Part shown: positions 1 through 64,000 of the stretch, in pieces
How the letters are laid out: each line of letters starts with the position of its first letter
Numbering within the stretch: the first letter of the stretch is position 1
Made by a program: the position numbers and the translations under genes
Notes under the pieces: model-generated
Database searches by the model: none
What the model saw: the letters and a program-made list of their open reading frames with translations, nothing else
What the model was told of the DNA's origin: nothing
Origin: Mangrovicoccus sp.
GTDB lineage: Bacteria > Pseudomonadota > Alphaproteobacteria > Rhodobacterales > Rhodobacteraceae
Length of the DNA: 64,000 bases
Direction: 5' to 3'
Assembly: GCA_025800345.1 (NCBI GenBank)
Contig: JAOXSB010000073.1
Location: forward strand, 21,467 to 85,466

Positions 1-137
1 GCTCAGATGACCACAGCACAGGGCTACCGCACTGCACTGTCTCTGAGACCACGAGAGGTGCCGGGAAAGAGGAGTTGGTAGCAGCTGATTTACATTTGGA
101 AGCCGGTGTAGACATGTCGGCTCCAGGAAGGCGCGGC

Positions 138-374
138 TTAATCTCTCAACCGGAAGAGGTCCGCGACATCAAGATTCAGAGCGTCGGCTATTTTGATGAC
201 GGTTTTGAGACCGGGATTTCTCTCCCCGCGCTCAATTCCACCAATATATGTCCGGTCCAGATCCACTGCATGGGCAAAGCTCTCCTGCGAGTAGCCTTGC
301 GCCTTGCGGGCTGATCTCAGGTTGTTCCCGAAATCATCTGCTGTGAACCGATTTCTCATCCCTTGAAACGGCAA
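138..374 (-). CDS. XRE (Cro/C1) family helix-turn-helix transcriptional regulator
   Basis: 78-aa ORF. The segment QESFAHAVDLDRTYIGGIERGERNPGLKTVIKIADAL is a classic XRE HTH. Confidence 0.8.
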   Translation of the reverse strand: MPFQGMRNRFTADDFGNNLRSARKAQGYSQESFAHAVDLDRTYIGGIERGERNPGLKTVIKIADALNLDVADLFRLRD

Positions 375-445
375 GAAAGATGTTTAATCGTCTACGGACT
401 TATCGTATCATTTTATGGGGAAGGCTTTATTCTGAGGATGTTCAC

Positions 446-814
446 ATGTTTGATGCGTACCCTGACGGCAAGATCGAAGCCAACTCGGAACAATTTGCGG
501 AGATGCACAGGATTGCCAAATCCCGCCTAGCCGCAATCAACAGCATGCCCGGCGCCGGTCTCGGTTCAAAATTCAGACGCCACCTCGCACTTTCCAAACT
601 GAATGCGCAGCTTTCATTCTATGGCTGGGCGATCCGCAGAGATGGAACTCTGTTTGAGGTACGGGTACGCGGAGAACCGGTGAAGCTGTGTCGGGATGAC
701 AGGTCACAGCTACCTCCGGGAAGTTGTTCGATCCGACAACCGGTCGCCGTTTGCCAAATTCCGAACGGCATCGCTTTGGTATCGTTTAGCACCAACGGCC
801 CATATCGGACCTGA
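446..814 (+). CDS. Hypothetical protein, divergent from the XRE gene
   Basis: ORF track gives 380-814. I prefer ATG 446, preceded by GAGGA, because 380 lies only 5 nt from the divergent XRE start. No recognisable domain. Confidence 0.35.
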   Translation: MFDAYPDGKIEANSEQFAEMHRIAKSRLAAINSMPGAGLGSKFRRHLALSKLNAQLSFYGWAIRRDGTLFEVRVRGEPVKLCRDDRSQLPPGSCSIRQPVAVCQIPNGIALVSFSTNGPYRT

Positions 815-1072
815 ACGCCACATGCCGTTGCTGCGGTGCAGCCAGTCGAAGCAGCCATTGGTGCTCAGTGGCAACTTAAGGGGCTGTGCTTTGACTTGGA
901 TGTTCATCATCGAGTGGCTGCTCGACACCGACATGCCGCGTCGCGCTCAAATAGGCCTCAATAAAGATGAGGCCCAAAAATACTCTGAAGAAAGCTCTGC
1001 GAATCTGCCGTCAGGGGTAAGTCCGCGACAGTACAAGCCTTGTTGTACAGGTGTTTGGTCCTTAGAACCGTG

Positions 1073-1663
1073 CTAAGTTGTTTGGAGGAAATCGACCGTC
1101 TCGTGTATGGCCTCCAGAAAGCTGAAAAGAACAAACGCAACTTGCCAAGGCTTGCGCCGCATTTTTCCTTCGAGTTCGATTTCTCCGATCATCGACCAAA
1201 TGCCCTCATCTCGAGGCTGTGATCCATTGTCATAGACGGGGCGAAAGTCATCGGTGTGGATAATTTTGTTGCAGCATTCGCGAAGTGTTTCAGGGATCTC
1301 CTCGCCTTCATAGATGGTGAGAAACCCGCCGTGTGCTGCAAGCTGTTCGGCTTTGAAGGTCTGGAACCCTCGTTCCTCTCGCAACTGGTCATCAAGCGCA
1401 CGGTACGACGCCGCTACGGTCAGTAGAATCCTCGATAGTCGCTCCTCGGCTGCGTCTTGGTGCCGTTTGACCAGCAATGGGTGCGACCACGCGGGATCTT
1501 CGCCAAATTCCTGAAGATCATCATTCCAAAAGGCCTCAACACCTCTCGTTGCGAGCGCGATCTCGAATGCTTCAAGGCACATGGATTCGATTGCGTCGCA
1601 ATCAAAGGCGAGTGGTTTTTTGAATTCGTGCCAGTACGGATTTTCGTTCGGTGATCGAGACAC
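1073..1663 (-). CDS. Hypothetical protein, third gene of the AbiE operon
   Basis: 196-aa ORF. Its GTG start shares 1 nt with the AbiEii stop, and GAGGG lies about 8 nt upstream. No recognisable domain. Confidence 0.6.
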   Translation of the reverse strand: MSRSPNENPYWHEFKKPLAFDCDAIESMCLEAFEIALATRGVEAFWNDDLQEFGEDPAWSHPLLVKRHQDAAEERLSRILLTVAASYRALDDQLREERGFQTFKAEQLAAHGGFLTIYEGEEIPETLRECCNKIIHTDDFRPVYDNGSQPRDEGIWSMIGEIELEGKMRRKPWQVAFVLFSFLEAIHETVDFLQTT

Positions 1664-2688
1664 TATTTCACCCTCTTATTGGCGCGGATTTGCAGGTCGG
1701 CCATTCTTTCCATGAGTTCATCAAAGCCGATTGCATCGGATCGCAGGAGCCCGGCATCGATCATCTTTTGGTAATCCTGATGAAGCGCCTCCAAAGGCTC
1801 GCCCTCGGGTGCCAAACAAAGTGAACCGGATACTGCTGTCGCATACTCGATCACCTTTCCTGTTTTGTCAGTCTCCCGAAAGAATTGTTGCTTGTGCTCG
1901 GCTACAGCGTTGGCGAGCCCTCGATCATCAAAGGCCTTTTGGGCAATCCCGATCTTATCCAGGCAGTCAAGATCGTACCAATGTCGCGCATAACGATCGC
2001 CACCGCGAAAGGCTCCGCGCAGGCAATACGCGTGAATGGCAGTGGCTTTTTCCCAGAATGTGCGCTCCGCAACCATGACCCTTGGGTGGGCTGTGGGCAA
2101 TATGAGCCCTTCGACCCCCTCGACTAGATCGCAGGTTACTCTGTGCCGCCCGGCAGGCTCGCCCGTTGAGCGTGCACCGAACTCCAGGAGCACCGCGGGT
2201 CGCACATATCCGTTGTTGCCGCGCACAGCTTTGTAATCCAGGTAGAGCCGGCCATTGTCCTGCCGCAGTGATGCTGGGAGCTTCTGGCTTTCAAATTGAG
2301 TGATGAACAAAGGCACTACGTCGGTCTCGATCCAAACTGACAAGCGCTCTTGCACAGCCTCTGACCACTTCCTTGCCTGGGACCGGTTTGGTGGATACGG
2401 GGTCTCGGGATTTGAGATGAGATCGGGAATAATCTGCCGAATGTCATAGGTCACATCGACGTCTTCAGAAAATCGGTCGATCGCCTTGTAGACTTTTGAT
2501 AGGGACGTTCCGCCCTTGAATACGAGATGATCGCTCCATTCGCTTTCGAAAAGAGCATTGAGCGCCCAAACGACCCAGATGTCTTTTTCGAGGAGATCAG
2601 CGGGCCGCCCCAAATTTGAGGCAGCCGCTTCGAGCGCATCGATTTTGTCTCTTTCGGACAGATCGAAATAGCTTGGGGTTCGTGTCAT
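1663..2688 (-). CDS. abiEii: AbiEii/AbiGii-family nucleotidyltransferase toxin (DUF1814, type IV TA)
   Basis: FKGGTSLSKVY and FSEDVDVTYD motifs are typical of AbiEii. I take ATG at 2688 (ATGA overlap with the upstream stop) rather than the track start at 2727. Confidence 0.85.
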   Translation of the reverse strand: MTRTPSYFDLSERDKIDALEAAASNLGRPADLLEKDIWVVWALNALFESEWSDHLVFKGGTSLSKVYKAIDRFSEDVDVTYDIRQIIPDLISNPETPYPPNRSQARKWSEAVQERLSVWIETDVVPLFITQFESQKLPASLRQDNGRLYLDYKAVRGNNGYVRPAVLLEFGARSTGEPAGRHRVTCDLVEGVEGLILPTAHPRVMVAERTFWEKATAIHAYCLRGAFRGGDRYARHWYDLDCLDKIGIAQKAFDDRGLANAVAEHKQQFFRETDKTGKVIEYATAVSGSLCLAPEGEPLEALHQDYQKMIDAGLLRSDAIGFDELMERMADLQIRANKRVK

Positions 2689-3281
2689 CACGCCACGGCT
2701 AGGGTGCTTAGTTCTTTCGCCATCCAAGTCGGCGCGCTGGCGCGTAAGGCGAGTAGCTCACGCCGCTCGTCTTCATTCAGTTGGGACTTGATACGCCCCA
2801 AAGCCTTGCCTGCTTCTGATTTGCCAAAGTAAGCCAATGCCCTGAAGGCATGCCCGGCCCGGCTGTTTGGCGCACGTAGCTGCCAACTCGGAACATGCTT
2901 CAATTCCACGCTTTGGGCCCCAAGCTTCAGATTGCGACTGGGACCGGACGTCCAGTAGATCTGGCGGGAGGGGTTTTGCGTCGACAAACCAAGTATATTG
3001 GCCGCAGAGGCACCGCTTAGCGACACACGTTCTCCTGTGGTTTTTGCGATGCTCTCAACAACAGCCTCGACAGATGGCGCACGCGCCCCGAAGCGGGTCT
3101 TTACAGGCAGGGCGAACAGACCACGTTTTACACGCATGAGCTCGCCACGCTTCACCAATCGAGACAAAGCCTGGTCAATTGCAGCGCGCTCTCCAAGGTG
3201 GAGAAGCTCTTTTGCAGAAAGGGCCGAGCCTTCCGGCAACGCTTCTGCATAGGCCTTGATCGCTTCGGATGTGGTTCTCAT
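2688..3281 (-). CDS. abiEi: AbiEi-like antitoxin / transcriptional autoregulator (DUF6088-like)
   Basis: 197 aa with an N-terminal winged-helix-like segment (IDQALSRLVKRGELMRVKRGLFALP). It is translationally coupled upstream of AbiEii. Confidence 0.75.
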   Translation of the reverse strand: MRTTSEAIKAYAEALPEGSALSAKELLHLGERAAIDQALSRLVKRGELMRVKRGLFALPVKTRFGARAPSVEAVVESIAKTTGERVSLSGASAANILGLSTQNPSRQIYWTSGPSRNLKLGAQSVELKHVPSWQLRAPNSRAGHAFRALAYFGKSEAGKALGRIKSQLNEDERRELLALRASAPTWMAKELSTLAVA

Positions 3282-3293
3282 GTCGGCTCCTTT

Positions 3294-3321
3294 GTGTCAG
3301 ATATATAGCTTGTTTTCTGAC
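3294..3321. promoter_or_regulatory. Inverted repeat TGTCAGA-N14-TCTGACA in the divergent abiEi / sigma-like promoter region (candidate operator)
   Basis: Perfect 7-bp arms read directly from the sequence, 13 nt upstream of the abiEi start. AbiEi antitoxins are known to autoregulate through inverted repeats. Confidence 0.35.
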
Positions 3322-3403
3322 AGTTTGCAAGGTAAAAGCAAAGCAGGGAACGCGCTGGAGAAACCGAACTAACGAATTGATTTACGAAAATTATGAACTT
3401 GAT

Positions 3404-4210
3404 ATGTGCATTGAACCCCTGAGAAAACGAACAGTAAGCGGAGAGCTCTATACCCGACGGGATGAGATTAATGCGTTTATCCGCTTGAGCCTTGATTGGC
3501 CCTTTGATGAGCTGCTGGACAAAGCTGCGATGCGAGATCGGCGGCACGCCGACTACGTGCCTTCCGAAGTGCTGCTCTATCACCTGAGACAAACCAAGAC
3601 CGACAATGCGGATGGCCGGTTTGTTGCACTTTACAACATTTTGTTGGATCGGATTGAAGCTGCCTGTCCCCGGCCCAATAGCCGACGCGGCGATAAGGAC
3701 GTCGAGGATTTTCGCGTCGCCGAGATCCGCGATAAAATAATAGAACGTGTGACAGAGCTCATGTTTGAGGACCGGCGGGGCTACGTAGAACAGCTTGACG
3801 CATATGAGGTGTTTTTTGACCGGGCCGTTCGCTCCGTTCGCATAGACAAATTTCGGCAGATAAGTGGTCGGGAAAATGCCACCGAATCCGTTGTGCACCA
3901 CGATGGCAGCGAGGATATCCGCGAGGAAGTCGAAGAGGCGCTTGAGCGATACAAAAAGTCAGGCCTGACAAAAGAAGAAGATTTTGATTACCGGTTTCGC
4001 ATACGTCGCGCGATTGACGCCTTACCCGAGGAAGAACGAAAGGTGATCGATTTGATGCTCGCAGAGATTCCCATTGAGACGAACAAAGACGGTGAGCCTT
4101 CAATGACCCAGCTGCTCGGCTGCGTCGAAAAAACCGTACGAAACAGGCGTGATCGTGCGTTTGAAAAGATCAGACGCGCACTCAAACTGGAGGACAATGA
4201 TGAACAATAG
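3404..4210 (+). CDS. Sigma-70 region-4-like DNA-binding protein (ECF-sigma-like C-terminus)
   Basis: The C-terminal IDALPEEERKVIDLMLAEIP...MTQLLGCVEKTVRNRRDRAFEKIRRAL looks like sigma-70 region 4. ATG 3404 is chosen to leave a divergent promoter region; the track start 3269 would overlap abiEi. Confidence 0.6.
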   Translation: MCIEPLRKRTVSGELYTRRDEINAFIRLSLDWPFDELLDKAAMRDRRHADYVPSEVLLYHLRQTKTDNADGRFVALYNILLDRIEAACPRPNSRRGDKDVEDFRVAEIRDKIIERVTELMFEDRRGYVEQLDAYEVFFDRAVRSVRIDKFRQISGRENATESVVHHDGSEDIREEVEEALERYKKSGLTKEEDFDYRFRIRRAIDALPEEERKVIDLMLAEIPIETNKDGEPSMTQLLGCVEKTVRNRRDRAFEKIRRALKLEDNDEQ

Positions 4211-4748
4211 AGAAGATGTCCTCAGCGACTTTACGATTGAGCCTGAAATGTCGCCTGCCGTGCTGAAAACCTATTTGAGCAAATACCCTGAATTTGCAGA
4301 CGAACTTCTGGATTTGTTCCACGAGCTGACAATGAGCGACATGGAAGCGGTCGAGGCAAGTCTCCCGCTTGAGACCAAGGCTATGAAGACCAGCGTCTTG
4401 CGGGTTAGGAAAGTCGAGCAAGCACTGTACGGCGCCGACGTTCGTGAACTCTCAAAATCGTTGGGTTTGCCGCGGAGTTTCCTCATGGGGTTACAAGCAA
4501 GTGTAGTCCATATCGGCTCGATGCCGATTTCGCTCCTTAATAAGCTAGCGAAACTGCTGGATGTGAGATTACAGGATGTCATCAGCGGCATGCAAATTGG
4601 CGATCAACAGGCCGTTGCGATGAAATCTGATGTGAAACCTGAAGCACAACCGGCCATCGAATTCCAAGTTTATGTAGACCAGGCTGGATTGACCGAGGAG
4701 GAGCAACGCGCATTACAAGAGTTGCTTGTAGATGATGGATCGGATTGA
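4197..4748 (+). CDS. Hypothetical protein with XRE-like HTH segment
   Basis: ATGATG at 4197 is preceded by GGAGG and overlaps the upstream stop by 14 nt. [20 protein letters not shown] resembles an XRE-type HTH. The C-terminal tail is acidic. Confidence 0.6.
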
Positions 4749-7700
4749 AGCCGTTCGTCGATGTGCCGCACATCTTCATACTGAGCGTAGGAGCAAGGGA
4801 GGCGATCCAACCCAACCCTATTCATTTGCTCTCCAAGAGGCAGAAGCTCGGGATTACGAAGTCCGCAAGCTCGCTCCTGACCATCCCCAGCTCAAAGGGG
4901 GACGGGCGCTCTTGCAGCCGAGAACCAAAGTCATCCTGCATGAGGATACGGGCAATGAGTTTTTAAATGCGTTTCTTGTTGCCCATGAGCTAGGTCATGA
5001 TGAATTTGGCGGAGGTATTGATGTCCCGCCAACCGTGAACATCGATCCGGCACGATCGTCTGATCCAGCCTCCGTTGGGGCGGATCGCGTTGTCGATTAC
5101 AGCAACCGTGCCCGCCAGGAAGTCCAAATGGATATGTTTGCGCGGGAGTTCCTCTTTCCGCGCAGTTTGGCCTGGTCCTGGCATGTCGAAGACAACCTTG
5201 GCGCAAAGGAGATTTCAGAGCGTCTTGGCGCCCCCTACGACATGGTTGCGGTGCAGCTATTTGATGCGCTTTTGTTACCGGTGTTGGAGGAAACGCCGGA
5301 TATCGCAAGCGCACCCAAACCATTGAACCGTGAGCAACAACTTGCTGCGGATCATGACGGAAAAGCGCTTCTGCTGAAGGCGGGCCCCGGGACGGGCAAA
5401 ACCCAGACGCTCGTTGGCCGCCTGTCTGTGCTACGAGACCGCGCTGTGCAGCCAGAGTCCATTCTGCTTCTGACATTTTCCAACAAGGCCGCAGGAGAGA
5501 TGACCGATCGGGCGCTGCGGGTTTGGCCGGAAGCGGCTGGTGCGGCCTGGATTGGGACCTTTCACTCATTTGGGCTTGATATCTTGCGCAGGTTTCATGA
5601 CTGCGTGGGTCTTCCCGCGGATCCCCGTATGATTGATACGACCGAAGCCATCGCCCTATTGGAGGATGAATTCCCACGGCTGCGTTTGAAGCATTTCAAC
5701 GAACTTTGGGATCCGACAGATACCCTGCGCTCTCTCCTTTCCGCCATTTCACGGGCCAAGGATGAGGTGGTCGACAACATCCATTACCGTAAGCTCGCCG
5801 AGCAAATGATGGAGGCCGCGGTCACAGAGGCGGATATCGAGGCAGCAGAAACGTGTCTGGAGATCTCAGCTGTCTATGATCTCTATGAAGAACTCAAGGC
5901 GGAACGCGGCGTGGTCGATTTTGGTGATCTGGTCGCTCGGCCGACAATGCTCGTCGAAGGTGATGCGGATGTTCGCGAGAAACTTCAACAACTCTACGAC
6001 CATGTTCTGGTGGACGAGTATCAGGACGTAAACCGGGCCAGTGTGCGATTGTTGAAGGCGCTGAAGCCTGACGGCACCAACCTCTGGGTGGTGGGAGATG
6101 CCAAACAATCGATTTACCGGTTTCGAGGTGCATCCTCGTATAACATTGATCGATTTGAGACCGAGGATTTCTCCGGAGGCAAAAGTCTCCCACTCAATAT
6201 CAATTACAGGTCATCACAAGAAATTTGTGACATATTCAAGGGCTTCGCTCAAACGCGCATGGTAGCTGCCGGTGTGGGCTTTGAGGCCACGGCGTTTAAG
6301 GGTGCCAGTGGGATTAGTCCCGTGTTTGTGGGCGTCGATGCCAAGGATCGCGAAATCGATGAAATCGCCTTCCGAATTAAAGACGCCTGCAACGAGGCCA
6401 CGTCTTTCCGTGATCAGGCCGTCATATGTAAGGGCAATGCGAGGCTGGCAGAAATCGCCGCTGGTTTAGAGGCGCGGGGTATTCCGGTCTTGTTTCTTGG
6501 GCCCCTCTTCGACAGACCAGAAATAAAGCAAGCGCTTTCCGTCCTTTCCCTTGTGGTTGACCCACGCGCCATGGGACTTGCCTGCGTCGCGTCTCTGCGC
6601 CCATTTCAAATGGCGATTGACGATGTTTCAGCTTGTGTTGATGCGGTTCGTGCCGCAAAGAACACGCTGCCCTTGGACTGGAGGCAGACGCTTTCGGGCC
6701 TAGACGACATCAGCGAGGCGGGTGAGAAGTCCCTCTCAAAGTTGATTGAGGTGTTTGGGGAGTTTGAACCAACTTCATCAGCCTGGCGCGTGGTTACAAC
6801 ACTCTATCTCGACAAGACGCGCTTGGCAGCCGAATTTGCGAAGGAAGCAAGATCAGGCAACGCAAATCCTGCGATTGCGATGTGGCAGTTTCAGAATTTT
6901 CTGAGATCAACATTGCCGAAAAAATCCGGGTACCCCATTCGTGATCTTCTCGATCACATCCGGCGCCTTGTCATTGTGTCAGATGAACGTGACTTACGCG
7001 ACCTGCCTGAAGCGGCACAAAGCCTCGACGCTGTCCGGATCATGACCATTCACGGCAGCAAGGGACTTGAGTTCAAAGTCCTTCATTTGCCGGCATTAAC
7101 CAGCCGATCCATTCCGCTGTCAGCCAAGCAAAACCGCGGACTTGCGCCTCCTGACGGCATGATCGAGGGTGCGCCCTTTAAGGGCTGTGACGCGCTCACG
7201 TCTGGGCATGACGAGGAGCAGGAATGTTTGTTTTTCGTCGCTTTATCCAGAGCAGAGGAGCGGTTGATACTTTATGCCTACAGCAAGAGATCGAAGTTCG
7301 TGGATGACATATCTGGTCATGTTCTAAGCGAAGCTTCACAATCGGCATCGACTGAATTCGCGATATCAGCGAACGGAATAAAGTTGGAGGTTGATGGCAT
7401 CGCTCGCATATCGCCTTCCCAGCTTGCGGCCTATGAAAAGTGCCCGCGGCGGTTTTTCTTTGCACATGTGTTGCAAGTCGGCGGTCGTCGCGCAGAGTCG
7501 CCCCTTATGCGTATGCACAACGCAGTCCAGGGCGTTGTCGATGAGCTGACGTCTCGTTTGAACGATGAACCAAGCGATGCAGAACTCGCAGCCATTATGG
7601 ATAAGGCGTGGGTGGAAAATGGTCCGGTGGATCATGGATACGCTGCCGAGTACCGTCAAATCTCAGACGAGCTGCTGAGTTTTTTCCGATTGGTCCGAAC

Positions 7701-8130
7701 AGGTGAAAAACGGCGCGCACCAACCCCAATTTCCTTGAAGTTCGGTGAGGCAGAGATTGTCGTGTCTGCACATGAGGAAGTCGATGCTGGGTCTGGCCGG
7801 GTGCTGCGGCGTATCAAAACAGGACGGAAGACCACGAACGCTGTCGAGTCCTTAGATGCGGCTGCCTTTCAGCTCGCCGCTGAAGGCCACGGCCAGGCAG
7901 AGTTCGTGTTTCTGACCGGCGCGACGCAGGACCGATTGACCATGAGCAGCACGAAACTGGGGAACCGGAAAACAAAGATCGCTCAAGCTGCAATTGCGAT
8001 CCTCGAAGGGCATTTCCCTCCAAAACGCACCGATCGCTGCGCCCGCTGCGCATATTTCTTCATCTGCAATGAACCGCCCTCAGGCACGCTCCGAAAAAAA
8101 ATCGGATCAGGCTTACCGGATTCCTCCTGA
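4732..8130 (+). CDS. ImmA/IrrE (M78) metallopeptidase + UvrD/PcrA-type SF1 helicase + Cas4/AddB-type PD-(D/E)XK nuclease fusion
   Basis: HEXXH ([10 protein letters not shown]) near the N-terminus. Helicase motifs [43 protein letters not shown] and ALSRA. C-terminal CPRRFF...[10 protein letters not shown] (C...CX2CX5C) is typical of iron-sulfur RecB-family nucleases. Confidence 0.85.
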
Positions 8131-8199
8131 CGCCGCGATTGTCCTTGTGAAGGCGCAGACATGAGGTTTACGTCCGCCAACTTCTTAAGGACGAACACA

Positions 8200-9051
8200 A
8201 TGAAATCGCAAGGAAATGATCCTCGCTTCCCGGTCTTCATCGCTGATGAGGGCCTCAACTACAAAAAACACGTTTTCGATGACCCAAAGGTTCTCGGTCG
8301 CCAGTTGATCGAAGCTGCCGACGGGCATCCGGTTGATGAACATGTGGCAATCGCCATTTTGCCAAACGGGGACTTCGAAGACATTCGCCTCGACGAAAGC
8401 TATGATCTGCGCGGGCGCGGTGCCGAGAAAGTGCTGGTTGCGCGGACGGACCGTGTCTTCAAGTTTAAGATCGACGACAAGGATCTTGAATGGCCGCGCG
8501 CGTGCATCAGCGGATTTGTACTGCGTAAGCTTGCGGACCTGCCGGAAAACTACAATCTCTGGCAGGAAATTCCAGGCCAGCAGGACCGCAAGATTGCTGA
8601 CTGCGATCTGATCAATCTCAATGCCAAGGGTGTGGAGCGGTTCATCTCGCTCATCGATCAGACGACGGAGGGGGACACCCTTCCGTCGTTCGATCAGACT
8701 TTTCTGGTGGACCATGGCTATCAGTTCGACGTCGTTCAGGAAGGCCGTGAAACCGGCATCATCCTGAAGTCGCTCGACCTGCCGGAAGGCAAATTCAATG
8801 TCGAAGCCGCGGACATCCTTGTACTCCTGCCAAACGGGTATCCCGACTGCGCGCCTGATATGTTCTATGCCTCTCCGCATTTGACGTTGGCGAGCGGTCA
8901 GGTCCCGAAAGCCTGCACGGTCCAGCACACCTATGCAGGTCGTGTTTGGCAGCGCTGGTCGCGCCACAACAACGCCTGGCGGCCCGGGATTGATGGTTTG
9001 CGCACGATGGTGGCGCGGATCAAAACTGCGCTCGCCGAGGCGCGGCCATGA
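8200..9051 (+). CDS. Tandem ubiquitin-like (Multi_ubiq) domains fused to a prokaryotic E2-like domain (family E type)
   Basis: Two beta-grasp-like repeats (VFIADEGLNYKKHVF... and FKFKIDDKDLEWPRACISGFVLRKLA...). These are followed by LPNGYPDCAPDMFY...GRVWQRWSRHNNAWRPGIDGL, which I recognise as Prok-E2_E-like. ATG 8200 has an AAGGA RBS. Confidence 0.8.
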   Translation: MKSQGNDPRFPVFIADEGLNYKKHVFDDPKVLGRQLIEAADGHPVDEHVAIAILPNGDFEDIRLDESYDLRGRGAEKVLVARTDRVFKFKIDDKDLEWPRACISGFVLRKLADLPENYNLWQEIPGQQDRKIADCDLINLNAKGVERFISLIDQTTEGDTLPSFDQTFLVDHGYQFDVVQEGRETGIILKSLDLPEGKFNVEAADILVLLPNGYPDCAPDMFYASPHLTLASGQVPKACTVQHTYAGRVWQRWSRHNNAWRPGIDGLRTMVARIKTALAEARP

Positions 9052-10442
9052 AGGGCCCGCTGGATATTGTTCTGGCTGGTCCGCACGAAGCCGGTATCCG
9101 GTCTCTGCTCGCGCAGGGTGCCGGTGCCGAGCGTTCCGCCTACATGCTTTTTGGGACAGCGGCGATTGAGAAAGACCCCTGGACGGACTCTGCTCGCACA
9201 CGACTCATTTCGCATGCATTCATCGACCTCGATGATGACGACGTGGTCTCAGCCTCCGAGCGCCACGTGACGTGGCAAACTGATAGTTTCATGCGATTGC
9301 TTGGTCGCGCCAAGTCCGGTGGCCTGGTTCCCGCCATCGTTCATACCCATCCAAAGGGCCGGGCCCGTTTTTCCAAACAAGATGACCGGAACGAGGCGGA
9401 ACTTGCGCGGACCGCCCTGTTCAAGGGTGCACCCGGACTAATTAGCGTTTTGATTGCGAGCGACGGCGAGATTGCCGTGAGGATTTGGCGCTCGGCTGAA
9501 AAGCCAACGGCCATCAGGCGTATTCTTCACACAGGACCGCGTCTGGCCCTCACCGCAGAGAACGGTAGCGAGCTGGGCTTTCTGGACCGTCAAACCCGAC
9601 TTTTCGGCGATCAGGCCAATGCAATGATCACGCAGTTTCGCTGCGGCATTTCCGGAGGGGGCGCTACGGGAAGCGCAGTGTTGCCTTTGCTGATGCGTCT
9701 TGGCGTGCGCGAGGCGGTCCTCTGCGAAAAGGACCATGCTGAAGATACAAATCTCAACAGGCTCCATGGCGCACGACAGGAGGATGTCGACGCTCATCGA
9801 GCCAAGGCTGACATTCATGCTCGGACAGTTACGGAGGCCGATCTTGGCATGTCATTGGTAACCATCGATGCCTGGGCCGGTGAGCCATGCACATGGGACG
9901 CATTGAGGTCTTGTGATGTGATTTTCTGTTGCACGGATGATCACGCCGGTCGACTCTTTCTGAACCGCTTCGCCCGTTTCTATGGCATTGCGGTCATCGA
10001 TGTCGGTCTCGCAATGCAGCGTCGCGATGCTCAGTCGTTCGATCTGTTTGCCCGGGTTACCACCCTTGTGCCCGGACACCCCTGTCTGCTCTGCGGCGGG
10101 TTCATCAACCCGCAACGCGCGCGCGAGGAAGCCCTGCAGCGGACTGATCCGGAGGCTTATGAAAAACTGAAAGAGGAAGCCTATCTGCTTGGTGAGGGTG
10201 ACCCCTCCCCTGCCGTTGTGACCTTCACGACAGAGGCGGGTGCCATGGCGGTCAATGAATGGCTGACCGGTATCACCGGATTTGCCGGAGCAAACGGAAT
10301 GGCACCGACGCGGATGCGCCGGTTTCACGCGCGCGATGAGCGTTTTCCTGAGATTTCGCCGCGCCCGGGTTGCCCGTGTTGTGATGCAACTGAAACGCTG
10401 GGCCGGGGAGACATGACACCCTTTCTGGACATGGTGACGTGA
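9048..10442 (+). CDS. JAB/JAMM deubiquitinase-like peptidase fused to E1-like (ThiF/MoeB) adenylyltransferase
   Basis: Intact JAMM motif HTHPKGRARFSKQD (HxHx7Sx2D). Rossmann GGGATGS, NLNR, CTDD. Paired CLLC and CPCC zinc site as in ThiF/MoeB. ATGA overlap with the upstream gene. Confidence 0.85.
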   Translation: MKGPLDIVLAGPHEAGIRSLLAQGAGAERSAYMLFGTAAIEKDPWTDSARTRLISHAFIDLDDDDVVSASERHVTWQTDSFMRLLGRAKSGGLVPAIVHTHPKGRARFSKQDDRNEAELARTALFKGAPGLISVLIASDGEIAVRIWRSAEKPTAIRRILHTGPRLALTAENGSELGFLDRQTRLFGDQANAMITQFRCGISGGGATGSAVLPLLMRLGVREAVLCEKDHAEDTNLNRLHGARQEDVDAHRAKADIHARTVTEADLGMSLVTIDAWAGEPCTWDALRSCDVIFCCTDDHAGRLFLNRFARFYGIAVIDVGLAMQRRDAQSFDLFARVTTLVPGHPCLLCGGFINPQRAREEALQRTDPEAYEKLKEEAYLLGEGDPSPAVVTFTTEAGAMAVNEWLTGITGFAGANGMAPTRMRRFHARDERFPEISPRPGCPCCDATETLGRGDMTPFLDMVT

Positions 10443-10443
10443 G

Positions 10444-10815
10444 ATGAAAAAGCTATTGGCAAACCTGCTTCGGCAGCTTGGAGTGCTGAGGTATGACTAT
10501 CTGGTGAGCAGGCAGGACGCCTTTCCGCAAACGCCTGAATCAGAACCGGACGAGTTAATCCTGGTCGAGAGCGGCGCGATCCAAAAATGGGCCTGTCTCT
10601 CCTGCCCTGGCGGCTGCGGCGAGAGGATCGCTTTGTCTCTCAACCCAGATCGCCGACCTCGCTGGAGCATTAGGACAGATTTCTGGCAGAGACCCACACT
10701 CCACCCGTCGGTGCATCAGCAAAATGACTGTGGATGCCACTTCTGGGTCAAAAAGGGTCAGGTTCATTGGTGCAAGGGTGGGCGGCCGCAATCACCGAAC
10801 AAGAGAATGGAATGA
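10444..10815 (+). CDS. DUF6527-like small Cys-rich protein
   Basis: 123 aa with CLSCPGGCGE...TLHPSV...CGCHFWVKKGQVHW, matching my memory of the DUF6527 signature (xPS...C.SH.W...G.v.W). It starts 1 nt after the E1 stop. Confidence 0.7.
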   Translation: MKKLLANLLRQLGVLRYDYLVSRQDAFPQTPESEPDELILVESGAIQKWACLSCPGGCGERIALSLNPDRRPRWSIRTDFWQRPTLHPSVHQQNDCGCHFWVKKGQVHWCKGGRPQSPNKRME

Positions 10816-10888
10816 CACAAATGGTTTGCGAGCGAATAAAGCGATCGGGATATCGCGGCACACGGCCCGCACAGGTGGGGGCGTATCG

Positions 10889-11590
10889 ATGCGTTTCGCT
10901 TTAGACGAGGGCAAACGAGTTGAAGCCACCCCAGGCGCCAAAGGCAAATGCCCAGGATGTGGTGCAGAACTCATCGCACGATGCGGAACCAAGAAAGTTT
11001 GGCACTGGGCCCATAAAGGTCAGCGGCATTGCGACCACTGGTGGGAAAACGAAACGCAGTGGCATCGGGACTGGAAGAACCACTTCCCGTCTGATTGGCA
11101 GGAGATCCCAGCTCGAGATGAAGCGGGTGAACTTCATATCGCAGACATCAAGACGCCAAAGGGTTTGGTTGTCGAGTTTCAGCACTCTTACATCAAGCCA
11201 ACAGAGGCCTGTAAGAGAACAGAGTTTCACAACCCGATGTTTTGGGTTGTCGATGGAACTAGGCGAAAGACGGATCCCAAGCAGTTTCAAACAGCACTGA
11301 AAGACGGCTTAGAACATCCAACGAAGGATGGGCTTGTTCAACAGATTTGGGTCTATGATTCACGGCTGATCAAAGAATGGGTTCACGTCGGAGTAATCGT
11401 TGCATTCGATTTTGGCAAAGACACAGTTTGGATCCTCCGTCGAATTAAGAACGATTGGGTATATGGATTTGAGTACCCGAAACTCAAACTGGTCGAGCAT
11501 ATCTCTGAAAGCAGGCCCATCCCCGATGTGTTATTTGGCCAGCCTGAACGTCGGACAGCAAGATACCGTCGCCGCCGGGCCAGATTTTGA
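10889..11590 (+). CDS. CoiA-like (competence protein CoiA family) putative nuclease
   Basis: N-terminal CPGCGAELIARCGTKKVWHWAH zinc-ribbon plus HCDHWWENETQWHRDWK and ADIKT...VVEFQHS core resemble the CoiA family. ATG 10889 is chosen over track start 10724, which overlaps the previous gene. Confidence 0.7.
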   Translation: MRFALDEGKRVEATPGAKGKCPGCGAELIARCGTKKVWHWAHKGQRHCDHWWENETQWHRDWKNHFPSDWQEIPARDEAGELHIADIKTPKGLVVEFQHSYIKPTEACKRTEFHNPMFWVVDGTRRKTDPKQFQTALKDGLEHPTKDGLVQQIWVYDSRLIKEWVHVGVIVAFDFGKDTVWILRRIKNDWVYGFEYPKLKLVEHISESRPIPDVLFGQPERRTARYRRRRARF

Positions 11591-11791
11591 CTAATAAGGC
11601 GGCTTCTTAGCGGCTGATTGTCTGGTGCCTGAAGCGATTCCTAGATTGGCTTCTCAATGTCAGCTTTTAGGTTGTGAGGTTAGTCATTCCGCACGTGCAG
11701 CGAATGGCGACTCTCCGCCCCGTATCAACGCCTGATAATGTCTTCAGCCCAGCGCAATCTCAATCGTCGATCCCTATCAGGTTTGCGAACA

Positions 11792-11820
11792 GCCCCGGAA
11801 GGAATTCGGGGCCGTTTTCT
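11792..11820 (+). terminator. Hairpin GCCCCG-N9-CGGGGC followed by T-run; likely terminator of the island operon
   Basis: Read directly from the sequence: gccccggaaggaattcggggccgttttct. Confidence 0.5.
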
Positions 11821-11899
11821 CATATCATCTGCCAAAATGACCTATTGAAACGTTTAGGTCATGTCACGTGAAACGCCACACGCACATTACCGGCGCAGT

Positions 11900-14170
11900 T
11901 TAGCCGCTACATTTGGAATAGCCGCAACTGCCGCAGGTCATGCAGCCTTCAAGCATCCGCATCTCATAGGCCCCGCAACTGTCACAGGCTTTGCCCCGTG
12001 GGCGGGCCGTATCAATCATGTCATGGGGATCAGATTTCAGCCCTTGGCCTTCGCCATCGATAAAGCCGATGGCCACCATATGGCGCTCCACCACGCCGCC
12101 GATCGCCGCCAGGATCGAGGGCACATATTTGCCTTCCATCCAGGCCCCGCCGCGCGGGTCGAACACGGCTTTGAGCTCTTCCACCACGAAAGACACATCG
12201 CCGCCGCGCCGGAACACCGCCGAAATCATCCGGGTCAGCGCCACGGTCCAGGCGTAATGCTCCATATTCTTGGAGTTGATGAAAACCTCAAAGGGCCGGC
12301 GGCGCCCGTTCACCTCAATATCGTTGAGAGTGATATAGATCGCGTGCTCGCTTTCGGGCCAACGCAGCTTATAGGTATGCCCTTCGAGAGCACGGGGCCG
12401 ATCCAGCGGCTCGGTCAGATGCACCACATCGCCGCTCACCACCGGGGCGGGGGCGGCGGTTTCCTTGGGCTTTTCTTCGGCAACGCTCAGCACCGAGCCG
12501 GTCACATCATTGGGCCGGTAGGTGGTGCAGCCTTTGCAGCCCTGATCCCAAGCGGCCAGATAAACATCTTTGAAATCCTCAAAGCTGATATCTTCGGGGC
12601 AGTTGATAGTTTTGGAGATGCTGGAATCGATCCAGCGCTGCGCGGCGGCCTGCATGCGCACATGATCCATAGGTGCCAGGGTCTGCGCATTGACGAAATG
12701 ATCGGGCAGCGGCGCATCGCCCTTGAGCTCGCGCCACATCTGCACCGCGTAATCGGTCACTTCTTCTTCGGTGCGGGTGCCATCTTTTTGCAGCACTTTG
12801 CGGGTGTAGCTATAGGCAAAGACCGGCTCGATCCCGCTGGACACATTGCCCGCGTAAAGGCTGATGGTGCCAGTGGGCGCGATCGAGGTCAGCAGCGCGT
12901 TGCGAATGCCATGCTCGCTCACCGCCGCGCGCACATCCTCGCCCATGCCTTGCATAGTGCCGCTGGCCAAATAAGCGTCGCGGTCAAACAGGGGGAAGGG
13001 GCCTTTTTCCGCCGCCAGATCGACCGAGGCCAGATAAGCGGCGCGGGCAAGCGCCCCCAACCATTGATCGGTCAGACGCGCCGCTTCCTCGGATCCATAA
13101 CGCTCCCCTACCATCAGCAAAGCATCGGCCAGCCCGGTCACCCCAAGGCCGATCCGGCGCTTGGCCGCGGCTTCTTGCGCCTGCGCTTCCAAGGGGAATT
13201 GGCTGGCATCCACCACATTATCCATCATGCGCACGGCGAGGCGCACCAGATCATCCAACGCCGCCTCATCAAGCCCTGCATCGGGGCCAAACGGGTCTTT
13301 GACCAGCCGCGCCAGATTGATCGAGCCCAGCAAACAGGCCCCATAGGGCGGCAATGGCTGCTCGCCGCAAGGATTGGTGGCGGCGATGCTTTCGCAATAG
13401 GCCAGGTTATTGGCGGTGTTGATCCGGTCGATGAAAATCACCCCGGGCTCGGCGAAATCATAAGTGGATTGCATGATCGCATCCCACAGCGCCCGGGCCT
13501 GCACCGTGCGATAGACCGTCCCGTCAAACACCAGATCCCAAGCCCGGTCCGCTTTCACCGCTTCCATGAACGGATCGGTGATCAGCACCGAAAGATTGAA
13601 CATGCGCAGCCGCGCCGGATCGGATTTGGCCGAGATAAACGCCTCGATATCAGGGTGGTCACAGCGCATGGTGGCCATCATCGCGCCCCGGCGCGAGCCC
13701 GCGGACATGATGGTCCGGCACATCGCATCCCAAACATCCATAAAGCTCAGCGGGCCAGACGCATCCGCCGCCACCCCATGTACTGGCGCGCCTTTGGGCC
13801 GGATGGTGGAGAAATCATAGCCGATCCCGCCCCCTTGCTGCATGGTCAGGGCGGCTTCTTTGAGCATATCGAAAATCCCCGACATCGTGTCGGGAATCGT
13901 GCCCATAACAAAACAGTTAAACAGCGTTACCGCCCGGCCAGTGCCCGCACCGGCGGTGATCCGCCCCGCTGGCAGGAATTTGAAATCCTCAAGCGCCTCA
14001 TAAAATTTCGGCTCCCAAGCGGCGGGATCTTTTTCCTGCTCGGCCAAGGCCTTGGCAATGCGCTGCCAACTGTCTTCGATACTATGATCTACCGGGGCAC
14101 CGTCGGCGTCCTTAAGGCGGTATTTCATATCCCAAATCTGCTCGGCAATGGGCGCAGAGAATCGGCTCAT
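11900..14170 (-). CDS. nrdJ: Vitamin B12-dependent (class II) ribonucleotide reductase
   Basis: Strong family resemblance throughout (TNPCGEQPL, SISKTIN). C-terminal Cys-rich tail CDSCG...CMTCGSCGYSKC. ATG 14170 (MSRFSAPIAEQIW) is preferred to the upstream track start. Confidence 0.9.
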   Translation of the reverse strand: MSRFSAPIAEQIWDMKYRLKDADGAPVDHSIEDSWQRIAKALAEQEKDPAAWEPKFYEALEDFKFLPAGRITAGAGTGRAVTLFNCFVMGTIPDTMSGIFDMLKEAALTMQQGGGIGYDFSTIRPKGAPVHGVAADASGPLSFMDVWDAMCRTIMSAGSRRGAMMATMRCDHPDIEAFISAKSDPARLRMFNLSVLITDPFMEAVKADRAWDLVFDGTVYRTVQARALWDAIMQSTYDFAEPGVIFIDRINTANNLAYCESIAATNPCGEQPLPPYGACLLGSINLARLVKDPFGPDAGLDEAALDDLVRLAVRMMDNVVDASQFPLEAQAQEAAAKRRIGLGVTGLADALLMVGERYGSEEAARLTDQWLGALARAAYLASVDLAAEKGPFPLFDRDAYLASGTMQGMGEDVRAAVSEHGIRNALLTSIAPTGTISLYAGNVSSGIEPVFAYSYTRKVLQKDGTRTEEEVTDYAVQMWRELKGDAPLPDHFVNAQTLAPMDHVRMQAAAQRWIDSSISKTINCPEDISFEDFKDVYLAAWDQGCKGCTTYRPNDVTGSVLSVAEEKPKETAAPAPVVSGDVVHLTEPLDRPRALEGHTYKLRWPESEHAIYITLNDIEVNGRRRPFEVFINSKNMEHYAWTVALTRMISAVFRRGGDVSFVVEELKAVFDPRGGAWMEGKYVPSILAAIGGVVERHMVAIGFIDGEGQGLKSDPHDMIDTARPRGKACDSCGAYEMRMLEGCMTCGSCGYSKCSG

Positions 14171-14279
14171 GGTGGGCGGTCCTGTCAGAATCGTCGGATG
14201 CGGTGAAAGAGGCCCCACCCTATTGCAACCCGCTATAGCTAGTCTACCATAAAGCGCAGACAACAAGGACTAGAGAAAA

Positions 14280-14711
14280 ATGGCAGGCAAGCTGCATCTG
14301 ATAAAGCTTTGCGTGGGCGCGGAAAAGGTCGAAGATCTGATCGCTTGGCAGGCCAGCGCCGCCGCCAAAGGCCCTGATGGACGCCCGCGCCATGTCACCC
14401 GCATGTGGCCCAAACGCGCCGCGCAATTGCTTGAGGGCGGCGCGCTCTATTGGGTTTTCAAAGGTCAGATTTTGGCCCGGCAGCGGATCTGCGCCTTTGA
14501 TGAAGTCATTGGCGAGGATGAAATCCGGCGCTGCGGCATCGTATTGGACCCCCATGTGATTCTCACCACGCCCCGGCGCAAACGCCCTTTTCAAGGCTGG
14601 CGCTATCTGGCCCATGAGGATGCGCCGCCGGATCTGGGGAGCCAGCGCGATAGCGAGGCCCCTTTGCCCCCCGAACTCCAAGCCGCCTTGGCCGAGATCG
14701 GCGTGCGGTGA
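14280..14711 (+). CDS. DUF1489 family protein
   Basis: N-terminus MAGKLHLIKLCVGAEKVEDLIAWQ is typical of the alphaproteobacterial DUF1489 family. Confidence 0.7.
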   Translation: MAGKLHLIKLCVGAEKVEDLIAWQASAAAKGPDGRPRHVTRMWPKRAAQLLEGGALYWVFKGQILARQRICAFDEVIGEDEIRRCGIVLDPHVILTTPRRKRPFQGWRYLAHEDAPPDLGSQRDSEAPLPPELQAALAEIGVR

Positions 14712-14987
14712 TCAACTCACCCCTTGGGCGGCTTCTGGATGATCTGACATAAAGCGATGCAGCGTGGAATAAAGCTGGCGCGCATGGGTGAGATTATCAT
14801 CATGCAGCGCGGCGCGAATATCATCGCAAATCATTTCTTGCACCCGCTGCGGGCCTTTATGGCTGTGCAAGAGATAATTGGCCAAGCAGGCCGCCGAAAC
14901 TTGCGGAATATGCTCATGTTCAGCAATGGCATTGACCTCAGCGGCGGTTAAATCCGTCATGCCCACAATATCGTCTTTTGTAATCAT
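14712..14987 (-). CDS. Hypothetical small protein
   Basis: 91-aa ORF with coding-like composition. No recognisable domain. Confidence 0.5.
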   Translation of the reverse strand: MITKDDIVGMTDLTAAEVNAIAEHEHIPQVSAACLANYLLHSHKGPQRVQEMICDDIRAALHDDNLTHARQLYSTLHRFMSDHPEAAQGVS

Positions 14988-15122
14988 TTTTGGCTCCCCC
15001 CAAAAAACACTGACCTTACTTCACAAGATTAAACTAAATTTTCTTAACGCAATCTGACTCAGGTCAAAGCATGCATATATTCAAAGCTGTATTTTCTGCG
15101 TATCAATTAATGGAGGCCTCAA

Positions 15123-15308
15123 ATGATCCGGCTTGCGATGATTCTTTATTCTTTGATTGGCACCACCTTGGCGGGCAGCTTAGTGGTGGTGGCTTTGGTG
15201 GCAGGGTTTGACGATCTGCAAGGCATCCTCGCCGCCGCTGTTATCGGCGCTGTGCTGTCGATCCCGGTCTCGCTCTTTGTGGCTAAGCAGATCACCGCAC
15301 GGGGTTAG
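15123..15308 (+). CDS. Small hydrophobic membrane protein
   Basis: 61 aa with two predicted TM stretches. GGAGG lies just upstream of the ATG. Confidence 0.5.
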   Translation: MIRLAMILYSLIGTTLAGSLVVVALVAGFDDLQGILAAAVIGAVLSIPVSLFVAKQITARG

Positions 15309-16041
15309 ACGGCCGGGCGCTGAACAAGGCGCAGCCCAGTGTTTCCCGCAGGGCTGCCACCAGTTCATCCAGGGTTTCGGCATCCACATAGCGCCCGCCG
15401 GTGTGATCGGCCAAACAGCGCGTGGCGCTTTGCCCATCGGTATATCCGGGATCTTGCCGGTCCCAGGAAAAGTAATCGCCGCGCATTTTAAAGCCGATCA
15501 CATGCACGGTCAGTCCCGGTCGTTCGGCCGCAAGCTGCGCCGCCAAAGCGCAGGGCGCGCCGCCACAGGTTTCTTTGCCATCAGTGACCAGAACAATGGT
15601 GCTTGATTGCGCTGCCGGGTCAAGCGCCCCGGCGGCCTGGCGCACAGCCTCGGTCAAAGGGGTGCGCCCATCGGGTTCGAGCCCGTCCACAGCTTCGATA
15701 ATCGGGCCATCAGCGCGGGGCAGCGGCGGGAAGCGTAGATCGATATTCTCGCAAGCGCCCCCTTGCCCCGGACCATAGATGATCAACCCCAAGCGCCGAT
15801 GCAGAGCGATATCGGGCATCACCTGGCGCATGGCGCGGCGGGCATCGAATATGCGCGGCTCGTCTAAATGGTTGAACCCCATTTCCGACATGGAGCCAGA
15901 GCCATCAAAGACGATCATCGCGTCTTCGGTGCATTGCGGGCCTGCCCCCAACGCCCCGGCCAGCGCCGCGGAAAGCCACAAGCCAACCCCGCCCACGCGA
16001 AAGGGCCGTGCCAGTTGAGATCGGGAAAAGCGCGCAACCAT
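15292..16041 (-). CDS. von Willebrand factor A (VWA) domain protein, secreted
   Basis: MIDAS motif DGSGSM and a signal-peptide-like N-terminus from ATG 16041. The track start 16095 is an alternative. Confidence 0.7.
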   Translation of the reverse strand: MVARFSRSQLARPFRVGGVGLWLSAALAGALGAGPQCTEDAMIVFDGSGSMSEMGFNHLDEPRIFDARRAMRQVMPDIALHRRLGLIIYGPGQGGACENIDLRFPPLPRADGPIIEAVDGLEPDGRTPLTEAVRQAAGALDPAAQSSTIVLVTDGKETCGGAPCALAAQLAAERPGLTVHVIGFKMRGDYFSWDRQDPGYTDGQSATRCLADHTGGRYVDAETLDELVAALRETLGCALFSARPSNPVR

Positions 16042-16096
16042 AGCGCCACCCTGCCCAACTGGCCCCGGCCCGATCAAGCCCGACCAAGGGCGCAAA

Positions 16097-16789
16097 TCAC
16101 AAACTGATGGGCTCCATCACCACTGGTTCGATCACATCCACCCCTGGCAAGGCCGCCACCAGTTTTTCCGCCGATTGCTCGAGCAAAGGAAAGGTTTTGT
16201 AATGGCAGGGGATCACGGTTTTGAACTTGAAAAACCGCTTTGCCGCATAGCCAGCCCGCGCCATATCCATGGTGAAATGCCCGCCCGCGCAAAGAATGCC
16301 AATCTCGGGCGCATGCAGCGCTTGGATCAGCTCCATATCCATATGCAGATCCGTATCGCCGGAAATATAGACCGAGCGGCCCCCATGGCTGAGCACAAAA
16401 CCTGCCTCACCCCCCGCATAGACCGGCCCGTGATCTGAGGGCAGCGAAGAGGAATGCACCGCATGCACCATGGTCACGGCCACATCGCCCAGCATCACAG
16501 TGCCGCCCTTGTTAAAGCCCACGCCCTTGATGCCCTCGGCGCTTTCCCAATAGCTGATCAGATCAAAGATCCCGACGATGGGCAGATCGCATTCCTTGGC
16601 CAGGGCCAGGATCCCATCGCTATGGTCAAAATGGCCATGGGTCAGCAGGATATGGGTCGCCCCGGCAATCGCCTCGGCGCGCTTTTCCGGATCAAAGAGC
16701 GGATTGCTCAACCACGGATCCACCAGCAAAATTTGATCGCCAATCTCAATGCGAAAACCAGAATGGCCAAGCCATGTAAATTTCATCAT
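16097..16789 (-). CDS. Metallo-beta-lactamase fold hydrolase (UPF0173 family)
   Basis: MKFTWLGHSGF...LLTHGHFDHSDG signature. Confidence 0.85.
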   Translation of the reverse strand: MMKFTWLGHSGFRIEIGDQILLVDPWLSNPLFDPEKRAEAIAGATHILLTHGHFDHSDGILALAKECDLPIVGIFDLISYWESAEGIKGVGFNKGGTVMLGDVAVTMVHAVHSSSLPSDHGPVYAGGEAGFVLSHGGRSVYISGDTDLHMDMELIQALHAPEIGILCAGGHFTMDMARAGYAAKRFFKFKTVIPCHYKTFPLLEQSAEKLVAALPGVDVIEPVVMEPISL

Positions 16790-16834
16790 TCTCTCCCCAG
16801 TGACTCGCTCGCAGTCTAAGGAAAGCTCGCCGAA

Positions 16835-17506
16835 ATGGAACTCACGCGCGCCGTAAATGGCTATTGCGAAAGGCTTGATCCAGGCTATTGGGCCGAGCCC
16901 ATCAATGCCATTACAAATGCCGGTTTTGTCATTGCCGCTGTGATCCTATGGCCGCGGGTGGCGGGGCTGCCTTTGGCCCGAGCGCTTTGCGTGGTTCTGG
17001 CGGCAATCGGGGTGGGGTCTTATCTGTTTCACACCCATGCGCAGATTTGGGCCATGATCGCCGATGTTCTCCCGATCGGGATTTTCATCCTGCTTTATAT
17101 CTATGTGGCCAATCGCCATTACTGGGAATTGGGGCCATGGGCTGCCTTGGCCCTGACGGGGCTGTTTTTGCCCTATGCGGCGCTGTTGCTGCCGGTGTTT
17201 TCAGCCCTGCCGTTTTTCCACATCTCTGCCGCCTATTGGCCCGTGCCGCTTTTGATCGCGATTTATGCGATTTTGCTGCGAAACCGAGCACCGCAGACCG
17301 CAAAGGGGCTTGGCATAGGCGCGGCGCTCTTGGCGCTGTCTTTGAGCTTTCGCAGCCTGGACATGCCGCTTTGCCCGCAACTGCCCGTAGGAACACATTT
17401 TCTTTGGCATTTGCTCAATGCGGTAATGCTGGGCTTGGTGATTGAAACCTATCGCGCGCATATGCAACGCCGCGCAGCGGTTGCAGCCGCGCAGGCACAG
17501 GGGTAA
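16835..17506 (+). CDS. Ceramidase-like integral membrane protein
   Basis: Seven hydrophobic segments. The N-terminal YCE...EPINAITN motif is typical of the alkaline ceramidase-like family. Confidence 0.65.
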   Translation: MELTRAVNGYCERLDPGYWAEPINAITNAGFVIAAVILWPRVAGLPLARALCVVLAAIGVGSYLFHTHAQIWAMIADVLPIGIFILLYIYVANRHYWELGPWAALALTGLFLPYAALLLPVFSALPFFHISAAYWPVPLLIAIYAILLRNRAPQTAKGLGIGAALLALSLSFRSLDMPLCPQLPVGTHFLWHLLNAVMLGLVIETYRAHMQRRAAVAAAQAQG

Positions 17507-17542
17507 AGCGGCGAGTGATTTGACAGACGGAGGCCGGCCCCC

Positions 17543-17830
17543 ATGTCCATCGACATCGAGACCGCTGCAAAAGTGGCCAAGCTCGCGCGGATCCGCGTGG
17601 AAGACGACGCGCTCCCGGCGCTGGCTGCGGAATTCAACACCATCCTCGGCTTTATCGAGCAATTGAGCGAGGTGGATGTAGACGACGTAGAGCCCATGGT
17701 GAGCGTCACCCCCATGCGCCTGAAACGCCGCGAAGACGCGGTGAGTGACGGCGATATCCAAGACAAGGTTTTGGCCAATGCGCCCGATGCGCGCGAGGGC
17801 TTTTTTGCGGTGCCAAAGGTGGTTGAGTGA
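17543..17830 (+). CDS. gatC: Asp-tRNA(Asn)/Glu-tRNA(Gln) amidotransferase subunit C
   Basis: 95 aa. Sequence and position upstream of gatA, with an ATGA overlap. Confidence 0.9.
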
Positions 17831-19320
17831 TGAGCGAGCTGTCTTCCCTAACCCTGGCCGCCGCCCGCGACGGGCTGCGCAAAGGCGAGATCACCGCCAC
17901 CGAGCTGACCGAGGCCTGCCTGAGCGAGATCGAGGGTGCCAGCGCCCTGAACGCTTTTGTGCACAACACCCCCGATCTGGCCCGCGAGCAAGCCGCTGCG
18001 GCGGATGCGCGCCTGAAATCTGGCGATGCGCCGGATCTGTGCGGCATTCCCCTGGGCATCAAAGATCTGTTTTGCACCAAGGGCGTGGCCTCCCAGGCGG
18101 CATCGCGCATCCTTGAGGGCTTCAGCCCGGAATATGAAAGCACCGTGACCTCTAAGCTTTGGGATCAAGGCGCGGTTATGCTGGGCAAGCTGAATATGGA
18201 CGAATTCGCCATGGGCTCGTCCAATGAAACCTCGGTTTATGGCAATGCGATCAACCCTTGGCGCCGGGATGGCGACGGGGCGGATCTGACGCCTGGGGGC
18301 TCTTCGGGGGGCTCGGCTGCGGCTGTGGCCGCTGATCTGTGCCTTGCGGCCACAGGCACCGATACGGGCGGCTCGATCCGCCAGCCTGCGGCCTTTACCG
18401 GCATTGTTGGGCTCAAACCCACCTATGGGCGCTGCTCCCGTTGGGGCATTGTCGCCTTTGCCTCTTCGCTGGACCAAGCAGGCCCCATGACCAAAACCGT
18501 GCAGGATGCGGCGATTTTCCTGAACGCGATTGCCGGTCATGACGCCAAAGACAGCACTTCGGCGGATCTGGCAGTGCCAGATTTCGAAGCCATGCTCACC
18601 GGTGATATTCGCGGCAAGAAAATCGGCATCCCCAAAGAATACCATATGGAAGGCATGCCCGCCGAGATCGAAGCGCTCTGGGCGCAAGGCGCGGATATGC
18701 TGCGCGATGCAGGTGCCGAGATTGTCGAGATCTCCCTGCCCCATACGAAATACGCACTGCCCACCTATTACGTCATCGCGCCGGCAGAGGCCTCGTCGAA
18801 CCTGGCACGCTATGACGGGGTGCGCTATGGCCACCGCGCCAAGCTGGCCCAGGGCGATGGCATCACCGAGATGTATGAAAAAACCCGCGCCGAAGGCTTT
18901 GGCCATGAGGTGCAGCGCCGGGTGATGGTGGGCACTTATGTGCTCTCGGCTGGTTTCTATGACGCCTATTACAATCGCGCCCGCAAGGTGCGCAGCCTGA
19001 TCAAGCGCGATTTTGAGACCGTCTTTTCCGATGGCATTGATGCGATCCTGACCCCAGCCACGCCTTCGGCGGCCTTTGGCCTGGGCGAGATGACTGAGGC
19101 CGATCCGGTGCAGATGTATCTTAATGATGTCTTTACCGTGACCGTGAACCTGGCCGGTTTGCCCGCGATCTCGGTGCCTGCTGGGCGCGATTCCCAGGGC
19201 CTGCCCCTGGGGCTGCAATTGATCGGCAAGCCTTGGGAAGAAGGCGATCTGCTCAACCAAGCGCAGGTTCTGGAACGGGCCGCTGGGTTTGATGCCAAAC
19301 CCGCGCGCTGGTGGGCATGA
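17827..19320 (+). CDS. gatA: Asp-tRNA(Asn)/Glu-tRNA(Gln) amidotransferase subunit A
   Basis: Amidase signature [12 protein letters not shown] and full-length similarity to GatA. Confidence 0.95.
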
Positions 19321-19880
19321 TGATGCGCAGCGCTTTGATTGCTGTGGCAGCCATCGGATTGCTGGCGGCCTGTGATCCCGCAGGACCTGCAGATACCCGG
19401 GTGCAATTGATCCCGATCATGAACCCCGAGGATCGCGGCGGCGCAACGACGCAATCCACTGGTGGCGGCGCGCCATTGGATGCGATGCGCCCCGATGCCT
19501 CGCCCATTGCCAGCTCTGCCCCTGGGGCCGTCACCCCGACCGCGGATGCCTCAACGGAACTGGCCGCAGCCGCCACCGCCGCTGTGACCGAGCCCGCAGA
19601 GAGCCAAGAGACCGCTGTGGTGGCCGCTGATGGGGCCGCGCTGGCAGCCTTTGCCAAATCCAATACCCATGCCCCTGGGGCCGCTGCTTATGGGCGCAGC
19701 TTTAGCTCGCCGGAACGGGCCGAGCGCGCTTGCGCCCGCTATGCCAGCGCTGATCAAGCGCAAACCGCCTTTTTGGCCGCAGGCGGGCCGCAGCAAGATC
19801 CCAAAGGCATGGACCCGGATGGGGATGGCTATGTTTGCGGCTGGGATCCGGCCGCGTTCCGCAGCGCCAGTGCCAGCTAA
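19311..19880 (+). CDS. Lipoprotein with C-terminal Excalibur calcium-binding domain
   Basis: Lipobox LLAAC, Ala-rich linker, C-terminal [10 protein letters not shown] motif. Confidence 0.65.
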
Positions 19881-20622
19881 GCCTGCGCCTCCAGAAAATG
19901 CTCAGGGCCGCGCCAATGGCCCTGACACAGCCCTGGCCCAATGGTACCCTTCGCCCAGTTTCGGCCCGCGCCGCGGGGATGGGAAAATCTCTGTCATTGT
20001 GATCCATTACACCGCTATGGACAGCGCCGAGGCCGCCCTAGAGCGGCTATGCGATCCCGCTGTGGAAGTTTCCGCCCATTACCTGATCGGCAGCGATGGC
20101 AGGATCTGGCAGATGGTCCGCGATCAAGAGCGCGCTTGGCATGCGGGCCTGGGGGAATGGGCGGGCGAGGGCGATGTGAATTCCCGCTCCATCGGAATAG
20201 AGCTCGACAATCGCGGCGATCACCCATTTTCTGCCGCGCAAATGGACCGGCTGGAAGCGTTGCTCCGCGATCTCATGGCCCGGCACGATCTTGGCCCGAG
20301 CGCGGTGATCGGCCATTCGGATATGGCGCCCGAGCGCAAATGCGATCCTGGCCGGCGCTTTGATTGGGCGCGGCTGGCACGGCAAGGGCTGGCGCTTTGG
20401 CCCGCCCCCATATCGCCCCCTGAGGCCGCCGCCATTGATCCAGAACTCTTCGCCGCCAATCTGCGCGCCTTTGGCTATCCCAAGGCCCCGCCTGAGATAC
20501 TGCTTGATGCGATGCGCCAGCGCTTTCGTCCCTGGGCCAGCGGGCCGCTTACCCCCAAAGATATGGCCCTTGCCCGCGCCCTTGCGCAGCTGGCCGTTGA
20601 CCCCGACGCCCAGAGCGCCTAA
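19870..20622 (+). CDS. N-acetylmuramoyl-L-alanine amidase (Amidase_2 / AmpD-like)
   Basis: VIHYTA...AHYLI...RAWHAG...SIGIEL...IGHSD motifs. The start is uncertain: GTG 19870 is chosen, overlapping the upstream stop, and the frame is open from 19630. Confidence 0.7.
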   Translation: MPAKPAPPENAQGRANGPDTALAQWYPSPSFGPRRGDGKISVIVIHYTAMDSAEAALERLCDPAVEVSAHYLIGSDGRIWQMVRDQERAWHAGLGEWAGEGDVNSRSIGIELDNRGDHPFSAAQMDRLEALLRDLMARHDLGPSAVIGHSDMAPERKCDPGRRFDWARLARQGLALWPAPISPPEAAAIDPELFAANLRAFGYPKAPPEILLDAMRQRFRPWASGPLTPKDMALARALAQLAVDPDAQSA

Positions 20623-20630
20623 GCCGCCGG

Positions 20631-21002
20631 GCGCGCGGATGGCTGGATGGCCGCGGCCTTTGGGTCGAGGAAAGTCCGGACTCCAAGAAGCATCGGTGCC
20701 GGGTAACGCCCGGCCGGGGAAACCCGAGGGAAAGCGCCACAGAAAACAGACCGCCCCGCTTGCGGGGTAAGGGTGAAACGGTGGGGTAAGAGCCCACCGC
20801 GGGACGGGTAACCGGACCGGCATGGCAAGCCCCACCGGGAGCAATGCCGAATAGGGATCCTGCGCGGGCTTGCCCGCAGGCCGCTTCAGCCCAGGGATCC
20901 GGGTTGGCAGCTAGACCCCGTCAGCAATGGCGGGGCCAGAGGAATGGTCATCCATGGGGCCCTGCCCCAGGACAGAATCCGGCTTACAGGCCATCCGCGC
21001 GC
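20631..21002 (+). ncRNA. rnpB: RNase P RNA, bacterial type A
   Basis: Conserved GAGGAAAGTCCGG, ACAGAAAACA, GGGTAAGGGTGAAA, GGTAAGAGCCCACC and ACAGAATCCGGCTTA blocks. P1 pairing joins 20631-20643 with 20989-21002. Confidence 0.85.
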
Positions 21003-21109
21003 TTGATGTCTTCGCCAAAAGCAATCACCAGCGCGCCATCGCACCGCCCCAAAAATCGGGCGGATCACCTTTATCGCAGCCTGCCCGAGCCTGCGCCGCG
21101 CGAATCTAC

Positions 21110-21137
21110 TTGACAGAGACCGCGCGTTCTCTACAAG
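21110..21137 (+). promoter_or_regulatory. Candidate promoter for rpmG (TTGACA-N16-TACAAG)
   Basis: Perfect -35 hexamer read from the sequence, but the -10 is weak. Confidence 0.3.
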
Positions 21138-21190
21138 GCGGCCTTCATAGATTTCCGGGCGGAGAGCACCGCCTGTGTCAGGAGCACACC

Positions 21191-21358
21191 ATGGCGAAGC
21201 CGACCACGATCAAGATCCGCCTGAACTCGACCGCGGATACCGGGCATTTCTACGTGACCAAGAAAAACGCCCGCACCATGACCGAGAAAATGGTGGTCAA
21301 GAAATACGACCCCGTTGCGCGTAAGCACGTTGAATACAAAGAAGGCAAGATCAAGTAA
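21191..21358 (+). CDS. rpmG: 50S ribosomal protein L33
   Basis: 55 aa [26 protein letters not shown]..., embedded in a longer track ORF. AGGAG RBS. Confidence 0.95.
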
Positions 21359-21384
21359 TCTTGCGCCTTTTTTGGATGGATTAG

Positions 21385-21412
21385 GGCCGTGCTTTGCGCG
21401 GCCTTTTGCCGT
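21385..21412 (+). terminator. Candidate intrinsic terminator after rpmG
   Basis: ggccgtgctttgcgcggcc hairpin (one mismatch) followed by TTTT. Confidence 0.45.
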
Positions 21413-21466
21413 TTAAGCCCCTACGCCGATTACGCCCGCTCAGCGCGCCCGCGGGCCATCATGCGC

Positions 21467-21495
21467 AAAAAAAGGGCGACAGATCCCTGCCGCCC
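21467..21495 (-). terminator. Intrinsic terminator after lpdA
   Basis: On the minus strand: GGGCGGCAG-GGAT-CTGTCGCCC (9-bp stem with one G-U pair) followed by TTTTTTT. Confidence 0.6.
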
Positions 21496-21520
21496 CTTGG
21501 ATTTGTCAGTGTTTCGCCTG

Positions 21521-23263
21521 TTAGGCCTTTTTCTTTTTCGGCGGCATCAGATCGGTGATCGTGCCTTCGAACATCTCGGCAGCGAAATTCACCGTTTCTG
21601 ACAGCGTGGGATGGGGGTGAATCGTATGGCCCAGATCCACCGCATCGGCGCCCATCTCAATGGCCAGCGCCACCTCGGCGATCAGATCCCCCGCATTGGT
21701 TCCCACAATCGCCGCCCCAAGCACGCGATCATCGCTTGGATCAAACAGCAGCTTGGTGATCCCCTCGCTGCGCCCATTGCTGAGCGAGCGCCCAGAGGCC
21801 GCCCAGGGAAAGACGCCTTTTTCGACCTTCACCCCTTTGGCGCGGGCTTCGGTCTCGGTCAGGCCGCACCAGGCAACCTCGGGGTCCGTATAGGCCACTG
21901 AAGGGATCACACGGGCGTCGAAATGGCGATTATGGCCCGCAGCTGCCTCGGCCGCCACTTTGCCCTCATGCACCGCCTTATGGGCCAGCATCGGCTGGCC
22001 GACCACATCGCCAATGGCAAAGATATGCGGCTGGCCTGTGCGCTGCTGGCTGTCCACAGCGATAAAGCCGCGCTCATCCACTGCGACACCGGCCTGTTCC
22101 GCATCAATCAGCTTGCCATTGGGTGTGCGCCCCACCGCCACCAGAACCTTGTCAAAGCTCTCAGTGAAAGCATCGCCTTTCTCATCCTCGAAATGCACTT
22201 TCAGCGCCTTTTTCTGAGGCTCGATGCCGGTGACCTTGGTCTTGAGCCAGATATTTTCATACCGGGCCTCGATGCGTTTATGGAGCGGCTTTACCATATC
22301 CTTATCGGCGCCGGGCATGATCTGATCCATCAGTTCCACAACACTGATCTGAGAGCCCAGAGCATCATAGACACAGGCCATCTCTAGCCCGATGATACCG
22401 CCGCCCAGGATCAGCATCCGCTTGGGAATGTCGGCCAGTTCCAGCGCCCCGGTGCTGTCGATCACCCGCGGGTCATCATGGGGCAGGAAAGGCAGCTCCA
22501 CCGGCTCTGAGCCCGCAGCGATGATGCAAGTGTCAAAGCTGACGGTTTTGCTGCCCTCAGCGGTCTGCACCGCGATCATATTGGGCCCGGTGAAACGCCC
22601 TAGCCCCTCAACCACCTGCACTTTGCGGCCCTTGGCCAGACCCGAAAGCCCGCCTGTGAGCTGGCCGACCACCGTGTCCTTCCAAGACCGCAGAGCATCC
22701 AGATCGATCTTGGGCTTGGCAAAGCGAATGCCGTGATCGCCCATCTCTTCGGTCTCAGTGATCACCTTGGCCGCATGGAGCAGCGCTTTGGAGGGGATAC
22801 AGCCCACATTGAGACACACACCCCCAAGGGTGGGGTTGCGCTCGATCAAGATCACCTTCTTGCCCAGATCCGCCGCCCGGAAAGCCGCCGTATACCCGCC
22901 AGGGCCAGAGCCCAGCACCACGACCTCGCCATGCAGATCCCCTGGCCCTGTGGCGCTGCCGGCAGCCGCCAGGGCCTGAGGCGCGGCAGGCGCCGATGCG
23001 GCAGAGGGGGCCTCGATGGCCGCCTCTGCCGCCCCTGCCATTTCCAAGGTCAAGATCACACTGCCTTCCGAGACCTTATCGCCCTCGCCCACGGCAATTG
23101 CTGTGACCTTGCCCGCCGCAGGGCTGGGCACTTCCATTGTGGCTTTGTCGCTTTCGATCTCGATCAACGGGTCTTCTGCGGCGACAACATCGCCCACAGA
23201 GACCAGCACACTGACCACAGGCACATCGGTGAAATCACCAATATCGGGAACTTTCACGTCCAT
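21521..23263 (-). CDS. lpdA: Dihydrolipoyl dehydrogenase (E3) with N-terminal lipoyl domain
   Basis: Lipoyl domain with SDKATMEV, Ala/Pro linker, then GSGPGGY FAD motif, the redox-active CLNVGCIPSK and an E3 C-terminus. Confidence 0.9.
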   Translation of the reverse strand: MDVKVPDIGDFTDVPVVSVLVSVGDVVAAEDPLIEIESDKATMEVPSPAAGKVTAIAVGEGDKVSEGSVILTLEMAGAAEAAIEAPSAASAPAAPQALAAAGSATGPGDLHGEVVVLGSGPGGYTAAFRAADLGKKVILIERNPTLGGVCLNVGCIPSKALLHAAKVITETEEMGDHGIRFAKPKIDLDALRSWKDTVVGQLTGGLSGLAKGRKVQVVEGLGRFTGPNMIAVQTAEGSKTVSFDTCIIAAGSEPVELPFLPHDDPRVIDSTGALELADIPKRMLILGGGIIGLEMACVYDALGSQISVVELMDQIMPGADKDMVKPLHKRIEARYENIWLKTKVTGIEPQKKALKVHFEDEKGDAFTESFDKVLVAVGRTPNGKLIDAEQAGVAVDERGFIAVDSQQRTGQPHIFAIGDVVGQPMLAHKAVHEGKVAAEAAAGHNRHFDARVIPSVAYTDPEVAWCGLTETEARAKGVKVEKGVFPWAASGRSLSNGRSEGITKLLFDPSDDRVLGAAIVGTNAGDLIAEVALAIEMGADAVDLGHTIHPHPTLSETVNFAAEMFEGTITDLMPPKKKKA

Positions 23264-23275
23264 CGGTGTTTCTCC

Positions 23276-24541
23276 TTACCACATCAATTTGCGCATATCG
23301 CCGAGCAGGGTTTTCAGCGTCACGCAGAACCGCGCTGCCAATGCCCCATCCACGGCCCGGTGATCATAGCTCAGCGACAAAGGCTGCATCAGCCGCGGCT
23401 CAAAGCTCTCTGTCGCCTTGTTCCAGACCGGCGCGATTTTCGACCGGGTCAGGCCCAAGATTGCAACCTCTGGCGCATTCACGATCGGGGTGAAACTGGT
23501 CCCCCCAATCCCGCCCAGCGAGGAAATCGTAAAGCTCGCCCCGGACATATCCCCGCCTTTGAGCTCCCCGGCGCGGGCTTTGGCAGAGAGCGCGCCAAGC
23601 TCTTGCGAGATCTCCACAATGCCTTTGCGGTCCGCATCTTTGATCACCGGCACCACAAGCCCATTGGGCGTGTCCGCGGCAAAGCCGATATTGTAATAGC
23701 GCTTCTTGATCAGCTTATCGCCATCAGGATGCAGCGAGCTGTTGAACTCCCAATGGGTTTTCAGCGCGCTCACCGAGGCTTTGATCACAAAGCTCAGCAG
23801 CGTGACCCGATAGCCTTCTTCTTTGGCCATCGTATCCATCTCTTTGCGATACCCATCAAGATCCGTGATATCGGCCTCGTCATTATGGGTGACATGGGGG
23901 ATGTTGAGCCATGAGCGGTGCAGCGCGGGCCCCGAGATCTTTTTGATCCGAGACATCTCCACATCTTCCACCGGACCGAATTTCGAGAAATCCACCGCCG
24001 GAATGGGCGGGATACCCATACCGCCCTGAGCCGCGCCAGGGCCGCTGGCCGGGGCCTGGGTGGATTTGAAGAACTTGGTCACATCCTCGCGCAGGATGCG
24101 GCCCTTGCGGCCGGTGCCATTCACCTGGGCCAGTTCCACCCCAAGATTGCGGGCAAAGGCACGCACCGACGGCGAGGCATGGGCTTTGCCAAAGCCCGCA
24201 TCGGTCACCGCCCCAGCGCTGGCCACTGGGGCAGGCGCGGGTGCTGGTGCCGCCGGAGCGGGCGCCGCAGCCGGCGCCGGGGCCGGAGCGAGCGCTGCCG
24301 CAGCGCCATCGGCTTCAAGGATCAAGATCAACGCCCCTTCCGAGACTTTATCCCCTTCCGCAAGCTTGATCTCTTTGACCACGCCAGCGGCGGGGCTGGG
24401 CACTTCCAGCGTCGCCTTATCGCTTTCCAGCTCGATCAGCGGATCCTCAACCGCGATGCTATCGCCCACACTGACCAGCACGCTGACCACGGGCACATCG
24501 GAGAAATCACCAATATCGGGTACGGTTACTTCGATCGTCAT
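23276..24541 (-). CDS. aceF: Pyruvate dehydrogenase E2 dihydrolipoamide acetyltransferase
   Basis: Single lipoyl domain, Ala/Pro linker, E3-binding domain, catalytic domain with DHRAVDG. Confidence 0.9.
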   Translation of the reverse strand: MTIEVTVPDIGDFSDVPVVSVLVSVGDSIAVEDPLIELESDKATLEVPSPAAGVVKEIKLAEGDKVSEGALILILEADGAAAALAPAPAPAAAPAPAAPAPAPAPVASAGAVTDAGFGKAHASPSVRAFARNLGVELAQVNGTGRKGRILREDVTKFFKSTQAPASGPGAAQGGMGIPPIPAVDFSKFGPVEDVEMSRIKKISGPALHRSWLNIPHVTHNDEADITDLDGYRKEMDTMAKEEGYRVTLLSFVIKASVSALKTHWEFNSSLHPDGDKLIKKRYYNIGFAADTPNGLVVPVIKDADRKGIVEISQELGALSAKARAGELKGGDMSGASFTISSLGGIGGTSFTPIVNAPEVAILGLTRSKIAPVWNKATESFEPRLMQPLSLSYDHRAVDGALAARFCVTLKTLLGDMRKLMW

Positions 24542-24563
24542 GTCTTGTCTCCTCCTCCCGCGC

Positions 24564-27224
24564 TCACACCAACCGGGGGTTCGGCTTATTGCCGTCGATG
24601 TCGTATTTGCTCAGGGCTTTGGTCAGATCCGCTTTGGTGATGGCTTTCGCCTTCCACAGATCCACCATGGCCGCAGCGGCGATATGATTGGCGTCCACCT
24701 CAAAGAAGCGCCGCAGATTGACCCGGCTGTCCGAACGACCAAACCCATCAGTGCCCAGCACCGAGAAACTGCGCCCTTCAGGGATGAAGCCCCGGATCTG
24801 TTCGGCATAGTTTTTCATGTAATCGGTGGCCGCCACGATGGGTCCGCGCGATTTCGCCAGCTGGTCCGTGACAAAGGCGCTGCGCGGCTCTGCCAAAGGA
24901 TTAAGCCGGTTAAACCGCTCCGCATCCTGGCCATCGCGGGCCAGCTCGTTGAAGGATGTGGCCGACCAGATCTCGGCGCTGACCCCGAAATCTTCCTTGA
25001 GCATTTGCGCCGCTTTCATCGCCTGCACCAAGATCGTGCCAGACCCCATCAGCGTGACATGCTTTTTCGGCGCTTTGGACGGACCGGAGAGCTTGTAAAG
25101 CCCGCGGATAATATCGGCCTCCACCCCCATGGGCATATCGGGATGGGCGTAGTTTTCATTCATCAGCGTGAGATAGAAGAACACATCTTCCTGATCCTCA
25201 TACATGCGCCTCAGCCCATGCTGCACAATCACCGCCACCTCATATTGGAAGGTGGGATCATAGGTGATGCAATTGGGAATGGTCCCCGCCAGGATATGGC
25301 TATGGCCATCCTCATGTTGAAGCCCCTCACCATTGAGCGTGGTGCGCCCAGCGGTGCCCCCCAGCATAAAGCCCCGCGCCCGGCTATCGCCCGCCGCCCA
25401 GGCCAGATCCCCGATCCGCTGGAAGCCGAACATTGAATAATAGATGAAGAACGGGATCATCGGCACCCCATGCACCGAATAGGATGTGGCCGCGGCGATC
25501 CAATCGGCCATAGCCCCGGCCTCGTTGATGCCCTCTTGCAGCACCTGACCGTTCTCTGTCTCCTTGTAGAACATCATCTGATCAGCGTCTTCGGGCGTGT
25601 ATTGCTGCCCTTTGGGATTGTAGATCCCCACCGAGCGGAAGAGCCCTTCCATGCCGAAAGTGCGGCTTTCATCGGGTACGATTGGCACCACTTGCTTGCC
25701 GATTTTCTTGTCCCGCAGCAGGGTTGTTAAGATCCGCACAAAGCCCATGGTGGTGGAAATCTCGCGATCCCCGGTGCCTTTGAGCTGCGCCTCGAATTTA
25801 TCGAGCCCCGGGATCTCGAGCTTAGGAGCATCGCGCCAATGGCGTTTGGGGAACTCCCCGCCCAATGCTTTGCGCCGATCTGACAGATAGGCTTTCTGCG
25901 CGTTGTTGAGTTTGACAAAGGGCGCTTTGGGCAGATCCTCGTCTGATACCGGGATCTGGAACCGGTCACGCATATCGCGCAACTGATCTTCGGCCATTTT
26001 CTTTTGCTGATGGGTGGTGTTTTGCCCCTCACCCGCGCTGCCCATGCCATAGCCTTTGACGGTTTTCACCAGCAGGCAAGTGGGCTGGCCTTTGACCTGG
26101 GTGGCGCGTTTAAAGGCGGTATAGACCTTTTGCACATCATGCCCGCCCCGGCGCAGATCCCAGATTTGCTCATCGCTCCAATCTTCGACCAGCGCCGCGG
26201 TTTCGGGATATTTGCCAAAGAAATTCTCGCGGATATAAGCGCCATCTTTGGATTTAAAGGTCTGATAATCCCCATCAAGGGTTTCATCCATGAGCTGACG
26301 CAACCGCCCAGAGGTGTCTTTTTCCAACAGCTCATCCCAGCCCCGGCCCCAGAGCAGTTTGATCACTTCCCAGCCCGCGCCGCGAAAGCCGCCTTCAAGC
26401 TCTTGCACGATCTTGGAATTGCCCCGCACCGGCCCGTCAAGACGCTGCAAATTGCAATTGATCACAAAGATCAGGTTATCGAGCCCTTCCCGCGCGGCCA
26501 GGCTGATCGCGCCAAGGGATTCCGGCTCGTCCATCTCGCCATCGCCCAGGAAACACCAGACCTTGCGATCGGCCATATCAATGAGCCCGCGATTATGCAG
26601 GTATTTCATGAACCGCGCCTGATAGATGGCGCAAAGGGGCCCCAGCCCCATCGAAACCGTAGGGAATTGCCAATAATCGGGCATCAGCCATGGGTGCGGG
26701 TAAGAGCTCAGCCCACCGCCCGCGACCTCGGAACGGAAATTCTCCAGCTGCTCTTCGCTGATCCGGCCTTCCATAAAGGAGCGCGCGTAAATGCCAGGGA
26801 TCACATGGCCCTGGAAAAACACCAAATCGCCCCCATGCAGCGCCGAGCGTGCCCGCCAGAAATGGTTCAGCCCCACATCATAGAGCGCCGCCGAGGAGGC
26901 AAAGCTGGCAATATGGCCGCCATATTCACTGCTTTCCTTATTGCGGCGCACCACCGTGGCCATGGCGTTCCAGCGATTGATGGTGCGGATACGCCATTCC
27001 ATTTCCAGATCGCCAGGAAACTCGGGCTGATCATCTACGGGAATGGTGTTTTGATAAGGCGTGGTGGCCGAAAAGGGCAGCATCGCCCCCGCAGCGCGGG
27101 CCTGCTGCACCGCTTTGTCCAGCAGAAAATGCGCCCGGTCCGCCCCGTCGCGTTCGATCACATCAGCGACCGCTTCCTGCCATTCCTGGCTTTCCACCGG
27201 ATCAATATCGGATTGGTCTTTCAT
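24564..27224 (-). CDS. aceE: Pyruvate dehydrogenase E1 component, homodimeric type
   Basis: 886 aa, collinear with E. coli-type AceE. GDGEMDEPES ThDP motif. Confidence 0.95.
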   Translation of the reverse strand: MKDQSDIDPVESQEWQEAVADVIERDGADRAHFLLDKAVQQARAAGAMLPFSATTPYQNTIPVDDQPEFPGDLEMEWRIRTINRWNAMATVVRRNKESSEYGGHIASFASSAALYDVGLNHFWRARSALHGGDLVFFQGHVIPGIYARSFMEGRISEEQLENFRSEVAGGGLSSYPHPWLMPDYWQFPTVSMGLGPLCAIYQARFMKYLHNRGLIDMADRKVWCFLGDGEMDEPESLGAISLAAREGLDNLIFVINCNLQRLDGPVRGNSKIVQELEGGFRGAGWEVIKLLWGRGWDELLEKDTSGRLRQLMDETLDGDYQTFKSKDGAYIRENFFGKYPETAALVEDWSDEQIWDLRRGGHDVQKVYTAFKRATQVKGQPTCLLVKTVKGYGMGSAGEGQNTTHQQKKMAEDQLRDMRDRFQIPVSDEDLPKAPFVKLNNAQKAYLSDRRKALGGEFPKRHWRDAPKLEIPGLDKFEAQLKGTGDREISTTMGFVRILTTLLRDKKIGKQVVPIVPDESRTFGMEGLFRSVGIYNPKGQQYTPEDADQMMFYKETENGQVLQEGINEAGAMADWIAAATSYSVHGVPMIPFFIYYSMFGFQRIGDLAWAAGDSRARGFMLGGTAGRTTLNGEGLQHEDGHSHILAGTIPNCITYDPTFQYEVAVIVQHGLRRMYEDQEDVFFYLTLMNENYAHPDMPMGVEADIIRGLYKLSGPSKAPKKHVTLMGSGTILVQAMKAAQMLKEDFGVSAEIWSATSFNELARDGQDAERFNRLNPLAEPRSAFVTDQLAKSRGPIVAATDYMKNYAEQIRGFIPEGRSFSVLGTDGFGRSDSRVNLRRFFEVDANHIAAAAMVDLWKAKAITKADLTKALSKYDIDGNKPNPRLV

Positions 27225-27374
27225 GGCATCTCTTCCCGTCCTTCAGGCATGGGGAAAGATACCGCTCGCGGCGCCTCCCCTTGCATGTGATCCGGCCAGG
27301 CTCAGCGGCCCAAATACCGGAATTCCAGGTTGAGTAGGTCAGAAAATTACGCGCCAGTTATGGTTCTTATTCGG

Positions 27375-27390
27375 ATCTTGCGCGCAAGAT
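27375..27390. promoter_or_regulatory. Perfect 16-bp palindrome ATCTTGCGCGCAAGAT upstream of aceE (candidate operator)
   Basis: Read directly from the sequence. It lies in the AT-rich intergenic region about 150 nt upstream of the aceE start. Confidence 0.3.
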
Positions 27391-27510
27391 TATTTCCATC
27401 CCGCTCAGATTTTATGCTTCACATTCAGTACTTTGCAAGTCTTCACGTCAACACTTATTACCTAACCCAAAACACCGGCTTTGCCTACCTTACGTCACGC
27501 ATAGCTGATC

Positions 27511-29229
27511 TTACTCAGCCGCATGCCCAGGCCCATCGCAACAGCCCCCGCCATAGAATTTATCGCGCGACATTTTCCCGATGCCGGGATTGAGACTATT
27601 GGTGGGATCACAGGCCCGGTAATGCGCTGCCAAATCCGGCTTGGCCGCATAAAGATGGCCCACATTATGTTCCGCCGGATATTCCGCCCCGCGCGCATCC
27701 AGCAGCGCCAGCATCTGCGCCTTCAGCGCGGCGGGATCTGCGCCTTTCTTCACGATATAATCTTGGTGCAGCACATGGCAGAAGAAATGGCCGTAATAGA
27801 GCTTGGCCACGAGCTGCTCTTCGATCTCGGGGGGCAAGACCTCTAACCAATCGCGATCATTGCGCCGCAAGGCGATATCCAGCGCTAAGATGTCTTCGAC
27901 CTCATCCGCATGAACCGCGCCATAGCGAATGGCCGCCCCGGCGGCTGCGAAACGGTGCAGCCCGGCGATTTTTGCCTCGCGCGGGGTGCATTCGAAATAA
28001 TCGCCATCCCGGGCCGCGAAAAACTCCGGCAGAAAACCCCGCGCCTCGGCAATGCCCTCGTCATGCATTTTCAAGATCAGATGATGGCGAAACTGAGCCC
28101 GAAAGCCCGTCATGCGTTTGGGCAGCAAATTGGGATAAACCCGCATCGCCAATTGCATGAACCGGTCCGTGGCGTGGCGCAGCCCGGGGATCTTATTCAA
28201 CCGTGCATCCACCGCGCCTTTGAGCGCAAAAATCCCCGGCAAACGGTCAGTGCCGAGCTTGTCGATCATCGCCACTGTGTCTTTGCCGTAGCGCTCCGCA
28301 ATATCAAAGCATTCCGCCTCAAGATATTCAGCACTCACCGGCAGGCTTTCAAACTCGGTCAGGATATGGCGGCGCAAATCAGTCAGCACGCCGGGATCAT
28401 TGGTGCCGATATAAAAGACCTGTTCCGCCTGATTGAGCGGATAACTGTCCAGGCGCACCGCAAACACCGCCAGCTTCCCAGCACAGCCCGCGGATTCAAA
28501 AAGGCGCGATTTATCCGCATTGAACCGCGCTGGTGTGGCCGCATCCACATCGCACACGCGGGTCACATAATCCGTGTCAGAGGCTTTGAAATTGCTGGTC
28601 TCGATATCCTCAGGGCCATATTCCCCCGCCTCTAGCCGGGTCAGGATCTCTTCGGGCGTTTCCCCAAGGCGAATGCCCAGATGATTGACCAGTTCCAGCG
28701 TACCGCTGGCGGTGATCTGCGCGTAAAGGGAAAGTTCTGTATAGCTGGGGCCGCGTTCGATCAGCGATCCCCCGGAATTGTTGCACACCCCGCCGATGAT
28801 CGAGGCCCCGATACAAGACGAGCCGATCACCGAATGCGGTTGACGCCCCAGCGGGGCCAGCAGCTTTTCCAGAGCAAAAAGCGTCGCGCCGGGAAAGCCG
28901 ATCACCTGCTTGCCCCCTTGCAAGGGCTGGATCGCATCCATGCGGTTGGTGTTGATCAGCACCACATCGCGATCATAGCGCCCTTTCGGGGTCGAGCCTT
29001 CGGTCAGCCCCGTATTGGCCGCTTGCAAAATGATGATCTTATCGGCGGCAACACAGGCTTGGAGCACCTGCCATTGTTCCAACAAACTGCCCGGGCGGAC
29101 CACCGCCAGAGCCTCGCCTTCGCCAGAGCGAAAGCCTTTGCGAAACCGCTCGGTCTCGCGCGCGCCCGTCAACACATGGCCAGACCCGACAATAGATTGT
29201 AACGCTGCAATCAACTCTCGGTCTGTCAT
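27511..29229 (-). CDS. dld: FAD-dependent D-lactate dehydrogenase (quinone), Dld type
   Basis: 572 aa. The N-terminus (RFRKGFRSGEGEALAVVRPGSLLEQWQVLQACVAADKIIILQAANTGLTEGSTP) closely parallels E. coli Dld. Confidence 0.85.
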   Translation of the reverse strand: MTDRELIAALQSIVGSGHVLTGARETERFRKGFRSGEGEALAVVRPGSLLEQWQVLQACVAADKIIILQAANTGLTEGSTPKGRYDRDVVLINTNRMDAIQPLQGGKQVIGFPGATLFALEKLLAPLGRQPHSVIGSSCIGASIIGGVCNNSGGSLIERGPSYTELSLYAQITASGTLELVNHLGIRLGETPEEILTRLEAGEYGPEDIETSNFKASDTDYVTRVCDVDAATPARFNADKSRLFESAGCAGKLAVFAVRLDSYPLNQAEQVFYIGTNDPGVLTDLRRHILTEFESLPVSAEYLEAECFDIAERYGKDTVAMIDKLGTDRLPGIFALKGAVDARLNKIPGLRHATDRFMQLAMRVYPNLLPKRMTGFRAQFRHHLILKMHDEGIAEARGFLPEFFAARDGDYFECTPREAKIAGLHRFAAAGAAIRYGAVHADEVEDILALDIALRRNDRDWLEVLPPEIEEQLVAKLYYGHFFCHVLHQDYIVKKGADPAALKAQMLALLDARGAEYPAEHNVGHLYAAKPDLAAHYRACDPTNSLNPGIGKMSRDKFYGGGCCDGPGHAAE

Positions 29230-29253
29230 ATGGGGCGCCCTCCCTGCGCCGTC

Positions 29254-30615
29254 TTAATAGGCCACCGATGGCAGCCAGGTGGCGATCTCGGGCCAGATAA
29301 AGACCAGCGCCAAAGCGAAAAGCTGGATCAGGATAAAGGGCACCACACCGCGATAGATGTCGGTGACCTTAATCTCGGGCGGGGCCACACCTTTGATATA
29401 GAACAGCGCAAAGCCTACTGGCGGGGTCAGGAACGAGGTTTGCAAACACATGGCAAAGAGAATGGTGAACCAGACCAGATCAAAGCCCAGTTGCTGCACC
29501 ACCGGGGCCACAAGCGGCAGAATGATCAAGGTGATCTCGACCCAATCCAGGAAAAACCCCAGAAGGAAGACCCCGCCTAGGATAGCAATCACAATCCCCG
29601 CCGGGCCAAAGGGCAGACCAAGAAGCAGCTCTTCGATCACCTCGTCGCCGCCCAAGCCCCGCAGCACCACCGAAAAGGCCGTGGCCCCAAGGAAGATGGC
29701 AAAGATAAAGGCCGCGGTGCGGGTGGTGGAATAAAGCGACTCGCTGAGCACCGGCAAAGACAGCCGCCCAGAGGCCGCCGCCAACAACATCGCGCCCAAT
29801 GCGCCCACGCCCGAGGCCTCGGTCGGCGTGGCCAGACCAGCAAAGATCGAGCCCAACACCCCCAGGATCAGCGCGGCGGTGGGGATCACCGCAAGCACCA
29901 CATCAAACACCACTTTGCCATCGATCTTGGGCAGATCCTTAGGCACCGGGGCGACCGAAGGCTGCAATGCCGGGCGGGCCAGCGCATAGATCACATAAAG
30001 CGCCCCAAGCATCAGACCGGGGAAAAACGCGCCCATGAACAGATCGCCCACCGAGGCTTCGGGCACCGCCAAACGGTCAGCCATCAGCACCAGCATGATC
30101 GATGGCGGGATCAAAATCCCCAATGTCCCCGTGGCGCAAGCCGTGCCGACGGCAAAGCCCTTGTCGTAATTATGCTCCATCATCACTGGCAGCGAGAGCA
30201 TGCCCAGCAGCACCACAGAGGCCCCGATGATCCCGGTGGTCGCCGCCAGCAACACGCCGATGATGATCACCGTCACCGCATAGCCGCCGCGCACCGCGCC
30301 AAAGAGCTTGACCATATTGTTCATGAGCCGCTCGGCCACGCCGGATTGATCCAGCATGATGCCCATAAAGATGAACATGGGCAGCGCCACCAGGGTTTCG
30401 CTTTCCACCAAGCTCCAAACCCGCTCGGGCACCAGCGCCAGCGAGGATGGGTAATCAAACCAAAGATCAGCGCCGAAATTTTCCACCGCGACCACACCGA
30501 TCACGGTCCAGATCACAGCGGTGCCGCCCAAAACCCAGGCCACGGGAAAACCGGTCATCAACAGCATCCCGAAAGTGCCGAACAAACCGATGACAAAAAT
30601 CTGTTCCGTGGACAT
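29254..30615 (-). CDS. TRAP transporter large permease subunit
   Basis: 453-aa polytopic membrane protein of DctM-like type, adjacent to the small permease and SBP genes. Confidence 0.85.
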   Translation of the reverse strand: MSTEQIFVIGLFGTFGMLLMTGFPVAWVLGGTAVIWTVIGVVAVENFGADLWFDYPSSLALVPERVWSLVESETLVALPMFIFMGIMLDQSGVAERLMNNMVKLFGAVRGGYAVTVIIIGVLLAATTGIIGASVVLLGMLSLPVMMEHNYDKGFAVGTACATGTLGILIPPSIMLVLMADRLAVPEASVGDLFMGAFFPGLMLGALYVIYALARPALQPSVAPVPKDLPKIDGKVVFDVVLAVIPTAALILGVLGSIFAGLATPTEASGVGALGAMLLAAASGRLSLPVLSESLYSTTRTAAFIFAIFLGATAFSVVLRGLGGDEVIEELLLGLPFGPAGIVIAILGGVFLLGFFLDWVEITLIILPLVAPVVQQLGFDLVWFTILFAMCLQTSFLTPPVGFALFYIKGVAPPEIKVTDIYRGVVPFILIQLFALALVFIWPEIATWLPSVAY

Positions 30616-31241
30616 TAGGCGGCTTCCTTGGACTCGGAGGTTTTCACAGGGGTTGGCAGCCCAAATAACAGGGCGGTGACGCGCAACAGGCGCGACAGCG
30701 CCGCCAGGATCAGCAGCGCAAAGGACAGCGCTACAATGCCTTTCAAGATCCAGCGATGATCAAGCCCCGCCGGGGCTTGGCTGCGCTCGCCTTGGGTAAA
30801 TGAGGCATAAGCATAAGGCATCGCCTCATAGAGCGCGGCGCCCAGGAAAGGCAGCAACAGCAATGTGATCCCGAAAAATTCGACCCAGCCTTGGGTTTTC
30901 AGGCTCATGCGCTCATGCAGCACATCCACGCGCACATGATCATCCGCGGTCAACGCATAAGACAGGCCCAGCAGCCAGGCCCCGCCCGCAATATGCCATT
31001 GCCATTCTTCCAAGGTCACAGAGCCCTGACCGAAAGCGTAGCGTCCCACCACCGCATAGATGATCACACCCACCACCGCGAGCCAGGCCCAGGACACCAA
31101 TTTGCCGAACCAGACGAACCCGGCATCGATCCGCTGGCTCAGCGCGGTTTGCGGCAATTGGGTATGGTGATGCAGCAACTCGTCAGCATCCGCGATATGC
31201 ATCTGTTCGCGTTCGCCGGTCTTGAACTCTGACTCCTGCAT
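30615..31241 (-). CDS. TRAP transporter small permease subunit
   Basis: Four hydrophobic segments, overlapping the large-subunit start. ATG 31241 (AAGGGG RBS) is preferred to the TTG at 31292. Confidence 0.7.
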   Translation of the reverse strand: MQESEFKTGEREQMHIADADELLHHHTQLPQTALSQRIDAGFVWFGKLVSWAWLAVVGVIIYAVVGRYAFGQGSVTLEEWQWHIAGGAWLLGLSYALTADDHVRVDVLHERMSLKTQGWVEFFGITLLLLPFLGAALYEAMPYAYASFTQGERSQAPAGLDHRWILKGIVALSFALLILAALSRLLRVTALLFGLPTPVKTSESKEAA

Positions 31242-31349
31242 AGGCCACCCCTTATCGCTGAAAAGGCTTGGCGTGCGCCACGCTTGCGCCAAGAAACCCT
31301 ATGGCCACCCGATCACGCGGGCAGCCATAGGCCGTCATATGAACGCGGT

Positions 31350-32411
31350 TTATTCCGCGTCGAGATTGGCCGGCAGATAGGCCCGCTCATCCCAGATGGC
31401 GTAGTTTTTCTGGAATGCCTGCTGGCTTTCATAGATCCGCGCGAAATCAGCGTCATTGGCCGCTTCTTCCGCCAGAACCTCTTCGGTCAGGGTTTTCAGC
31501 TGGCGCAGGATCTCCACCGGGATCTGATCCGCATTCACGCCGCCCTCTTGGAAGCCTGCGAGCACTTCACCGTTTTTATACTCGCCTTCCGCCAGACCGC
31601 GGGTCACTGCCGCCGTGCAAGTGGCTTCGACCAGCATTTTCTGCGCGTCGCTTGCCTTGGCCCATTCATCCTTGTTGATCAGCATATACTGCGCCGTGAA
31701 GGGCTGATGCCAACCGGGGAAGAGATTGTATTTCACAATCTGGTTGAAGCCGAGGATCTGATCGATTGCCGGCATGGAGAATTCGGTGGCGTCGATCGTG
31801 CCTTTTTCCAGGGCTTGGAACAGCTCGCCGCCGGGCATCATGGTGACGCTAGCGCCCAAACGCTCCATCACCTTACCGCCCAGACCGGCAAAGCGGATCT
31901 TCATGCCTTGGTAATCTTCCAAGTTCTCGATGGGCTCTTTGAACCAACCCGCGGTTTCCGGTCCAATGATCCCGCAAAGCTGCGCATGCACATTAAAGCC
32001 TTTGGCGTCATAGACCTCTTGCAGCATGTCATGGCCGCCGCCGTAGTAATACCAGCCCGTATAGGCCCAGGGCTTAAGCCCAAAGGGCACCGCCGCAAAG
32101 AGCGGCAGCGCAGGCACTTTACCCTGGTCATAGCCGATCCAAGTATAGCCTGCCTGCACTTTGCCATCGCTGACCGATTGCAGGATATCGAACGGCGGTA
32201 CCAATTTGCCCGGCTCGTAGATTTTCACTTTGAAACTGCCATCGGACGCGGTGTTCAGCGTGTCGGCCACCCAAGGCGCAGGCGAGCCAAGGCCTGGCAG
32301 ATTGGATGCAAAGGCAATGGGCATCTTCCATTTCAGATCGTCGGCCATTGCGGGAATGGCAGCAGTGACAGCAGCCGCCGCAACCGCGAGACCGGTGAGA
32401 ATGGTTTTCAT
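31350..32411 (-). CDS. TRAP transporter substrate-binding protein
   Basis: Signal peptide MKTILTGLAVAAAAVTAAIPAMA. GGAGGAATACA lies before ATG 32411. DctP-superfamily context. Confidence 0.8.
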   Translation of the reverse strand: MKTILTGLAVAAAAVTAAIPAMADDLKWKMPIAFASNLPGLGSPAPWVADTLNTASDGSFKVKIYEPGKLVPPFDILQSVSDGKVQAGYTWIGYDQGKVPALPLFAAVPFGLKPWAYTGWYYYGGGHDMLQEVYDAKGFNVHAQLCGIIGPETAGWFKEPIENLEDYQGMKIRFAGLGGKVMERLGASVTMMPGGELFQALEKGTIDATEFSMPAIDQILGFNQIVKYNLFPGWHQPFTAQYMLINKDEWAKASDAQKMLVEATCTAAVTRGLAEGEYKNGEVLAGFQEGGVNADQIPVEILRQLKTLTEEVLAEEAANDADFARIYESQQAFQKNYAIWDERAYLPANLDAE

Positions 32412-32733
32412 TGTATTCCTCCAAAGCGGGCTCTTGTGAGCCACAAAAAACGGCACTCACCTCCGGCAGTGGTTCAATTAAATTACCACCATTTGCACAG
32501 CCTCCCCCTTGCCCGAATGAGCCAGCCATCCCAGGCAAGCCCGCCATGCAACGCAAGCAAGCTTGATAGCACCATACACAGAAGATTCCTCAAATAAAGC
32601 CTCATGCGAGAGAAAATCGCCGCGGGCCAAAGGCACATTTCACACGGCTGATTTACAGTCCGCCCCACCTGCGCCGCAGCGTTCTGGCACATTTTATTGA
32701 CCATCTTTGATCTGCGCCCCTATTCTGGGCTCT

Positions 32734-33516
32734 ATGGCGGATACACTTTCCTTATTTGACCCGATCGACCATGTGAGCGTCGCCGATGCGGTGGTGCATC
32801 AGATCGAAAGCATGCTGGTGGCCGGTGTGCTCAAGCAAGGCGAACGCCTGCCCTCGGAACGCGATCTGGCCGAAGCGCTTGATGTCTCGCGCCCGAAAAT
32901 ACGCGAAGCACTGAAAACCCTTGAAACCCGCCAATTGGTCGAAGTGCGCCATGGCGAAGGCAGTTTCATCGCCCGGCTTACGGGCAGCGCTATGTCTCCG
33001 GCCTTGATGGAGCTTTACGCCCGTCACAGCCATGCGTTTTTTGACTATCTCGAATATCGCCGCGCCCAAGAAGCCTTTGCCGCGGAATTGGCGGCGCAGC
33101 GAGCCACGGCCTCGGATCATCGACGGATCTCGGCCAGCATCTCCCGGCTGCAAAAAGCCTGGGAGAACGGGGATGACCTTGCCGCGCGCGAGGCCGATGT
33201 CACCTTTCACAGCGCCATTGTCGATGCCAGCCACAACGCCACGCTGATCCATATGATGGGATCGATCTATGAACTGACGCAAAAGGGGCTGTTTTATAAC
33301 CGGCGCTATCTGCGGGCCATTGATGGTTCAGGATTGGCATTGCTGGAACAGCATAAAGCCATCGGGGCTGCGATTCTCGACGGGCATCCCGACGCCGCAC
33401 GGCAAGCGGCTCTGGACCATCTGGATTTTGTCGCGGCCTCCATGCGCAAAGGCGTGGAAGACACCCAACGCGAAACCATGGCGCGCAAACGCCTGGGCAG
33501 CCCAGAAAGCGGGTAA
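32734..33516 (+). CDS. GntR family transcriptional regulator with FCD (FadR C-terminal) domain, PdhR/LldR-like
   Basis: N-terminal winged HTH (LPSERDLAEALDVSRPKIREALKTLE) and FCD-type C-terminus. Divergent from the TRAP operon. Confidence 0.85.
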   Translation: MADTLSLFDPIDHVSVADAVVHQIESMLVAGVLKQGERLPSERDLAEALDVSRPKIREALKTLETRQLVEVRHGEGSFIARLTGSAMSPALMELYARHSHAFFDYLEYRRAQEAFAAELAAQRATASDHRRISASISRLQKAWENGDDLAAREADVTFHSAIVDASHNATLIHMMGSIYELTQKGLFYNRRYLRAIDGSGLALLEQHKAIGAAILDGHPDAARQAALDHLDFVAASMRKGVEDTQRETMARKRLGSPESG

Positions 33517-33581
33517 TTGTCACTCTGGCCCCTAGGGCAACTGAGCGTTAGGAAGGGCTGAAACCCTTTGGGAGACTGCCT

Positions 33582-34094
33582 ATGCCAATCCGCCGTCTGA
33601 TCCTTTTGCGCCATGCGAAATCTGCTTGGGATCATCCCGAGCTAGAGGATCACGACCGCCCGCTGAATGAACGCGGCGTGCGTTCGGCCAAAGCCATTGG
33701 CGGATGGCTCATGGCGCAAGACTATCTGCCCGATCAGGTGCTGTGTTCTACTGCGGTGCGCACCCGGCAAACCTGGGATCTTCTCGGGCCAGAACTTGCC
33801 CAACCATCCGCGCCAATCAGCTATCGCAAAACCCTCTATCACGCCCCGCCAGAGGCGATGCGCGCGGAATTAGATGAGGCCAGCGGCAACACAGTCCTGA
33901 TGATTGGCCATAACCCCGGCATTGCCGCTTTCGCCGCCGAGCTTGCCGAAGCCGCCCCGGCCCACCCCAAATTCACGACATACCCCACCGCGGCCACTTT
34001 GGTGCTTGAATTTGATGTCGAGCATTGGGCCGAAATCCATGCCCGCCAAGGTCGGGTGCTGGGTTTCATCGTGCCCCGCGAATTGACAGATTAA
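33582..34094 (+). CDS. Histidine phosphatase family protein (SixA-like)
   Basis: LLRHAKSAW catalytic RHA/G motif and a later GHNP motif. Confidence 0.75.
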   Translation: MPIRRLILLRHAKSAWDHPELEDHDRPLNERGVRSAKAIGGWLMAQDYLPDQVLCSTAVRTRQTWDLLGPELAQPSAPISYRKTLYHAPPEAMRAELDEASGNTVLMIGHNPGIAAFAAELAEAAPAHPKFTTYPTAATLVLEFDVEHWAEIHARQGRVLGFIVPRELTD

Positions 34095-34193
34095 CATTCA
34101 TCACAGGTAATAAACGGCTATTGGGAGGCCACCCTGACAAAATAGCAAAAACATGCTATGGTTGCGCCCTTCAACCTAGAAGGAGGGGGCAGA

Positions 34194-34325
34194 ATGTCCG
34201 ATCTACCAAATAGCGAGAAATGCCCAAGCTATCACGCCGATACCAACCCGAACTGCACCGGGCGCTGTCAGCGCGAAAAGGGCCATGACGGCAAGCACAA
34301 GGATCAGCACGGCCACGAATGGTAA
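34194..34325 (+). CDS. Unlisted 43-aa Cys/His-rich small ORF
   Basis: ATG 34194 is preceded by GAAGGAGGGGG. Translation: MSDLPNSEKCPSYHADTNPNCTGRCQREKGHDGKHKDQHGHEW. It falls below the 60-aa cutoff of the ORF track. Confidence 0.4.
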   Translation: MSDLPNSEKCPSYHADTNPNCTGRCQREKGHDGKHKDQHGHEW

Positions 34326-34352
34326 ACCCGCAGCCGCGCCGTAAAGCGCAGT

Positions 34353-35144
34353 TTAATGCCCCAAGATCTGGCTGAGGAACAATTTGGTCCGGTCGCTTTG
34401 CGGGTTCTCAAAGAACTGTTCGGGCTCGTTTTGCTCAACGATTTGGCCCTGATCCATGAAAATCACGCGGTTGGCCACCTGGCGCGCAAAGCCCATCTCA
34501 TGGGTCACGCAAAGCATGGTCATGCCTTCCTCGGCCAGCTCGATCATCGTGTCGAGCACTTCTTTGATCATCTCTGGGTCAAGCGCCGAAGTGGGCTCGT
34601 CAAACAGCATGATCCGCGGCTTCATACAAAGCGAGCGGGCGATGGCCACACGCTGTTGTTGCCCGCCTGAGAGCATGCCCGGATATTTATTGGCCTGATC
34701 AGGGATCTTGACCTTTTCCAGGAAATGCATCGCCGTTTCTTCGGCCTCTTTCTTGGGGATCTTCCGCACCCAGATCGGGGCCAGGGTGCAATTCTCCAAG
34801 ATCGTCAGATGCGGGAACAGGTTGAAATGCTGAAAGCACATGCCAACCTCAGAGCGGATCTTATCAATATTCTTTAGATCCGATGACAGGCGGGTGCCAT
34901 CCACAACAATGCTGCCTTGCTGGTGCTCTTCCAGCGCGTTGATACAGCGGATCAAAGTGGATTTCCCCGACCCAGATGGGCCGCAGATCACGATACGCTC
35001 ACCGCGATAGACCGTGAGATTGATATCGCGCAGCACGTGGAATGCGCCATACCATTTATTCATCCCCTGGATCTCAATCGCCACCTCATCAGAGACGGTC
35101 ATTTGCGACGGGCTGGATACGGTATTGGTGGCCGTGTCGGTCAT
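34353..35144 (-). CDS. aapP: General L-amino acid ABC transporter ATP-binding protein
   Basis: Walker [10 protein letters not shown], signature LSGGQQQR, Walker [14 protein letters not shown] 35144 has a GGAGG RBS. Confidence 0.9.
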
Positions 35145-35154
35145 GGATGCCTCC

Positions 35155-36453
35155 TTAGCGGCGATCGGTGGCGAGCTTGCGCTCGAGATATTGAGAATAC
35201 TGGCTGATGCCGTAGCAGAAGACAAAGAACATCGCGGCAGCGGCGATATAGAGCTCCCAATAGACCCCAAACCAAGCGGTTGAAGACAGGATCGGCCCGC
35301 CAATCATCCCCAGCACATCGAACATGGAAATGATCGACACCAGCGTGGTGTCTTTGAACAGGCTCAGCGCGATATTCACGATGGACGGGATCGAGATCTT
35401 TAGCGCTTGCGGCAGGATAATCAGGCGCATGGATTGCCAATAATCCAACCCGATAGAGGCCCCGGCCTCATATTGGCCTCGCGGCAGGGCCGCCAGGCCG
35501 CCCCGGATCGCTTCGGCCATATACGCAGCAGCAAAGAGCGTGATCATGATGATCACCCGCAAGATCAGATCGAAATTCGAGCCTGGCGGCAGGAAATAAG
35601 CCAGCATCACCGAGGCCACGAATAGCAAGGTGATCAGCGGCACACCGCGGATGAATTCGATAAAGACCACACAGATGGTTTTGATAATCGGCAGATCCGA
35701 TTGCCGCCCCAGCGCAAGGGCAATGCCCAAAGGCAAGGCCAGCGCCATAGAGGAGATGCCCAGGATAAAGTTGATCATAAAGCCGCCGATCTCGCGGCTT
35801 TCCACCTTATCTAGGGAAATATTGGCAATCGCGGAAAGCGCACTATCGAGCGGGCCCACCAGATAGACCCAAAACAGCATGCTGGCGGCAACACCTGCGA
35901 TGATCGCTCCGAAAAAGGACCGGTCCGCGAGCAGCTGATAGACCACAAAGCCCAGCACAACCCCCAGCAGAGCCAGCACCGGCACCCAGATCGACCCGCC
36001 CCAGATCAGCCAATAGGCCAGGAAAGGGAACAACCCAGTGAACCAGAGCATTTTGCGCGGCAATTCGGAAAAGAGCAGCGGTGCCAAAGCCACAAAGAGC
36101 AGCACAAAGGCCAATGTGGCCCGGCCATAATGTTCGGACGGGTAGTTGCCGAACAACAGCTGTGGCCAGCGCTCGCTTAGCACCGCGAAACACCCGCCGC
36201 GCGCGCCATCAAGCTGCTCGCGGCAATCGCGGATCGAGGTGGCGTCCCAGACCCCATTGGCAAACCAGGGGATCACCGCCACCAAAAAGGAATAGATCAG
36301 ATACAGCGCGATCAGCGTCATGATCCCTTGGGGGATCGATGAAAATAGATTGGCGCGCAGCCAATGCACCGGCCCTGCGGCTGTGGCAGGCGGGGCCTGG
36401 GCCGGCAAGGTTTCAGTGCGCACAAAGGCAAGCTGTTCGGGAGTATGAACCAT
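35155..36453 (-). CDS. aapM: Amino acid ABC transporter permease
   Basis: Polytopic membrane protein with the EAA-like motif ([24 protein letters not shown]). Operon context. Confidence 0.8.
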
Positions 36454-36454
36454 C

Positions 36455-37669
36455 TTAGCGCTCCTTCAGCTTAACCGAATTGTTATAGAGATTCATGATC
36501 CCCGAAATCGCGAGCGAAATCGCCAGATAGAACCCCATGAGCAGCAAGATCGCTTCAAAGCTGCGCCCGGTCTGGTTCAAGGTGATCCCCCCCAGCGTGC
36601 CGGTGATATCCATATAGCCCACCGCAGCGGCCAAAGAGCTGTTCTTGGTCAGGTTCAAATATTGGCTGATATTTGGCGGGATCATCACCCGCAGCGCTTG
36701 CGGCAACACCACCAGGCTCATGATCCGGCCAGGGCGCAACCCAAGAGAGGCCGCCGCTTCGCTTTGGCCTTTGCTCACGGATAAGATCGCGCCGCGCACA
36801 TTTTCCGCAATGAAGGCGCCGGTATAAAGCGACAAGGCCAACCACAGAGCCAGGAAAGAGCCGCGGATTTGCAACCCGCCTTGGAAATTGAACCCTTTCA
36901 GCGCCGGGTAATCCAGGCTGATCGGCTGGCCCATGGCGAAAAACGCCGCAAGCGTGGGCAGGAAAAACAGCGCCAGGCTTAGGGGCAGCACCGGCAGCTC
37001 GCGCCCTTGGCTATATAGCAAATGGCGCGCATAGCGGCGCAGAGCAAAAATCGCGATGATCGAGGCGATAAAGACGCCCACCACGATGCTTGAGCCATCC
37101 AACCAAACCGGCTTGGGCACATAGACCCCGCGATTGGTAAAGGCAAAAGCGTTGAACAACATGCTGGCATCGGGATCATCCCCGCGAAAGGCGCGCGGGC
37201 TGGGCAGCGCATTGGCCATCACGTTGAAAACGATCAAGATCCAGATCAGCACCGGCACATTGCGGAAAATCTCCACATAGATCGACATGATCTTGGCCAC
37301 GAGCCAGTTACTGGACAGGCGCAAAACACCGACCACAACCCCAACAATCGTCGCCAAGATACAGCCCAGAATCGCCACGAGCAGGGTGTTGAGCACGCCG
37401 ACGATGGCCGCGCGCATATGGGTGTTGGTGCTGACAAAAGGGATCAGCTGCTGGTTGATATCATAGCCCGCGGGCTGACCGAGAAAGCCAAAATCAATAT
37501 CCTGGCCCAGAGCCGCCAAATTGGTGATGGCGTTGGATATGAGCCATGTGAACAATGCCACAAGCGCCAAAAGCGCGATCACTTGGAATGTATAGCCGCG
37601 ATACCGAGTATCATTGAGCAGCATGCTTAAACGAAAGCTCTGTGACGGCGGGTCTGTGGCAAGGCTCAT
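36455..37669 (-). CDS. aapQ: Amino acid ABC transporter permease
   Basis: Polytopic membrane protein with the EAA-like motif (AENVRGAILSVSKGQSEAAASLGL). Operon context. Confidence 0.8.
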   Translation of the reverse strand: MSLATDPPSQSFRLSMLLNDTRYRGYTFQVIALLALVALFTWLISNAITNLAALGQDIDFGFLGQPAGYDINQQLIPFVSTNTHMRAAIVGVLNTLLVAILGCILATIVGVVVGVLRLSSNWLVAKIMSIYVEIFRNVPVLIWILIVFNVMANALPSPRAFRGDDPDASMLFNAFAFTNRGVYVPKPVWLDGSSIVVGVFIASIIAIFALRRYARHLLYSQGRELPVLPLSLALFFLPTLAAFFAMGQPISLDYPALKGFNFQGGLQIRGSFLALWLALSLYTGAFIAENVRGAILSVSKGQSEAAASLGLRPGRIMSLVVLPQALRVMIPPNISQYLNLTKNSSLAAAVGYMDITGTLGGITLNQTGRSFEAILLLMGFYLAISLAISGIMNLYNNSVKLKER

Positions 37670-37741
37670 ATAGGGGGGTCCTCTTTCGCGGCAATATCGG
37701 GCGCGGCGCGGGGGAATGCGGATCTATGGCAGCGCGGCCAT

Positions 37742-37772
37742 AGAGAAAGGGGCGCAGCCTTGGCCGCACCCC
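37742..37772 (-). terminator. Hairpin plus T-rich tract between aapJ and aapQ (partial terminator/attenuator)
   Basis: On the minus strand: GGGGTGCGGCC-AA-GGCTGCGCCCC followed by TTTCTCT. Confidence 0.45.
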
Positions 37773-37784
37773 CTCTAGATCAGA

Positions 37785-38801
37785 TTACCGGAACGGCGGT
37801 GCGTAAAGCAGGCCACCATCGGTCCATTGGGCGTTCAGGCCCCGTGCCAGACCAATCGGAGTGGTCTCGCCGATGTATTTTTCAAAGATCTCGCCATAGT
37901 TACCATTGGCTTTGATCGCCGATGCGGCCCAATCCGCCGACAGGCCCAGCATCTCGCCCAGGGTGCCTTCGGAGCCCAGCAGACGGTTGATTTCTGGATT
38001 GTCGGTACCAGCAGCCAGCTCATCGATATTGGCCGAGGTGATGTCGAGCTCTTCAGCGGCGATCAGAGCGTTCAGGCTCCAGCGCACCACATCGCCCCAT
38101 TCGTCATCGCCGTGACGCACCAGCGGGCCCAGAGGCTCTTTGGAGATGATCTCAGGCAGAATCACATGGGCGGAGGGATCTTCAAAGGCGGCGCGGGTTG
38201 CAGCCAGACCAGAAGCATCGGTGGTGTAGACGTCACAAGCGCCGGCCAGATATTGCTGCTGGGCTTCCGAGGCTGTGGTGATCGGCACCGGCTCATAGCT
38301 GATATTGTTGACGCGGAAGTAATCGGCGAGGTTCAGCTCGGTGGTGGTCCCTTGCTGGATGCAGACGGTGGCGCCATCCAGTTCTTTGGCCGAGGAAACC
38401 CCCAGCTCGGTGGGCACCATAAAGCCCTGACCATCGTAGTAGTTCACGCCCAGGAAATCGAGCTTGAGATCCACATCGCGCGAGAAGGTCCAGGTGGTGT
38501 TCCGGGACAGCATGTCGATCTCACCAGAGTTCAGCACCTCGAAACGCACTTTGTTGGTGACCGGCGTGAATTCAACCGCCTTAGGATCGCCAAAGACCGC
38601 TGCGGCCACCGCTTGGCACACAGCCACGTCGAACCCTTGCCACTCGCCATTGGCATCTTGCGATGCAAAGCCAACGAGACCCGTGGAGATCCCACAGTTC
38701 AGCTTACCGCGTTCCTTGACGTCTTCCAGGGTGCCTGCGCCTGCCGCACCAGCGACCAGACCTGCGGCAGCGACCGCGCCAAGCAAAAGCGAATTTTTCA
38801 T
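37785..38801 (-). CDS. aapJ: Amino acid ABC transporter periplasmic binding protein
   Basis: Signal peptide, 338 aa, family-3 SBP features. First gene of the aap operon. Confidence 0.85.
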   Translation of the reverse strand: MKNSLLLGAVAAAGLVAGAAGAGTLEDVKERGKLNCGISTGLVGFASQDANGEWQGFDVAVCQAVAAAVFGDPKAVEFTPVTNKVRFEVLNSGEIDMLSRNTTWTFSRDVDLKLDFLGVNYYDGQGFMVPTELGVSSAKELDGATVCIQQGTTTELNLADYFRVNNISYEPVPITTASEAQQQYLAGACDVYTTDASGLAATRAAFEDPSAHVILPEIISKEPLGPLVRHGDDEWGDVVRWSLNALIAAEELDITSANIDELAAGTDNPEINRLLGSEGTLGEMLGLSADWAASAIKANGNYGEIFEKYIGETTPIGLARGLNAQWTDGGLLYAPPFR

Positions 38802-39034
38802 GATTACCTCACCTTGATGAGTTGCATTTTTCGGCAGACTTGCCCCGGCTCAAAGGTTTTGGGGCATCTCTCTTTCCGGTACCGACTAACTAACTGGTGA
38901 CCCCTCACCGCGGTGAATTTGGGCAGCAGGAATCGCATTGGTCAAGGTTAGTTATACGGAAAACTGCAGATCAGACCTACAAAATTGCCAAGAACATAGT
39001 CATGCGCTTAAATTCAAAGCGCTGAAAAAACGCA

Positions 39035-39745
39035 TTATTCCGCAAGTTTTTCCACGACCGCGACCGCATGGAAAAATTCTTCCCGTTTCCGCGCGATGAT
39101 GTGGGCCGCATCCTCATCTTCGCCCCAATGTTCTTGCTGCCAAATCTCATCCAGGCGCGAGCGCTCCCATAATGTGTCGGCCGGCAAAAATTTGTCCAAA
39201 ACAGCAAAACCGATGATCAAGGATCCCGACAGCGCGACCAGATCGTGAAACGCCGCCATGCGGAAGGCATCCAAATCATGCACCTTTTGCGCCAGGATTT
39301 TCAGGCTGCTTTCGGGCTGAGCCACATGGATCAACCCGGCCCCAATTTCCAATGGCGCGCCAAACTCGCCTGCGGCCCAATCTAGCAGCGGATCCCAAGC
39401 CGCCGCTTGGCGCGCCACCAGCTCTGCCGGGCTCTCGGCGCGATAACACAGCAGATCGCTTTCCCCATAAGCAGCGATCATCTCAGCAATCTGAGAATGG
39501 TTCTTGGCCACATTGTCGATGGCTGAATTCACCGTGCGGGTGAATGGCATGGAAAGCGGGTCGATCTTTTCCTCTTGGGCGCGCCATTCCGCAGCCACAG
39601 CTTCGGCCAATGGGCGGCTGGGCAGGATCATCTGGGCTTTGGCCGGTGTGCGCAGCGCTCGGCCATCCAAAGCAATGCCATAGCCTTCGGGCGCTGTGGT
39701 GACCTCGGCCTTTGTCCAAAACCGGCGGGGGATCCATTCGCTCAT
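39035..39745 (-). CDS. ATP12 family F1-ATPase assembly chaperone
   Basis: RFWTKAEV...GYGIALDGRALRTPAK...LPSRPLAEAVAAEW is typical of alphaproteobacterial ATP12. ATG 39745 forms an ATGA overlap with the upstream stop. Confidence 0.75.
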   Translation of the reverse strand: MSEWIPRRFWTKAEVTTAPEGYGIALDGRALRTPAKAQMILPSRPLAEAVAAEWRAQEEKIDPLSMPFTRTVNSAIDNVAKNHSQIAEMIAAYGESDLLCYRAESPAELVARQAAAWDPLLDWAAGEFGAPLEIGAGLIHVAQPESSLKILAQKVHDLDAFRMAAFHDLVALSGSLIIGFAVLDKFLPADTLWERSRLDEIWQQEHWGEDEDAAHIIARKREEFFHAVAVVEKLAE

Positions 39746-40428
39746 GCGCTCAACTCCAACAGCTCTAGCAGCGCCGGGATCATCGCAGGCACTTCGGTGA
39801 CATAGGCATGGGGCGCACAGGCTTCGAGCGCCGCGCGCGGGTGATAGCCCCAATCCACCGCCAAGGTCAGGCACCCCGCCGCATGGCCCATTTCCATGTC
39901 AAAGCTGGTATCCCCGATCATCACCGCATTTGCCGCTTCGACCCCGGTGTCCGACAAGGCCGCATGGATCATCGCCGGGTGGGGTTTGGAAGGATGAAAA
40001 TCCGCCACTTGCTCGGACACAAACCGCCCGGTCAGCCCATGGGCTTCCAGCAGGAAATCAAGCCCCCGCCGGGATTTACCCGTGGCCAGAGCCACCAGCA
40101 GATCATCGCGCGCCAATAGGGTCTCAAGCGCCGCGCTGATGCCCGGGAAAAGCGGCGAGGAGGCCGCCGCATCCGCTGCGCGCATGGTGGTGTAGCTGCT
40201 TTTGTACCCCTCCACGAGCCGCGCCACCGCCTCAGCACTGAGCTCAGGGGCCAGGCGGGCAATCGCCTCGGGCAGGGAAAGCCCAACAATCGCGCGCACC
40301 GCGTCACGCTCGGGCAGCGCCAGGCCCTGCCCCGCAAAGGCGGCGCACATCGCCTCATAAATATGGCCCTGGCTGTCCACCAAAGTGCCATCCACGTCGA
40401 AAATCACCAGCTTTGGCAGGGCACTCAT
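39742..40428 (-). CDS. HAD-superfamily hydrolase (phosphoglycolate phosphatase-like)
   Basis: DVDGTLVDS motif I and a C-terminal GDTSFD motif. Confidence 0.8.
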   Translation of the reverse strand: MSALPKLVIFDVDGTLVDSQGHIYEAMCAAFAGQGLALPERDAVRAIVGLSLPEAIARLAPELSAEAVARLVEGYKSSYTTMRAADAAASSPLFPGISAALETLLARDDLLVALATGKSRRGLDFLLEAHGLTGRFVSEQVADFHPSKPHPAMIHAALSDTGVEAANAVMIGDTSFDMEMGHAAGCLTLAVDWGYHPRAALEACAPHAYVTEVPAMIPALLELLELSA

Positions 40429-41471
40429 TGTACATCCTCAAACGGGTCATCGGGCACATCCGAAGCGTGCCAATCGAACTCTTGCCAAGTGCGCGCCATG
40501 TGATCGGGCAGCGGCGCGGTCAGCGATAGAATCGCGCCGGTGATCGGATGGGTCAGGCGCAAGGAGCGTGCGTGCAAATGCAGCTTGCGCGACAGCTCGC
40601 CGCCCAATTGCGCGCCCCAACCATCGCCCAGGTTTTCCTGGCCCGAGCCGCCATATTTGCCATCGCCAATGATCGGATGGCCCAACTCGGCCATATGGGC
40701 GCGCAGCTGATGGGTGCGCCCGGTGATCGGCACCAGAGCCGCCCAAGACACCCGTTTGCCCAAGGAAGACATCACCGCGTAATCGGTGGTTGCCCGCTTT
40801 GCCCCTGGCGTTCTGGCCACCGCATCAGGGTGCATGCAATGCATTTTCTCGCCGCCAGAGCCGCTCCCGCCTGCCTTAACCAACCCATAGCGCACAGTGC
40901 CCATGGGCGGATGCGGCACACCGGCCAGGGCCGCCCAATAGATCTTGCGGGTCTCGCGGGCGCGAAAAGCCGTGGTCAGGGCCGAGGCCACTCGGCCCGT
41001 GCGCGCCATGATCAACACGCCCGAAGTGTCCTTATCCAGACGATGTACCAGGCGCGGCGCATCCTCGCGTTCAAAACACAGCGCCTCGGCCAGTCCCGCC
41101 ACATGGCGATCCCCTTGCCCCGAGCCGCCCTGGCTGGGCAGGCCCGGCGGTTTGTTCAGCGCCAGGATATGTTCATCGCGATAGATCACCGCCCGGCGGA
41201 TCATCTCTGCATCTGCCTCTGACGGCCCGCGGCGCGTGGGCATCGGCGCCCGGCGCTGATCGCTGGCCTGCAGCGGGGGCACCCGCACAATCTGGCCGGG
41301 GCTCACACGGCTATTGGCTTTGACCCGGCCCCCATCGACGCGGATCTCGCCTTTGCGGCACATTTTCTCGATCCGCCCCTGGCTCACATGGGGAAATTGT
41401 TTGCGAAACCACCGGTCAAGCCGCTGATCGGCCTCATCGGCACCGATTGTGATCATCTGAACGCCGCTCAT
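40425..41471 (-). CDS. RluA-family 23S rRNA pseudouridine synthase with S4 domain
   Basis: S4-like N-terminus, catalytic HRLDKDTSGVLIMAR, TGRTHQLRAH motif. Confidence 0.85.
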   Translation of the reverse strand: MSGVQMITIGADEADQRLDRWFRKQFPHVSQGRIEKMCRKGEIRVDGGRVKANSRVSPGQIVRVPPLQASDQRRAPMPTRRGPSEADAEMIRRAVIYRDEHILALNKPPGLPSQGGSGQGDRHVAGLAEALCFEREDAPRLVHRLDKDTSGVLIMARTGRVASALTTAFRARETRKIYWAALAGVPHPPMGTVRYGLVKAGGSGSGGEKMHCMHPDAVARTPGAKRATTDYAVMSSLGKRVSWAALVPITGRTHQLRAHMAELGHPIIGDGKYGGSGQENLGDGWGAQLGGELSRKLHLHARSLRLTHPITGAILSLTAPLPDHMARTWQEFDWHASDVPDDPFEDVQ

Positions 41472-41576
41472 GACAGGGCCTGCGCAGGGATAATGCCAGG
41501 CGCCGCGGCGCAGGTGAGGCGGAATATATGGGGGGTGATCATCATGGGCGTGGTCTTTCGCGGGTGGGCGGGCTTG

Positions 41577-42914
41577 TCAACCATCCTGGCGACGGGCGCG
41601 CAGCTTGGCGAAATAGGCCACACGTTTGCCTAGCTCGCGCTCATGGCCGCGCTCCACCGGATGATAAAATTGCGGGCGCTCCATGGCCTCGGGGAAATAA
41701 TTCTGCCCGGAAAACCCATCTTCGGCATCATGATCATAGGCATAGCCCGCGCCATAGCCTTGATCCTTCATCAAGCCTGTGGGCGCGTTCAGGATATGTT
41801 TCGGTGGCATCAGCGAGCCGGTTTTGCGCGCCGCGACCCGCGCCGCTTTATAGGCCACATAGCCCGCATTGGATTTCGGAGCCAGCGCCAGATAAATCAC
41901 CGCCTGCGCCAGCGCCAGTTCGCCTTCGGGGCTGCCTAGGCGTTCATAGCTGGCCCAAGCATCCAGGCAGTGCCGCTGCGCGTCAGGATCGGCCAGGCCG
42001 ATATCCTCCACCGCCATGCGCGTAAGCCGCCGCGCCAGATAGCGCGGATCCTCGCCCCCTTCGAGCATGCGCGCGAACCAATAAAGCGCCCCATCAGGAT
42101 CCGATCCGCGCACGGATTTATGCAAGGCCGAGATCAGGTTGTAATGCCCATCCCCGGATTTGTCATATTGTGCCGCCCGCCGGGAAAGGCGCTGGCCCAG
42201 CCCCTCCACATCCAGCGGCGCGCCGGGCGGGGCCTCGACCAAGATCTCAATCAGGTTCAGCAAGGCGCGCCCATCGCCATCGGCCATGGTGATCAAGCTT
42301 TCGCGGGCCGCATCGGTCAGGGGCAAGGGGGCGCCAAGATGCGCCTCGGCCCGTGCGGTCAGCGCCCCAAGCGCCGCCTCATCCAGCCGTTCCAGCACAA
42401 TCACCTGGGCGCGAGACAACAGCGCGGCGTTGAGCTCAAAGCTTGGGTTTTCCGTGGTGGCCCCCACCAAAACGATGGTGCCATCCTCCATATGGGGCAA
42501 AAACCCGTCCTGCTGGGCTTTGTTAAAGCGGTGGATCTCGTCCACAAACAGCAATGTTCGCCGCCCGGCCTGATGCAGTTTGCGGGCATTCTCAAAGATC
42601 TTTTTCAGATCCGCCACGCCCGAGAAAATCGCTGAAATCGCCACCATCTCAAGCCCCGCCTCCCGGGCCAGCAGCCGGGCAATGGTGGTTTTACCCACCC
42701 CAGGCGGGCCCCAAAGGATCAGCGAGGATAAATGCCCCGAGGCCAGCATGCCGCCCAAAGGGCTGTCAGGGCCAAGCGCTGCATCCTGGCCGATCACCTC
42801 GCCAAGGCTTTGCGGGCGCAGCCGGTCCGCTAACGGGCGATGGCCTCCGGGCTGCTCTAGCTCGGGCGCAGCCGCTTGAGCGGGATCAAATGGTGGATCG
42901 AATAAATCAGCCAT
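41577..42914 (-). CDS. rarA: Replication-associated recombination protein A (AAA+ ATPase)
   Basis: GPPGVGKTT Walker A, VDEIHRFNK, MgsA C-terminal domain. Confidence 0.9.
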   Translation of the reverse strand: MADLFDPPFDPAQAAAPELEQPGGHRPLADRLRPQSLGEVIGQDAALGPDSPLGGMLASGHLSSLILWGPPGVGKTTIARLLAREAGLEMVAISAIFSGVADLKKIFENARKLHQAGRRTLLFVDEIHRFNKAQQDGFLPHMEDGTIVLVGATTENPSFELNAALLSRAQVIVLERLDEAALGALTARAEAHLGAPLPLTDAARESLITMADGDGRALLNLIEILVEAPPGAPLDVEGLGQRLSRRAAQYDKSGDGHYNLISALHKSVRGSDPDGALYWFARMLEGGEDPRYLARRLTRMAVEDIGLADPDAQRHCLDAWASYERLGSPEGELALAQAVIYLALAPKSNAGYVAYKAARVAARKTGSLMPPKHILNAPTGLMKDQGYGAGYAYDHDAEDGFSGQNYFPEAMERPQFYHPVERGHERELGKRVAYFAKLRARRQDG

Positions 42915-42976
42915 GGCCCCTCATACCGGTTTTGCCCCGAGCGTGCCCGCGCAAAGATACGCCGCCCCAAAAATGC

Positions 42977-42999
42977 AAAAACCCCGCCAGAAGCGGGGC
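42977..42999 (-). terminator. Intrinsic terminator after rplQ
   Basis: On the minus strand: CCCCGC-TTCTG-GCGGGG followed by TTTTT. Confidence 0.6.
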
Positions 43000-43022
43000 T
43001 TTCGTCAAACTGTCAGAGCAGC

Positions 43023-43442
43023 TTATTCTTCGACGGCCTCTTCGGCCTCCAAACGGGCGCGGTCGGCAGCGCCTTTGGCGGCCGGGTCGCGATCCACGAA
43101 TTCGATGATCGCCATGGGCGCCATATCGCCGGTGCGGAAACCAGCTTTCAGCACGCGCACATAGCCGCCGTTACGCTCGGCATAGCGCGGGCCCAGCACT
43201 TCAAACAGCTTGGCCACATGGTCATCTTGCTTCAGGCGCGATGCGGCCTGACGACGGGCATGCAGATCGCCACGCTTGGCCAGGGTCACCAGCTTTTCGG
43301 CCACGCGGCGCAATTCTTTGGCCTTGGGCAGGGTGGTTTTGATCTGTTCATGTTCGATGAGCGAGCCAGCCATGTTGGCGAACAGGGCTTTGCGGTGCTC
43401 ATGAGTACGGTTCAACCGGCGATAGCCGCGAGCGTGACGCAT
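43023..43442 (-). CDS. rplQ: 50S ribosomal protein L17
   Basis: [21 protein letters not shown]... is canonical L17. Confidence 0.95.
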
Positions 43443-43559
43443 TGTTTTGATCCTTTGCTATGCTTTGTCCGGCCCCGCTGCGTTGGCGGAGCGCTCCTTA
43501 TTGGGGCGGGATTGCCCAGGGTGAGCGCGGCGGCGATCAGACCACCGCTCTCGAATTCA

Positions 43560-44576
43560 TCAGAACTGGTCTTCGAATTTCTTGGCCAGGTCTTCGATAT
43601 TGTCCGGTGGCCAATCTTCGACATCCATGCCCAGATGCAGGCCCATGCCCGAGAGCACTTCTTTGATCTCGTTGAGCGATTTGCGGCCAAAGTTTGGCGT
43701 GCGCAGCATCTCGGCTTCGGTTTTCTGGATCAGATCGCCGATATAAACGATATTGTCGTTCTTCAGGCAGTTGGCCGAACGCACGGACAGTTCCAGCTCG
43801 TCCACTTTCTTGAGCAGAAGCGGGTTGAACTCGAGACCTTCGTCTTCGGCTTCGGCGCGGGCCTGTTCGGGTTCTTCGAAATTCACGAAGATCTGCAACT
43901 GATCCTGAAGGATACGCGCCGCATAGGCCACCGCATCATCCGGGGTCACAGAGCCGTCGGTTTCCAGCTTCAAGGTCAGCTTGTCGTAATCCAGCACCTG
44001 GCCCTCACGGGTGGGCTGAACATCGTAAGAAACCTTTTTCACCGGCGAATAGATCGCATCGATCGGGATCAGGCCAATGGGGCTGTCTTCGGGGCGGTTT
44101 TTATCAGCCGCCACATAGCCTTTGCCAGTGTTCACGGTGAGTTCCATGAAGAGGCTCGCGCCGTCATCCAAATGGCAGATCACGTGATCGGTGTTCAGGA
44201 TCTCGATCCCGGCACTTTCCGAGATATTGCCCGCAGTGACAACGCCCGGGCCTTCGGCCTGGATGGTCACCCGCTTGGGGCCTTCGTTATCCATGCGCAG
44301 CGCCACACCTTTGAGGTTCAGCACGATGTCGGTGACATCTTCACGCACACCAGCAACCGAAGAAAACTCATGCAGCACATTGTCGATTTGCACGCTGGTG
44401 ATCGCCGCCCCTTGGAGCGAGCTCATCAACACTCGGCGCAGGGCATTGCCCATGGTCAAGCCAAAACCGCGCTCAAGCGGCTCTGCCACCACAGTGGCCT
44501 GACGCGCCGGATCATTGCCGGGCTTAACGTCAAGCTGGGTCGGCTTGATGAGTTCCTGCCAGTTTTTCTGGATCAT
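43560..44576 (-). CDS. rpoA: DNA-directed RNA polymerase subunit alpha
   Basis: 338 aa, canonical RpoA NTD and CTD. Confidence 0.95.
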
Positions 44577-44696
44577 GCTGCTTGGCCTCCATGCCCGTCA
44601 CCTACCCATGATCGGGGGAAAGTGACTCCCGAGGAAAAAATGAAAATGCGCCGCCGACCCACGAAACCGCGGATCGACAGACAGAATTTGCAGCTC

Positions 44697-45092
44697 TTAG
44701 ACGCGGCGGCGTTTGGGAGGGCGGCAGCCGTTATGAGCAATCGGGGTCACATCACGGATCGAGGTGATGTTGAAACCGATCGCGGCCAGAGCCCGCAGGG
44801 CGCTCTCACGGCCCGAACCGGGACCTTGCACTTCGACTTCCAGAGTCTTCACCCCATGCTCTTGGGCTTTGCGGCCCGCATCTTCCGCAGCCATCTGAGC
44901 CGCGTAAGGGGTGGATTTCCGGGAGCCTTTGAAGCCCATGGTGCCAGCGGACGACCAAGAGATCGCATTGCCTTGCACGTCGGAGATCAGAATTTTGGTG
45001 TTGTTGAACGAGCTGTTCACATGCGCCACACCGGCAGCAATGTTCTTACGCTCTTTTTTCTTGCCGCCAGAACGGCGAGGATCGCGTGCCAT
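44697..45092 (-). CDS. rpsK: 30S ribosomal protein S11
   Basis: Canonical S11 sequence and position. Confidence 0.95.
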
Positions 45093-45107
45093 TAACTCTG
45101 CCCTTCC

Positions 45108-45476
45108 TTACTTCTTCTTGCCGGCAATCGGCTTGGCCGGGCCCTTACGGGTACGGGCGTTGGTATGGGTACGCTGACCGCGCACAGGCAGGTTGCGGCG
45201 ATGGCGCAGACCGCGATAGCAGCCCAGATCCATCAGACGCTTGATGTTCATCTGAACTTCGCGGCGCAGATCGCCTTCGACGGTCAGAGTGGCATCGATA
45301 TGTTCACGGATTTGCAGAACTTCTGCGTCAGAGAGTTCATTGACCCGGCGGGTATTGTCGATTCCCACAGCTTCGCAAATGCTGGCTGCGGTGGTCGGGC
45401 CAATCCCGTGGATATAAGTGAGCGCGATAGGGACGCGCTTATGCGTCGGAATGTTGACGCCGGCGATACGTGCCAC
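45108..45476 (-). CDS. rpsM: 30S ribosomal protein S13
   Basis: [15 protein letters not shown]... is canonical S13. Confidence 0.95.
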
Positions 45477-45701
45477 GTGGCTTTTCCTTTTCGTTGCGGT
45501 TCCGTAGCCCCAGAACCTTTTTTCACAACAAAGCCCACGGCGGGCGCCGGGGCTGCGTTAGGCTAGATTTCTGTCGATTGGGGAAGCACCCGCAAACGAC
45601 CCGATTCTCATCGGGAAGTTGCGGGATAATGTTTCATTGCCAAACCGTCAAGAGCCCGAACGGGCTCTGTCAAGGCTTTTTAAACCCACAGCTTGCGGGT
45701 C

Positions 45702-46277
45702 TTAGGCGCTCACCGCCAAAGCGGCAGCGATTGCCGTGGTCACCGCATCCATTTCCTGGGCGCCATCCACGGTCTTTAGTTTGCCAGTGCCTTTGTAATA
45801 TTCGACCAAAGGCGCGGTGTCTTTATGGTAATTCACCAGACGCTTTTTTAAGGTCTCGGCATTGTCATCGGCGCGGGTGCCGCCGGTTTCTGCCGCGCGC
45901 TTTTCGATCCGCCCGATCAGCAGCTCGTCCGGCACTTGCATCTCCACCACCGCATCCAGGCTCATGCCCTTCTCCGCCAGCAGATTGTCCAGCGCTTCGG
46001 CCTGGGCCGTGGTGCGCGGAAAGCCATCAAAGATCACGCCGGCTTTGGTGTCCGGCTGATCAAGACGCTCAGAGACGACGCCGATCACGATCTCATCAGA
46101 GACCAGATCGCCCGCCTCCATGACGGCTTTGGCTTTCAGGCCCACTTCGCTACCCGCTTTCACCGCAGCACGCAGCATGTCGCCCGTAGAAAGCTGCACC
46201 ATTCCGTGGCTTTCGATCAGGCGGGCCGCCTGGGTGCCTTTGCCCGCGCCGGGCGGTCCAAGCAGAATAATGTTCAT
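45702..46277 (-). CDS. adk: Adenylate kinase (short, lid without zinc site)
   Basis: MNIILLGPPGAGKGTQA P-loop. Position after secY. Confidence 0.95.
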   Translation of the reverse strand: MNIILLGPPGAGKGTQAARLIESHGMVQLSTGDMLRAAVKAGSEVGLKAKAVMEAGDLVSDEIVIGVVSERLDQPDTKAGVIFDGFPRTTAQAEALDNLLAEKGMSLDAVVEMQVPDELLIGRIEKRAAETGGTRADDNAETLKKRLVNYHKDTAPLVEYYKGTGKLKTVDGAQEMDAVTTAIAAALAVSA

Positions 46278-47629
46278 CGTCTTGCTGTCCCCTTTTTGCC
46301 CCGCTTCTTGCCCCTGAGCTGCGATTTCTCGATCAGCCCCTCATATTGGTGCGCGAGGAGATGTGACTGCACCTGTTGGATGGTATCCATGGTGACCGAC
46401 ACGACAATAAGGACAGATGTGCCGCCGAAATAGAACGGAATGGCCAATTGCGACCTCATGACCTCGGGTAACAAACAGACCAAAGTCAGATAGCCCGCCC
46501 CGATCACCAGCACCCGGCGCACCACGTAATCCAGGTAATCCTGGGTCCGCTTGCCAGGGCGAATGCCCGGGATAAAGCCGTTCTGGTTCTTGAGGTTATC
46601 GGCCACATCGTCGGTCTTGAAGGCGACGTTTTCCGTGTAGAAATAGGTGAAGAAGACGATCATCACCGCAAAGAACAACAGGTAAAGCGGCTGGCCTGGC
46701 CCGAAATAGGCCAAAATCGTCGACATCACTGGCCCGGTCTGGCTGCCCGAAAATGCAGCAAGCGTCGTGGGCAGCAGCAGCAGCGAGGAGGCAAAGATCG
46801 CCGGGATCACTCCTGCGGGGTTCACTTTGATGGGCAAATGGCTCTGACCACCATCATAGACCTTCATCCCCACCTGGCGGCGCGGATATTGGATCGTGAT
46901 CTTGCGCAAGGCGCGCTCCATAAAGACCACGAAGGCGATGGTGATCACCACCATCAAGAGCACTCCGAGGATCACGGCGGGGCTGATGGCGCCAGAGCGG
47001 CCTTGGCTAAAGAACTGCGCCAGAGCAGCGGGAACCTCTGCGATGATCCCCACAAAGATGATCAGCGAAATGCCGTTGCCGATGCCCCGCTGGGTGATTT
47101 GCTCGCCCAGCCACATCAAGAACATGGTGCCGCCCACCAGGGTGATCACGCAGGCCGCGCGGAAGAACCAGCCCGGATCGGTGACCAAACCACCAGATTC
47201 AAGGCTGACCGCCAGGCCATAGGCCTGGAACGTAGCCAAAAACACCGTGCCATAGCGGGTGTATTGATTGAGCTTTTTGCGCCCTTGCTCGCCCTCTTTC
47301 TTGAGCTGCATGAGCGGACCCCACATGGCCCCCAATAGCTGCACGATGATCGAGGCCGAAATATAGGGCATGATGCCCAGGGCAAAGATCCCCATCCGCG
47401 AGATCGCGCCGCCGGTGAACATGTTCAGAATGCCGCCGATCCCGGCCGCTGCCTGTTCCATGAAGGCACGCAATTCACCGCCATCAATGCCAGGGACGGG
47501 AATATACGTCCCCAGGCGATAGACGATCAAAAGCCCAATAGTGAATACAATCCGCTGCCGCAGTTCGGTGGCCTTGCCAAAGGCCCCCCAACTCATATTG
47601 GCGGCCATCTGTTCCGCTGCCGATGCCAT
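46274..47629 (-). CDS. secY: Preprotein translocase subunit SecY
   Basis: Canonical 10-TM SecY. ATG 47629 has an AGAGGA RBS; the track start is 47647. Confidence 0.95.
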   Translation of the reverse strand: MASAAEQMAANMSWGAFGKATELRQRIVFTIGLLIVYRLGTYIPVPGIDGGELRAFMEQAAAGIGGILNMFTGGAISRMGIFALGIMPYISASIIVQLLGAMWGPLMQLKKEGEQGRKKLNQYTRYGTVFLATFQAYGLAVSLESGGLVTDPGWFFRAACVITLVGGTMFLMWLGEQITQRGIGNGISLIIFVGIIAEVPAALAQFFSQGRSGAISPAVILGVLLMVVITIAFVVFMERALRKITIQYPRRQVGMKVYDGGQSHLPIKVNPAGVIPAIFASSLLLLPTTLAAFSGSQTGPVMSTILAYFGPGQPLYLLFFAVMIVFFTYFYTENVAFKTDDVADNLKNQNGFIPGIRPGKRTQDYLDYVVRRVLVIGAGYLTLVCLLPEVMRSQLAIPFYFGGTSVLIVVSVTMDTIQQVQSHLLAHQYEGLIEKSQLRGKKRGKKGTARR

Positions 47630-47729
47630 GCGCATCCTCTTTCGCAAAGGCGCCGCCGGGCGGGATCCCGACCGGCGGCGCTGGAAAACCTAAGGTGATG
47701 TAAGCGGAGCTGTCTCCGCCCACAAGCGG

Positions 47730-48215
47730 TTAGGCGGTCGCGTCGGCCGGTTCTGCCGCTTTCGTGACCGTCAGGCTGCCGCCCGCTTTGGCCACCGCGT
47801 CCACAGCCGCTTGGCTGGCGCCGGTGACAGTCAGCGTCAAAGCGCTGGTCACTTCGCCTTTTGCCAGGATCCGCACACCGTCAAGCTTACGGCGCACCAG
47901 ACCAGAGGCCACCAGGGCGTCCTCATCGATGGGCTGCGCAGCATCCAGCTTACCCGCTTCAACGAATTTCTGGATCAGGCCCAGATTGACCACTGCAAAT
48001 TTCTTGCGGTTCGGCTTGTTAAAGCCGCGCTTGGGCAGGCGCTGATAGAGCGGCATCTGGCCGCCTTCATAGCCATTGATGGCCACACCCGAACGGGATT
48101 TCTGACCTTTGATCCCGCGGCCACCCATTTTACCGGTGCCCGAACCAGGGCCACGGCCAACGCGCTTGCGCTTCTTGGTCGCGCCGGGATTGTCCCGAAG
48201 TTCATTCAATTTCAT
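47730..48215 (-). CDS. rplO: 50S ribosomal protein L15
   Basis: [22 protein letters not shown]... is canonical L15. Confidence 0.95.
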
Positions 48216-48373
48216 GTCGCTTCTCCTTCATGCCGGACGCGCCCCGCCAGCGACGGGAATGGGGCGGCCTCGGCTTTGCGTCTCTCCCCAAGATCGGGGA
48301 AGCCCGGCCTTTAGCCCAAGCACGCCCATCGCGCAAGCCTGCAACGCGCCGGGAAGTGGTCTGAAAGAAGGGG

Positions 48374-49153
48374 TTAATCGCCCGCTATTGCTGCCGCATC
48401 TAGAAAGACCCGCACTGCGGCCTCGAATTCGCGGGGCTTTTCCGCATGGAGCCAATGCCCTGCCCCGGGAATTTTCACGAAACGGGCTTTGGGGAAATGA
48501 GCGCGGATCTCGGGGCGATGTTCTGGGCGCACATAATCCGAGGCTCCGCCAGATAGAAACAGCGTCGGCCCTTCAAACACGCCTTGCAGCGGCACAAAGC
48601 CCACGATCTGATCCATATCTCGGGCCAAGACCTGCAGATTAAGCCGCCAGCGCCGGGCGGCCACATCCAGACTTTGCAGCAAAAAGGCGCGAATCGCGGG
48701 CTCGGGCACTGTTTCCGCCAGGCGGGTATCGGCCTCTTTGCGGGTGGTGATGCCGTTCAGATCCAGATCAGCCATAGCCCGGGCATATTGGATCTGGGAA
48801 TGGGTATAGGCCACTGGCGCGATATCGGCCACGATCAGCCGCGCCACCATTTCAGGCTGCCCAGCCGCCAGAACCATGGCCGCTTTGCCCCCCATGGAAT
48901 GGCCCAGGACATCTGCCCGCCCGCCATGGGCGGCGATCACCTCTGCCAAATCTTGCGCCATCTCCGGATAGCTATGGCTGTCGGTCCAGGCGCTGGCCCC
49001 GTGATTGCGCATATCCACCGCGATCACTTGGCGCGTATCGGACAACCGTTTGGCAATCACCCCCCAATTGCGCGCAGAGCCATAAAGCCCATGCACGATC
49101 AGCAAGGGCAGCTGGCCCGGACGGGCCTCTCCATGAAGCGTGGTGGCGAGCAT
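48374..49153 (-). CDS. Alpha/beta hydrolase fold protein
   Basis: Nucleophile elbow GHSMGG, 259 aa. Confidence 0.8.
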   Translation of the reverse strand: MLATTLHGEARPGQLPLLIVHGLYGSARNWGVIAKRLSDTRQVIAVDMRNHGASAWTDSHSYPEMAQDLAEVIAAHGGRADVLGHSMGGKAAMVLAAGQPEMVARLIVADIAPVAYTHSQIQYARAMADLDLNGITTRKEADTRLAETVPEPAIRAFLLQSLDVAARRWRLNLQVLARDMDQIVGFVPLQGVFEGPTLFLSGGASDYVRPEHRPEIRAHFPKARFVKIPGAGHWLHAEKPREFEAAVRVFLDAAAIAGD

Positions 49154-49231
49154 GAGATCTCCTTAGCCCTCAGGCGGGATGGCTGTTCATAAATCCTATC
49201 CCTTTTCCGCGCCCCATGGCAGAACGCCGCC

Positions 49232-49633
49232 ATGGAATTGGCCCCAGGTGAATATGGTTTTACGGATCTGCGCCCTGGCGATGGCTTTGCCACCGCTTGG
49301 CTGTGCCCGAGCCCCGAGGCATGCGCGCGATTCGGCGCCCTGACCGGCGCGCAGGCAAATCCCCAAAACCTGCCCGCCCTATTGATCCTTTCCATGGTGG
49401 AAGGGGCAAAGCAATCAGGGCCCGTGCAGATCCAAGGCCGCTTGATTCGCCGCTGGGAGATCACCTCTTGCGCCCCCGGCACGCTTGGTCAGCCTTTACG
49501 CGGGCGCTATGAAATCACCGCAACACGAGAAGCGGGCGCAAATGGGCTGGTGCAGCTGGGTTTGGATATCACAGAGCGCTCCGGCACGATGCTGTTGCGC
49601 GGCGCGGCCCAATTGCTGATGGCGCGGCCCTAG
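49232..49633 (+). CDS. Hypothetical protein (possibly hot-dog fold)
   Basis: 133-aa ORF with coding-like composition. The fold assignment is a guess. Confidence 0.4.
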   Translation: MELAPGEYGFTDLRPGDGFATAWLCPSPEACARFGALTGAQANPQNLPALLILSMVEGAKQSGPVQIQGRLIRRWEITSCAPGTLGQPLRGRYEITATREAGANGLVQLGLDITERSGTMLLRGAAQLLMARP

Positions 49634-49748
49634 CGCGTCCCGCGCCCTGCACGGTCCGGGCGATCACAATTTGCGTTACTCTCCCCCGCTTTATGCATCA
49701 CCGGGTGATCCCGCAGCGCAGCTATGCTAAACTTGTCTTAACCAATAA

Positions 49749-49774
49749 AGGCCCAATTAAGGGCCTCTTTCCTT
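49749..49774 (+). terminator. Candidate terminator hairpin AGGCCC-AATTAA-GGGCCT plus T-rich tail
   Basis: Read from the sequence, downstream of the 49232-49633 ORF. Confidence 0.4.
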
Positions 49775-49800
49775 GAGACAGAGCAACCCGGAGACAGGCG

Positions 49801-50628
49801 ATGTTACGTGCGCTTTTGCTATTGAGTCTGGCCGTGATCCTGGCCGGTTGTGGCGGCAATAAAGACCGCGCGGCAGAACGTGCCGCAACCACTGGCTATT
49901 ATGCGACCTCTGCCCCGGCTTCGGCCCATTTCCCGAAATTTGGCGATAGCGCTCCCCATGAATGGGACGGCCGCAGCCCAGATTACTATCCGATTCACGG
50001 CATTGATGTGTCCCGCTGGCAGGGCGAGATTGATTGGCACCGCGTTGCCCATAGCGGCGTGAGCTTTGCCTTTATCAAAGCCACTGAGGGCGGCGATTAT
50101 ATCGACCCGATGTTCGAGCAAAATTGGCGCGATGCGAAACGTGCCGGGGTGCCGCGCGGGGCGTATCATTACTATTATTTCTGCCGCAGCCCGGAAGAGC
50201 AGGCGAAATGGTTCTTCCGCAATGTGCCCAAAGATCCGCGCGCCTTGCCGCCGGTATTGGATATGGAATGGACCCATACTTCGAAAACCTGCACCTACCG
50301 GCCCGATAGCGCCACGATCAAATCCAAAGCGGATCGGTTTATCGCGCTGCTGACCGCCCATTACGGCAAACGCCCGATCATCTACACCACGGTGGATTTT
50401 TATCGTGAAACCCCCATTGGCCAGGTGCGCGGCGCGGATTTCTGGCTGCGCTCCGTGGCTGGGCACCCGCGGGATGTCTATGAAAAAGCCCGCTGGAGCT
50501 TCTGGCAATATACCGGCACTGGCCGGGTGCCTGGGATCACCGGGGATGTGGATATCAACGCCTTCGCAGGCTCACCGGAACGCTGGGCCGCTTGGCGCGA
50601 GGGCAGCGCCATCGTCGCCACCCGCTGA
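49801..50628 (+). CDS. Glycoside hydrolase family 25 lysozyme (muramidase), lipoprotein
   Basis: Lipobox LAGC. GIDVSRWQGEIDW...FAFIKATEG...GAYHY are GH25 motifs. Confidence 0.85.
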   Translation: MLRALLLLSLAVILAGCGGNKDRAAERAATTGYYATSAPASAHFPKFGDSAPHEWDGRSPDYYPIHGIDVSRWQGEIDWHRVAHSGVSFAFIKATEGGDYIDPMFEQNWRDAKRAGVPRGAYHYYYFCRSPEEQAKWFFRNVPKDPRALPPVLDMEWTHTSKTCTYRPDSATIKSKADRFIALLTAHYGKRPIIYTTVDFYRETPIGQVRGADFWLRSVAGHPRDVYEKARWSFWQYTGTGRVPGITGDVDINAFAGSPERWAAWREGSAIVATR

Positions 50629-50642
50629 TCGCACTGCTGGGT

Positions 50643-51188
50643 TTAGGAGCTGCGGCAACCTTCGGGCAGAACGCGGTTCCATTCCTCCAAGCGCGGCGCG
50701 CCCAAATCAATGCGCATTTCCCGCGCCCCATTGGGGCCATTGGTGATCCCCCAACCGCTGCGCAGATCGACTTCGCAATGGCCATCATCACCGCTGGCCA
50801 TGGAATCCCACCAAGACCGGGTGATTTTGGCCAGCCGGAAAGCATTATCGAACCAAGCGATGGTCAGGCCCTGATCCCAACGGGTGCGGCCCACCGCATG
50901 ATTGCCCGACAGCACCTCTAGGGCCCCATCGGCGCTGATTTGCAGCCGCGCCTCTTGTCCGGCCATAACGCTGGAAAACACCAGATCAGGGTAGAAATAG
51001 AGCTTGCCGCCGGCTTTGATGATCAGATCGGCATTGGGCGCATCAGCGCTCATGGCCAGCACGGCCTGATCCATCGCGCCATCCCCATCGAGATCGGCGA
51101 CGAGAAAATTCTGAGCAGAACAAATCGAGCCCGCCGTCATCGCCAGACAGGCGAGAACAAAAGACGCAGCCAGCAGTTTCATACCCAC
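50643..51188 (-). CDS. Secreted hypothetical protein with FG-GAP/VCBS-like DxDGDG motif
   Basis: Signal peptide and a DLDGDGAMD motif. Confidence 0.5.
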   Translation of the reverse strand: MGMKLLAASFVLACLAMTAGSICSAQNFLVADLDGDGAMDQAVLAMSADAPNADLIIKAGGKLYFYPDLVFSSVMAGQEARLQISADGALEVLSGNHAVGRTRWDQGLTIAWFDNAFRLAKITRSWWDSMASGDDGHCEVDLRSGWGITNGPNGAREMRIDLGAPRLEEWNRVLPEGCRSS

Positions 51189-51236
51189 GACCTACTACCA
51201 CTTGTTAAGCCAATCCCCATGGCATAGCCCTGGGCC

Positions 51237-52181
51237 ATGTCCACAGCTTTGATCAGCCACCCGTTGGGCCTTGCCCATATCACACCGCCCGGACATCCCG
51301 AACAGACGGGACGCTTGGACGCCATTTACACCGCATTGTCTAGCGCTGCTTTCAATGATCTCGAACAAGTCACAGCGCCACGGGCAGATGACGCAACGCT
51401 AAGATTATGCCATCCGCAGCATTATATTGACCGGATCGAGGCCGCTGCACCGGAGAGCGGCTGGGCCGCGCTGGATGGCGACACCCATTTGGTCAAAGCC
51501 ACCCCAGAGGCCGCGCGCCATGCGGTGGGCGGTGTGGTGGAGGCCGTGGATCGGGTGCTGGATGGGCGCAACCAAAACGCTTTCTGTGCAGGCCGTCCGC
51601 CAGGCCATCATGCGGAACATGAAACCGCCATGGGGTTCTGCCTTTACGGCAATGTGGCCATCGGCGCCAAACACGCTTTGGAGAATCGCGGGCTCAGCCG
51701 CGTTGCGGTGATCGATTTCGACGTACATCACGGCAATGGCACCCAAGATCTGCTTTGGGATGAGGCACGGGTGTTTTTCGCCTCGAGCCATCAATCACCG
51801 CTTTTTCCTGGCACCGGCCTGCCCAGCGAGCGCGGCGCTCATGGTCAGATCTTAAACGCGCCTCTGCCTGCGGGCACCGGCAGCGAGATGTTTCGCCAGA
51901 TCTATGACAATGTGATCCTGCGGCAGATCGAAGAGTTTTTGCCCGATTTGATCTTGGTCTCGGCGGGGTTCGACGCCCATCAGGCCGACACGCTGGCAGA
52001 TCTGCGCCTGAGCACCGATGATTTCACCTGGATCACCGAACGGATTTGCGATCTGGCGGATCGGGTATGCCAAGGCCGGGTGGTATCGAGCCTCGAAGGC
52101 GGCTATGATCTTGAAGCGCTCGCGGCCGCAACAGCCGCCCATATTTCCGTTTTGATGCGCCGTGGAGTTGCCCCTCAATGA
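51237..52181 (+). CDS. Histone deacetylase family (HDAC-like) amidohydrolase
   Basis: RPPGHHA, DFDVHHGNGTQ and EGGY motifs. Confidence 0.85.
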   Translation: MSTALISHPLGLAHITPPGHPEQTGRLDAIYTALSSAAFNDLEQVTAPRADDATLRLCHPQHYIDRIEAAAPESGWAALDGDTHLVKATPEAARHAVGGVVEAVDRVLDGRNQNAFCAGRPPGHHAEHETAMGFCLYGNVAIGAKHALENRGLSRVAVIDFDVHHGNGTQDLLWDEARVFFASSHQSPLFPGTGLPSERGAHGQILNAPLPAGTGSEMFRQIYDNVILRQIEEFLPDLILVSAGFDAHQADTLADLRLSTDDFTWITERICDLADRVCQGRVVSSLEGGYDLEALAAATAAHISVLMRRGVAPQ

Positions 52182-52429
52182 CCCAATCCTCTGAAAAACC
52201 CGTGTCGGAAATGAGCTTTGAAGAAGCCATGGCCGCGCTTGAGGCAGTTGTGGGACAGCTCGAGCGGGGCGATGTACCCCTAGAAGCCTCGATCGCGCTG
52301 TATGAGCGCGGCGCGGCGCTGAAGGCCCATTGCGATGCGAAGCTGAAAGCGGCCGAGGAAAAGGTCGAAGCCATCACTTTGGATGGTGCGGGCAAACCCA
52401 CAGGCACCAAACCGGCAGAAGATCTCTAA
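52178..52429 (+). CDS. xseB: Exodeoxyribonuclease VII small subunit
   Basis: SFEEAMAALEAVVGQLERGDVPLEASIALYERG is canonical. Conserved xseB-ispA-dxs order. Confidence 0.9.
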   Translation: MTQSSEKPVSEMSFEEAMAALEAVVGQLERGDVPLEASIALYERGAALKAHCDAKLKAAEEKVEAITLDGAGKPTGTKPAEDL

Positions 52430-52434
52430 AACCG

Positions 52435-53304
52435 ATGTTCAAGACCGAATTGGCCGCCGCTACTGCCCGCGTGCAGGCACGTTTCGATGTGATTTTTGCA
52501 GATTTGCCGCAAAACCCGATCACCGAAGGCATGCGCTATGCCCTAGAAGGGGGCAAAACCCTGCGCGGCTATCTGGTGCTGGAAAGCGCCCGGCTACATG
52601 GGCTCGACCCGGCCCAGGCCGAACTCGCCGCCGCCGCGATTGAAGCGCTGCACGCCTATAGCCTGGTGCATGATGATCTGCCCTGTATGGATGATGATGA
52701 TCTGCGCCGGGGCCGCCCTACTGTGCATGTGAAATGGGATGAAGGCAGCGCGGTTTTGGTGGGCGACGCGCTGCAAAGCCTCGCCTTTGATCTGCTATCG
52801 CGCCCCGATTGCGCCCCTGATCCGGCCATTCGCGCCGATCTGGTGGCTAGCCTGGCCCGGGCCGCGGGTATCACCGGTATGGTTTTGGGCCAGGCCCAGG
52901 ACATTGCTGCGGAAACCGCCGCCCAACCGCTGGATCTGGATCAGATCATCGCCTTGCAGCGCAATAAAACCGGCGCGCTGATTGCCTGGTCTGCGGAGGC
53001 AGGGGCGCGCTTGGCCGGGGCCGACCCCGCCCCCATGCGCGCTTATGCCCAGGCCCTGGGCCTGGCCTTTCAAATCGCCGATGATGTGCTGGATGTGACC
53101 GGCAGCGCCGAGGTGACCGGCAAACAGGTGCAAAAGGACGCGGCGGCGGGCAAAGCCACCTTTGTTGGGCTTTTGGGCCTGGACGGCGCGCGCGCGCGGG
53201 CCACATCCCTTATAGAAGACGCCGAAGCCGCTCTGGCGCCCTATGGCGCGGCGGCAGAGCAGTTGCGTCAGGCAGCGCGCTTCGTTATTTCGCGCGATCA
53301 CTGA
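52435..53304 (+). CDS. ispA: Farnesyl diphosphate synthase (polyprenyl synthetase)
   Basis: [21 protein letters not shown] and [16 protein letters not shown] 52435. Confidence 0.9.
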
Positions 53305-53323
53305 CCGTCCGCGAGGAAACGTC

Positions 53324-55249
53324 ATGAGCGACCGCCCCAAGACCCCCCTACTCGACCGGGTGCATATCCCGGCGGATATGAAAAACTTCTCTGATGCCGA
53401 GCTGATCCAGCTCGCCCATGAGCTGCGCGCCGAAACCGTCAGCGCGGTTTCTGTGACCGGCGGGCATTTGGGCGCGGGGCTGGGCGTGGTGGAACTAACC
53501 GTGGGGCTCCATGCGGTGTTCGACACCCCCCGCGATCAGTTGATCTGGGATGTGAGCCATCAATGCTATCCCCATAAGATCTTGACCGGGCGCCGTGATC
53601 GCATTCGCACCCTGCGCCAAAAGGACGGGCTGTCAGGCTTCACCAAGCGCAAGGAAAGCCCTTATGACCCGTTCGGGGCGGCCCATAGCTCCACCTCGAT
53701 CTCTGCGGCTCTGGGCCTGGCCACGGCCCGGGATCTGGGCGCGAAGGGCGTGGGCGATTGCATCGCGGTGATTGGCGATGGCTCCATGAGCGCTGGCATG
53801 GCCTATGAGGCCATGAACAATGCCGGCCATATGGGCAATCGGCTCATTGTGATTCTCAACGATAATGAAATGTCCATCGCCCCGCCCACCGGCGCGATGT
53901 CCAATTACCTTTCGCGGCTTTATGCTGAGGCCCCGATCCAAGATCTGGCACAAGTGGCCAAGGATGCCGTGCGCTTGCTGCCCCCGCCCTTCCAAGAAGG
54001 GGCAAAACGGGCCCGCGATCTGATCAAGCATTCGGTGATCGGCCATGGCACATTGTTCGAAGAACTGGGCTTTAGCTATATCGGCCCTATCGATGGCCAT
54101 GATCTGAACCAGATCCTGCCGGTGCTGCGCAGCGTCAAAGCCCGCGCCAATGGGCCAGTGCTGATCCACGCCATCACCAAAAAGGGCAAAGGCTATGCCC
54201 CTGCCGAAGACAGCGCCGATCGCGGCCATGCGCGGGCGCGATTCGATGTGGTCACCGGCAAGCAGCAAAAACCGCCCTCAAACGCCCCAAGCTATACCAA
54301 AGTCTTTGCCCAATCGCTGATTGATGAGGCCAGCCGCGATGATGATATCGTGGCGGTCACAGCGGCCATGCCCGATGGCACTGGGCTGGATCTTTTTGCC
54401 GAGCGCTTCCCCGAGCGCTGTTTCGATGTGGGTATTGCCGAGCAACATGGGGTGACCTTCTGCGCAGGCATCGCGGCGGCGGGGATGAAACCCTTCTGCG
54501 CCATGTATTCCACCTTCTTGCAGCGCGGCTATGACCAGGTGGTGCATGATGTGGCGATCCAGCGCTTGCCCGTGCGCTTTGCCATTGACCGGGCCGGGCT
54601 TGTGGGCGCCGATGGCCCCACCCATGCGGGCAGTTTCGACATCGCCTTCCTGGCCAATCTGCCAGATATGGTGGTGATGGCCGCCGCCGATGAAGCCGAG
54701 CTGGTGCATATGGTGGCCACTGCTGTGGCGATTGATGATCAGCCCTCGGCCTTCCGCTTCCCGCGCGGCGAAGGCGCTGGCGTGGAAATGCCCGAGCGCG
54801 GCAGCCCGCTTGAGATCGGCAAAGGCCGCATGATCCGCGAAGGCAAAGGCGTGGCGATCCTGAGTTTTGGGGCGCGCTTGTCCGAGGTTATGGTGGCCTG
54901 CGAGAATCTGGGGGCCTATGGGCTTTCCCCAACTGTTGCCGATGCGCGCTTTGCCAAGCCACTGGACCGGGATCTGGTGCTGCGCCTGGCTGCCGAGCAT
55001 GAGGCCTTGATCACCATCGAGGAAGGCGCCATTGGCGGCTTTGGCTCCCATGTGGCGCAATGCCTGGCCGATGCAGGCGTGTTCGACACTGGGCTGAAAT
55101 TCCGTTCCATGGTGCTGCCGGACACGTTCCAAGATCAAGCCAGCCCGAAAGACATGTATGCGGCCGCGGCGATGAACGCCCCAGATATTGAGGCCAAAGT
55201 GCTGGAGGTGCTGGGGGTGACACGGCTAGAGGGCAGCGGTCGGGGCTAA
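53324..55249 (+). CDS. dxs: 1-deoxy-D-xylulose-5-phosphate synthase
   Basis: Canonical DXS throughout ([26 protein letters not shown]). ATG 53324. Confidence 0.95.
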
Positions 55250-55280
55250 GGCCCCGTTTGCCCAAACATCCAAACAAAAG

Positions 55281-55312
55281 AAAACGCCCCATCCAATCGG
55301 ACGGGGCGTTTT
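55281..55312. terminator. Bidirectional terminator between dxs and rpmD
   Basis: AAAACGCCCC-N12-GGGGCGTTTT is a perfect 10-nt inverted repeat with A/T runs on both sides. Confidence 0.65.
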
Positions 55313-55336
55313 CTTGTCTGAAGCTGTGGGGAGCGC

Positions 55337-55525
55337 TTAGCCGCGCTCTTCCACGATCTCCACCAGATGCGGGATCTTATTGACCATGCCGCGCACGGAA
55401 GGGGTATCTTCCAGCTCGCGGGTTTTGTGCATCTTGTTCAGGCCCAGACCGATCAGCGTTTGACGCTGGTCGGCGGGACGGCGGATCGGGCTGCCGATCT
55501 GCTTTACAACGATGGTCTTAGCCAT
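55337..55525 (-). CDS. rpmD: 50S ribosomal protein L30
   Basis: 62 aa, canonical L30. Confidence 0.95.
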
Positions 55526-55537
55526 GGGTCAGTCTCC

Positions 55538-56131
55538 TCAGGCGGACGCTTGCTCGGCTGCTTCAGGAGCAGCTTCTGCAACGGGTGCCGGTGCCTCATC
55601 CCGCTTGGGCAGGATATCGGCGACCTTTTTACCACGACGCTGAGCAACCATACGGGGGCTGGATTCTTTGGTCAGCCCGTCGATGGTGGCGCGGATCATG
55701 TTGTAAGGGTTCTGAGACCCGATGGATTTCGCCACCACGTCCTGAACACCCAACATTTCAAACACCGCACGCATCGGACCACCGGCAATGATACCAGTAC
55801 CGGTCGGTGCCGTGCGCATGACCACTTTACCTGCGCCCCAACGACCTTCGATGTCGTGATGCAGGGTGCGGCCTTCGCGCAGAGGCACACGAACCAGACC
55901 ACGCTTGGCCTGCTCGGTGGCTTTGCGGATCGCCTCGGGCACCTCTTTGGCTTTACCCTTGCCGAAACCCACGCGGCCTTTTTGGTCGCCGACAACCACG
56001 AGAGCGGCGAAGCCAAAGCGCTTACCACCTTTCACGGTTTTCGACACGCGGTTGATCGCCACGAGACGATCGGCGAATTCCGGGGTTTCGTCGCGATCGC
56101 GACGGTCCCGACGGTTTTCACGTTCTGCCAT
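55538..56131 (-). CDS. rpsE: 30S ribosomal protein S5
   Basis: Canonical S5. Confidence 0.95.
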
Positions 56132-56141
56132 ATCCGTCTCC

Positions 56142-56501
56142 TTAGAACTTCAGACCGCCCTCACGGGCGGCATCGGCGAGCGCCTTGACCTTGCCGTGAA
56201 AGAGAAAACCACCCCGATCGAAGTAGCATTCTTCCACGCCCTTTGCTTTCGCCCGTTCGGCAATAGCGGTGCCCACTTTGGCAGCGGCTTCCACATTGTT
56301 GGTACCGACCACGCCGAGATCTTTTTCCAGCGAGGAGGCGGCGGCCAGGGTCACGCCCTGGACGTCGTCGATCAGCTGAACGCTGATGTTCTTGTTGCTG
56401 CGATGAACGCTCAAGCGCGGCTTTACGCCGGCTTCGCGCTTCAGTTTGTTCCGGACGCGCAGGCGGCGCTTCAGGAACAGGGTCCGTTTGCTGTTGGCCA
56501 T
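56142..56501 (-). CDS. rplR: 50S ribosomal protein L18
   Basis: Canonical L18. Confidence 0.95.
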
Positions 56502-56512
56502 CTGTCCGGTCC

Positions 56513-57046
56513 TTACTTCTTCTTACCTTCCTTGCGGAAGATATACTCATCCTTGTAGCGAATACCTTTGCCTTTATAGGGCTCGGGTGCGCGCCATTCG
56601 CGGATATTGGCGGCCACTTGGCCGACGAGCTGCTGATCATCGCCTTCAATGACAATCTCGGTCTGCTTGGGGCAGGTTACCGTGATGCCTTTGGGCACTT
56701 CGAAATTCACGTCATGGCTATAGCCGAGCGCCAGTTTGAGCGTGGTGCCCTGCATCTGTGCCCGGTAACCCACACCTTGGATTTCCAGCTCTTTTTTGAA
56801 GCCCTCGGTCACGCCAGTGACGAGGTTCTGGATCATGGTGCGGCTCATGCCCCATTGCTGACGCGCCCGCTTGGACTTGCCTCGCGGGGTGACAGAGATC
56901 TTGCCGTCTTCCACAGCCAAGGTGACATCGTCAGTGGCGGTGAAGCTGCGGGTGCCCTTGGGCCCTTTCACTTCAACCGTCTGCGCTTTCACCTCTGCAG
57001 TGACGCCAGAGGGCAGATCGACGGGTTTTTTCCCGATACGCGACAT
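56513..57046 (-). CDS. rplF: 50S ribosomal protein L6
   Basis: [15 protein letters not shown]... from ATG 57046. The track ORF extends upstream artefactually. Confidence 0.95.
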
Positions 57047-57056
57047 CTTTCCCTCC

Positions 57057-57449
57057 TTAGAACACGGTGCAGAGCACTTCGCCGCCAACATTGGAAGCGC
57101 GTGCATTGGCATCGGACATAACGCCTTTGGGGGTCGACACGATGGAAACGCCCAGACCCTGACGGACCTGCGGGATTTCCTTGACGCCCATATAGACGCG
57201 GCGGCCAGGCTTGGACACACGCTGCAATTCGCGGATCACCGGGGTGCCGTCGAAATATTTCAGCGAGATTTCCAGAGCTGGAAGGCCAGCCTCGGTGGTG
57301 GTGTGCTCGTAACCGCGGATGTAGCCTTCATCGGCCAGCACATCCAAAACCCAAGCCCGCAGCTTAGAAGCCGGAGTGGATACGGTGGATTTACCACGCA
57401 TCTGCGCGTTGCGGATACGGGTGAGCATATCTCCGAGAGGATCGTTCAT
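57057..57449 (-). CDS. rpsH: 30S ribosomal protein S8
   Basis: Canonical S8. Confidence 0.95.
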
Positions 57450-57461
57450 ATCGTCTCCTCC

Positions 57462-57767
57462 TTACCAGCTCGACTTAACCAGACCGGGGATCTGGCCTTT
57501 GCTGCCCAAATCGCGCAGGGCGATCCGGCTAACCTTGAGCTTGCGGTAATACGCATGCGGACGGCCGGTGAGCTGGCAGCGGTTGTGAATACGGGTTGCC
57601 GAGCTGTTGCGCGGCAGTTTGGCCAGCTTCAGACGCGCTTTGAAGCGCTCTTCCATGGGCCGGCTTTCATCGTTGGCGATTTCCTTCAGCGCGGCGCGCT
57701 TGGCGGCATATTTCTCCACCAGCTTGGCGCGCTTCACCTCGCGTTCGATCATTGCTTTTTTAGCCAT
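57462..57767 (-). CDS. rpsN: 30S ribosomal protein S14
   Basis: 101-aa long-form S14. Confidence 0.95.
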
Positions 57768-57782
57768 GTGATCTCTCCGGGC

Positions 57783-58343
57783 TCAGCTGTTGAACGGCAT
57801 GTTGAACTGCTTCAACAGCGCCTTTGCTTCCGCGTCGGTGGGCGCGGTGGTGCAGATGATGATATCCATGCCGCGAACGGTATCGACTTTGTCGAAATCG
57901 ATCTCAGGGAACACGATGTGCTCTTTGAGGCCCATGGCATAGTTGCCGCGCCCATCGAAGGACTTGCCGGACACGCCGCGGAAGTCGCGGATGCGAGGCA
58001 TGGCGATGGTGATCAGACGATCCAGGAATTCATACATCCGGTCATTGCGCAGGGTCACTTTGGTGCCCAGCGGCATGCCTTCACGAACCCGGAAACCCGC
58101 GATGGATTTCTTGGCGCGTGTCACCAGAGCTTTTTGACCTGCGATGGCGGTCAGATCTTCCTGAGCCGACTTCACCTTTTTGGTGTCGTTGACGGCTTCG
58201 CCAACACCCATGTTCAGGACGATTTTGTCCAGACGCGGGATCATCATCTCGTTCTTATAGCTGAATTCTTCTTTCAGCGCAGCGCGGATGGTTTCGCGAT
58301 AGAGCGATTTGAGACGCGGCGTGTAGCTTGCAGTGTCAAGCAT
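57783..58343 (-). CDS. rplE: 50S ribosomal protein L5
   Basis: Canonical L5. Confidence 0.95.
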
Positions 58344-58648
58344 CAGACAGCCTCCCCAGTGGTCTTGGCGAAACGCACTTTCTTGCCGTCTTCCACACGG
58401 AAGCCAACGCGAGTGGCTTTGCCATTGCTGTCAAGCAGCGCGAGGTTGGACAGATCAACAGGCATTGCGGTCGGCACGCGGCCACCTTGGCTTGCCTGGG
58501 TCTGACGCTGGTGGCGGATGGCGATATTGATGCCTTCCACAACGGCTTTCCCGGCTTTGGGCATCACTTGGGTGATCTCACCCTCTTTGCCCTTGTCCTT
58601 ACCGGCCAGCACGACGACCTTGTCGCCTTTTTTCAGTTTCGCAGCCAT
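58343..58648 (-). CDS. rplX: 50S ribosomal protein L24
   Basis: Canonical L24 ([16 protein letters not shown]). Confidence 0.95.
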
Positions 58649-58650
58649 GG

Positions 58651-59019
58651 TCAGAGCACCTCCGGCGCGAGGCTGATGATCTTCATGAAGTTCTTGGCGC
58701 GCAGCTCGCGGACCACTGGTCCGAAGATACGGGTGCCGATCGGCTCCATGTTGTTGTTGAGGATCACAGCGGCGTTGCGATCAAAACGGATGGCGGTGCC
58801 ATCCTCACGACGGACTTCCTTAGCAGTGCGCACAACGACAGCCTTACGGACATCGCCTTTTTTCACACGGCCGCGCGGAATGGCTTCTTTGACCGACACC
58901 ACAATGATGTCGCCCACAGAGGCGTATTTCCGCTTGGATCCGCCGAGAACCTTGATGCACTGAACCCGGCGAGCACCGGAGTTATCAGCGACATCCAGAT
59001 TGGTCTGCATCTGGATCAT
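58651..59019 (-). CDS. rplN: 50S ribosomal protein L14
   Basis: [17 protein letters not shown]... is canonical L14. Confidence 0.95.
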
Positions 59020-59084
59020 GGGGTTTCTCCCGACCTTTGGGAACTGGTCCCAGGGTTTCGCTCAAACTGAGCGGTGTGATCGCC

Positions 59085-59315
59085 TTAGGCGGTCAACACC
59101 TCCCAGCGTTTCGTTTTCGACTTCGGCGCGCATTCGATGATGCGGACGCTGTCGCCTTCTTTGTACGTATTCGCCTCATCATGGGCGCGGTACTTCTTCG
59201 ACTTCCGGATGGTTTTCTGCAGAACCGGGTGCTTGAAGCGGCGTTCCACGGAAACGGTCACGGTTTGGTCATTCTTGGCGCTGGTCACAGTGCCTTGCAG
59301 GATGCGTTTGGGCAT
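59085..59315 (-). CDS. rpsQ: 30S ribosomal protein S17
   Basis: [21 protein letters not shown]... from ATG 59315. Confidence 0.95.
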
Positions 59316-59328
59316 AGAACCAGCCTCC

Positions 59329-59535
59329 TTATTCGCTTGCAGCCGCAGCAGCGGCCTTTTCATTAAGAACAGTCATCACGCGAGCCACGTCACGACGGAC
59401 GGTGCGCATACGGGCGGTGTTCTCAATTTGGCTGGTGGCCTGCTGGAAACGCAGGTTGAAAGCCTCTTTCTTCAGAGTGGCGAGGGCATCGCGCAGCTCG
59501 TCAGGCGTTTTATCACGCAGTTCTTGGGCGTTCAT
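59329..59535 (-). CDS. rpmC: 50S ribosomal protein L29
   Basis: 68 aa, canonical L29. Confidence 0.95.
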
Positions 59536-59627
59536 CGCCTATTCCTTTTTTACAACATCACTGGGGGGCCCCGACCGGTAAGTGCCGGGTCACCCTGATT
59601 CCAGTGGAGATCGTGGATGAAGCGCGC

Positions 59628-59656
59628 GTATAGGCCCAAGCGCCAAGGATAGCAAG
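59628..59656 (-). promoter_or_regulatory. Candidate promoter for rpmC and downstream genes (CTTGCT-N17-CTATAC on minus strand)
   Basis: Hexamers read from the sequence resemble the alphaproteobacterial CTTGAC/CTATAT consensus. A promoter is needed here if the terminator after rplP is functional. Confidence 0.3.
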
Positions 59657-59731
59657 CCTTTCCCGCAGCAGATGAATGAGGAACTGAATAGGACAACTTT
59701 GGGCGCACAAGGTTGCTGCGATCCATTCCGT

Positions 59732-59783
<52 letters not shown>

Positions 59784-59890
59784 CGGCCCAGGCAGCGGGC
59801 ACCCCTTGTAAACGGAACAGCCACTCACTATTTATCAATTATCCGTGATGAGTTTACGGGATTAAGGGGTATAATTATTATTTTTTCCAC

Positions 59891-60145
59891 ATGGTTAGAC
59901 TTTTGAAAGAACCAATGAACCAGCAAGAATACCTAAACCAGTTCGAACTGAACCAAATAAAAATCACGCGCACGCGCTTAACTTTCGACGAAGCGGTAGC
60001 TGTATGGCACATGCACTGGGATGAAAACTTCAATAGCCTGATAGCCGCGAAGTTCGGCGTCAATCAGGGCCGGATCGCTGAAATCCTCAACGAAAAGGCC
60101 CATATAGGCTCGCGTGAACGCGCTTTTCAGCTTAGATCAGGTTAA
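59891..60145 (+). CDS. Small HTH protein (sigma-r4/Nlp-like), AT-rich foreign-looking gene
   Basis: 84 aa. LTFDEAVAVWHMHWDENFNSLIAAKFGVNQGRIAEILNEKAH resembles small phage/plasmid-type HTH proteins. A TATAAT box lies at 59870-59875. Confidence 0.55.
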   Translation: MVRLLKEPMNQQEYLNQFELNQIKITRTRLTFDEAVAVWHMHWDENFNSLIAAKFGVNQGRIAEILNEKAHIGSRERAFQLRSG

Positions 60146-60157
60146 AAGCTACTAACG

Positions 60158-60179
60158 CAGCCGCCTCTCGGGGCGGCTG
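60158..60179. terminator. Hairpin CAGCCGCC-N6-GGCGGCTG between convergent genes
   Basis: Perfect 8-bp stem read from the sequence. The flanking T-runs are weak. Confidence 0.45.
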
Positions 60180-60192
60180 TTCACTTACACAA

Positions 60193-60813
60193 TCAGTCCC
60201 AGCGATAGTTAAAGCTGACGCTGATGCGCTCTTCTTCGGCCATATTCATGGGCACTTCATGGCGCAGCCAGCTTTCCCATAGCAGCACATCCCCCACCGC
60301 CGGTTTGGCATAAACAAAGGTCTGCATCTCTTCGCGGGCGGATTTGCGCCGCGCCGGGGCGGCCATCAACCGGCCCGAACGGGGATCTTCAAGCTTTAGC
60401 GCGCTGGTGCCCTCGGGCATGGAGACATAGGTGGTGCCCGAGATCACCGAATGCGGGTGCAAATGCGAGCTATGGGTGCCGCCTTCGGGCAGGATATTGA
60501 TCCACAGATCTTCGAGCTTGAGTTCGCGCCCATCAAGATCAAATTCCAGATCTTCGGCAAAGGCCGCCACATGTTTATCCAGCGCAGTCACCACATCGGC
60601 AAAAATTGGAAAGCGCCAGGGCAGATCGGTCAGGGAGGCATAGCTGGTATAGCCCGGATAGCCGTTTTCCTCGCACCAGATCTGACCGGCGCTGTCATCC
60701 TCGGCGATAACCAGGCAAGAGTTTTCCAATTCCTGCGGATCGACCTTATCGCCGAACTCGGAAAGCTTGGCGCGGTAAAGACGGGTAACGAAAAGCGATG
60801 TGATCTGTGCCAT
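60193..60813 (-). CDS. 2OG-Fe(II) oxygenase superfamily protein (TIGR02466 / 2OG-FeII_Oxy_5-like)
   Basis: HSSHLHPHSVISGTTYV ... GDVLLWESWLRHEVPMN...ERISVSFNY matches my memory of this family. Confidence 0.7.
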   Translation of the reverse strand: MAQITSLFVTRLYRAKLSEFGDKVDPQELENSCLVIAEDDSAGQIWCEENGYPGYTSYASLTDLPWRFPIFADVVTALDKHVAAFAEDLEFDLDGRELKLEDLWINILPEGGTHSSHLHPHSVISGTTYVSMPEGTSALKLEDPRSGRLMAAPARRKSAREEMQTFVYAKPAVGDVLLWESWLRHEVPMNMAEEERISVSFNYRWD

Positions 60814-60924
60814 GGGCTCTTCCTAGAGCATGGGCGCGGCGGGAAAAACCCCAAGACGCCGCCCTGCCCCGCCCTTAAAAAGGAATTGCTCGCCCGTTCA
60901 ATGATTCCCCCCCAAAGGCCACGC

Positions 60925-61269
60925 ATGACCCGCGCTGAATTCCTTGCGGCGATCGAAATCGCCAGCCGCCCGCCCGCACCTCAGGATCTGAAAGACGCGC
61001 CGATGATCGAGCCCTGGTGGGTGGAGCTCGACGATCAGTTCTTGCATTTGCACGGGCTGGTGCAAGGCCATCCCCTGCTGCCCGATGGGCCAGTGAACAC
61101 CTCGCCGCTTTTGGCATTCGATCTGGAAGTCCGCTGGGCGCGCACTGCCTCGCGCTGGTATCGCCTTGGCCCCACTTGGCAAGGCATGGCACCGCAAGAG
61201 CAAAGCAGCGCCGGGCAATCGCTCAGCGATGGGTTGCGGCAATTGCGGGCGCAATTGCGCAGCCATTAA
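60925..61269 (+). CDS. Hypothetical protein
   Basis: Part of a longer track ORF (60451-61269) that overlaps the oxygenase gene antisense. ATG 60925 (or 60901) gives a non-overlapping 114-aa product. No recognisable domain. Confidence 0.45.
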   Translation: MTRAEFLAAIEIASRPPAPQDLKDAPMIEPWWVELDDQFLHLHGLVQGHPLLPDGPVNTSPLLAFDLEVRWARTASRWYRLGPTWQGMAPQEQSSAGQSLSDGLRQLRAQLRSH

Positions 61270-61290
61270 AACCCGCCCTTCTGGCACCCG

Positions 61291-61332
61291 AAAAAGAAAA
61301 ACCCCCGCCATTTCTGGCAGGGGTTTGATTTT
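61291..61332. terminator. Strong bidirectional hairpin immediately downstream of rplP
   Basis: On the minus strand: ACCCCTGCCA-GAAA-TGGCGGGGGT (one mismatch) followed by TTTTTCTTTTT. On the plus strand it is followed by TTGATTTT. Confidence 0.6.
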
Positions 61333-61356
61333 CATCCGGTCACAAGACCTGCGGAA

Positions 61357-61770
61357 TTACCAATCCTCGCGGACCACGATCCGAGTTTTGATCGGCAGTT
61401 TCATGGCTGCCAGGCGCAGGGCCTCGCGGGCGATGTCTTCGGACACACCGTCCAATTCGAACATCACGCGGCCAGGCTTGACCTTGCACGCCCAGAAATC
61501 AACCGAACCCTTACCTTTACCCATCCGAACTTCGGTGGGCTTCGAGGTCACGGGCAGGTCAGGGAAGATCCGGATCCAGACCCGGCCTTGACGCTTCATG
61601 TGACGCGTCATGGCCCGGCGGGCGGCTTCGATCTGACGCGCAGTGATACGCTCAGGCTGGATCGCTTTCAGGCCATAGGTCCCGAAGGCCAGGGTGGAAC
61701 CACCCTTGGCTTCGCCGTGGATCCGGCCCTTATGCTGCTTGCGGAATTTTGTACGCTTTGGCTGAAGCAT
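61357..61770 (-). CDS. rplP: 50S ribosomal protein L16
   Basis: [16 protein letters not shown]... is canonical L16. Confidence 0.95.
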
Positions 61771-61783
61771 TGTTTCTTACTCC

Positions 61784-62506
61784 TCAGCGGTCGCGATCAC
61801 GACGGCCGCCGCCAGCGCCGCGCGGGGCAGGCCCGTCTTGCAGCTCTTGCGATTTCCGGTCGCGCGCAGAAGGATCGTGCTCCATGATCTCGCCTTTGAA
61901 GATCCAGACCTTGATCCCGATGATCCCATAGGGCGTTACCGCCTCGGAATGGGCATAATCGATGTCGGCGCGCAGGGTGTGCAGAGGCACACGGCCTTCG
62001 CGATACCATTCAGTCCGTGCGATCTCGGCACCGCCAAGACGACCGGCCACATTCACACGGATGCCCAGGGCCCCCATGCGCATGGCGTTTTGCACGGCGC
62101 GCTTCATGGCACGACGGAAGCTGACCCGGCGTTCCAGCTGCTGGGCGATGCTTTCGCCAACCAACTGTGCGTCCAGTTCAGGCTTGCGCACTTCCACGAT
62201 GTTCAAGTGCAGCTCGCTGTCGGTCATATTCGCCAGCTTCTTGCGCAGGGTTTCGATATCGGCGCCTTTTTTGCCGATGATCACACCCGGACGTGCGGTG
62301 TGAACCGTCACGCGGCATTTTTTATGCGGGCGCTCGATGATGACGCGGCTGACGCCGGCCTGCTTGCACTCTTTGTGAATGAACTCACGGATTTTCAGGT
62401 CTTCCAGAAGAAGATCCCCGTAATCCTTGGTGTCGGCGTACCAGCGGCTGTCCCAGGTGCGGTTGACCTGGAGGCGCATGCCGATCGGATTAACCTTCTG
62501 ACCCAT
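61784..62506 (-). CDS. rpsC: 30S ribosomal protein S3
   Basis: Canonical S3 with a basic C-terminal extension. Confidence 0.95.
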
Positions 62507-62886
62507 TAGGCTTGCTCCTCGATCTGGCGCACCTTGATGGTGAGCTCGGCGAACGGCTTGTGGATTTTACCAAACCGACCACGGGCCCGCGGGCGACCGC
62601 GCTTCATGGTCAGGTTCTTGCCGACATAGGCTTCGGCCACGATGAGCTCATCCACATCAAGATTGTGGTTGTTCTCAGCATTGGCGATGGCCGATTGCAG
62701 GCATTTCTTCACGTCCATAGCGATACGGCGCTTAGAGAAGGTCAGATCGGACAGAGCCTTTTCCACCTTCTTGCCGCGGATCATCGCTGCAACGAGATTC
62801 AGTTTCTGCGGGCTGGTGCGGAGCATCCGGGCTTTCGCCAGAGCTTCGTTTTCAGCCACGCGGCGGGGGTTTTTATCCTTGCCCAT
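62506..62886 (-). CDS. rplV: 50S ribosomal protein L22
   Basis: Canonical L22. Confidence 0.95.
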
Positions 62887-62889
62887 GAC

Positions 62890-63168
62890 TTACTTCCGTT
62901 TCGCTTTTTTATCGGCCGCGTGACCATAATAGGTCCGGGTCGGAGAATACTCGCCGAATTTCTGGCCGATCATGTCTTCGGACACCATCACAGGGATGTG
63001 CTTGTGACCGTTATAGACACCAAAGGTGAGGCCAACGAATTGCGGCAGAATGGTGGAACGGCGCGACCAGATCTTGATGACCTCGTTCTTGCCGCTCTCG
63101 CGGGATTTCTCGGCCTTTTTGAGGACGTAAGAGTCCACAAAGGGGCCTTTCCAGACGGAACGTGCCAT
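62890..63168 (-). CDS. rpsS: 30S ribosomal protein S19
   Basis: [12 protein letters not shown]... is canonical S19. Confidence 0.95.
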
Positions 63169-63170
63169 GC

Positions 63171-64000
63171 TTAGCGGCCCTTCTTCTTAGCGTGACGCGA
63201 GCGGATGATGAGCTTCTGCGACGCCTTGTTCGTATCGCGGGTGCGCGCACCCTTGGTCGGCTTACCCCAAGGGGTCACCGGGTGACGACCACCCGAAGTC
63301 CGGCCTTCACCACCACCATGAGGGTGATCGATCGGGTTCATAACCACACCACGCACAGAAGGACGCTTGCCCTTGTGACGCATACGGCCAGCTTTACCGA
63401 AGTTCTGGTTCGAGTTGTCGGGGTTGGACACGGCACCGACGGTGGCCATGCATTCCTGGCGCACCAGGCGCAGTTCGCCCGAGCTCAGACGGATCTGAGC
63501 GTAACCGCCATCGCGACCAACAAACTGAGCATAAGTGCCTGCAGCGCGGGCGATCTGACCGCCTTTTCCGGGCTTAAGCTCGATATTGTGCACGATCGTC
63601 CCGATGGGCATGCCCGAGAAAGGCATTGCGTTGCCGGGTTTGATATCCGCTTTTTCCGAGGAAACGACCTTATCGCCCACAGCCAGACGCTGAGGTGCAA
63701 GGATATAGGCCTGTTCGCCATCGGTATAGACCACCAGCGCGATAAACGCGGTCCGGTTCGGGTCATATTCGATGCGGGTCACCGTGCCGACCACGTCGCG
63801 CTTGGTGCGCTTGAAGTCAACGATGCGGTAAAGACGCTTTGCCCCACCGCCGCGGCGGCGCGAGGTGATCCGTCCGGTGTTGTTCCGGCCGCCCGATTTG
63901 GTCAAACCCTCGGTGAGAGATTTGACCGGACGCCCTTTCCAAAGCTCCGAACGGTCGATCAGAACCAGCCCACGCTGGCCAGGCGTCGTCGGCTTGTACG
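63171..64000 (-). CDS. rplB: 50S ribosomal protein L2 (N-terminus runs off the window)
   Basis: The frame stays open to the window edge and reads [40 protein letters not shown].... The track start at 63905 is an internal TTG (Leu). Confidence 0.95.

Follow-up and report, generated by a model that had tools for sequence, protein, structure and literature searches.

The genes at positions 8200-10815 of the window (the 64-kb stretch of DNA analyzed here as a whole) are, judged by their sequences, a Type I Bub operon, formerly 6E.1/DUF6527, and the open reading frame at 8200-9051 is its BubAB pre-protein, in which a Ubl made of two beta-grasp domains is fused to an E2-like domain. By homology to the system described from Citrobacter, we put the probability that this locus is such an operon, and that its proteins act in the cascade proposed below, at about 0.9. 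A Ubl that has no free C-terminus, paired with an E2 that has no catalytic Cys, was the central puzzle of the 6E/DUF6527 operons, and it was answered in 2024 in the Citrobacter Type I Bub system. The mechanism is therefore already known from published work, and the two-domain subfamily has already been catalogued; the locus is one more well-preserved member of the minority two-beta-grasp Type I Bub, and it is found in a marine alphaproteobacterial island.

The operon is encoded on the plus strand. In the list of open reading frames, bubAB (8200..9051) opens with an ATG at 8200 and closes with a TGA at 9049-9051, giving a Ubl2-E2 fusion precursor of 283 codons plus the stop. A further in-frame ATG is located 5' of this at 8161, which would add 13 residues and result in a 296-aa protein. 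However, the Phaeobacter inhibens locus has ACG where this ATG would be, whereas at the position equivalent to 8200 it retains both the ribosome-binding site and the start (AAGGAC...ATGAAA). Furthermore, most bubAB homologues encode 283-284 aa and begin at the position equivalent to MKSQGN. Therefore, the start at 8161 was rejected and 8200 was assigned as the start of bubAB, so that the coordinates 8200-9051 given by the first-pass annotation were correct. Downstream, bubCD (9048..10442) overlaps bubAB by the sequence ATGA and encodes a 464-aa JAB/JAMM peptidase-E1 fusion, assigned from Pfam Prok-JAB and ThiF matches and from its phmmer match to 9ea4_A. A 1-nt spacer separates it from bubE (10444..10815), which encodes a 123-aa DUF6527 Ser/His peptidase (Pfam PF20137, E 1.3e-24). 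The domain order across 8200-10815 is thus Multi_ubiq twice with Prok-E2_E, then Prok-JAB with ThiF, and finally DUF6527.

Within BubAB, the Pfam matches are Multi_ubiq, in two stretches (PF14452, E 1.8e-26), and, C-terminal to these, Prok-E2_E (PF14462, E 8e-43). These scores lie far above chance expectation. An AF2 model of the protein, built from a 60-sequence alignment and with a mean pLDDT of 90.9, contains two beta-grasp domains at residues 10-82 (8227..8445) and 87-152 (8458..8655, with ERFISL as the last strand), and a UBC-like domain that opens with a helix at 163-171. The Ubl part matches the PDB multi-ubiquitin proteins 9d5b, 8u38 and 9d59 in sequence searches (E 4e-30 to 3e-24), and the same three structures are the Foldseek matches for the first beta-grasp domain.

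The "6E/DUF6527" operons were renamed Bub (bacterial ubiquitination-like) by Ye et al. (bioRxiv 10.1101/2024.11.21.623953), in whose scheme Type I Bub (6E.1) comprises BubAB, a Ubl-E2 protein, BubCD, a JAB-E1 protein, and BubE, a DUF6527 protein; Gong et al. (bioRxiv 10.1101/2024.11.21.623966) is a companion preprint from the same group. The window has the Ubl-E2 fusion, the adjoining JAB-E1 fusion and the adjoining DUF6527 gene, and at the level of residues it has the junction Gly, an E2 Ser with His and Asp and no conserved Cys, and the E1 Tyr and Arg. The Type I Bub of Citrobacter sp. RHBSTW-00271 (PDB 9ea4, 9eae and 9eav) shows the identical three-gene order and fusions, and shares with the window the junction Gly, the E2 Ser-x-His with its Asp, the Tyr of the E1 crossover loop and the Arg of NLNR, an intact JAMM motif, and a BubE with a Ser/His dyad and a Cys cluster. 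However, the Citrobacter Ubl consists of three beta-grasp domains whereas the Ubl here has two, and the similarity is moderate, with 28% identity for the E2 (Foldseek) and phmmer E values of 1.5e-11 for the E2 and 4e-26 for BubCD.

Other Ubl conjugation systems resemble the locus less completely. Type II Bub (6E.2: BubA, BubBD and BubE) likewise has a Multi_ubiq Ubl, a Ser-based E2, a Tyr-based E1 and a DUF6527 peptidase. However, it has a separate Ubl gene, an E2-E1 fusion, usually no JAB, and Lys and His as E2 helpers, whereas here the E2 is joined to the Ubl and the JAB to the E1, with His and Asp as helpers. Assignment to Type II, which needs the BubBD fusion and a free Ubl with no JAB, was rejected on account of the Ubl-E2 and JAB-E1 fusions. 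Similarly, the bacterial ISG15-like (Bil) systems of Types I and II and the eukaryotic ubiquitin and ISG15 precursors have a tandem beta-grasp Ubl that is produced as a precursor or depends on a protease to expose its C-terminal Gly, and they have a cascade from E1 to E2 together with a JAB deubiquitinase. These systems rely on Cys thioesters and an E1 containing IAD-AAD-CYS domains, with E1, E2 and DUB each encoded separately; in contrast, here it is the E2 that is fused downstream of the Ubl, and there is no conserved catalytic Cys. Bil Type I/II was rejected because the E2 lacks a conserved Cys and the E1 consists of one ThiF domain joined to a JAB. Among the PADLOC models (2023 defence catalogue) none matched BubAB or BubE, and the ThiF part of BubCD gave weak E1-E2 (Cap2-like) matches only; the system is absent from that catalogue. 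In NCBIfam, neither BubAB nor BubE belongs to a named family, and the matches to BubCD were sub-threshold and of the ThiF/MoeB type only.

As the Ubl domains precede the E2 in a single polypeptide, it had been argued from the DNA alone that a free Ubl C-terminus requires processing, with the Gly of TTEG as a plausible maturation site. The need for processing agrees with published biochemistry, in which the JAB domain of BubCD cuts the homologous Citrobacter BubAB directly behind the conserved G229, as determined by Edman sequencing (Ye et al., 10.1101/2024.11.21.623953). In the window the linker reads ISLIDQTTEGDTLPSF, exactly as the first-pass annotation had quoted it, and the codon for G158 is GGG at 8671-8673. 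The Ubl C-terminal tail IDQTTEG (8656..8673) would end at G158 as the predicted mature C-terminus, with G158/D159 as the scissile bond; within the AF2 model, confidence is low only across residues 151-160. Homologues whose linker lacks any conserved Gly had been named as an outcome that would speak against the proposal. Two database searches yielded 153 fused sequences, from which we took 38 non-redundant representatives that are 23-53% identical to the window protein. All 38 retain G158, as do 152 of the 153 fused homologues, the remaining one having a gap at this position, and T155, T156 and E157 beside it are likewise strongly conserved across the 153. The linker Gly is therefore conserved, and together with Ubl genes that stop right after TTEG where the fusion is absent, this upholds the Gly of TTEG as the maturation site.

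These unfused genes came from the same database searches. Stand-alone Ubl homologues end in ...ERFFTGxxQTTEG, and stand-alone E2 homologues, of roughly 127 aa, begin at the point where the E2 part starts in the window protein. For example, one contig (L004) carries a Ubl2 gene whose last codons read QTTEG-stop, with a Prok-E2_E gene beginning 3 nt on, and another (L005) carries a Ubl1 gene closing with TTTEG-stop, after which come E2, JAB-ThiF and BubE genes; at the unfused loci the E2 gene starts 3-5 nt past the ...TTEG-stop of the Ubl. Evolution has thus repeatedly split the fusion at exactly the G158 bond, as one would expect were G158 the mature C-terminus, and natural gene fission after TTEG pins the cleavage site independently of the biochemistry.

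The first-pass annotation offered either the JAB domain or the neighboring DUF6527 protein as the enzyme that matures BubAB. In Citrobacter, the purified JAB domain alone cuts BubAB, an activity that is absent from the E28A and D104A mutants (Ye et al., 10.1101/2024.11.21.623953). The JAMM signature of BubCD in the window is complete, comprising E28 and H99-x-H101-x7-S109-x2-D112. Citrobacter DUF6527 (BubE), on the other hand, is a Ser/His peptidase (S92/H102) with very weak activity on a BubA-GFP fusion, for which it needs 48 h in vitro; on co-expression in E. coli it removes BubA-target conjugates, and an AlphaFold 3 prediction holds the C-terminal Gly of BubA at its dyad (Ye et al., 10.1101/2024.11.21.623953). 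The BubE encoded here has S89, C96 and H99 at the +7/+10 spacing of Citrobacter S92, C99 and H102, an equivalence judged from spacing and not from an alignment. It also has a Cys-rich zinc site, with a CxxCxxxC cluster (C51, C54 and C58) in addition to C96 and C98, and a hydrophobic N-terminal extension like that described by Ye et al. Published biochemistry thus favors the JAB half of the earlier suggestion, and the weak peptidase activity of BubE tells against the other half. One could nevertheless propose that BubE is the main BubAB maturase at G158 and that the JAB only removes conjugates, given that BubE is specific for the Ubl, cuts a linear fusion, and is predicted to seat the BubA Gly at its dyad. 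Additionally, the split operon L005 retains the JAB though its Ubl needs no cleavage, and because split operons keep it, the JAB has a job besides precursor cleavage. However, the Citrobacter JAB cuts after the Gly with no partner and loses this activity on mutation, BubE activity in vitro is extremely weak, and the JAMM motif at this locus is fully intact, which makes BubE an improbable main maturase.

The E1 part of BubCD shares further features with Citrobacter. The phmmer match to Citrobacter 9ea4_A (E 4e-26) aligns R238 (in NLNR) and Y379 (in EEAYLLG) to Citrobacter R227 and Y370, both of which are needed for Citrobacter conjugation (Ye et al., 10.1101/2024.11.21.623953). Equating R238, Y379 and D112 with R227, Y370 and D104 relies on a 2-residue offset that we deduced between the numbering of the PDB chain and that of the paper, and the same offset makes D104 of the paper the JAMM Asp. 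Y379 is the predicted oxyester Tyr and R238 the predicted adenylation Arg; the Cys residues in the E1 part are only buried or of the zinc-type CxxC...CxCC.

The E2-like domain, BubB, spans residues 159-283 (8674..9048), as placed by phmmer to 9eae_C, by conservation and by Foldseek. It matches Citrobacter BubB (9eae_C, in which chain residue 1 is residue 230) with a phmmer E value of 1.5e-11, and QRWSRH is common to both. The AF2 model of the domain superimposes on the same chain over 123 columns with a TM score of 0.90 and an rmsd of 1.4 A (Foldseek). Citrobacter BubB has an invariant Ser that forms an oxyester with the help of a His and an Asp, and S333A/H335A abolishes conjugation (Ye et al., 10.1101/2024.11.21.623953). 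The predicted catalytic S254 (8959-8961) aligns to S333, and the predicted helpers H256 (8965-8967) and D220 (8857-8859, within APDMFY) align to H335 and D299, respectively. Examination of the 38 non-redundant fused homologues reveals that S254 and R255 are kept in every one and H256 and D220 in 37 each, and no Ser of the E2 part other than S254 is conserved among them. The motifs YPDC, KAC and WSRH occur in the E2-like domain as the first-pass annotation quoted them, and YPDC (C217) and KAC (C239) contain its only two Cys. That annotation considered the nucleophile impossible to assign by eye. Neither Cys is conserved, in keeping with its statement that this E2 family lacks the canonical catalytic Cys, but alignment now settles on a residue: because S254 aligns to BubB S333, is invariant in 38/38, and has no conserved Cys to compete with it, the nucleophile can be assigned, on this comparison, to the Ser of WSRH, the very Ser that had been singled out.

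Before 2024, a different view of the family prevailed, in which the fusion would stay uncleaved and the beta-grasp domains would act as a permanent adaptor or oligomerization module of an inactive E2-like protein. The E2 does lack a conserved Cys, earlier bioinformatic work predicted inactive E2s, as cited by Ye et al., and the protein retains each of the six Ca2+-ligand positions known from the Ubl3 filament core of Citrobacter, which would fit a structural role. Against this, the junction between the domains coincides with the invariant Gly, which is also where natural fission variants end. At the E2 active-site position, Ser, Arg and His vary little or not at all, and the Citrobacter homologue conjugates (Ye et al.). 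Together these points make a permanently uncleaved fusion very improbable. As for a conventional thioester Cys as the E2 nucleophile, both candidates lie within the E2 domain and C217 is common among close relatives (90/153 fused sequences), but C217 is Cys in only 2 of the 38 non-redundant sequences (mostly Ala) and C239 in 1 of 38 (mostly Thr or Ala), and the structurally equivalent catalytic position of BubB is the invariant Ser, so that this idea failed on conservation and has almost no chance of being correct.

The Type I Bub cascade that we propose for the locus is extrapolated from the three-beta-grasp Citrobacter system, whose E2 is 28% identical to the one here (E 1.5e-11), and the biochemistry of cleavage, oxyester formation and conjugation comes only from Citrobacter and, in part, from the Type II system of E. 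coli ZDHYS365. The N-terminal JAMM domain of BubCD (E28, H99, H101, S109 and D112) would cut BubAB between G158 and D159, releasing a 158-aa two-beta-grasp BubA that ends ...DQTTEG-COOH and a 125-aa BubB that starts DTLPSF. The E1 domain of BubCD would then adenylate G158 via R238 of NLNR and carry the Ubl as an oxyester on Y379 of the crossover loop. From there the Ubl would be passed to Ser254 of BubB as a second oxyester, with H256 and D220 activating the serine, and BubB would hand it to target lysines. The two Cys of the E2 domain would have no catalytic role in this explanation. Conjugates would be removed by BubE, through its S89/H99 dyad and with its zinc site, and probably by the JAB domain too. 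From its context, the biological role of the cascade is probably antiphage or stress response.

The Ubl differs from that of Citrobacter by one beta-grasp domain, and we therefore compared the two domains in the window individually with those of three-domain Ubls by phmmer. Domain 1 has its best counterpart in beta-grasp 1. Domain 2 matches best to beta-grasp 2, and not 3, in 14 of 17 Ubl3-E2 representatives, the exceptions being P0142, P0175 and P0226. A global MAFFT alignment was ambiguous on this correspondence, and in solved structures the two domains again correspond to domains 1 and 2. The alternative that they represent domains 2 and 3 of Ubl3 proteins was rejected on the 14/17 result. 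Since the window domains match domains 1 and 2, the missing domain is, by this correspondence, the flexible third one that binds the E1. In Citrobacter, the third beta-grasp domain binds the E1 and BubE and projects from a Ca2+-dependent filament, and two-domain Ubls account for 7% of Bub operons (bioRxiv 10.1101/2024.11.21.623953 and 10.1101/2024.11.21.623966). Recognition by the E1 and JAB could differ in detail here, because the domain engaged by the E1 would be the counterpart of beta-grasp 2 and not of the E1-binding beta-grasp 3.

The Citrobacter filament study mutated the Ca2+-ligand residues D30, E62, E68, D85, D130 and E147, and in our alignment these correspond to D28, E60, E66, D84, D129 and E146 of the window protein. 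We entertain, as a rather doubtful idea, that the two-domain Ubl corresponds to domains 1 and 2, which form the core of the filament, and that Ca2+-driven self-assembly could mask or expose its TTEG tail. If so, ion status would be coupled to cleavage by the JAB and access by the E1, and the assembling unit would be either the Ubl or the uncleaved Ubl-E2 protein. The third domain normally holds the conjugatable Gly away from the filament, and the Ubl here is without that spacer. In the accessible part of the filament study, the Ubl2 proteins of Pseudanabaena and Bradyrhizobium were monomers by SEC-MALS, and that part reports no Ca2+ condition for the measurement. Gating by Ca2+ could represent a mildly novel logic, as this same part of the study does not describe it for the two Ubl2 proteins tested. 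Foldseek comparison of the Ubl part with the filament structures gave an rmsd of 7.6-7.9 A and a TM score of 0.56, and because of this high rmsd the inter-domain orientation in the AF2 model is unusable as an argument for or against filament competence.

The operon lies in a stretch of comparatively low GC content, at about 0.51-0.59 up to roughly 12 kb versus about 0.57-0.66 beyond, with a housekeeping class II ribonucleotide reductase gene marking the right edge. An AbiE toxin-antitoxin pair is located upstream of the operon, and a scan of the 64-kb window for tRNA genes as a possible integration site found none. Immediately upstream of the operon come genes for a sigma-r4-like protein, a small protein and an M78 peptidase-UvrD-PD-(D/E)xK fusion, with no plain CapH+CapP or CapW regulator among them. 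P. inhibens has the same operon, with a BubAB of 284 aa that is 79% identical, preceded by these three upstream genes in unchanged order, but at another chromosomal site and without the CoiA_N-like gene that lies downstream in the window; Table S1 of Gong et al. (bioRxiv 10.1101/2024.11.21.623966) enters its operon under Type I Bub, 'two beta-grasp domain'. Finally, annotated BubAB proteins with 96-97% identity to the one here occur in Roseovarius, Marinibacterium, Martelella, Epibacterium and Phaeobacter, and such close identity across these genera indicates a recent horizontal spread.

Two contigs were found to carry a Type I-like Bub operon with bubA and bubB as two distinct genes (L004, positions 102-1019, and L005, positions 4723-7187). 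In both contigs, a TTEG-stop closes the Ubl gene and a Prok-E2_E gene begins 3-5 nt further on. Genes for JAB-ThiF and DUF6527 come after the Prok-E2_E gene in L005, and the L004 contig ends inside the gene next to it. According to the report that defined the two types of Bub operon (bioRxiv 10.1101/2024.11.21.623953), the fusion is a feature of every Type I operon, and therefore the unfused arrangement falls outside that scheme. The representative search also returned relatives consisting of one part only (42 E2-only and 64 Ubl-only), some of which may be fragments, or members of Type II or Bil operons. Two longer relatives were also detected. P0104 (502 aa) has precomputed Pfam matches to Prok-JAB and Multi_ubiq, and shows 79% identity over 62% of the query. 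In the 505-aa P0127, residues 2-225 align with query residues 43-261 and approximately 280 further residues lie beyond. These two proteins may be additional fusions, or artefacts of assembly or frameshift.

Compared with Citrobacter Ubl3, the window BubA (residues 10-152, positions 8227-8655) is without the third beta-grasp domain, yet all six Ca2+-coordinating positions of the Ubl3 filament are retained, as D28, E60, E66, D84, D129 and E146. Among the 12 two-domain representatives, each of these positions is conserved in 5 to 11.

Regulators of the CapH plus CapP or CapW kind are reported for ~39% of Bub operons. In contrast, a set of three genes (3404-8130) occupies that place 5' of bubAB in the window, as it does in the Phaeobacter inhibens locus (L001, positions 3187-7931), where the gene order is identical and the junctions overlap as well. 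The set encodes a sigma-region-4-like protein, a protein of ~180 aa for which no family match was found, and a 1132-aa fusion of M78 peptidase, UvrD and PD-(D/E)xK. Divergent from the sigma-like gene, an AbiEi-like (DUF6088/AbiEi_4) and AbiEii toxin-antitoxin pair is located on the minus strand together with a 196-aa ORF that likewise gave no family match (1073-3281). The pair and this ORF, along with lower GC content, mark the first 11.9 kb of the window as an accessory or defence island adjoining a class II ribonucleotide reductase gene (11900-14266, minus strand). The CoiA_N-like gene 3' of bubE (10889-11590) is absent from the orthologous P. inhibens locus, where its site is taken by an unrelated, oppositely oriented 227-aa gene. 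The CoiA_N-like gene is probably not a core component of the Bub module.

Homologues P0001-P0016, from genomes labelled Roseovarius, Marinibacterium, Martelella, Epibacterium and Phaeobacter, are 96-97% identical to the window BubAB. Such identity across differently labelled genomes points to recent movement of the island by horizontal transfer among marine Alphaproteobacteria.
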